Part shown: positions 1 to 32,000 of the stretch, piece after piece
Layout of the letters: each line of letters opens with the position of its first letter
Numbering within the stretch: position 1 is the stretch's first letter
Source of the DNA: Gemmata obscuriglobus
Lineage (GTDB): Bacteria; Planctomycetota; Planctomycetia; Gemmatales; Gemmataceae
Length of the DNA stretch: 32,000 bases
Reading direction: 5' to 3'
Assembly: GCF_008065095.1 (NCBI RefSeq)
Contig: NZ_CP042911.1
Span: forward strand, 390,001 to 422,000
Notes under the pieces: generated by a model
Database searches by the model: none
The model's input: only the letters and a program-made list of their open reading frames with translations
What the model was told of the DNA's origin: nothing
Made by a program: the position numbers and the translations under genes

Positions 1-683
1 CGCTCGCGCTCGACGTGCCGGCCGGGCGCACGACGGTGCTGATCGGCCCGAGCGGGTGCGGGAAGTCCACGCTCGTCCGGCTGCTGGTCGGGCTGGTCGA
101 ACCGGACGCCGGCGCCGTCATGTTCAACGGCACGCCCGTCACGCCGGCCACGGCCCGCGCGGTGCGGCTGCGCACCGGGTACGTCATCCAGGACGGCGGG
201 CTGTTCCCGCACCTGACCGCGCGGGGGAACGTGACCTTGATGGCCCGCCACCTCGGCTGGGACCGCACGCGGATCGCGGCGCGGGTGGGTGAACTGGCCG
301 ACCTCACCCGCTTCCCGGCGGACGGACTGGACCGCTACCCGCAGCAGCTCTCCGGCGGTCAGCGGCAGCGGGTCGGCCTGATGCGCGCCCTCATGCTCGA
401 CCCGGACGCGCTGCTCCTCGACGAGCCGCTCGGCGCGCTCGACCCGCTCGTGCGGGCGGACCTCCAGGGCGAGCTGCGCGACATCTTCCGGGCGCTCGGC
501 AAGACGGTGGTGCTCGTGACCCACGACCTCGGCGAGGCCGTGTTCTTCGCGGACCGCATCGTCCTGTTGCGCGACGGGCAGATCGTTCAACAGGGGAGCG
601 CGGCGGACCTGTGGCACCGCCCCGCGGACCCGTTCGTCACGACGTTCGTACAGGCCCAGCGCGGGCCGGAGGTGCCCGCGTGA
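1..683 (+). CDS. ABC transporter ATP-binding subunit, osmoprotectant (OpuC/ProV-like) type; 5' end cut by the window edge
   Basis: The frame is open from the window edge. It carries Walker A GPSGCGKST, signature LSGGQRQRV, Walker B LLLDEP and H-loop VTHD. The stop TGA at 681-683 overlaps the GTG start of the next gene (GTGA). The protein ends just after the ABC core, with no CBS tandem. Confidence 0.9.
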   Translation, partial: LALDVPAGRTTVLIGPSGCGKSTLVRLLVGLVEPDAGAVMFNGTPVTPATARAVRLRTGYVIQDGGLFPHLTARGNVTLMARHLGWDRTRIAARVGELADLTRFPADGLDRYPQQLSGGQRQRVGLMRALMLDPDALLLDEPLGALDPLVRADLQGELRDIFRALGKTVVLVTHDLGEAVFFADRIVLLRDGQIVQQGSAADLWHRPADPFVTTFVQAQRGPEVPA

Positions 684-2191
684 CGCGCCAGCTGCCCGCA
701 TTCGTGTGCGCGGCCCTGGCCGCGACGGTCGCCCTCGTCCCCGGTTGCTCGCCGGCGGCGCAGAGGCCGGTCGTGATCGGGTCGAAGAAGTTCACCGAGT
801 CGGTGATTCTGGCGGAGATGGGAACGCAACTCGCCCGCGCCGGCGGGGCCGAGGCCCGGCGCGACGACCTTGGCGGCACCCCGGCGCTGTGGCTCGCACT
901 CACGCAGGGCGACATCGACGCGTACCCCGAGTACACGGGGACCATCACCCGGCAGATCCTCAAAGACGACCCGCCGGACCTCGCCGCGGCGCTCGCGGCG
1001 CAGGGCGTCCGGATCAGCAAGCCGCTCGGGTTCCGCAACAACTACGCGCTCGGGATGCGGAAGGACGTGGCCGCCGCGAAGGGCGTGCGGAGTATCTCGT
1101 ACCTGCGGCAGCACCCGGAACTGCGGTGCGGGTTCATTCACGAGTTCCTCGACCGCCCCGACGGGTGGCCCGGCGTCAAGCGGCACTACGACCTGCCGCA
1201 AACGGACGTGCGCGGGATGAACCATACGCTCGCGTACCGGGCGCTCGTCGAGCGGGCGATCGACGTGACCGAGGTGTACACCACCGACGGCGAGATCGCC
1301 CAGTACGACCTGCTCGTGCTCGACGACGACCGCAACTTCTTCCCGGCCTACGAAGCGGTCTGGCTATACCGCGCGGACCTGGAATCGCGGCACCCCAAGG
1401 CGGTCGAGCAACTGCGGCGGCTCGAAGGGCGCGTCACCGAACCGCAGATGCAGCGGATGAACAGCCTGGCGCAAGGCGAGCAGAAGAAGGACGAGCGCGA
1501 GGTCGCCGGCGAGTTCCTGACCCAGACCTTGGGGGTTACGGCCGGGGCAACGGCCGAGCCGGGCGACGGGACGCTCGCCGGGCGCGTGCTGGAGACGACG
1601 CGCGAGCACCTCAAGCTGGTGCTGCCGTCGCTGCTCGCGGCGGTGCTGGTCGCGGTGCCGCTCGGCGTACTCGCCGCCCGGCGGCCGGCGCTCGGACGGG
1701 TCGCGCTCGGCGCGACCGGCGTGCTTCAGACGGTCCCGTCGCTGGCGCTCCTGCTGTTCATGATCCCGGTGATGAAGTGGCTCGTCGACGAGGGGACGGG
1801 GCCGGCCCCCGCGATCGCGGCGCTGTTCCTGTACAGCCTGCTGCCGATCGTCCGGAACGCGCACGCCGGGCTGACGAGCATTCCCGCCCCCCTGCGCGAG
1901 TCGGCCGCGGCGCTGGGGCTCTCCCCGTGGGCGATCCTGTGGCGGATCGAGTTGCCGCTCGCGGCGCCGACGATCCTCGCAGGCGTGCGCACCGCGGCCG
2001 TCATCAACGTGGGCACGGCGACGCTCGGCGGGTTCATCGGGGCGGGCGGGTACGGGCGCCCGATCCTCCGCGGGATCGACAAGTTCGACGTACCGCTGAT
2101 GCTCGAAGGGGCGATCCCCGCCGCGGTGCTCGCGCTGGCGATCGAAGGGCTGTTCGGATTGGTCGAGCGCGCCGTCGCTCGGCGGGGGTGA
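680..2191 (+). CDS. Fused substrate-binding (OpuBC/OpuCC-like) and permease subunit of an osmoprotectant ABC transporter
   Basis: A GTG at 680 gives VTRQLPAFVCAALAATVALVPGCSP, a signal peptide with a lipobox. The N-terminal half resembles a glycine-betaine/choline binding domain (VVIGSKKFTESVILAEM, GDIDAYPEYTGTI, LGFRNNYALGMRK). The C-terminal half is a TM-rich permease with an EAA-like loop (ESAAALGLSPWAILWRIELPLAAPTILAG). Confidence 0.85.
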   Translation: MTRQLPAFVCAALAATVALVPGCSPAAQRPVVIGSKKFTESVILAEMGTQLARAGGAEARRDDLGGTPALWLALTQGDIDAYPEYTGTITRQILKDDPPDLAAALAAQGVRISKPLGFRNNYALGMRKDVAAAKGVRSISYLRQHPELRCGFIHEFLDRPDGWPGVKRHYDLPQTDVRGMNHTLAYRALVERAIDVTEVYTTDGEIAQYDLLVLDDDRNFFPAYEAVWLYRADLESRHPKAVEQLRRLEGRVTEPQMQRMNSLAQGEQKKDEREVAGEFLTQTLGVTAGATAEPGDGTLAGRVLETTREHLKLVLPSLLAAVLVAVPLGVLAARRPALGRVALGATGVLQTVPSLALLLFMIPVMKWLVDEGTGPAPAIAALFLYSLLPIVRNAHAGLTSIPAPLRESAAALGLSPWAILWRIELPLAAPTILAGVRTAAVINVGTATLGGFIGAGGYGRPILRGIDKFDVPLMLEGAIPAAVLALAIEGLFGLVERAVARRG

Positions 2192-2261
2192 GCGTTCACC
2201 CGCCGACCGGGCCGGTGGTCGCTACAACAGCGTCGGCACCTTCCCCCCGCGAGCCCACCCC

Positions 2262-3032
2262 ATGAAACACGTTCTTGCCGCGTGCGCGCTGGCGCTTCTC
2301 ACCGCACCCGTGCGTGCGGCCGAGCCGGAGGCCAAGGAGTTCAAGGCCGACGGCAAGTCGCTCCCGTACCGGTTGCTGAAGCCCGCCGACGCCGAACCGG
2401 GCAAACGGTACCCGCTGGTGGTGCTCCTGCACGGGGCCGGCGAGCGCGGGAGCGACAACAAGAAGCAACTGGTGTGGTTCTGGAAGGACAAACAGCCCAG
2501 CGTTCTCACGCGCCCCGAAGTCGGAGCGGCCAAGGCGTTCGTGCTGATCCCGCAGTGCCCGGAGGGCAAGAAGTGGGTCGAGGTGCCGTGGGAGAAGGGC
2601 TCCTACACGTCGCCGGAGGTCAGCGAGCCGCTGAAACTCGCCCTCGCCCTCACGGACTCGCTCCTGAAGGAGCTGCCGATCGACCCGGACCGGGTTTCGA
2701 TCGTGGGGATGTCGATGGGCGGGTACGGGGCGCTGGACGCCGTGCAGCGGCGGCCGGAGCTGTTCGCCGCGTGCGTGCCGATTTGCGGCGCCGGTGATCC
2801 CGCCAAGGCCAAGGACATCGCCCACGTCGCGGTGTGGGCGTTCCACGGCGACGCGGACACCGTCGTGCCCGCCAAGGGGTCGCGGGACATCGTCGCGGCG
2901 CTGAAGAAGGCCGGCGCGGAGCCGAAGTACACCGAGTACCCGAAGGTCGGGCACAACAGTTGGTCCCCGGCGTTCGAGGAAAAAGAGTTCTGGAACTGGA
3001 TCTTCGCTCAGAAGCGCCAGACCAAGAAATGA
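2262..3032 (+). CDS. Secreted alpha/beta-hydrolase (carboxylesterase / phospholipase / dienelactone-hydrolase-like)
   Basis: There is a signal peptide (MKHVLAACALALLTAPVRAAEP), a nucleophile elbow GMSMGGYG, and HGDADTVVP plus a late GH consistent with a Ser-Asp-His triad. Confidence 0.8.
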   Translation: MKHVLAACALALLTAPVRAAEPEAKEFKADGKSLPYRLLKPADAEPGKRYPLVVLLHGAGERGSDNKKQLVWFWKDKQPSVLTRPEVGAAKAFVLIPQCPEGKKWVEVPWEKGSYTSPEVSEPLKLALALTDSLLKELPIDPDRVSIVGMSMGGYGALDAVQRRPELFAACVPICGAGDPAKAKDIAHVAVWAFHGDADTVVPAKGSRDIVAALKKAGAEPKYTEYPKVGHNSWSPAFEEKEFWNWIFAQKRQTKK

Positions 3033-3172
3033 GCCGCAGAGTGCGGCGCGCGGAACGGGCAAGACGGCTCGTGCCACGCACCCGAACGGCGGAGTTGTCA
3101 ACGAACGCGATGCGACCGCGATCCCCGTCACGGTTTGCGGTTGCGTGTGTGCGATCCCACCGTACAGCGAAA

Positions 3173-3862
3173 CTATCCGACCTTGCCGCAGTCGCTGATG
3201 GTGACCTTGGCGGATGTCTTCCCGCTCCGCGAGCCGACGGCCTCGATCTTCTTGACCACGTCGTAGCCCGTCACAACCTGCCCGAAAACGACGTGCTTCC
3301 CGTCGAGGTGTGGTGTCGCGGCGGTGCAGAGGAAGAACTGGGAGCCGTTCGTGTTCGGGCCGGCGTTCGCCATCGAAAGGGTGCCGCGGCCGAAGTGCTT
3401 GCCCGCCTTGCCCTGGAAGGTCTCGTCGTCGAACTTGCCGCCGTAGATCGACTCACCGCCGCGGCCGTCGCCGGAGGTGAAGTCGCCCCCCTGGCACATG
3501 AAGCCCGGGATCACGCGGTGGAACGACGAACCCTTGTAAGCCAGTGCCGCTCCGGCCTTGCTCTTGGTGCCGACGCACAGTTGCAGGAAGTTCTCGGCGG
3601 TTTTGGGGCACGTGTCGGCGAACAGCTCCATCTCGATTCGCCCGGCCGGCTTGCCGTCGATGGCGATCTCGAAGAACGCCTTGGGGTTCTTCGGGTTCAC
3701 GGCGTGGAAGGGCTTGTAATCGTCGCCGAGGAGCCCCCCGCGCTCGGGCGCCGCGGAGCGACCGCCGTCGGCGTCCGGCCAATTTGTCGTACACGCGGGC
3801 AGAACCGCGACGCAGGCCAACAAAACGGCTCGACGCAGAAGAATCATGGGCCGGTGGGTCAT
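3173..3862 (-). CDS. Cyclophilin-type peptidyl-prolyl cis-trans isomerase, CypA-like, probably a lipoprotein
   Basis: [45 protein letters not shown] and LDGKHVVFG are near-identical to eukaryotic cyclophilin A motifs. The N-terminus [24 protein letters not shown] looks like a lipobox. Alternative ATG starts lie at 3880 and 3847. Confidence 0.9.
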
Positions 3863-3991
3863 GGCGACCTCCACAAACATCGGATCGGGGCGCTGCGCCC
3901 GTGAAACTGCGGCGTGTACTGCTGGACGGGAGGCCGGTCAAGCGGAGTTCAGTGGTTTCAAGTTCGGGCCGCGCAGCGATGTGCGGGTTCT

Positions 3992-4121
3992 CATACATGA
4001 ACCCATCTGCGGGGGCGCTTTCTTGACGAGCCGCGACCGCCCGGGAGCGGGATACGTGGCACCGCTCCCGGGCGGTCGCGGCTCGTCAACAAAAGCGGCA
4101 GCATTACCAGGTACGTGTATC
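3992..4121. repeat. Nested palindromic repeat element, copy A (MITE/REP-like)
   Basis: A perfect 28-bp stem, TTGACGAGCCGCGACCGCCCGGGAGCGG (4023-4050) paired with 4062-4089, encloses the 11-nt loop GATACGTGGCA. It is flanked by a further ~30-bp imperfect inverted repeat ending in ATACA..//..GGTACGTGTAT. A second copy lies at 21906-22036. Confidence 0.8.
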
Positions 4122-4355
4122 AGTGTGGCCCGCCTTGGGGCTCGGAGGTGCGTTGCGCGCCAACCGCCAGACCGGCCGCACGAGGAGCGGACACGGTCTT
4201 CGGAGCAACTGTTCACGGAGTGAGCGGATCACACTTAACGGCCGGTGCATGAAACGACTGGCCCCGGTACGACACCAGGGCCGGCCGGTTCCTCTGCGTT
4301 GTCTTGTGCCTTTTGCGGCCGATCGGCTCCTGGCCTTCAGTTCCGGCCGCGCGGG

Positions 4356-5423
4356 TCACCCCGTTGCGAACAGGAACTGCAAGATCCGGTCGAACCGGGC
4401 GCCCCAGGACGCCTCGTTGTGTGTCCCGCCCGGCACCTCGGTGTAGCGGCAAGGGTTCCCGTACCGCGCGAGCAGCGCGGAGAGCCGGCGCGTGCGGCGC
4501 ATGGTCGCGGCGCGGCCCACGCGGGACGGGCTCTCGTGCTCGCCCACGTCGAGCCACACCCGGCACCCGCCCAGCCACCCCCGCGACACCGACACGTTCC
4601 GCAAGAAGTACTCGCGGTCCCACCACAGCGACGGCGACACCGCCGCGCACTTCCCGAACACCCCCGGGTACCACTTGCACAGGTGCAGCGAGATGAGCCC
4701 GCCCATCGACGACCCGCCGACCCCGGTGTGTGCCGGCCCGGACAGCGTGCGGTACGTCGCGTCGATGAACGGCTTCACCTCCTCGACCAGCAACCGCCCG
4801 TACCCGCGGGAGAGGTCGTGGTCGCGCCGCGGGCCGCACCGCACCGGGCCGTACTCTCGGAGCCGGTCCGGGGTGTTGGCCAAGCCTACCAGAATGACCG
4901 GCGGCACGCGACCCGCCCGGACCTCGCGCTCGGCCACCTCGTCGGCGCCCCACGGCACCCCGCCGAACGCGGTGTGCGCGTCGAACAGGTTCTGGCCGTC
5001 GTGCAGGTAGAACACCGGGTAGCGGCGGTCGCGCTCGGCCCCGTACCCCGGCGGGAGCCACACGCTGACCGTGCGCGCGTGCGGCAGGAACCGGGACCGG
5101 AAGTCGTGGTGGTAGTCGACGCTGCTCTGGTCCCAGCCGTTCACGTGGGCTTCGATCACGGGCGGCCCGTCGGCCCGGACCTCGCGCGGGAAGAACTCGT
5201 GCCCGCGGCCGTCGTTCTCGGCGTCGCGCCAGCGGCCCAGGGTCACGAGGAACCGGCCGCGGAACCCGTCGGGCAGTTCGAGCCGGGCGCGCCGCGTCCC
5301 GTCCCCCCACGGGTCGAGCGGGACGCCGGCCGCGGACCAGTCGCCGAGCGGCCCGTCCCCGGCCAGGAACGCCCGCCGCCACGGGGGGGTGGACTCCGGC
5401 ACCCGCACCACGAACTCGACCAT
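4356..5423 (-). CDS. Esterase-D / enterochelin-esterase-like alpha/beta hydrolase with an N-terminal carbohydrate-binding-like (CBM20-like) domain
   Basis: YPVFYLHDGQNLFD and GGSSMGGLISL (nucleophile elbow) are typical of the 'putative esterase' family. The N-terminal ~90 aa (VEFVVRVP...LGDWS...) resembles a starch-binding beta-sandwich. Confidence 0.75.
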   Translation of the reverse strand: MVEFVVRVPESTPPWRRAFLAGDGPLGDWSAAGVPLDPWGDGTRRARLELPDGFRGRFLVTLGRWRDAENDGRGHEFFPREVRADGPPVIEAHVNGWDQSSVDYHHDFRSRFLPHARTVSVWLPPGYGAERDRRYPVFYLHDGQNLFDAHTAFGGVPWGADEVAEREVRAGRVPPVILVGLANTPDRLREYGPVRCGPRRDHDLSRGYGRLLVEEVKPFIDATYRTLSGPAHTGVGGSSMGGLISLHLCKWYPGVFGKCAAVSPSLWWDREYFLRNVSVSRGWLGGCRVWLDVGEHESPSRVGRAATMRRTRRLSALLARYGNPCRYTEVPGGTHNEASWGARFDRILQFLFATG

Positions 5424-5503
5424 TCGCCCCTCGAAAGGTGGTTCCGCGCGCCGCGGTTCCGCGTATTATTCGCTCCAGGCCCGTCGCGGCGGAGTGTCAA
5501 GTC

Positions 5504-5986
5504 ATGCCCGATCCGACTGAGATCGTATCGTCCCTGGTGGCGGCCGGGTTCACCCATCTGGTGTGGATTCCCGACAGCCACCTCGGGCGCTGGGAGCCGG
5601 CGCTCCGCGGTTCGCCGCTCGCGCCGGTCCGCGTGTGCCGCGAGGGCGAGGCGGTGGGCGTCGCCGCGGGCCTCATGCTCGGGGCCGCCCGCCCGCTCGT
5701 GGTAATGCAGTGCACCGGCTTCTTCGAGGCCGGCGACGCGGTGCGGAACGTGGTCCACGACCTGAAGCTGCCGCTCAAGCTTATTATCGGTGTTCGGAGC
5801 GAGCTTAACGCCCGTGCCGGTAAAAGTGCCGACAACTGCCCGCACTTCGCCGCGCGCCTGATCGAGGCGTGGGAGGTCCACCACGCGCGGTTCGACCCGT
5901 CAACGAACGACATCGCGCAACTCGCCCGGGCGGTGGCGGCGCTGGCCGGGCACCCGACCGCGTCCGCCCTCCTGTGGGCGGAATGA
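5504..5986 (+). CDS. Thiamine-diphosphate enzyme N-terminal (PYR) domain protein, sulfopyruvate/phosphonopyruvate decarboxylase alpha-subunit-like
   Basis: The 160-aa product carries GFTHLVWIPDSHL, CREGEAVGVAAGLMLGA and VVMQCTGFFEAGDAV, matching the ComD-like PYR domain including the catalytic Glu context. The ATG at 5504 was chosen over the upstream ORF start at 5438. Confidence 0.65.
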   Translation: MPDPTEIVSSLVAAGFTHLVWIPDSHLGRWEPALRGSPLAPVRVCREGEAVGVAAGLMLGAARPLVVMQCTGFFEAGDAVRNVVHDLKLPLKLIIGVRSELNARAGKSADNCPHFAARLIEAWEVHHARFDPSTNDIAQLARAVAALAGHPTASALLWAE

Positions 5987-6305
5987 CGCCGAATCGTGCG
6001 AGCTGTTTTCCGGCGCCGGTCCGCGGTGCCATCGGGTTGATATGGCGGAACGCGCGGATCGAGCGCGGCACGCGGCGGGGCTGATTCGTGATCCGGTTGG
6101 CTGTGTCTATTTCTTGTCGCTCAGGCAATGATGCCTGTGCAACAAAAACACAAAACCTGGTACTCGGGCCGCCGATTCGCTGGCGCGTCGCGGCCACTGG
6201 GGCGCACGACGAGAACAGGACTATTCACTCAGACGAACGGACGGTGATGCCGGTCCGAAAGATGTGCCGCGACATTGTAGTTTTGTCGGCTCTTCGCCTT
6301 CAATG

Positions 6306-6638
6306 CTACGCAGCCGGTTCGACCGTGACGCCGAGCGGGTGCCCGTTCTTCGTCACGTGCGGGTCCGGGCCGAACGACTTGATCTGATCGGCCTTCAGTT
6401 CCGCCACTTCCAGCGCGCCGATCCACACCGCGACTTTGCCCTGCGTGTGCGCCTCCAGCATCAGTTCGACGCACTTCTCCACGGTGTACCCGAACACTTT
6501 GCGCAGCACCGTCACGACGAAGTCCATCGTGTTGGTGTCGTCGTTGTGCAGCACCACCGCGTAGGGCGGCTGGCGGCGCGTGCGGGTTTCGGTCTCCTCT
6601 TCGGGAACGACGTCCGGGGTGGGCGTGGCGTTGGCCAT
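6306..6638 (-). CDS. clpS: ATP-dependent Clp protease adaptor ClpS
   Basis: PPYAVVLHNDDTNTMDFVVTVLRKVFGYTVEKCVELMLEAHTQGKVAVW is the ClpS core. The ATG at 6638 gives about 110 aa, and the upstream ORF extension is not needed. Confidence 0.9.
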   Translation of the reverse strand: MANATPTPDVVPEEETETRTRRQPPYAVVLHNDDTNTMDFVVTVLRKVFGYTVEKCVELMLEAHTQGKVAVWIGALEVAELKADQIKSFGPDPHVTKNGHPLGVTVEPAA

Positions 6639-6989
6639 GAGTCCGGTCTCTCGGGAGCGGGCGGTAACAACGGTTAGTATACCCCCCTCGCGCGGCGCGT
6701 GGAAGTGCGCTGCCGGCCCCGAAAGTACGGTCGCCAGCCGTACCGTTGGTCCGTCCCGTCGTTTCAAGCTGGCACAGTCGTGACGAGATCAATGACGTGA
6801 TCGGAGGTTACACCGCATGCTGACGCAGGCGGGTGGCGCACAACCAACGAACTTGAAACGACTGGAATCGCCGGGCTCGTTCCCACGGGTGAGCGCGGCG
6901 TCACGCCCCAATATGAACCGTTCGACCGCCCGGCGGCGCCTGCACGCACGGCCCGCAACGGGGCGAACAACCGGGAACCTCGGGAGTTG

Positions 6990-7403
6990 TTACTTCGTCA
7001 GGAGACGGAAGTCGTGCGCGGCGTTGGCGGCCGGGTCGTAATCCACCTGAAGGGCCGAGTTCCGGTTGTACTTGGGCGGAATCACGTTCACGGTCTCGTC
7101 GCGCATCGTCCCCGGGGCGGCGTCCGGGTCCGGCACCCGCCGCCCGGTCTTTTGCTCCGCGATGATCTCGACCCGGTACCGCCCGGCCGTCGGGCCGCGT
7201 TCGACCGGGATCTCGTACTGCCCGTCCCGGACCTCGCCCTCGGCGCTGATGCCGTTGGTGAGGGCGAAAAAGCGGACCTTCCCGGTCGCGAGCGGCGTCC
7301 CGTCCACCGAGACGGTCCCGCGCACCGGCCCCCGTTTGGGGGCCGCGTCCCCGCACCCGATCAGCGCGGCCAGAGCGACCGCGCGCCACACACCCGCACG
7401 CAT
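6990..7403 (-). CDS. Small lipoprotein with a carboxypeptidase-regulatory-like beta-sandwich, partner of the DUF1559 gene
   Basis: [19 protein letters not shown] is a lipobox signal, and GTVSVDGTPLATGKVRF...GRYRVEI is a CarboxypepD_reg-like pattern. The start overlaps the stop of the upstream gene (TGATG). It is only the last 137 codons of the 585-aa track ORF. Confidence 0.7.
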   Translation of the reverse strand: MRAGVWRAVALAALIGCGDAAPKRGPVRGTVSVDGTPLATGKVRFFALTNGISAEGEVRDGQYEIPVERGPTAGRYRVEIIAEQKTGRRVPDPDAAPGTMRDETVNVIPPKYNRNSALQVDYDPAANAAHDFRLLTK

Positions 7404-8353
7404 CAGAAGTCCCCCAGCACTTCGCCGCCGGCCATGCTGCTCATGCCGGCCCAGGTGGCGAGATCGACCGAGTTGCGGACGAACCGCACCGAGCCGTCGC
7501 ACAGGGCCACGCTCACCCCGCCGCTGTGCCGGCTGCGGCTGCCCATGAAGAAGTTCAGCGAGTCGGCCGTGGACCGGATGCACGGCCACCCCTGCTGCGG
7601 GTTGTCGATGCACTGGCCGTAGTCCCCGGACGGGCTGTTCGGGGTGATGCGGGCCGAGATCTCGTAGCACCCGGAGTCGTTGTTCCAGATCCGCCCGCGC
7701 CGGTCGGTCAGGTCCCCGGAGTGGTCCCGCGGCGGCTGGAGCATCTCCATCAGGCACAGGGTGTTGCTGGTGCCGTCCGTCATGTCCGTGAACCTGGCGC
7801 CGAACTCCAGCCAGAACGGCGAGCGGCCCGCGGTGCCGACGTTCAGCGGCGCGGGGTTGCTGGCCGGTCCGCCCTGGTCGAAGAACGCCCACCGCCCCCA
7901 GTTCACCCCGTAGTTCCCCTTGTAGTCGTTGGTCGGCGACCACGGCTCCTGGGTCTGGTCGGACGGGCACTGGAACAGGGTCAGCTTCTGGGACCGCGCC
8001 AGCGTGTTGTTGGCGTGGTTGAAGTCCTGGGCCTGGTCGTAGTTCTTGTACAGGGTGTCCTGCTCGATGTACGGCAGCACGTCGGCGACGAACGGCTTGC
8101 GCTTTTTGGTGCTGAGCAGGCCGGTGACCGGGTCGTTCCCCTGGCTGCCGATCGGGAAGCGGCCGTTGGACGACTCGCTGTTGTGGCACGCGAGCGCGAG
8201 CTGTTTGAGGTTGTTCTGGCACTTCATGCGGGCGGCGGCCTCGCGCACCTTCTGCACCGCGGGCAACAGCAGCCCGATCAGAATGGCGATGATGGCAATG
8301 ACGACCAACAGTTCGATCAGCGTGAACCCGTAGCGCGGGCGGGCGGTGGGCAT
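7403..8353 (-). CDS. DUF1559 protein: prepilin-type N-terminal cleavage/methylation domain plus H-X9-DG C-terminal domain
   Basis: [44 protein letters not shown] is the N-terminal motif, and [16 protein letters not shown] is the C-terminal H-X9-DG. The start is the ATG at 8353. Confidence 0.9.
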
Positions 8354-8901
8354 GTAATAGGTTCCGAGCGGATGGAGGTAGGCGCAGCACCAAGCGGTTG
8401 GGCGGGCGGCCGTGGAGTGCTCCGACGGCCCGTGTGGGTGGAGAGTATTGCCGCCGCACGTTCGCAACACAAGCAGAAATGTTCCGCCGCACAACCGAAT
8501 CACCGCGGCGCCCGGAGAGGAAGGCGGTGGGCCGCGGAATACGCGCCCCGGTTGCCGATCGGCCCGGCGGAGTGGCATGGCGCCGATTGTCCGGGGTAAT
8601 CCGGGCAAAATTTGCGGGCCGGAGGCCAGTATGCCGGTGCCGTAGTTTACCGCGAGTGGGCAAGAGGTAGGCTGAACGGAGCGGAGCCGCGCGGTCTGAT
8701 TCACCATCTGGTTGAAGAGTAACCGCTCGGCCGGACGTCGGTTGCACCCGCCGGTGTCAGCCGGCGGGTGACGCTACCAATTACCGATACTCGTCGATCG
8801 GACTTGGTATGAGTACCCCGTTGCGGCCGTTGCTCCGAGTAGACACCTGCGGCCGACCGCACCGTCCCGCGGCCCGCCCTTCGTTCCGGTCCGGTGCGAA
8901 C

Positions 8902-9918
8902 ATGAAGAGCTGGTATCTCGTCCCGGTGCTCGCCCTCGCGCTGCCCTTCGCCCCGTGCGGCGACGTGCTCGGCGGTCCCAAGTCCGATCCGCTCGGGCCG
9001 AAGGCGTACCCGCCCGTTTACGTCCCGGCGGAGGCGCCGCACGGGTACCTGTACCAGCCCGCCGCGGACCTCCGCACGGTGCCCCGCGGCGACGCCGTGA
9101 AGTACGCGCCGCAGGCGGGCGATGTGCTTCTGCTGAGCGACCCCGATCCGCTGTTCACCACTCTGTACGTAATCGCCCGGAGCGGCCGGCCGGGTCACTC
9201 GGCGGTGGTCATTACCATGCCGGACGGCCGCCTGGGGGTGCTGGAATCGGGGTTCAGCTTCACGCCGTGGACGCGGATCACCCCGCTGGACTACCGCCTC
9301 AACCTGTACTCCGGGCACATCTGGGTGCGGCCGCGCCAGGAGCCGCTGACGGCGGAGCAGGACCGCGCGCTGACCGAGTTCGCGCTGGCGGCCGAGGGCG
9401 GAAAGTACGACCTGCGGAAGTTCGGGATGCAGCTCACGCTGTTGCGGGCGCGGAACCCGCTGGTCACCCGGTTCGCGGGGAAGCCGGTCGGCCCGGGGCA
9501 GAAGTACGTGTGCGTGCAGATCGTGCTGGAGGCGCTGGTGTACGCGGGGCTGATCGACGGGGAGACGGCGCGGCCCGGGGCGACCTATTCGCAGGACCTG
9601 TTTTACGACCGGTCCCGGAACCCGTACATCGACCGGCACCCGCCGCTGGCCGGGCGCGGGTGGGGTCCGCCGCAACTGTGGACGCCGATTCCGGGCACGG
9701 CGCTGCGCGGGCAAGACCGGCCGCAGCCGCCGAACGCGTGGCCCGGCCCCGGCGGCGCGTACCGGGTCGATCCGATCCCGGTCGCCGACGGCCAACCCCC
9801 GGTGCCCACGGTTGTCGGGTACGTTCCCGGCACGCCGGATCTGACGCTCCCGACTCAAAGCCCCCCGCGCCGCATCAGCTTCTTGGACCGCCCGTATCGT
9901 ATTTTCTCGCGCCGCTGA
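8902..9918 (+). CDS. Secreted permuted papain-fold (NlpC/P60 superfamily, YiiX/YaeF-like) protein with a Pro-rich C-terminal tail
   Basis: The signal peptide is MKSWYLVPVLALALPFAPCGD. The order GDVLLL ... GHSAVV ... LES ... KYVCVQIV places His before Cys, as in the circularly permuted branch. The last ~90 aa are Pro/Gly-rich. Confidence 0.5.
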   Translation: MKSWYLVPVLALALPFAPCGDVLGGPKSDPLGPKAYPPVYVPAEAPHGYLYQPAADLRTVPRGDAVKYAPQAGDVLLLSDPDPLFTTLYVIARSGRPGHSAVVITMPDGRLGVLESGFSFTPWTRITPLDYRLNLYSGHIWVRPRQEPLTAEQDRALTEFALAAEGGKYDLRKFGMQLTLLRARNPLVTRFAGKPVGPGQKYVCVQIVLEALVYAGLIDGETARPGATYSQDLFYDRSRNPYIDRHPPLAGRGWGPPQLWTPIPGTALRGQDRPQPPNAWPGPGGAYRVDPIPVADGQPPVPTVVGYVPGTPDLTLPTQSPPRRISFLDRPYRIFSRR

Positions 9919-10001
9919 CGGTTTACCTGACGGCCCGAACGATGGGCCGGCGGCGTTGATCCAGGTGAACGGGCTGCAGCCGTTGGGGCAACCATTCGGC
10001 C

Positions 10002-10685
10002 TCACTCGCCCTGGTGCGCTTTGTCCAGGCTGCGCCAGAGGTACCACAGCGCAACGCTGCGGTACGGCTGCCACGGCTTCGCCACCCGGGTGAGCTTCGC
10101 CGGGTCCGGTAGCTTCCGGAGCCGGAACAGGTTCTTCACCGCCACCTTGATCCCGTAGTCCCCCACCGACAGCACGTCCGGCCGCCCCAGCCCGAATAGC
10201 AGGTACATGTCCACGGTCCAGGGACCGATGCCCTTGATGACCGTGAGCCGCTCGCGGATCGTGTCGTCGTCCAAGCCGGCGATGCTCGGCAGCAGGTCCG
10301 GGTTGGCCCGCGCGTGCTCGACGACCGCCCGGAGCGTCCGCTGCTTCGGGCCGGACACCCCGCACTCCTTGAACTCGGCTTCCGACAGCGCGGCGAGCTT
10401 GTCCATCGGCATGATGCCCTCACGCTGCCACATCGCCAGCGAGGTGCCATCAGCCGGATGTGGCCCCTCCGGCGGCGGGTTCACCGCCCGCGCGAGCCGG
10501 TTGTAAATCGACTCCGCCGCCTTCGTCGAGATCTGCTGACCGATCACGCACCGCACCAGCAGCGTGAACGGGTCCTCGCCGCGCGGCATCAGCAGACACG
10601 GCCCGACGCGGCCGATCAGCCCGTTCATGACCGGGCACGCGGCCGACAGGTGCTCCCGGGCCTGTTGGTAGAATGGTGTGGACAT
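10002..10685 (-). CDS. alkA: HhH-GPD DNA glycosylase (DNA-3-methyladenine glycosylase II, AlkA-like)
   Basis: It carries LVRCVIGQQISTKAAESI, the helix-hairpin-helix IKGIGPWTVDMYLLF, and the catalytic Asp context VLSVGDYG. The ATG at 10685 gives MSTPFYQQ. Confidence 0.85.
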   Translation of the reverse strand: MSTPFYQQAREHLSAACPVMNGLIGRVGPCLLMPRGEDPFTLLVRCVIGQQISTKAAESIYNRLARAVNPPPEGPHPADGTSLAMWQREGIMPMDKLAALSEAEFKECGVSGPKQRTLRAVVEHARANPDLLPSIAGLDDDTIRERLTVIKGIGPWTVDMYLLFGLGRPDVLSVGDYGIKVAVKNLFRLRKLPDPAKLTRVAKPWQPYRSVALWYLWRSLDKAHQGE

Positions 10686-10850
10686 GCGGCCAGTATAACG
10701 GCGTGCGCCGCGAGATGCGAGCCAAAGTGTCCCGATCGCGTTCGGCGACCGGTGCTTGAGAACGGACTGCGGAATGAACTCCGCTCTGGGTAACACTGCG
10801 GCCCGAGGCAAGGGTGGGTAAGCACCAACACTCGATGGGGGGGGCAAGAG

Positions 10851-10934
10851 GATTTTTGACAGGATTTACAGGATAAACAGGATTTCAAGTTGATCTGTCT
10901 CCATCCGGCAAATCCTGTCGATCCTGTCAAAATC
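10851..10934. promoter_or_regulatory. AT-rich inverted array of phased ACAGGAT heptamers (candidate operator or recombination site)
   Basis: ACAGGAT occurs at 10859, 10868 and 10877. ATCCTGT occurs at 10912 and 10921. Both sets have a 9-bp period, and the outer arms GATTTTTGACAGGAT / ATCCTGTCAAAATC are inverted repeats. It forms a low-GC island in a 358-bp intergenic gap. Confidence 0.4.
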
Positions 10935-11043
10935 TGCATTCGTAAAAACGAACATGCGATCATCCGTCCGTTTCGCCCGCGTCTCTTGGCGGGAACGCTC
11001 GCATCCAGTCACCTGAACCGGCTGCGAGCGGGCGAATGGCCGG

Positions 11044-12021
11044 TCACCAATCGGCAAGGATTTCACCGCCGGCCGGGGTCACGGCCCCCCAGTACACGGG
11101 GGACGCGATCCCGGTCGCGAGCAACCGCACGCTCCCGTCGTAGAGCGCCACGTACATCCCCTCCCGGTGCGGCGACTGCGCCTGGTCCCGGTCGCACGCC
11201 GTGCGGGCCGGCACCGGCGCGGCCTGGAAGGTGACCTCCGGCGGCGCGAACATCACGCCGGAGCGGGCGCCCGTTGCCGGGCGGCTGTACGGCGGGTTAC
11301 CGGCGGTGTGCGGGTAGTAGTCGAGGTAGCTCGTGGCCACGGCGGGGAACGGCCCGCCGTCGGCGAACGTCGCCCGGCGGACCCGCAAGTCGCCCCGGCG
11401 GAACAGGGCGTACTTGAAGTACACGTGGTTCACCCCGCAATCGGAGGCGTAGTGCCCCGCAAAGGCGATCGTTTGGGAGAAGCCGTCGGGCAGCGCCGCC
11501 GCTTGCAATGCCCCCTCGCGGAACACCTGCGCGTTGGCCGCGTAGCTGGACAGGCCGGCGTCGAGCGGGCCGAACTGCAACCCGACACTGGGCGGCACGC
11601 CCCCCGGGAACGTCGGCGGCGCACCGGCCCCCAGCGACAGCGTCGGGTCCGATGGGTCGAGGAAGGTCGGGATGACCGGCGCGGACGGCGGGTCGTCGAC
11701 GGCGTCCCGCGCGTCCGCGAGCAACTTATCGGCCGCAGCCGACGCATCGAGGTACGGCAGAACCGCGACGAACAGCGAGCGGCCCGCGTTGGGGCTGCGC
11801 TCCCCGCCGTTCACCGCCGGCAGCCGCTCCCCGGACGCGGACGAGAAGTTCAGCGTCGCGAGCTGGATCTGCTTCAGATTGTTCTGGGACCGGAGCCGGG
11901 CGGCGGCCGCGCGCACCTTCTGAACGGCGGGCAGCAACAAGCCGATCAGCAGCGCCAGAATTGCGATCACCACCAACAGCTCAATTAACGTCAGACCGCC
12001 GCGCGTCCGTGAATGCGACAT
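11044..12021 (-). CDS. DUF1559 protein: prepilin-type N-terminal methylation domain plus H-X9-DG
   Basis: [44 protein letters not shown] is the N-terminal motif, and [15 protein letters not shown] is the C-terminal motif. An AGGAGG lies about 8 nt upstream of the ATG at 12021. Confidence 0.9.
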
Positions 12022-12084
12022 GAATCACTCCTCCTGCGAAACGGCGGCCGGGCCGTGCGCCCAACCGCCGGACGGGATCCATCC

Positions 12085-12492
12085 TCAAGGCTGCACGGCA
12101 ATTCCCGTGATTGGGGCACTTGCCACATCGAACGAAGCGTCACCGGCCTGGGGGTTCTTCTTCTTGAAGGTGAAGACGGCGTAAACGTCATAGGTTCCCG
12201 CCGTCTTCACCGTTTCGTCCTTGAGTTTCCACGTGCCGTTACCGTAGTCGACGATGATAACCGGGGACGGCGCGGTTCCGCCAGCGGAAGGTGAGAGCCG
12301 CAACTCCGCCGCAATGATGTCGAACGTGGGAGGGAGGTTGACAGTCCCTTCGGCACTGATGACCAGCTTGCCGCCCTTTGCGCTCGTCGTCGTCACAGAG
12401 AAGCCTGGATGTGGCGACTGCTGCGCAACGGAAATAAGTGAACAAGATGCCAATAGCACAATAGAGCAGACCAATTGCCGACAATAATTCAT
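12085..12492 (-). CDS. Small secreted hypothetical protein (beta-rich), encoded upstream of the DUF1559 gene
   Basis: The ATG at 12492 gives MNYCRQLVCSIVLLASCSLISVAQQ, a signal peptide. Local GC is markedly lower and many codons end in A/T, unlike the neighbours. It lies 63 nt from the DUF1559 start. Confidence 0.55.
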   Translation of the reverse strand: MNYCRQLVCSIVLLASCSLISVAQQSPHPGFSVTTTSAKGGKLVISAEGTVNLPPTFDIIAAELRLSPSAGGTAPSPVIIVDYGNGTWKLKDETVKTAGTYDVYAVFTFKKKNPQAGDASFDVASAPITGIAVQP

Positions 12493-13231
12493 GTCGAACG
12501 CTCCATTCTTGTGACGGGCCAGCTGCGATAGTCGCCTCAAAATCAACGCCTCCCGGAGTAGTGTAAGCTGGCCAATCGTGCAGAACAAGCCGATACCAAT
12601 GAAGCAACAAAAACTTCACACTAACGCATTTAAACGTGTTAATCCATTGCAACTGGTTCACGGCGAAGCTCGCTAACCCGAGTCTTCCGAGAACGGCGGC
12701 GCACTTCAGGCAGGAAGCACGTCGGGTTCGAGCGGTCGCGCAGTACACGCTCGGCCCGGCGCGCCGGGTAGCCCTCCTCGTGCCGCCCGCGGGCGGCACG
12801 AGAAGACGGCTTTGCATGTGACCCATGCCCGCTCGGGTTGTCCCGGGGCCGCGGCCTTTACGAGAGGCGGCCGATGGCCGAGCGAAACAGACCAGGGAAG
12901 CCGTCACCACCGCTCCGACGCGCGAGCATCCGCTCGCCGGTCGCTTTGGGCCGAAGCCCTTCTGTCATCAGCCGGGGCGGCACGGCACTCAATCAACGCT
13001 GTGCGCCTGCTCGGGAACGGCGACTCACCACGCTGGCGCAGGCGAGATCGCTGAAAACGGTCATCGGTCGACCTCCGGTTGCGTTCCGCCGCCCCGCTCG
13101 GCTTGAGGGGCCATGATAGCTGAAGCTCCTGCGATCTTGTCGCGTTCAGTATCAGGGCCGCTGGAGGGACGGGTCCAACCGATAGCCCCCATGTTCGGGC
13201 CACACAGGTCGGGATGAGCGGTGCGGACGGC

Positions 13232-13660
13232 GCTTGAGGGTGAGGTGCAACGGATGGCAGCGTGGAGAATGGGGCGCCGACGGGATACTCGCGGGCGGTT
13301 CGCTACCTCTCGGACTACCCGTTCGCTACCAACCCGCTGCCGGTCCGTCGCGCGCGGATAATCCGCGCAAGCGACACAGACGCTCCTGCCTGCGCGACCG
13401 TCCCGCGCTGCACAGACAGGAATGTCTGTGCCACAAAGAGAACAGTCAAGCGGGTGACGCTTGAGGGTGTAACGTGGGTGACGGGTGAACGAACGGGGTG
13501 CTGACGGGACACTCGCGGGCCGTTCGCTACCTCGCGTACTACCGGTTCGCTGCCAGTTCGCTCCCCGCGAATTATCTGCACAACCCGCAGGGTCGGACCG
13601 CGTGCCCGGCCCAGAGTGAGTTGCCGCCCACGGGGATGAGGTGTAACGGGGGTTACAGGG
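13232..13660. repeat. Non-coding tandem duplication (~225-bp period) with GTTCGCTNCC decamers and hairpins
   Basis: GCTTGAGGGTG occurs at 13232 and 13459, with GCTTGAGGG also at 13101. GACGGGAYACTCGCGGGCNGTTCGCTACCTC is repeated. GTTCGCT[A/G/C]CC occurs at 13298, 13321, 13522, 13545 and 13556. A 9-bp stem with a GGAA loop sits at 13410-13431. Confidence 0.55.
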
Positions 13661-13710
13661 CGGCCATCGAGTCTTCGCTGACACGGCACGCTCGCAGCCC
13701 GGAGAATCGG

Positions 13711-14325
13711 CTACTTCGCCACCTGGCGCGGGCCGTCGTAACAGACCGAGCGGTGCCGCTCGATCACGAACTCCCAGTCCAGGCGGTGCGGCGGGTCGAG
13801 GTAGTTGCGCCACGCCGCTGCCATCTGCCGGGCAGTCTCGTCGAACGGCACCCCGCCGAAGCCGGTGCCCATCGCGGGGAACGCCACGGTTTCGATCCGG
13901 TGCCCGTTCGCGTTGTTGTACGCCTGCACCGCCAGCAGCGCCGCCCAGGTGGCGCAGTAGACCTTGTCGGTGCCGTCGATGTTGCCGGGCACCCGCATCG
14001 TCGGCGCGTGGACCAGAAAGGGGAGTGACGCATGGCCCGTTTCCAGCACGAACGCCGTGCCGATCGGCTGCTCGCCGAAGTAGTCGTTCAGGATGCGGTG
14101 CTGCACCCGGGCCATCAGCTCTTCGCCGAAGAACCGCACCACCGCGGCGTCGATGCCCGCGGTCATCATCCCGAAGGCGTTGCCGGCGGTCACGAAGCAG
14201 TCGTGCGGCCCCAGGTCCTCGAACCGCCCCTGAACGACCCGCACGTTGCGCAGCCCGTCGAAGCGGCGCGCGAAGGCGTCGCACATCGCGAGCTCGGGGT
14301 GAACCAGCCAGATGTTGTCGATCAT
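13711..14325 (-). CDS. Macro-domain (ADP-ribose binding/hydrolysing) protein
   Basis: The 204-aa product carries VTAGNAFGMMTAGIDAAV (an N-x-x-G...G-I-D diphosphate/ribose loop) and AFPAMGTGFGGVP (a second phosphate-binding loop), the usual macro-domain layout. Confidence 0.7.
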   Translation of the reverse strand: MIDNIWLVHPELAMCDAFARRFDGLRNVRVVQGRFEDLGPHDCFVTAGNAFGMMTAGIDAAVVRFFGEELMARVQHRILNDYFGEQPIGTAFVLETGHASLPFLVHAPTMRVPGNIDGTDKVYCATWAALLAVQAYNNANGHRIETVAFPAMGTGFGGVPFDETARQMAAAWRNYLDPPHRLDWEFVIERHRSVCYDGPRQVAK

Positions 14326-14370
14326 ATCGGCGCCCGCGCCCGCCGCGACCGCGGCCGGGTCCGGTCAGCG

Positions 14371-15498
14371 TCAGCCGACGCGCGGGCGGTTGTTCGTCGA
14401 GGGCTTCCTCGTCAACTTGCGGACGAGCGCGAACAGCGCAACGAGCCCCACCACACCAAAGTAGACCCACACCGCGCCGAGCGTGAACGGGACTTCCGGG
14501 GGCGGGTCGGTCGCGGGCGCGTCACCCCCGGCGGGCAACAGCTCTTCGGGGTTCGCCGGCCCTTTCTCCTTCGCGGCCTTCACCACCGCCTCCCGGTGCG
14601 ACATCAGCACTTTGCGGTTGCTGTATGCCAGCGAGGAGACGCACTCGTTCATGATCCGCTCGGCCGCCGCGAACTCGCCCCGCGCTGCGTACACCTCCGC
14701 GAGCAGCCAGTAGAGCCGGGTGTCGTGCGGGAACCACAGCACCAGTTGCTGCACCGTCGCCAGCGCGTCCGGCGGGAGCTTCGCCCGCTCCGCGGGAACC
14801 AGGGCGCCGTCGGCCACCTGGGCGAAATTGACGGGGAAGATCGCGTCCGGCAGTTCGTTCTCCGGCGTCGGCCGGCTGCGGGCTTCTTCCATGCGCAGGC
14901 GGAACAGCTTCAGCAGCGCCCCGTTGTTGAGCTTCAGTTGCCACGCGAGCTGTTGCGGGGTCAGCCCCGGGAGGCTCTTGGGCGGCGTCTCCTCGTTCGC
15001 GATCGTGAGCAGGTTGTACGCCCGTGCCCAGTCCAGCACCTTCGGGTCGCTCGGGCTGGGCTGGGCCGCCGCAATGTGGGCCAGGGTGACGTTACCCAAA
15101 TAGCCCTGTCGCTGCCGCCCCACCAGGGTGCCGTCGGCGTCGTCGGCCTTGCGGAACCGGAGCAGGTCGACGGCCAGCGCCACGTTCTCTTCCTGCGTCC
15201 GCTGCGGGACCTTGAGGCGCCGGTCGATGCGGTCCTTGAGCACCCCGCGGTCGCTCCGCACCATCTTCTGCGGGTCGTTGGGGTTGGGGCGTTCGAGGGG
15301 CCAGTCCGGGTTCCCGGCGTTCATCAGCACGAGCCGCCGTCGGGCGAACTCGCTGAACGGCAGCGGCTCGGGCACGCCCTGCGCGTTCACCGGAATCGCC
15401 ATCGGTTCGTCCGGGTGGTGCAGCGCCGCATGCGCTCCGGGGCGCGCGAGAAGGGACGCCAATACGACCAGAACAGCGACCCTGCCGTAGCGCCTCAC
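14371..15498 (-). CDS. Exported hypothetical protein with a C-terminal membrane anchor (TPR-like helical segment)
   Basis: A GTG at 15498 gives VRRYGRVAVLVVLASLLARPGAHAA, a signal peptide; an alternative GTG lies at 15540. The C-terminal TM is VWVYFGVVGLVALFALV followed by a basic tail. Composition is coding-like, and the antisense 501-aa ORF is Arg/Pro-rich junk. Confidence 0.65.
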   Translation of the reverse strand: MRRYGRVAVLVVLASLLARPGAHAALHHPDEPMAIPVNAQGVPEPLPFSEFARRRLVLMNAGNPDWPLERPNPNDPQKMVRSDRGVLKDRIDRRLKVPQRTQEENVALAVDLLRFRKADDADGTLVGRQRQGYLGNVTLAHIAAAQPSPSDPKVLDWARAYNLLTIANEETPPKSLPGLTPQQLAWQLKLNNGALLKLFRLRMEEARSRPTPENELPDAIFPVNFAQVADGALVPAERAKLPPDALATVQQLVLWFPHDTRLYWLLAEVYAARGEFAAAERIMNECVSSLAYSNRKVLMSHREAVVKAAKEKGPANPEELLPAGGDAPATDPPPEVPFTLGAVWVYFGVVGLVALFALVRKLTRKPSTNNRPRVG

Positions 15499-15591
15499 AG
15501 TGACACCCTCTGGCACACCGAACAGCGACACACCTGACACAGTTGAGGTGCACGGCGAAAATTTTTTGCACCTACTTCGATTGTAATCATG

Positions 15592-16005
15592 TCAGGCAGG
15601 AGTAACGTCCGCGGGCCGGGCAATTCCGTGCCCCGTTTCGGGAACTCTGGCGCCCGGCTCCAGCACGGATATGATTTCGGTGGTACAGTCAACGCCACCG
15701 GTCGTATTGATCCAGACGGACCAGAGCGTCCAGGCGAGCCCCCAGGGAACGCCCCACGGGCCGAGCGCGAGTGCCAGCAGGCTGAACCACAGGCCCCGCA
15801 GGTACCGGACCTGCCAGGAGCCGGTGAGATAGACCGGTGACTGCCGGCGCACTGTAACGAACAGCAACGAGAAACAATACTCGAACCGAACACAGCGCGA
15901 CCCGGCCGCGATCCGGGTGCGCAGCTCTTCGGCGAACAGGGGACGGGTGCCACGCAGTTTGAGGAGATCCGAAGAAGAAGGGACATTCCGGACTGCGGTT
16001 TGCAT
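15592..16005 (-). CDS. Small hypothetical membrane protein
   Basis: The ATG at 16005 gives MQTAVRN. Hydrophobic segments are CFSLLFVTV and LWFSLLALALGPWGVPWGLAWTLWSVW. No family name was recognised. Confidence 0.55.
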   Translation of the reverse strand: MQTAVRNVPSSSDLLKLRGTRPLFAEELRTRIAAGSRCVRFEYCFSLLFVTVRRQSPVYLTGSWQVRYLRGLWFSLLALALGPWGVPWGLAWTLWSVWINTTGGVDCTTEIISVLEPGARVPETGHGIARPADVTPA

Positions 16006-16080
16006 TGCGTCAACTACTCTCAGAAAAGAAGCCCCTGGCGGTGCTTTTGCGACCAAAGTGCGGGCACTTCTGCCCGACGC

Positions 16081-16332
16081 ATGAGCAAGCCTGAGACCAT
16101 AACAAAGACAATGAGCACGAATCCCATGCCGTTACTCGACCTCGTGACCCAGCGGGTAACCGATCGCACCGGCCGTCGGGTGCGGAACTTGGAAGTCGAG
16201 ATCGCCACCGGCGGTGAGCGTGTGGTGATCCGCGGCCGGGCCAACTCGTACCACGTCAAGCAGCTCGCCCAGGAGGGCGTGTTCGAGGCGCTGCCGAACG
16301 TCCGGCTCGAGAACGCGATCGTCGTCGAATAA
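16081..16332 (+). CDS. Small BON-like domain protein (hypothetical)
   Basis: VRNLEVEIATGGERVVIRGRANSYHVKQLAQEGVFEALPNVRLENAIVV matches the BON pattern (v.V.v..G.V.L.G.v.s...k..A......v.gV..v.N.i.V). The start is uncertain: ATG at 16081 or 16111. Confidence 0.5.
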   Translation: MSKPETITKTMSTNPMPLLDLVTQRVTDRTGRRVRNLEVEIATGGERVVIRGRANSYHVKQLAQEGVFEALPNVRLENAIVVE

Positions 16333-16406
16333 GCCGCACGCTCCGCACAACCGGCACAAGCGGCAGATCAGGAGAGCACGCCTCCGAGCCTGCCGCCGGT
16401 TGGGTG

Positions 16407-16787
16407 TCAGCTCTTCTGCGCCTCGAAGTTGCACGTCACGGTCGTGGAGATGCCGCCGCGCGGCGTCCACACCGACACCACCTTGCACCGCACCGGGTTG
16501 CACGCCGCCACAAAGTCGTCCAGCAGGCGGTTCGTCACCTGCTCGTAGAAGATCCCCTGGTTGCGGAACCGCTGGAGGTACAGCTTCAGCGACTTCAGTT
16601 CCACGCACGTCTCGGCCGGCGTGTAGGTGAACGTGATGGTGCCGAAGTCGGGCTGGCCGGTCTTCGGGCACACGCTGGTGAACTCCGGGCACACGATCTC
16701 GACCGCGAACTCGCGCCCGGGGCGGGGGTTCGGGAACGTCTCCAGTTGCTCGACGGACGGGGTTTCTGTCAGTTCCATGCTGCACAT
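16407..16787 (-). CDS. queF: NADPH-dependent 7-cyano-7-deazaguanine (preQ0) reductase, type I QueF
   Basis: EFTSVCPKTGQPDFGTITFTY (catalytic Cys) and the QueF motif ELKSLKLYLQRFRNQGIFYEQ are present. Candidate starts are at 16802 (GTG), 16787 and 16778. Confidence 0.9.
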   Translation of the reverse strand: MCSMELTETPSVEQLETFPNPRPGREFAVEIVCPEFTSVCPKTGQPDFGTITFTYTPAETCVELKSLKLYLQRFRNQGIFYEQVTNRLLDDFVAACNPVRCKVVSVWTPRGGISTTVTCNFEAQKS

Positions 16788-16882
16788 CTCGTGGGGTTGC
16801 ACAGTATGTTGATAGCTGAACGTGCTGGCGTCTTGTAGGGCGCGCCGCGCAAAGCGCGGCCGCCGCCGTCCGGAACCATCTC

Positions 16883-17575
16883 ATGTCAAAAGCGGTCGTG
16901 CTCCTGAGCGGCGGACTGGACAGCACCACGGCCCTCGCGGTCGCACGGGGGCAGGGGTTCGAGTGTTACGCGCTGTCCGTGGATTACGGGCAGCGGCACC
17001 GCGTCGAGTTGGAACGCGCCGCCGTGGTCGCGAAGGCGCTGGGGGTGATCGAGCACCGGACCGTGAAGCTGGACCTGCGGGAGATCGGCGGGTCGGCGCT
17101 GACGAGCGACCTCGCGGTCCCTAAGGACCGCTCCGACGGCGAAATGGGGCACGGGGTGCCGGTCACGTACGTCCCGGCGCGCAACACGATCCTGCTCGGG
17201 GTCGCGCTCGGGTTCGCGGAGGTGGTGGGCGCGTTCGACATTTTCATCGGCGCCAACGTTCTCGATTACAGCGGCTACCCCGACTGCCGCCCGGAGTTCC
17301 TGAGCGCGTTCGAGGCGCTCGCGAACCTCGCGACGAAGGCCGGCACCGAAGGCGCGGGGCGGTTCCGGGTTCACTCGCCGCTGCTGAAGTTGACGAAGGC
17401 GGAGATCATCCGCGAGGGGGTGAAGCTCGGGGTCGATTACGCACAAACGCTGAGCTGCTACGACCCCGACGCCGCGGGCCGTGCGTGCGGCCGCTGCGAC
17501 TCGTGCCTGCTACGCAAGAAGGGCTTCGCCGAAGCGGGCGTCCCGGACCCGACGCACTACGCGGTCGGCGGGTGA
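16883..17575 (+). CDS. queC: 7-cyano-7-deazaguanine synthase QueC
   Basis: [13 protein letters not shown] (PP-loop), DYGQRH, and the C-terminal Zn cluster CYDP...[10 protein letters not shown] are present. Confidence 0.95.
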
Positions 17576-17654
17576 ACGAGAACCGAGGTCGGGGCACGAA
17601 TGCACGGCGTGTGATTCGGGGGCGACGGGCGTCTGTACTATGATTCTCGCCCAC

Positions 17655-17996
17655 TCACTCCCCGCTCCCGCCCGGTCCTTTGCCGAACTTCTCCTTGAGG
17701 CCTTTGAGCTTTTCGGGGTCGAACTTGTCGCCGAACTTCTCTTTGAGCTGCTTCACCTTCTCGGGGTCCAGCTTGCTCTTGTCGAAGCCGCCCTTCGCGA
17801 GCTTCTCCTTGAGCGCCTTGAGCTTCTCGGGGTCCAGTTTGCTTTTGTCGAGCTTGCCGGTTCCCTTTTTCGCGCCGGCCGGCGGGATGTCGGTCGGCAC
17901 CTCGCGCGGGGGCGGAGCCACATCGACGCCGTGGGCGTCGTAGCTCACCACGCCGGTCAGCACGAACAGAGCGGCGGCGAACAACTTGCGGGACAT
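17655..17996 (-). CDS. Small secreted Lys-rich repeat protein (hypothetical)
   Basis: The signal peptide is MSRKLFAAALFVLTGVVSYDAHG. It is followed by three copies of a K(S)KLDPEKLKxLKEKF-type repeat, also visible as a ~66-nt DNA periodicity. Confidence 0.6.
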   Translation of the reverse strand: MSRKLFAAALFVLTGVVSYDAHGVDVAPPPREVPTDIPPAGAKKGTGKLDKSKLDPEKLKALKEKLAKGGFDKSKLDPEKVKQLKEKFGDKFDPEKLKGLKEKFGKGPGGSGE

Positions 17997-18076
17997 TGCG
18001 GGCACCTCGTTGGCGGGCACGGAACCGAGCCGATACCCTATCAACACGCGAGTGTCGCACCGGTTACACGCGCCCG

Positions 18077-19018
18077 ATGGACCAATTCCGAGAACCGCAA
18101 GAGATGATCGATCTGTCCGTTTCGCTGGGCCGGCTCGCGCTGCGCAACCCCATACTGGTGGCCAGCGGCACCTTCGGCTACGCGAAGGAGATGGCCCCGT
18201 TCGTGGACTTCGCGAAGCTGGGGGGCGTGATCCCGAAGACCGTCACGCACGCGCCGCGGGCCGGGAACCGGCCGCCGCGCACGGTGGAAACCGCCTCCGG
18301 GATGCTCAACGCGATCGGGCTCGACAACGACGGCCTCGAGCACTTCCTCACCCACCACCTCCCGTACCTCAAAACGCTGCCCACGGCGATCGTCGGGAAC
18401 ATCGCGGGCAAGAGCGAGGACGAGTTCGTCGCGATGGCGGCCCGGGTGCATCAGAGCCGGGACGGGTTGGCGGCGCTGGAACTGAACCTGTCGTGCCCGA
18501 ACGTGGCCGGCGGCACCGACTTCGCCACCGACCCCGAACTGACGAAGCGCATCATCCGGCGGTGCCGCGACGCCTGCCCGGACCTGCCCCTCATCGCCAA
18601 GCTCACGCCGAACGTAACCGACATCACTCTGATCGCGCGGGCCGCCGCCGACGGCGGCGCCGACGCCGTGAGCGCAGTGAACACGTTCGTCGGGATGGCG
18701 GTCGACTGGCGGCGCCGGAAGCCGATCCTGGGGAACGTGACCGGCGGGCTGAGCGGCCCGGCGATCAAGCCCCTGGCGCTGCGCGCGGTCTGGCGGATCG
18801 CGCAACTGAAGGCGGTGCCGGTGATCGCGGTGGGCGGGATCGCGTCGCTCGACGACGTGATGGACTTCCTGGTGGTCGGCGCGAGCGCGGTTCAGATCGG
18901 CACCGCGAACTTTTACGACCCGACCGCCAGCGTGCGGATCGTAGACGCGCTCCCGGGAGCCGTCGCGTCGCTCGGCGCGACCGCGGCCCGGCAGGTGGTC
19001 GGAACGCTGAACACGTAA
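18077..19018 (+). CDS. pyrD: Dihydroorotate dehydrogenase, class 1 catalytic subunit
   Basis: LRNPILVASGTFGY, GGVIPKTVT, NAIGLDNDG, the active-site Cys in ELNLSCPNV, and GGLSGPAIKPLAL are present. The start is the ATG at 18077, or 18104 (MIDLSV). Confidence 0.9.
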   Translation: MDQFREPQEMIDLSVSLGRLALRNPILVASGTFGYAKEMAPFVDFAKLGGVIPKTVTHAPRAGNRPPRTVETASGMLNAIGLDNDGLEHFLTHHLPYLKTLPTAIVGNIAGKSEDEFVAMAARVHQSRDGLAALELNLSCPNVAGGTDFATDPELTKRIIRRCRDACPDLPLIAKLTPNVTDITLIARAAADGGADAVSAVNTFVGMAVDWRRRKPILGNVTGGLSGPAIKPLALRAVWRIAQLKAVPVIAVGGIASLDDVMDFLVVGASAVQIGTANFYDPTASVRIVDALPGAVASLGATAARQVVGTLNT

Positions 19019-19107
19019 AACGGCCCCGAACCCGGCCGTAACGAGACGAACTTGAGGGCGGAGCTATTTGCCCTTCCCTCAGGCCCCTGCCTCGTCACGC
19101 CTGTCGC

Positions 19108-19806
19108 TCAGACGGTGGGTTCGGAGATGTTGCGCGCGTAGCGGGCCAGAAGCATCTGCACGGCCTGGATCGTTTGCCACTCGGCGAACCCGATGCGGAT
19201 CTCGGTGCCGTCCTCGTTCGCGTCGATGTTCTCGACGGCGGTGGTCAGCCCCTTGTGGAGGTAGTCGAGGATCTCGGCGAGCCGGGCCGCCTGGGCGGGC
19301 GTGAGCTTCTGCGGCAGGGGCGGCACGTCGTCGTCGAACGCGGTCCAGTTGGGGTTGGGGGCCGCGGGCGGCGCCGGGGCTACTGTGCGCTGGCTGTCGG
19401 CCACCGAGACGCGGCCGGACGCGGCGGCCAGTTCGTCGGCGCGGATCGTCTGCACTTGCCCGCCGGCGTTGGTGATCGGGGCCGCGGCGGCCTTGCGGCG
19501 GGCGTCGATCTCTTCCATCGTGCCGAACAGCAGCATGCTACGGCCGATCGACACCTGATCGCCCGCGCGCAGCCGGCGGATCTGGATCGCGGTGCCGTTC
19601 ACGCGGGTGCCGTTGGTGCTGTCGAGGTCGGTGAGGATGATGTCGGCGTCTTCGACCTGAACCTTGGCGTGAAACCGGCTGACGCGCTCGTCGTTGAGCC
19701 GCAGCCCGTTCCCCTCTTCCCGGCCGATCGTGACGGGGATGGGCAGGTCCTTGTAGACCCGGCCCTTATCAACCCCTTCGAGGACCAGGAAGGTAACGGT
19801 GCGCAT
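19108..19806 (-). CDS. FHA-domain protein
   Basis: The N-terminal TIGREEGNGLRLNDERVSRFHAKV...DLDSTNGTRVNG is the FHA phosphothreonine-binding signature. The C-terminal ~120 aa are unassigned. Confidence 0.85.
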   Translation of the reverse strand: MRTVTFLVLEGVDKGRVYKDLPIPVTIGREEGNGLRLNDERVSRFHAKVQVEDADIILTDLDSTNGTRVNGTAIQIRRLRAGDQVSIGRSMLLFGTMEEIDARRKAAAAPITNAGGQVQTIRADELAAASGRVSVADSQRTVAPAPPAAPNPNWTAFDDDVPPLPQKLTPAQAARLAEILDYLHKGLTTAVENIDANEDGTEIRIGFAEWQTIQAVQMLLARYARNISEPTV

Positions 19807-20183
19807 GGATGGGTCCTGTACGGATGCCTTGCCCGGTCAGCGCGGGCAGCCCGGTGAGACTGGTATAGCACAACCAATTCGGTCGGGCGCAAAAACCGCC
19901 GACGGGGTAACGCGTCACAGCCGCCATTGTCCGCGTTTCAGGCAGGCGTGTCAATTTCTCTCGCAGGGTAGGGGGCGCGGGGGCGAGGTCGGGACCGGTC
20001 CGAGTTTTACGGCCCGCGCGGTTGGTTGGCGGGGCGCCCAGCCGGCTGACGCGGGCGGTTCGATCAGCAAATCAAGAGCGACAAACTGCAGCGTGACCTC
20101 CTGAGGGTAGAATGAGGCGCGGCGTGCGCGCGTGCGGCGGCCGCGATAAGATGACTCCGGACCCAACCTCTCCGGTGGCCGTC

Positions 20184-21542
20184 ATGAAGCGGGTGCGAAT
20201 CGGAAACGGGTGCGGTTTTTGGGGCGACAACCTCGACGCGCCCGTCGAACTGGCGGCGGCCGGGAACCTCGACTACCTGACGCTCGAGTACCTCGCCGAA
20301 CTCACGATGTCGATCCTCGCCGTCCAGAAGGCGAAAGACCCGGCCGCCGGGTTCGCGACCGACTTCATCGACGTTCTGTCGCGCCTTGCTCCCGTTCTCA
20401 AGGCCCAACCGCAGCTCAAGATCGTGACGAACGCGGGCGGGATGAACCCCCACGCGTGTGCCCGCCAGGCGAAACAGGTTCTCGCGGCCGCCGGACTGGC
20501 GGACAAGCGGGTCGCCGTGGTGAGCGGCGACGACCTCTTGCCGCGACTCGACGCTCTCTTCGGCGCCGGCCACCCGCTCAACCACCTCGACAGCGGCGCC
20601 CCCCTCACCCAGATCCGTGACGTGGTCGTGAGTGCGAACGCGTACCTCGGTGCGCGGCCCATCGTGGAGGCGCTGAAGCTCGGCGCGGACGTTGTCGTCA
20701 CCGGGCGCGTCGCGGACGCCTCGCTCACGGTCGGCCCGGCGGCGTTCGAGTTCGGGTGGGAGTTCGGCACGTCGGCCCTCGACCGGCTCGCGGCGGCCAC
20801 GGTCGCGGGGCACCTGATCGAGTGCGGCGCCCAGGTCACCGGCGGGCTGTGGATCGGCGCCGACGACGCCACGCGGCTCGGGAGCGTCGGCTACCCGATC
20901 GCGGAACTGAGCGCGGACGGCGCGTTCACGCTCTCCAAGCCGGCCGGGACCGGCGGCGCGGTGAACCTCGAAACGGTGTCCGAGCAGCTCCTCTACGAGG
21001 TGGCCGACCCGGCCCGCTATTTCACCCCCGACGTGGTGGCCGATTTTACCACCGTGGCGCTGGCCCAGCAGGCGCCGGACGTGGTGCGCGTGACGGGCGG
21101 CACCGCGAACGGCCTCACGGACACGTACAAAGTCTCGGTGGCGTACCGGGACGGCTTCATGTCCGCGGGCACGCTGGTCATCGCCGGGCCGGGCGCTGCG
21201 GCGAAGGCCCGGCGGTCGGGCGCGATTCTCCTGGAGAAGCTGAAGCGGTCCGGGCTCACCTACGCCGAGACGCGCGTGGAGGCGCTCGGGGCCGGCGACT
21301 GCGTGCCGGGCGTCGTCGGCGCGACGGGCGACCCGCCGGAGGTGGTGCTCCGGGTGGCGGTGCGCGACCCGCGGCGGGCGGCGGTGGAGCGGTTCACAAA
21401 GGAGTTCGCCCCGCTGGTGACCTCGGGGTTCCCGGGGACGACCGGCTACACGACCGGGCGCCCACCGGTGCGCGAGGTGTTCGCGTACTGGCCGGCGCTG
21501 GTCGCCAAGTCCGCCGTTACGCCTTCAGTGGAGGTGGTGTGA
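20184..21542 (+). CDS. AtuA / DUF1446 family protein (acyclic-terpene-utilisation-like)
   Basis: VRIGNGCGFWGDNLDAPVELA...LDYLTLEYLAELTMSIL and GHLIECGAQVTGG are characteristic of the family. An alternative ATG lies at 20151. Confidence 0.75.
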   Translation: MKRVRIGNGCGFWGDNLDAPVELAAAGNLDYLTLEYLAELTMSILAVQKAKDPAAGFATDFIDVLSRLAPVLKAQPQLKIVTNAGGMNPHACARQAKQVLAAAGLADKRVAVVSGDDLLPRLDALFGAGHPLNHLDSGAPLTQIRDVVVSANAYLGARPIVEALKLGADVVVTGRVADASLTVGPAAFEFGWEFGTSALDRLAAATVAGHLIECGAQVTGGLWIGADDATRLGSVGYPIAELSADGAFTLSKPAGTGGAVNLETVSEQLLYEVADPARYFTPDVVADFTTVALAQQAPDVVRVTGGTANGLTDTYKVSVAYRDGFMSAGTLVIAGPGAAAKARRSGAILLEKLKRSGLTYAETRVEALGAGDCVPGVVGATGDPPEVVLRVAVRDPRRAAVERFTKEFAPLVTSGFPGTTGYTTGRPPVREVFAYWPALVAKSAVTPSVEVV

Positions 21543-21907
21543 TGCCCCGCGTGCCCCTCTCGCACATCGCACACGGCCGCAGCGGCGACAAAGGGTCGCA
21601 CGCGAACGTCGCGGTGATCGCCCGGACGGACGCCGGGTTCGCCTGGCTCCGCGACAACCTCACGGCGGAGGCCGTGGCCGCGTACTTCGCGCCCCTGGGG
21701 CCGAGCCGCATGGAGCGGTACGAGGCGGCCAACGTCCGCGCGCTCAACTTCGTGCTGTACGACGTGCTGGCCGGCGGCGCGAGCCGGTCGCTGCGCACCG
21801 ACACGCAGGGCAAAACGTTGGCGGTGGCGCTGCTGCGGATGGAGATCGATTGGGAAGAGTCGGCCCCGTTGCCTCCCCCGTCTGTAGACCGTATGGCCAA
21901 GGCCTAA
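21542..21907 (+). CDS. Small partner protein of AtuA-family genes (DUF4387-like, assigned from memory)
   Basis: The ATG overlaps the upstream stop (TGATG). The 121-aa product carries HIAHGRSGDKGSHANVAVIAR. It is the C-terminal portion of the 383-aa track ORF. Confidence 0.65.
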   Translation: MPRVPLSHIAHGRSGDKGSHANVAVIARTDAGFAWLRDNLTAEAVAAYFAPLGPSRMERYEAANVRALNFVLYDVLAGGASRSLRTDTQGKTLAVALLRMEIDWEESAPLPPPSVDRMAKA

Positions 21908-22036
21908 TACACGTGCCCGCAATGGGTGTCGCTTTTGTTGACGAGCGGCGGCCGCCAGGGAGCGGTGCCACGTATCCCGCTGCCTGGCGGTCGCCGCTCG
22001 TCAAGAAAGCGGCAGTATTACCGGGTACGTGTATAA
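21906..22036. repeat. Nested palindromic repeat element, copy B
   Basis: The 28-bp arms at 21938-21965 and 21977-22004 pair 26/28 including one G:T. The loop TGCCACGTATC is the reverse complement of the copy-A loop. The outer flanks are ATACACGTGCCC...//...CCGGGTACGTGTAT. Confidence 0.8.
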
Positions 22037-22067
22037 GGGGCGCCTTCTCCGGCGAAGCGAGGAACCT

Positions 22068-22856
22068 ATGTCCGACGTCGTTCGGTACGAGCTGCGCGGG
22101 CCGGCCGCGGTGGTCACGCTGAACCGGCCCGAGAAGCGGAACGCGCTGTCGCGCGAGCTGATCGCGGATCTGAGCGACGCGTTCCTGCGCGCCGCGAGCG
22201 ATCCCGACGCGCGGTGCGTCGTCCTGACGGGCGCCGGCCCGGCGTTCTGCGCCGGGATGGACCTCGACGAGCTTCGCGCCACCCTCGGCCCCGATTCCGA
22301 TAAGGTGTGGGACGACGCGCACCGGCTCTCGGCGCTGTACGAGCTGATCTACACGCTCCCGAAGCCCACGGTCGCCGCGGTGAACGGGGCCGCGGTCGCC
22401 GGCGGGGCGGGGCTGGTCACCGTCTGCGACCTCGCGGTCAGCGTGCCGGACGCCAAGTTCGGCTACCCCGAGGTGCGCCGCGGGCTCGTCGCGGCCATGG
22501 TGCTGCCGCACCTGCTGCGGCACGTCGGCGAACGCACCGCCCGGTGGCTCCTGCTCACCGGCGAACTGATCGACGGCCTCGCCGCGCTCCGGATCGGGCT
22601 GGTGAACCAGGTGTCATCTGCCGAGACGCTGCTCGCGGCCGCCGACGAGTGGGCGCGGGCGCTGTCCGAGGGCGGCCCGAAGGCGCTCGCGACCACCAAA
22701 GACCTGCTCCGCCGCTGCTCGCGCCAGGGCGTCGCGGTGGACGAACTCGCCAGGGCCAGCGCTGAACCGCGGCTGACCGAAGAGTGCCGGAGCGGTCTGG
22801 CGGCGTTCTTCGGGAAGCGGCCGGCCCCGTGGGCGGTCGCGCCTTCACAAGGGTGA
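22068..22856 (+). CDS. Enoyl-CoA hydratase/isomerase (crotonase) family protein
   Basis: VVTLNRPEKRNALS, LTGAGPAFCAGMDL and AAVNGAAVAGGAGL are the oxyanion-hole motifs. The start is the ATG at 22068. Confidence 0.9.
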   Translation: MSDVVRYELRGPAAVVTLNRPEKRNALSRELIADLSDAFLRAASDPDARCVVLTGAGPAFCAGMDLDELRATLGPDSDKVWDDAHRLSALYELIYTLPKPTVAAVNGAAVAGGAGLVTVCDLAVSVPDAKFGYPEVRRGLVAAMVLPHLLRHVGERTARWLLLTGELIDGLAALRIGLVNQVSSAETLLAAADEWARALSEGGPKALATTKDLLRRCSRQGVAVDELARASAEPRLTEECRSGLAAFFGKRPAPWAVAPSQG

Positions 22857-22884
22857 ACCCGATCCCGGTGCGGAGCGCCGCGTT

Positions 22885-23811
22885 ATGAACCCCATCGTCG
22901 GTATCGGTGAACTGCTGTGGGACGTGTACCCGGACGGCCACAAGGTCGCCGGCGGGGCGCCGTTCAACTTCGCGTTCCACTGCCACCAGCTCGGGCACCC
23001 GTCCGTTATCGTGTCGCGGGTCGGCGACGACGACCTGGGCCACGAGCTGCGCGAGCGCGTGCGCGAGCTGGGCCTTTCGGACGAGTACATCCAGACCGAC
23101 CCCGAGCACCCGACCGGCACCGTGCGAGTGACGCTCGGGGCAAACGCGATCCCGACATACACGATAACAGAATACGTGGCCTGGGATTACATCGCCTGGG
23201 AGGACCGATTAGAGGCGCTCGCGGCGTCGCACCGGGCGGTTTGCTTCGGCACGCTCGCGCAACGGTTCGGCACCCCGGTTCCCGTTCACCGATTTACAAC
23301 GCCGCGCCGCACGACGGCGCTGGCCGTTTTCGATGTGAATTTGCGCGGCTCGTATTTCGACGTTGATCGCCTGGAGTGGGGGCTGAGCGTTTGCGACTGG
23401 TGCAAGATCAACGCCGACGAGCTCAATACTCTGCGTGCCTTACTCGGCTGCTCGACGCCAAACGAACTCGCCCAAGAGTGGATGTCGGCGTTTGCCGAGC
23501 AGGCGGTGATTGTGACGCACGGCGAAGGCGGGTGCGAGATCTACCACCAGCGGGAATCGCGCGACGCGGAAGGCGATCCGCTCTTCCCGTCCGAAGCGTT
23601 CGCCGTGCCCGGTGTGAAGGCAAACGTTGTTGACACGGTGGGCGCCGGCGACGCGTTCACCGCGGCGATGGTGTGCCTGCACCTCGAAGGGAAGCCGCTG
23701 CGTGAGGCCGCCCGGTTCGCGGTCCACTACGCGGCGCGGGTGTGCGAGCAGCCCGGGGGGACGCCCCGCATCGCCCGCGCCGAGGTCGAACGCGCCGCGG
23801 GGCTGAGGTGA
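22885..23811 (+). CDS. PfkB-family carbohydrate/nucleoside kinase
   Basis: The N-terminal GELLWDV...GGAPFNFA and the C-terminal DTVGAGDAFTAAMV (PfkB signature 2) are present. Confidence 0.9.
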   Translation: MNPIVGIGELLWDVYPDGHKVAGGAPFNFAFHCHQLGHPSVIVSRVGDDDLGHELRERVRELGLSDEYIQTDPEHPTGTVRVTLGANAIPTYTITEYVAWDYIAWEDRLEALAASHRAVCFGTLAQRFGTPVPVHRFTTPRRTTALAVFDVNLRGSYFDVDRLEWGLSVCDWCKINADELNTLRALLGCSTPNELAQEWMSAFAEQAVIVTHGEGGCEIYHQRESRDAEGDPLFPSEAFAVPGVKANVVDTVGAGDAFTAAMVCLHLEGKPLREAARFAVHYAARVCEQPGGTPRIARAEVERAAGLR

Positions 23812-23815
23812 GGCC

Positions 23816-24397
23816 GTGAAACCGCACTTCTGGCGCCCCCCCGTTCTCTCCACCGAGCGCGTCACGCTCCGGCCGTTCGTCAACGAGGACGCGGAGGCCC
23901 TGTTCGAGTACGCGAAGAACCCGAACGTCACGCGGTTCACGCTCTGGGACGCGCACCAGACCGTTGCGGACACGAACACCTTCATCCGCGATTACGCTGT
24001 GCTACGGTACATGGAAGGGATGCCCGAGCCCTACGCCATCACGCTCAACCCCGCGCCGCAGCCGGTCGGGGCGTGCGGGTGCTTTTGGGCCGCCGAGCCG
24101 CACCGCACGATGGAGCTGGGCTACTGGATCGGCGAGCCGTTCTGGGGCAAGGGGTACGTCGCCGAGGCGTGCCGGGCGGTGCTCGGGCTCGCGTTCGCGG
24201 AGTTCGGCCCCGAGCGGATGCAGGCGCGGGTGATCGACGGGAACGCGGCGAGCGGGCGGGTGCTCGAGAAGCTCGGGTTCCGCTACGAGGGGACGCTCCG
24301 GCGGGCGCTGCTGCGCCGGGGGCGCTTCGAGGACGTGCGGATGTACTCGCTGACGCGCGAGGAGTGGGGCCGGGACCAGAAACCTGAAATCACGTGA
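23816..24397 (+). CDS. GNAT N-acetyltransferase (RimJ/RimL-like)
   Basis: The GTG start lies 4 nt after the PfkB stop. It carries RVTLRPFVNEDAEALFEYAKNPNV, WGKGYVAEACRAVL (acetyl-CoA loop) and GFRYEGTLR. Confidence 0.85.
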   Translation: MKPHFWRPPVLSTERVTLRPFVNEDAEALFEYAKNPNVTRFTLWDAHQTVADTNTFIRDYAVLRYMEGMPEPYAITLNPAPQPVGACGCFWAAEPHRTMELGYWIGEPFWGKGYVAEACRAVLGLAFAEFGPERMQARVIDGNAASGRVLEKLGFRYEGTLRRALLRRGRFEDVRMYSLTREEWGRDQKPEIT

Positions 24398-24404
24398 GGC
24401 GCGG

Positions 24405-25367
24405 ATGGGCACGGGCGTCGCGGACCGGGTGCGCGGGGTGCTGTTCGGCCAGGCCGTCGGCGACGCGCTGGGCTTCGGGACGGAGTTCCTCTCCCGCACG
24501 GACGTCAAGAAGCACTTCCCGTTCGGGCTGCAGCGGTACGCGCAGCTCACCCGGTTCCGGCCGTGCCCGGAGTGGCAGCCGGGCGACTGGACCGACGACA
24601 CCGACCAGATGCTCTGCATCTGCGACAGCCTGCTCGCGCACGGCCGGTTCGAGCTGCTCGACATCGCGGCCCGCATCCGGCACTGGGCCACCGCGGACGG
24701 GTTCGGCGTCGACCAGGTCGTCTACACCGCGGCCCGCGACCGCCGGTTCCTCACCGACCCGCACGCCGTCGCGCAGCGCTACTGGGAGGCGAACGGCCGG
24801 GTGGCCGCGAACGGCGGGGTGATGCGCACGTCCGTGCTCGGGGTGTGGGGGCACGCGGACCCGCGGCGCGTGCGCCAGAACGCGGAGGAGGCGTGCCGGC
24901 TCACCCACGCCGACCCCCGTTGCGTCGGCTCGTGCGTTGCGGTCTGCCTCGCCGTGCGCGAGTTGCTCCTCGGCGCGACCGACATGGACGCCCTGACGGC
25001 CGCCGTGTCCGAGCAGGTGCGCGAGTACCATCCGGAACTCGTCGCGTGCCTGGAGGCCACCGCGGCCCCTTCGCTGGACACCTTCGACCTCGACGAGGGG
25101 TTGAACCCGAACGAGCCGGACCGCGCCGGGGACACGCTCAAGGCGCTGGGCGCGGGGTTCTGGGCGCTGCGCCACGCCCACTCCTTCCGATCCGGCATTT
25201 CGCACGTCATTCACGAAGGCGGGGACGCGGACGCGAACGCGGCGGTCGCCGGCGCGCTCTTGGGCGCGCGGTTCGGCGCCGCGGCGATCCCGGCCGAGTG
25301 GTGCTCGGGGCTGGTCCACGGCGCCCAACTCGAAACGCGCGTGCAGCAGCTCCTCACACACTTTTAA
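24405..25367 (+). CDS. ADP-ribosylglycohydrolase (ARH/DraG) family protein
   Basis: GQAVGDALGFGTEF, WTDDTDQ and GGDADANAAVAGALLGA are the family metal-binding motifs. It starts 7 nt after the GNAT stop. Confidence 0.9.
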   Translation: MGTGVADRVRGVLFGQAVGDALGFGTEFLSRTDVKKHFPFGLQRYAQLTRFRPCPEWQPGDWTDDTDQMLCICDSLLAHGRFELLDIAARIRHWATADGFGVDQVVYTAARDRRFLTDPHAVAQRYWEANGRVAANGGVMRTSVLGVWGHADPRRVRQNAEEACRLTHADPRCVGSCVAVCLAVRELLLGATDMDALTAAVSEQVREYHPELVACLEATAAPSLDTFDLDEGLNPNEPDRAGDTLKALGAGFWALRHAHSFRSGISHVIHEGGDADANAAVAGALLGARFGAAAIPAEWCSGLVHGAQLETRVQQLLTHF

Positions 25368-25462
25368 GAACCGGCGCGAAGTTCGCGTCCCATTTCACCT
25401 TTGCACACAACTTACCCTCCAGATCCTTTGGTGGGGCCATACAGCATTTCTTCTTCGACGGT

Positions 25463-25726
25463 ATGATTTTGGTAGTGCCTGAGGGCCGAGCCGTGCCGAA
25501 CGCGCAACCGATCGTCGTCCAGGTGACCGTCTCGGTCACCGCGCTGGTGTACCCCGAGCCCGAGGCGGGGGGGTACTCGGCCGCGGTGCCGGCGCTGCCG
25601 GGGTGCTACACCGAGGGCGAGACGCTCGACGAGGTGCGGGCCAACCTGCGCGAGGCCGCCGAGGCGTGGCTCGCGGCGGCGCACGACCACGCGTCCCACG
25701 CCCCGCGGCGCGAGGGAGAGGCATGA
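25463..25726 (+). CDS. hicB: HicB-family antitoxin (UPF0150)
   Basis: GGYSAAVPALPGCYTEGETLDEVRANLREAAEAWL is the HicB N-domain pattern. An alternative GTG lies at 25493. The stop overlaps the hicA start (ATGA). Confidence 0.8.
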   Translation: MILVVPEGRAVPNAQPIVVQVTVSVTALVYPEPEAGGYSAAVPALPGCYTEGETLDEVRANLREAAEAWLAAAHDHASHAPRREGEA

Positions 25727-25929
25727 AGCGGATGTTCGGGTCGCAGATGTGTCAGTCGTTGGAGAGCCGGGGGTGGGTGCTGGTACGCGTGTCCGGAGTG
25801 CATCACATTTACCGGCACCCGACGAGTCAGCGTTACACGATCGTCCCCGTTCGCCGCAGCAAGCCGATGAAGCCCACCACGCAGCGGCACCTCGCCCGCG
25901 ACCTCACGCCGCTCATCGACGAGTTGTGA
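25723..25929 (+). CDS. hicA: HicA-family mRNA-interferase toxin
   Basis: The 68-aa product carries LESRGWVLVRVSGVHHIYRHP...TIVPVRRSK...TQRHLARDL, which is HicA/YcfA-like (G-x-H-H ... VP). Confidence 0.8.
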   Translation: MKRMFGSQMCQSLESRGWVLVRVSGVHHIYRHPTSQRYTIVPVRRSKPMKPTTQRHLARDLTPLIDEL

Positions 25930-25950
25930 GCTGAGCGCGGGGCGGCCGTG

Positions 25951-26493
25951 TTACTTCTTGTCCGTCAGCCTGCCGGTGATGCCGGACACGCTCGCGCGGG
26001 TCGCACGGATGCGGTCGAGCAGGTTCTGTTTGGCGATGCTGGCGGGGTCCAGCGGGAGCCCGGACACGGAGGGCGACGGCCCCTTCGCGTCCCCCGCGAG
26101 TTTCGCCGCTTCTGCCTTCTCCTCTTGCGTCTCGCCCTTCGACAGCCGGTCCTCGGCGTCCACGAACCCCATTTCGCCGTACATCTGCTTCAACTCGCCG
26201 ACGCGCACCACTCGCTCAAGGCGGATGTACCCGATCTCGTCGTAGGGCACGAAGAACGCGCGGCCCTCGTCGGTCGTACCCCCCTCGCGCCCGCGGAACA
26301 CCAAGTAGGTCGGTTCGAACCGAACGACCACCTCGACCGAGAGGACGAACTGGTTCCGCAGAACCAGGTTCATCTGCGGGTGCGACACCTCCGGGACCCG
26401 CTTGAACATCTCGACGCAGTCTTCGCGGCGCACGTCGGCCTCCTCCGGGGTTCCGTAACTCGGACACAGAATCCGAACGAAGGCACGCCCCAC
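25951..26493 (-). CDS. Hypothetical protein (last gene of the kinase/ECF-sigma strand block)
   Basis: Composition is coding-like with no recognised domain. Candidate starts are the GTG at 26493 or the ATG at 26409 (MFKRVPEV). The C-terminal third is acidic/Lys-rich and low in complexity. Confidence 0.55.
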   Translation of the reverse strand: MGRAFVRILCPSYGTPEEADVRREDCVEMFKRVPEVSHPQMNLVLRNQFVLSVEVVVRFEPTYLVFRGREGGTTDEGRAFFVPYDEIGYIRLERVVRVGELKQMYGEMGFVDAEDRLSKGETQEEKAEAAKLAGDAKGPSPSVSGLPLDPASIAKQNLLDRIRATRASVSGITGRLTDKK

Positions 26494-26545
26494 ACGGGTT
26501 CGGATCTCGTGCGTTCTCGTTCCGATTTCCCGCCGCCGGGCGGGG

Positions 26546-27256
26546 TCAGTCGCGCGTCACTTCGAGCGCCTGGGGCGGTTGGGTGAACCGGCGGTACAGC
26601 CACACCTGCGAGGCGCCGGCCACGAGCCCGCCCGCCGCACACACCACGCGCCAGTCGAGCAGCCGTTCGAGCGGGCCTTTCGGCTCCGGTCGCAGGAAAG
26701 GGACCCTGGGATCGTCCTCGCGCAGCGCCGCAGCTCGGGCCGACCCGGCGTCCTCGAACACACTCAGCGTCAGAGCGAGAACGGCCGTGCCCAATAGCGA
26801 GCCGAGCAGCAGCAACAGAGGGGGACGGGCGAGCGCCCAGGGGTCCCGTTGGTACGGTTGGAGCCGGTACCCGTCGCCGAGCCGCCGCCAGAACTTGGTG
26901 AAGCACATGTCCGCGGCTTCCGGTGTCGCGAACACCACCGCCAGCCCGCTCGTGCCGAGACCGCCGTCCACGTACTCGCCGGTCAGAACGTTCCGCAGCA
27001 AGTCGAGCCTGAGCCGGCGGACCGCGATCAGTTCCACGACCACCGCGAGCGGCCCAAGCAGTTCGTCCAGATTGCCCCCGTTTTCGATCGCGGCGACCAG
27101 TTCGGCTTTCGGCGCGCCCGACAGGGGCGCCAAGTACAGACGGGTGGCGGTGAGCACGACGAGCGAGTGCGAACTCACGTCCGGGTGCGCCCACACCCGC
27201 CGGCGGGTGGCACCGGGAAGGGTCGTGTCGAGTATTATTTCGCCGGGAGCGGCCAT
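26546..27256 (-). CDS. Hypothetical membrane protein: cytoplasmic PH/GRAM-like N-domain plus two TM helices
   Basis: The ATG at 27256 gives MAAPGEIILD. The TM segments are PPLLLLLGSLLGTAVLALTLSVF and VVCAAGGLVAGASQVWLY. No HxxxCxxC anti-sigma motif is present. Confidence 0.6.
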   Translation of the reverse strand: MAAPGEIILDTTLPGATRRRVWAHPDVSSHSLVVLTATRLYLAPLSGAPKAELVAAIENGGNLDELLGPLAVVVELIAVRRLRLDLLRNVLTGEYVDGGLGTSGLAVVFATPEAADMCFTKFWRRLGDGYRLQPYQRDPWALARPPLLLLLGSLLGTAVLALTLSVFEDAGSARAAALREDDPRVPFLRPEPKGPLERLLDWRVVCAAGGLVAGASQVWLYRRFTQPPQALEVTRD

Positions 27257-27433
27257 TACGGTTGGCGGCGTAACGCGGAACGATCTCACGTGTAACCGGT
27301 AGCACGCCGGGGGGGGCGGGTCAAATGGAGGGGAGCGGGGAGTTCAGGCATGATCCGGGCGTGCCGCTACCGCTACTGGCCGCGCCGGCAGGCAGTAGCG
27401 GCTAACTCGAAACGACCGGAAGCCGGTTGATTC

Positions 27434-28066
27434 TCATTCCGCCTGGAGTTCCGGAAACACCGCGGGAGACAGTTTCGCGGCGACGAGGTGATCGTGCAGC
27501 CGCTTCTTGACCTGGAACTTCAGGTTCGCAATGTCCTGCTCCGTCCGCTTCAAACGCGTCGCCACGTCGGCGTTGCCCCAGCCCTTCACGTACAGCAGCT
27601 CGAGCGCCATCACCTTCGGCCACTCGCCCTTGGTCTTGAAGTCGCGCACGAGGTCGCGGAGCGCCTGGCCCAGCGCGGCCTCCTCGCGCTCCCGCTGCTC
27701 CGAGCTGCGGGCCAGCGTCGAGGCGCCGCGCTGCCGGTCGTCGGCCCGCGACATCGCCTCGTCCTCGCTGTCGGTGCCGGTCTGGAACCGGCTCCGGCCC
27801 ATCTTCCGCAACTGGTCTGTCACCTTGTGGGCGGCGATGGTGAACAGCCAGGTCTGCAGGTCACGCTTGTCGTCGTAGTTCACCAGGCTGTTGCTGAACC
27901 CGATGAACGTTTCCTGCACCACGTCCTCGACCGAAGCGTGGTCCTTGAGCCGGCGCCGCACGTACGCCGTGAGCCGGCCCCGGTACCGCTTGTCCAGTTC
28001 GGCCCACGCGGTTTGGTCGTTGGCCCGCACCCGGGCGATGAGCAACCGGTCGGATTCGGTGATCAT
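27434..28066 (-). CDS. ECF-type RNA polymerase sigma-70 family factor
   Basis: Region 2 is VEDVVQETFIGFSNSLVNYDDKRDLQTWLFTIAAHKVTD. Region 4 is ALELLYVKGWGNADVATRLKRTEQDIANLKFQVKKRL. A ~55-aa Ser/Thr/acidic linker joins them. The start is the ATG at 28066. Confidence 0.9.
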   Translation of the reverse strand: MITESDRLLIARVRANDQTAWAELDKRYRGRLTAYVRRRLKDHASVEDVVQETFIGFSNSLVNYDDKRDLQTWLFTIAAHKVTDQLRKMGRSRFQTGTDSEDEAMSRADDRQRGASTLARSSEQREREEAALGQALRDLVRDFKTKGEWPKVMALELLYVKGWGNADVATRLKRTEQDIANLKFQVKKRLHDHLVAAKLSPAVFPELQAE

Positions 28067-28078
28067 GAGCAACCGGTG

Positions 28079-28106
28079 TTTGGTACTTGGTGCTTGGTGC
28101 TTGGTG
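28079..28106. repeat. Heptanucleotide tandem repeat in the sigma-factor leader
   Basis: On the plus strand TTTGGTA is followed by CTTGGTG x3. On the coding (minus) strand this reads CACCAAG x3 plus TACCAAA, ending about 12 nt upstream of the sigma ATG. Confidence 0.6.
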
Positions 28107-28169
28107 CACGCCTCACCGGAAGCGGAAGCGGCACCGGGCACCAGAACACCGAACACTGGACACCAACCA

Positions 28170-28994
28170 CTATACGAGTACCAGCGCCGCCGCGGCCCCG
28201 GCGGCCAGCGCGGCGGCCCCGATCGCGAGCCAACTCGTCAGGTACCCGCGGGTCCACTCGTCGGCCCGGAGGAACAGGAACCCGGCCAGCGCGATCGCGG
28301 TCAGGGAGCCGAGCACCCGCAGCCCGCCCGCCACCCGCTCCTGGGTCCGCAGCTCGCGCACCTGGTCGGCCGTCACCTCCACGTCGTACTCGACGTAAAC
28401 CAGTTCCCCGGTAACTCCGTACCGGGCGAACGTGCTGGCCTCCTCGGCGGCCGGCGGACGCACGGTGCGGCTATCCTTGCGCAGGAACTCGTGGCGCACC
28501 TCGTTGGGCGCCACCTTGTGCCGCACCGGCGGGTCGAGTTCGGCGAGTCGCTTTTCGACCACCTCGCACGCCAGCATCAGGGCGTCCTCCTCGGCCTCTG
28601 CCTCGGTCGCGTACGGGATCGCGCTGCTCACACGCTCGCGGACCACGAGCGCCCCGATCCCGGGGCGGGGCGACGCCTTCGGCGCCGGGGCGGCCTTCAC
28701 AACCAAAACCGGCGGCGCGGGCGGGGCCGGCGGCGTGCCGCCCTTGGGCGCCACCGCCCGGCCGAGCAGCGTGTCCTTCCACGAGCGCCGGACGGCCAGC
28801 TCCGGGTGCGCGTCGGCCTGGGCTTGAGCGGCCCCCGCGACGCAGTCGGCCGCGAGCGCGCCGGCATCGCGCCGGGCGCGATCGGCCTTGCTCCCGGTCG
28901 CGCCGCCGGGCGGCGCGGGTTTCGCGCACGCGGGCAGCGCGAGGCACAGCCCGACCGTCGCCAGTCGGATCAGGTTCCGCCCCACACTCGTCAT
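28170..28994 (-). CDS. Lipoprotein with C-terminal TM helices (hypothetical), located between the kinase and the ECF sigma
   Basis: The ATG at 28994 gives MTSVGRNLIRLATVGLCLALPAC, a lipobox signal. The middle is Ala/Pro-rich, and the C-terminal hydrophobic segments are LGSLTAIALAGFLFL and WLAIGAAALAAGAAAALVLV. It is the last 274 codons of the 857-aa track ORF. Confidence 0.65.
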   Translation of the reverse strand: MTSVGRNLIRLATVGLCLALPACAKPAPPGGATGSKADRARRDAGALAADCVAGAAQAQADAHPELAVRRSWKDTLLGRAVAPKGGTPPAPPAPPVLVVKAAPAPKASPRPGIGALVVRERVSSAIPYATEAEAEEDALMLACEVVEKRLAELDPPVRHKVAPNEVRHEFLRKDSRTVRPPAAEEASTFARYGVTGELVYVEYDVEVTADQVRELRTQERVAGGLRVLGSLTAIALAGFLFLRADEWTRGYLTSWLAIGAAALAAGAAAALVLV

Positions 28995-29026
28995 GACGCG
29001 CCCCCTCCGTTGTTCGTTTCGGCCGC

Positions 29027-30637
29027 TCACGCGCGGGTCCGCGGCGGCGGGCCGGCCCACGGGCTGGCGACCTGCGCGGCCACCGCCGCGATCACCAGGA
29101 CCGCCACCCCGGTCATCGCGGGCGGCGCCTCGTGGGGCCGCAGGAACAGGAACACCACGCCCAGCAGCCCTGCCCAAAAGATCGGGACGAACCGGACCCG
29201 CTCGCGGCGCCGGTAGTCGGTCGCCCGCCACCACGGGCACAGCCCCACGGTGGCCCCGAAGTAGATCAGGTACCGCATCACGGTGCCGAGCGTGTCCTGT
29301 CCCAGCCGGTGCCCGGTGAACAGCACGACGTCGCGGGTGGAGGCGGCCGCGGTGCCCGTCGGCAGCGCCCACCCGTCGAGCCAGAACGCCAGAGCACCGG
29401 CCCCCAACCCCACGGCCGCCTGAACCGCGCGCCGCCCCCACGGGTTGGCCTCGCTCCGCTTCGGCAGCCGCCCCAGGACCATCACCGCCCACGCCAGCGC
29501 TGTAGACAGCAGAAACACGCGCCCGAGCAGCGCCCACTGCACTGGCCCCTGGAACACCGCCCAGGGGGCCGTGCAGGCGGCGGCGACCAGCGGCGCCAGC
29601 GCCACCCCGCCGGCCAGTTCGGTCAGCCGGTCGCGGACGGTGCGCACCGGCGGCCACGCGGGCGGCACCTTCGGCGCTCGCGTGACCCTTGGCACCGGCA
29701 CCGGCACCGCGACCGGCCGCACCGCGTCGGGCGGGGCCAGGTCCAGCGGCTCGGGCATAACCGGGGTCGCCCGTGCGGGCGCCGGGAACGACGGGACCGG
29801 GAACTGGGTGGCGGTCGGCGCGTCGGCGCGTCGGCTGCCGGCGAACACCTCCTCGACCGCCCGCGCCAGCTCCGCGGCGGTCGCGTACCGCTTCGCGGGG
29901 TCCTTCTCTAGCGCCCGCCCGACCACCTCGCGGTACGGGGGTGGGAGCTTCGTCAGGTCCGGCGTCTCCGTGATGTGCTTCAGCAGCACCTCGTAAGGGG
30001 TCTCGCCGTTGAACGGCCGCAGCCCGGTCACCATCTCGTACAGGATGACGCCGCACGCGTAGATGTCGATGCTCGCGGTGTAGTTCCCGTTCTTGATCTC
30101 GGGCGCCATGTAGTAGGGCGTGCCCACCCCGCGGCTCAGCTCGTCGCGCTCGCTCCCGCTGATCCGCCGCGACAGCCCGTAGTCGCCGATCTTGAGCTGC
30201 CCGTGCTCGATGAAGATGTTCCCGGGCTTCAGGTCGCGGTGGACGACGCCCTGGTTGTGGAGGTAGCCGACCCCGCGGCACAGCGCCGCGAACCACTCGC
30301 GCACCACGGGCGTGGGGAGCCCGGTGGGGTGCTTGTTGATGACGTGCGCGAGTGACTCGCCGAACACGTACTCCATGACCACCCAGTGCTCCCCGCGGGG
30401 GTCGGTCCGCAGGTCGAACAGGTGTACCAGGTTCGGGTGCTTGAGGTTGAGGCAGTGGCCGACGCCGCGGAGTTCGGCGTCCGTGCTGTTGCACAGCAGC
30501 TTGAGCGCGACCTCCTTGCCGCCGTCGCTGACGGCGAAGTACACTTCGCCGAACGCGCCCCGGCCGACGCCCCGCTTGAGGGTGAACCCGTCGAGCGGGC
30601 GCTGCCCGGACCGGTAGGTGAACTTCATCGCGGCCAT
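29027..30637 (-). CDS. Ser/Thr protein kinase (Hanks type) with a polytopic C-terminal membrane domain
   Basis: GRGAFGEVY, VALK, HRDLKPGNIF, DYG and YYMAPE are present. A Pro-rich linker is followed by about six hydrophobic helices. The start is the ATG at 30637. Confidence 0.9.
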   Translation of the reverse strand: MAAMKFTYRSGQRPLDGFTLKRGVGRGAFGEVYFAVSDGGKEVALKLLCNSTDAELRGVGHCLNLKHPNLVHLFDLRTDPRGEHWVVMEYVFGESLAHVINKHPTGLPTPVVREWFAALCRGVGYLHNQGVVHRDLKPGNIFIEHGQLKIGDYGLSRRISGSERDELSRGVGTPYYMAPEIKNGNYTASIDIYACGVILYEMVTGLRPFNGETPYEVLLKHITETPDLTKLPPPYREVVGRALEKDPAKRYATAAELARAVEEVFAGSRRADAPTATQFPVPSFPAPARATPVMPEPLDLAPPDAVRPVAVPVPVPRVTRAPKVPPAWPPVRTVRDRLTELAGGVALAPLVAAACTAPWAVFQGPVQWALLGRVFLLSTALAWAVMVLGRLPKRSEANPWGRRAVQAAVGLGAGALAFWLDGWALPTGTAAASTRDVVLFTGHRLGQDTLGTVMRYLIYFGATVGLCPWWRATDYRRRERVRFVPIFWAGLLGVVFLFLRPHEAPPAMTGVAVLVIAAVAAQVASPWAGPPPRTRA

Positions 30638-30860
30638 TACGGACCCCTGCGGCGGGGGGCGCACCACCCCTCTCATTCCTAATGATTCGCACGCCCGGCA
30701 CAGACATTGGAACAAAAATCCGGCGCCGCGGCGGTGGGGCCATTATAACGCCTTCGCGCCCGCGCGGAGCAACACGCTTGCCCCGCGCGGGCCGCGGCGT
30801 AGAACACCGCCGGTCGGGTGCGGGCCGGGTGGCCCGCTCCCCACTCTCGGAGGACCGACG

Positions 30861-31256
30861 ATGAAGAAGCTCGCGCTCGCTGCGTTCGTGTTCGGGCTGG
30901 TCGGGATGCTCGCGCTCGCCGGCACCGCCCGCGCGGCGGACAAGAACGACGCCACCGGCACCTGGAAGGTCACCGCCAAGTTCGGCAAGAAGGACGTGGA
31001 ATCGACCTGGAAGCTGGAGAGCAAGGACGGCAAGCTCACCGGCACCGTTACGATGAACAAGGGGGAGGTCAAGATCGAGGACGGGAAGATCAAGGACGGC
31101 GAGTTCTCGTTCAGCGTGACCCGTGAGATCAAGGAGAACAAGGTGACCAGCAAGTACGCGGGCAAGGTCACCGGGGACACGATCAAGGGCACCGCGACCA
31201 CCAGCTTCAACGACAAAGAGTTCAAGAGCGACTTCGACGGCAAGCGCGAAAAGTAA
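30861..31256 (+). CDS. Small secreted beta-rich Lys/Thr/Gly-rich protein (hypothetical)
   Basis: The signal peptide is MKKLALAAFVFGLVGMLALAGTARA. The pattern GTWKV...GKLTGTV...IEDGKIKDGEFSF...YAGKVTGDTIKG follows. It is divergent from the kinase gene, with a 223-bp spacer. Confidence 0.7.
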   Translation: MKKLALAAFVFGLVGMLALAGTARAADKNDATGTWKVTAKFGKKDVESTWKLESKDGKLTGTVTMNKGEVKIEDGKIKDGEFSFSVTREIKENKVTSKYAGKVTGDTIKGTATTSFNDKEFKSDFDGKREK

Positions 31257-31280
31257 GAGGCACGTGAGCCGCCCGTTCGG

Positions 31281-31316
31281 CGCGGGCGCTCCGCAGAAGC
31301 GCCCGCGGTTCTTAGA
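31281..31316 (+). terminator. Candidate intrinsic terminator
   Basis: A 9-bp GC stem, CGCGGGCGC (31281-31289) paired with GCGCCCGCG (31299-31307), is followed by GTTCTT. It begins 25 nt after the stop at 31256. Confidence 0.4.
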
Positions 31317-31518
31317 TCCTTTCAGCTCAAGAGCTTCGCTCGACTGCTCAGAGCGTCAACGGGACGCACTCGGGCCGATCGCTCGCTTTCCGACCTATTC
31401 GCTTTTCTATTCTTTACAAATCTTGTTGCGGCGAGTGGTGTTGAGCACGTGGCTTCAGGCTTTCGGGCGTTGCCGGCGGCAGAAAACAACAACCCAACCC
31501 AATGCGACATGACACGCC

Positions 31519-32000
31519 ATGATGACGCACCGTGACGCGCTCGAAGTGCTGGCCGCGGTCCGCAGCGACCAGGTTGTCGTGACAACAATGGGGTCGGTCG
31601 CGATCTGGCCGCAACTGTCCGACTCACCGCTCGACTTCCACTACCTGCCGTCGAGCATGGGCCAGGGGGGGCCGCTCGGGCTCGGGTTGTGCCTCGCGAA
31701 GCCGGGGCGCGGGGTGGTCGTGCTCACCGGCGACGGCGGGCTGTTGATGAACCTCGGGTGCCTGGTGACTGTTGCGCAGGTCGAGGTGCCGCTGTACATC
31801 GTGCTGATCGACAACGGGCTGTACGAGGTGACCGGCGGGCAGGCGGTTCCCAACGCGGGCGGCACCGACTTCGGGGCGATCGCGCGGGGCGCCGGGATCG
31901 GCCGCGTGTACACGTGCGACTCGCGCGCCGGGTGGGAAGCGGTCGCGGGCGAGGCGGTGGCGGGGAACGGCCCGGTGTTCGTGTGGCTGAAGGTTCAGGG
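31519..32000 (+). CDS. Thiamine-diphosphate-binding (PP) domain protein, sulfopyruvate/phosphonopyruvate decarboxylase beta-subunit-like; 3' end beyond the window
   Basis: This ORF is not in the track because it runs off the window edge. The ATG at 31519 gives MMTHRDALEVLAAV...SSMGQGGPLGLGL...LTGDGGLLMNLGCLVT...IVLIDNGLYE, a GDG-x(26)-N TPP motif. Confidence 0.75.
   Translation, partial: MMTHRDALEVLAAVRSDQVVVTTMGSVAIWPQLSDSPLDFHYLPSSMGQGGPLGLGLCLAKPGRGVVVLTGDGGLLMNLGCLVTVAQVEVPLYIVLIDNGLYEVTGGQAVPNAGGTDFGAIARGAGIGRVYTCDSRAGWEAVAGEAVAGNGPVFVWLKVQ

Follow-up and report, generated by a model that had tools for sequence, protein, structure and literature searches.

Predicted two-unit organization of a kinase-linked ECF sigma factor locus in Gemmata obscuriglobus

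Introduction

A 4.7-kb block of the Gemmata obscuriglobus genome carries minus-strand genes for a Ser/Thr kinase, a lipobox protein (Lipo), an ECF sigma factor and two proteins here called p4 and p5. It lies in a stretch of 32,000 nucleotides (the window) that had been described earlier from its letters alone. That earlier note recognized no anti-sigma factor near the sigma gene and suggested that the sigma factor's three additional partners could form an undescribed transmembrane sensing and tethering apparatus. Two questions arise: how the sigma factor is controlled, and whether all five gene products belong to one system. We consider it probable that the block consists of two adjacent transcription units, a kinase-governed ECF61-type system and an independent p4-p5 pair; this judgment covers the explanation as a whole, with unit boundaries that are predicted and a class assignment made by comparison with the published group description.

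Gene content and conservation of the locus

All five open reading frames were present where the earlier note had placed them.

30637-27434, minus strand: unit 1, kinase, Lipo and ECF sigma factor (predicted)
27324-25951, minus strand: unit 2, p4 and p5 (predicted)
29027-30637, minus strand: Hanks-type Ser/Thr kinase (Pfam Pkinase, E 4.9e-51)
28170-28994, minus strand: Lipo, from orthologue alignments, starting 32 nt after the kinase stop
27434-28066, minus strand: ECF sigma factor WP_010045788.1, 210 aa (Sigma70_r2, E 1.3e-15; TIGR02937)
26546-27256, minus strand: p4, 236 aa (AF2 model, pLDDT 87, pTM 0.70; Foldseek)
25951-26433, minus strand: p5, soluble, 160 aa, GTG start at 26433 set by homologue alignment

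The earlier note had proposed checking whether the gene order extends beyond one genome. The same order was found in Gemmata, Frigoriglobus and related MAGs. Every cultured member of the Gemmataceae that was examined retains it, and it also appears in the deep-branching loci L063 and L065 (sigma factor 53-56% identical). On the p5 tree, loci with the five-gene order are interleaved with cases in which the pair is detached. Such long-lived adjacency of the two units can hint at a possible functional link.

The motif scan detected no HxxxCxxC or CxxC motif in any neighbor of the sigma gene, and no anti-sigma motif or fold was found by Pfam search, motif scan or Foldseek analysis of p4 and p5, which bears out the earlier reading on this point. 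Lipo, p4 and p5 had no match in Pfam, NCBIfam or PADLOC, and none had sequence similarity to a PDB entry.

The kinase and Lipo accompany the sigma factor

The kinase is predicted to be an active Hanks-type enzyme with intact GxGxxGxV, VALK, HRD, DYG and APE motifs. A cytoplasmic kinase domain (aa 19-253) is followed by a Pro-rich linker and about six transmembrane helices (aa 338-525; four strong and two weaker by hydropathy) that leave almost no extracytoplasmic loops. Kinase orthologues are 46-96% identical and are encoded at position -2 relative to the sigma gene.

Lipo, whose family comprises 269 clusters at 50% identity, has a signal and lipobox (L20-P-A-C23; L-x-[GA]-C in orthologues), a variable Pro/Ala region, a conserved domain of about 110 aa that is probably periplasmic, and a C-terminal hairpin of two transmembrane helices (hydropathy) with the near-invariant loop FLR(A/L)DEWT(K/R)GYLT. 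It always sits between the kinase and sigma genes. Kinase and Lipo accompanied the sigma factor in 14 of the 14 loci with enough upstream sequence to be informative, at identities down to 46% for the kinase and 29% for Lipo. By gene linkage, Lipo appears to be a previously undescribed conserved partner of a kinase-linked sigma factor, and the genomic link between sigma and membrane kinase drawn in the earlier note is supported.

Three noncoding elements were found in unit 1 or its upstream region.

30742-30747, minus strand: candidate -10 element of the kinase-Lipo-sigma operon, TATAAT within GTTATAATG
30680-30725, minus strand: conserved kinase-leader block TTT-N6-AA-N17-CGAAT, fixed spacing
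28073-28166, minus strand: long imperfect hairpin with CACCAAG-type repeats in the Lipo-sigma spacer

About 108 nt separate the TATAAT element from the kinase ATG downstream of it, and most orthologous loci keep this distance. The element persists down to 60% kinase identity and is degenerate in the two most distant loci. The sub-blocks of the leader block had no gaps between them in 10 loci, and a PWM built from the block matched solely upstream of the kinase gene across all loci. The block, for which no consensus RNA structure or Rfam match was found, is a candidate second promoter (possibly ECF-type and autoregulatory) or protein-binding site. The spacer hairpin has a folding energy of -47.5 kcal/mol (z -3.8), which none of 200 shuffled sequences matched; L018 and L026 carry repeat hairpins of a comparable kind, but not all loci do.

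Proposed control of the sigma factor

The sigma factor scored 59.8 bits against TIGR02937 (cut-off 42.9). Its family includes more than 120 cluster representatives that are 73-91% identical to it, nearly all of them 207-216 aa long. Sigma2 (aa 26-91) and sigma4 (to about aa 193) are separated by a linker or extended sigma4.1 (aa 92-136). This linker of about 45 aa, measured from the Pfam region-2 end at residue 91 to the projected start of region 4 near residue 137, has many Ser, Thr and acidic residues, as the earlier note had observed. Most of it is variable, apart from one motif, D.RQR.AS[ST][LMI]AR[ST], that is kept down to 53% identity.

27704-27736, minus strand: linker motif R111-Q-R-G-A-S116-T117-L-A-R-S121, conserved in sigma orthologues

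Because no anti-sigma factor was found, we infer that the kinase may control the sigma factor directly by phosphorylation. The signal would be perceived by the conserved Lipo domain outside the cytoplasm, and contact with the kinase inside the membrane could be made by the two C-terminal Lipo helices and the short invariant loop between them. By analogy with T106 of Xanthomonas EcfK, the motif RQRxAS[ST]LARS is the best candidate for the phospho-acceptor region and the most likely target. Region 2.2 reads S45-V-E-D48-V-V-Q-E, and the family consensus, [SAVTL][VTC][ED]D, always retains two acidic residues. Since these RNA polymerase contact residues are present, a switch that restores a missing charge, as in EcfP, is unlikely.

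The same intact residues would make the sigma factor intrinsically active, and it is conceivable that the kinase does not act on it at all. The sigma level would then be set only by its own synthesis, through the conserved elements of the kinase leader and the strong hairpin directly before the sigma start in G. obscuriglobus, and the kinase-Lipo pair would signal to other substrates. We regard this as improbable: the kinase-Lipo-sigma linkage is maintained strictly over the range of 46-100% identity, a conserved Ser/Thr motif is present in the linker, experiments on ECF43 provide a precedent for control by a kinase, and conservation of the spacer hairpin does not extend to all loci.

A predicted separate promoter for p4 and p5

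Two elements mark the boundary between the sigma and p4 genes.

27370-27402, minus strand: terminator-like hairpin without a U tract, 32 nt after the sigma stop
27298-27324, minus strand: predicted p4-p5 promoter TTGACC-N14-TGCTACC, from motif conservation

The hairpin, which the earlier note had placed at 27370-27401 and taken as a possible split of the block, was confirmed: its folding energy is -23.8 kcal/mol (z -2.66), and 2 of 200 shuffled sequences folded as stably, although in a wider context it improves only modestly on shuffles (z -1.7). Most other loci have a hairpin of unrelated sequence at the same post-sigma position (-46 to -103 kcal/mol in five). These equivalents, together with a conserved promoter located 45 nt past the hairpin, are the stronger evidence for the division. 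The promoter combines a -35 element, a 17-nt spacer and a TG-extended TA element (family form TTGACC-N14-TGCTAsC). Its motif occurs once in the window, where 0.03 occurrences were expected, and each of 26 loci holds a single exact copy. The promoter lies 63-109 nt upstream of p4, including in loci without the sigma gene. Unit 2 would start at this promoter, and p4-p5 appears to be a separately promoted unit that is genetically separable from unit 1.

The promoter could instead be the target of the ECF sigma factor, with p4-p5 and perhaps the divergent gene for a small secreted protein (30861-31256) as its regulon. Neighboring genes are commonly under ECF sigma control, and a TTGACC-N17-TA target would explain why p4-p5 so often adjoins the sigma gene, an adjacency that is old on the p5 tree. 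Similar promoters flank unit 1 (TTGACC-N17-TAC at p4, TTGCCC-N16-TAG at the upstream gene), and the sole other match in the window lies ahead of a gene for an N-terminally extended cyclophilin, which could be an envelope-folding gene. However, the motif has the geometry of a sigma-70 housekeeping promoter (TTGACC, 17-nt spacer), without the AAC...CGT signature that ECF promoters usually have. It was not found upstream of the kinase-sigma operon, which argues against autoregulation through it; it is fully conserved where no sigma gene is nearby, and a relaxed form also precedes a few unrelated genes, such as fabH in L069. We therefore judge this regulon unlikely, although the least improbable of the alternatives considered.

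The p4-p5 pair and its linkage to the sigma gene

The p4 protein, with a family of at least 131 proteins, has a predicted cytoplasmic PH-like domain (aa ~14-135), a transmembrane hairpin (aa 148-166 and ~203-223) and a C-terminal strand. The AF2 model and Foldseek support the PH-like domain suggested earlier; the top matches were PH, FERM-F3 and PTB domains, though weak (best E 2.9e-3, TM-score to target at most 0.68).

The p5 protein (435 homologues) is within the 150-180 aa that the earlier note had estimated, and its start, left open there, is now set by a conserved MRRE[DE]C and a GGAGGAGG motif 5 nt upstream. Its predicted Sm-like small beta-barrel (aa 1-97; AF2 pLDDT above 90) contains the invariant loop FRGREGG[TS][TS]DEGR and is followed by a disordered Pro-rich linker and a conserved C-terminal helix, DPASIAKQNLLDRIRA. 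Among the top 50 Foldseek matches, nearly all were Sm/LSm/Hfq-fold chains, at weak E values of 0.01-0.1. Spacers between p4 and p5 are short and carry a GGAGG motif. The products of unit 2 would thus be a PH-like protein anchored in the membrane and a soluble protein with an Sm-like barrel.

The pair was found without a nearby sigma gene in 19 of 30 informative metagenome loci; these include near-duplicates and represent about 13-14 distinct lineages. Two sigma orthologues (L013, L014) have no p4-p5 downstream, and in L018 the sigma gene and the pair are separated by 4.9 kb of inserted genes. The pair appears to be Gemmataceae-wide and to lie downstream of unit 1 in the G. obscuriglobus lineage.

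These distributions bear on the five-protein apparatus, in which p4, p5 or both would act as a non-canonical anti-sigma factor or tether. The retained five-gene order and the absence of a classical anti-sigma factor are compatible with it, p4 would place a peptide-binding-type fold (PTB/FERM-F3-like, predicted) at the membrane, and p5 has a C-terminal helix that is amphipathic and conserved, along with an invariant loop, rich in Thr, that could be a kinase target. Against it stand the pair's own promoter beyond a terminator-like hairpin, its frequent detachment from the sigma gene, the absence of p4 in L047 and L063/L072 where sigma and p5 genes are adjacent, and the lack of any detected anti-sigma motif or fold. 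Moreover, kinase-linked ECF groups are known to function without anti-sigma factors, which are typically missing from STK-linked groups (PMC7826278). The idea is mostly unsupported and we give it little credence; among the three additional partners only Lipo holds its place.

Comparison with known systems

Unit 1 probably belongs to ECF61, a group that originated with Jogler et al. (2012) and was re-described in the supplementary text of Casas-Pastor et al. (2021). Like unit 1, ECF61 is restricted to Planctomycetes, usually has a kinase with five or more transmembrane helices at -2, lacks an anti-sigma factor and has a "longer sigma4.1"; its description without a conserved autoregulatory promoter also fits. 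That description is silent on the -1 gene (no Pfam domain), here the conserved lipobox/TM-hairpin family, and on the linker motif and the +1/+2 pair. Unit 1 appears to be a member of a known planctomycete class of putatively kinase-governed ECF sigma factors, to which this locus adds some new detail.

ECF43 (EcfP/PknT of Vibrio parahaemolyticus, EcfK/PknS of Xanthomonas citri) also joins a sigma factor to a membrane Hanks kinase without an anti-sigma factor, and EcfK, phosphorylated in the sigma2-sigma4 linker at T106 (PMC13147305), is the closest mechanistic precedent for the linker motif. However, the ECF43-like analogue named in the earlier note was wrong. In place of the acidic DAED/DxxD residues, ECF43 carries a conserved Thr (QTTA/STTA), whereas the G. 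obscuriglobus sigma factor keeps E47 and D48 (SVED), which rules against the EcfP/ECF43 switch. Kinase-linked groups other than ECF43 reportedly keep a DAED-like motif (PMC8999054). Unit 1 differs further in its six-helix kinase, which itself lacks any sizeable extracytoplasmic domain, and in its extra lipoprotein gene.

ECF59 and ECF217 are likewise planctomycete kinase-linked groups. ECF59 is a possible alternative for the sigma factor: ECF59s1 kinases have six transmembrane helices and the ECF59 linker exceeds the usual length by about 6-10 aa, but in ECF59 and ECF217 the kinase lies downstream (+1), whereas in unit 1 it lies two genes upstream.

At the level of predicted fold, p4 matches PH/PTB/FERM-F3 domains, its PH-like domain preceding a transmembrane hairpin, and p5 matches Sm/LSm/Hfq proteins, with an extra C-terminal helix and without the Sm2 motif position. 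These modeled resemblances imply no shared function, and neither protein appears to have a known anti-sigma fold.

Organization and conservation of the locus

The genes studied fall into two firm units, a kinase-lipo-sigma unit and a p4-p5 pair. All five open reading frames that the earlier note placed on the minus strand were present in the window:

29027-30637, minus strand: kinase, Hanks-type Ser/Thr kinase gene (Pkinase, E 4.9e-51, full domain)
28170-28994, minus strand: lipo, lipobox-protein gene starting 32 nt after the kinase stop; signal sequence to L-P-A-C23 and two C-terminal TM helices
27434-28066, minus strand: sigma, ECF sigma factor gene, 210 aa, with Sigma70_r2 and TIGR02937 matches
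26546-27256, minus strand: p4, first gene downstream of sigma, without a Pfam, NCBIfam or PADLOC match
GTG start at 26433, minus strand: p5, second gene downstream of sigma, 160 aa; start set by an alignment of 34 homologues, behind the GGAGGAGG motif

The sigma product and WP_010045788.1 of Gemmata obscuriglobus have identical sequences, and the DNA of the window matches CP025958.1 at about 7.6 Mb and ABGO01000197.1. A genome scan centred on sigma yielded eight close orthologues. The order kinase-lipo-sigma-p4-p5 was found at six of the eight loci, the sixth of which ends at a contig edge after p4; the other two (L013 and L014) contain neither p4 nor p5 in the several kilobases downstream of sigma. 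All five genes are kept in a cultured Gemmata strain and in Frigoriglobus tundricola, where a convergent sugar-nucleotidyltransferase gene comes next, and the named sigma homologues were all from Gemmataceae or planctomycete MAGs.

A metagenome scan centred on p5 yielded 59 loci, with p5 identities from 79% down to 36%, and linkage was counted by tblastn of the five proteins over these loci. In 32 of the 38 loci whose sequence extends far enough, p4 lies directly upstream of p5. An orthologue of sigma was detected upstream in 11 metagenome loci, and no sigma was detected in 19 loci with at least 1.5 kb of upstream sequence (about 13-14 distinct lineages once near-duplicates were removed). Both kinase and lipo accompany sigma in all 14 loci with enough upstream sequence, at identities as low as 46% (kinase) and 29% (lipo). 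Other arrangements include p5 following sigma with p4 missing (L047 and L063/L072), a p4 homologue located behind giant cadherin-like genes, and a metagenomic relative (L018) in which sigma and p4-p5 are 4.9 kb apart, separated by two extra kinase genes, one with a DUF1080/3keto-disac_hyd domain, and a small DUF1080 gene (L018 3351-7793). Neighbour-joining analysis of p5 intermingles the loci linked to sigma with the detached ones, and sigma-linked cases also occur on deep branches, suggesting that the adjacency of sigma and p4-p5 is old yet has been repeatedly broken. The five-gene order recurs in Gemmataceae, but p4-p5 is often detached and two sigma orthologues are without the pair. The p4-p5 genes are a separate, Gemmataceae-wide pair, and their membership in the sigma factor system should not be taken for granted.

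Additional genes were observed around both units. One or two extra genes are inserted between lipo and sigma in Frigoriglobus-like genomes (L010 8913-9878, L012 and L020) and are absent from the window; they encode proteins of about 145 aa with two TM helices, a helical C-terminal domain and no Pfam match, possibly an added regulator. A HicB-HicA toxin-antitoxin pair (25466-25929, plus strand) is convergent on p5 in the window; other Gemmataceae have a convergent NTP_transf_4/Hexapep (GlmU-like) gene at this position, which points to an insertion or rearrangement of this region in G. obscuriglobus. Loci of the p5 clade that diverges most (L067, L069-L071 and L075) have fabH (KAS III) directly after p5 on the same strand, with p4-p5 embedded among housekeeping lipid-synthesis genes.

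Transcription signals

The region between sigma and p4 contains a candidate promoter and a hairpin, and promoter motifs of similar type were found near two other genes of the window:

27298-27324, minus strand: candidate p4 promoter element TTGACC-N14-TGCTA(C/G)C, 27 nt, comprising a -35 element, a 17-nt spacer, a TG extension and the TA start of a -10 element
27370-27402, minus strand: hairpin after sigma, -23.8 kcal/mol, z -2.66, no U tract
30778-30802, plus strand: conserved promoter-like site TTGCCC-N16-TAGAAC upstream of the divergent gene
30861-31256, plus strand: divergent gene for a secreted protein of 131 aa, Lys/Thr-rich, with a weak, sub-threshold Ig-like Pfam match
3173-3880, minus strand: cyclophilin gene, preceded by a motif of the same class as the site of the divergent gene

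The p4 promoter element occurs once in the window (0.03 expected), and each of 26 loci has exactly one copy. Its position is 63-109 nt ahead of p4; it is also present in loci without a nearby sigma, and close variants cover most of the remaining loci. Other matches of this promoter type are few (three across the window, a handful over 550 kb). Motifs resembling it stand before the divergent gene, which is tandemly duplicated in L010 and L020, before the cyclophilin gene, which lies 24 kb away, and before a small number of unrelated genes in other loci. ECF promoters usually have the form AAC...CGT; the predicted geometry of the p4 promoter is housekeeping-like instead. A generic promoter/terminator scanner missed both promoters because their -10 elements are without the final T. 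The spacer of the p4 promoter contains a poly-C run (27305-27318, minus strand) with 8 C in the window and ABGO01000197.1 and 7 C in CP025958.1 (L001 10748-10760), which shortens the spacer from 17 to 16 nt; the difference could reflect a homopolymer sequencing error or slipped-strand variation.

In most loci the stretch from the sigma stop to the p4 element contains a strong hairpin, unrelated in sequence, and five of these hairpins reach -46 to -103 kcal/mol. We conclude from these signals that the genes probably form two transcription units, kinase-lipo-sigma and p4-p5. The suggestion that a hairpin splits the block was borne out, with the conserved p4 promoter being stronger evidence than the hairpin. 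Some post-sigma hairpins are near-perfect, 90-170 nt long and made of short tandem repeats of unrelated sequence (L008 10634-10778, L026, L010 and L012), with energies that reach -56 to -103 kcal/mol. They resemble intergenic palindromic elements or terminators of a kind that may be general in Gemmataceae.

Two further non-coding regions lie within or ahead of the kinase-lipo-sigma unit:

30742-30747, minus strand: GTTATAATG, about 108 nt before the kinase ATG
30680-30747, minus strand: leader region, with TATAAT and a fixed-spacing TTT-N6-AA-N17-CGAAT block
28073-28166, minus strand: lipo-sigma spacer hairpin, 94 nt, imperfect, with CACCAAG-type heptamer repeats and their complements, -47.5 kcal/mol, z -3.8

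The hexamer at 30742-30747 is common to most loci and degenerate in the two most distant. The TTT-N6-AA-N17-CGAAT block was found nowhere else in a PWM scan of all loci and is possibly a second promoter, autoregulatory and of ECF type. The idea that this conserved leader contains a structured RNA was rejected, as RNAalifold predicted no pairs and Rfam had no match. The lipo-sigma spacer hairpin, which ends just ahead of the sigma start codon, was likewise discarded as a conserved regulator: it is significant only in the window, L018 and L026, where the repeat-built hairpins of the latter two differ in sequence from that of the window, and is absent elsewhere. We treat it as lineage-specific.

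Kinase and lipoprotein

The catalytic motifs of the Hanks-type kinase are intact (GRGAFGEV, VALK, HRD, DYG and APE), and residues 338-525 contain about six hydrophobic helices, four strong and two weaker. The lipo gene product is a predicted lipoprotein whose LPAC23 fits the lipobox pattern L-x-[GAS]-C with an atypical Pro at -2; orthologues have AAC, VGC, GAC, SGC or GTGC. The orthologues share the lipobox, a Pro/Ala stretch that varies, a charged and conserved domain of about 110 aa, and a TM hairpin whose loop, FLR(A/L)DEWT(K/R)GYLT, is near-invariant. The lipo family comprises 269 clusters at 50% identity; it has no relative in Pfam or the PDB, and a PDB-sequence profile search gave chance-level matches only.

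From the lipobox together with the positive-inside rule, the lipo domain is predicted to be outside the cytoplasm with only a loop of about 9 aa inside, and lipo would therefore be unable to sequester sigma in the cytoplasm. Because the kinase is without a sizeable extracytoplasmic part, lipo is probably its co-sensor, serving as the extracytoplasmic sensor. A kinase-lipo "fusion" (P0482) was rejected as Rosetta-stone evidence since its junction looks like a wrong-frame, Arg-rich read-through.

The p4 and p5 proteins

Profile searches of p4 and p5 against PDB sequences yielded chance-level matches only. The AF2 model of p4 (pLDDT 87) is a beta-sandwich with a C-terminal helix followed by a helical hairpin, and its Foldseek matches were mostly PH, split-PH, PTB and FERM-F3 domains. 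The earlier guess of a PH/GRAM-like domain thus finds support at the level of the fold. The N-terminal 97 residues of p5 were modelled with high confidence as a helix and a five-stranded bent sheet, for which nearly all of the top 50 Foldseek matches were Sm/LSm/Hfq-fold chains with weak E-values; the C-terminal part is a disordered, Pro-rich linker and then a conserved helix. Spacers between p4 and p5 are usually 0-50 nt, and GGAGG precedes p5.

No anti-sigma factor had been recognised in the earlier note, and none was found here: HxxxCxxC and CxxC are absent from all neighbours, with no anti-sigma Pfam match. The products of lipo, p4 and p5 had no Pfam, NCBIfam or PADLOC match and no ZAS motif, and differ from Class I/ZAS anti-sigma factors, whose N-terminal anti-sigma domain is helical with or without HxxxCxxC, in the missing motif and in the predicted beta-rich N-terminal domains of p4 and p5. 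As modelled, p4 and p5 show no resemblance to known anti-sigma domains.

The two proteins could in principle belong to a five-protein apparatus, as the earlier note imagined. In one such reading, the membrane protein p4 and p5 would form a new, non-helical sigma tether or a kinase substrate or adaptor that is released or modified by the kinase and its lipoprotein co-sensor. The ancient adjacency of the genes keeps this idea alive, the separate promotion of p4-p5 and its separability from sigma speak against it, and no positive finding favours it; we regard it as improbable. Under such an arrangement, the invariant GG-T-T-DEG loop of p5 and its C-terminal helix would serve the tether or adaptor role. 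If true, this would be an ECF control system of five proteins without a described counterpart. Taken as a separate pair, p4-p5 deserves study on its own merit for its predicted PH-like and Sm-like folds.

The sigma factor and its relation to kinase-linked ECF groups

The sigma protein matches PF04542 (E 1.3e-15), weakly PF08281 (E 0.053), and TIGR02937 at 59.8 bits (cut-off 42.9) over aa 20-193. Its predicted domain content, sigma2 and sigma4 only in about 200 aa, is that of an ECF (group 4) sigma factor. More than 120 sigma cluster representatives share 73-91% identity, and almost all measure 207-216 aa, indicating a conserved linker length. The gap between the region-2 and region-4 matches spans 45 aa and holds a conserved motif, D.RQR.AS[ST][LMI]AR[ST] (R111-S121 in the window). 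The residues equivalent to DAED in region 2.2 read [SAVTL][VTC][ED]D in the orthologue alignment and S45-V-E47-D48 in the window, the two acidic positions being invariant among orthologues down to 53% identity.

ECF61 is described as restricted to Planctomycetes, with a "longer sigma4.1" and a kinase, usually at -2, that has at least five TM helices, but with neither an anti-sigma factor nor a conserved target promoter; the trusted threshold of its group HMM is 166.6 bits (Casas-Pastor et al., 2021). The planctomycete source, a -2 kinase with about six TM helices and the absence of a co-encoded anti-sigma factor are features of ECF61 present here. Sigma most likely belongs to ECF61, as judged by its fit to the published description. 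The kinase lies two genes upstream of sigma on the same strand, in contrast to ECF59 and ECF217, which have a kinase at +1. The sigma cluster members are without any ECF group name, and neither WP_010045788 nor matching peptide strings occur in those supplementary tables of the re-classification that were searched; since G. obscuriglobus is represented in its tables, sigma may even be one of the founding sequences of the class.

Like ECF43, sigma adjoins a Hanks kinase and has no anti-sigma factor. What defines ECF43 is that sigma2.2 has lost the acidic DAED/DxxD motif and carries a conserved Thr (QTTA/STTA), whereas sigma retains E47 and D48, and the analogy to ECF43 and Vibrio parahaemolyticus EcfP drawn earlier fails on this point. 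EcfP-type ECF43 sigma factors are without the acidic charges, one of which is restored by Thr phosphorylation (PMC8999054, PMC13147305); the remaining kinase-linked groups retain a motif like DAED and may operate by another mechanism (PMC8999054). The ECF43 sigma factor EcfK of Xanthomonas citri requires a linker phosphosite, T106 (PMC13147305), and by analogy we propose the RQR.AS linker motif (R111-S121) as a candidate target of the kinase.

The core of the locus is most likely a member of a known, bioinformatically defined, kinase-linked planctomycete ECF class, ECF61. The analysis adds a lipoprotein family encoded at -1 and strictly co-inherited, a conserved motif in the linker, a putative promoter and terminator map, and +1/+2 genes that are separable, apparently separately promoted and predicted to have PH-like and Sm-like folds. 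To our knowledge, ECF43 of proteobacteria is the only group in which control of an ECF sigma factor by a kinase has been put to experimental test; ECF59-62 and ECF217, the groups from planctomycetes, are predictions from bioinformatics. The co-inherited lipoprotein, the linker Ser/Thr motif and the promoter and terminator candidates provide handles for the first experiment on a planctomycete group, and with them a first experiment on a kinase-ECF system outside ECF43 is easy to design. Because the acidic RNA polymerase contact is kept, the mechanism of the planctomycete groups must differ from that of ECF43.
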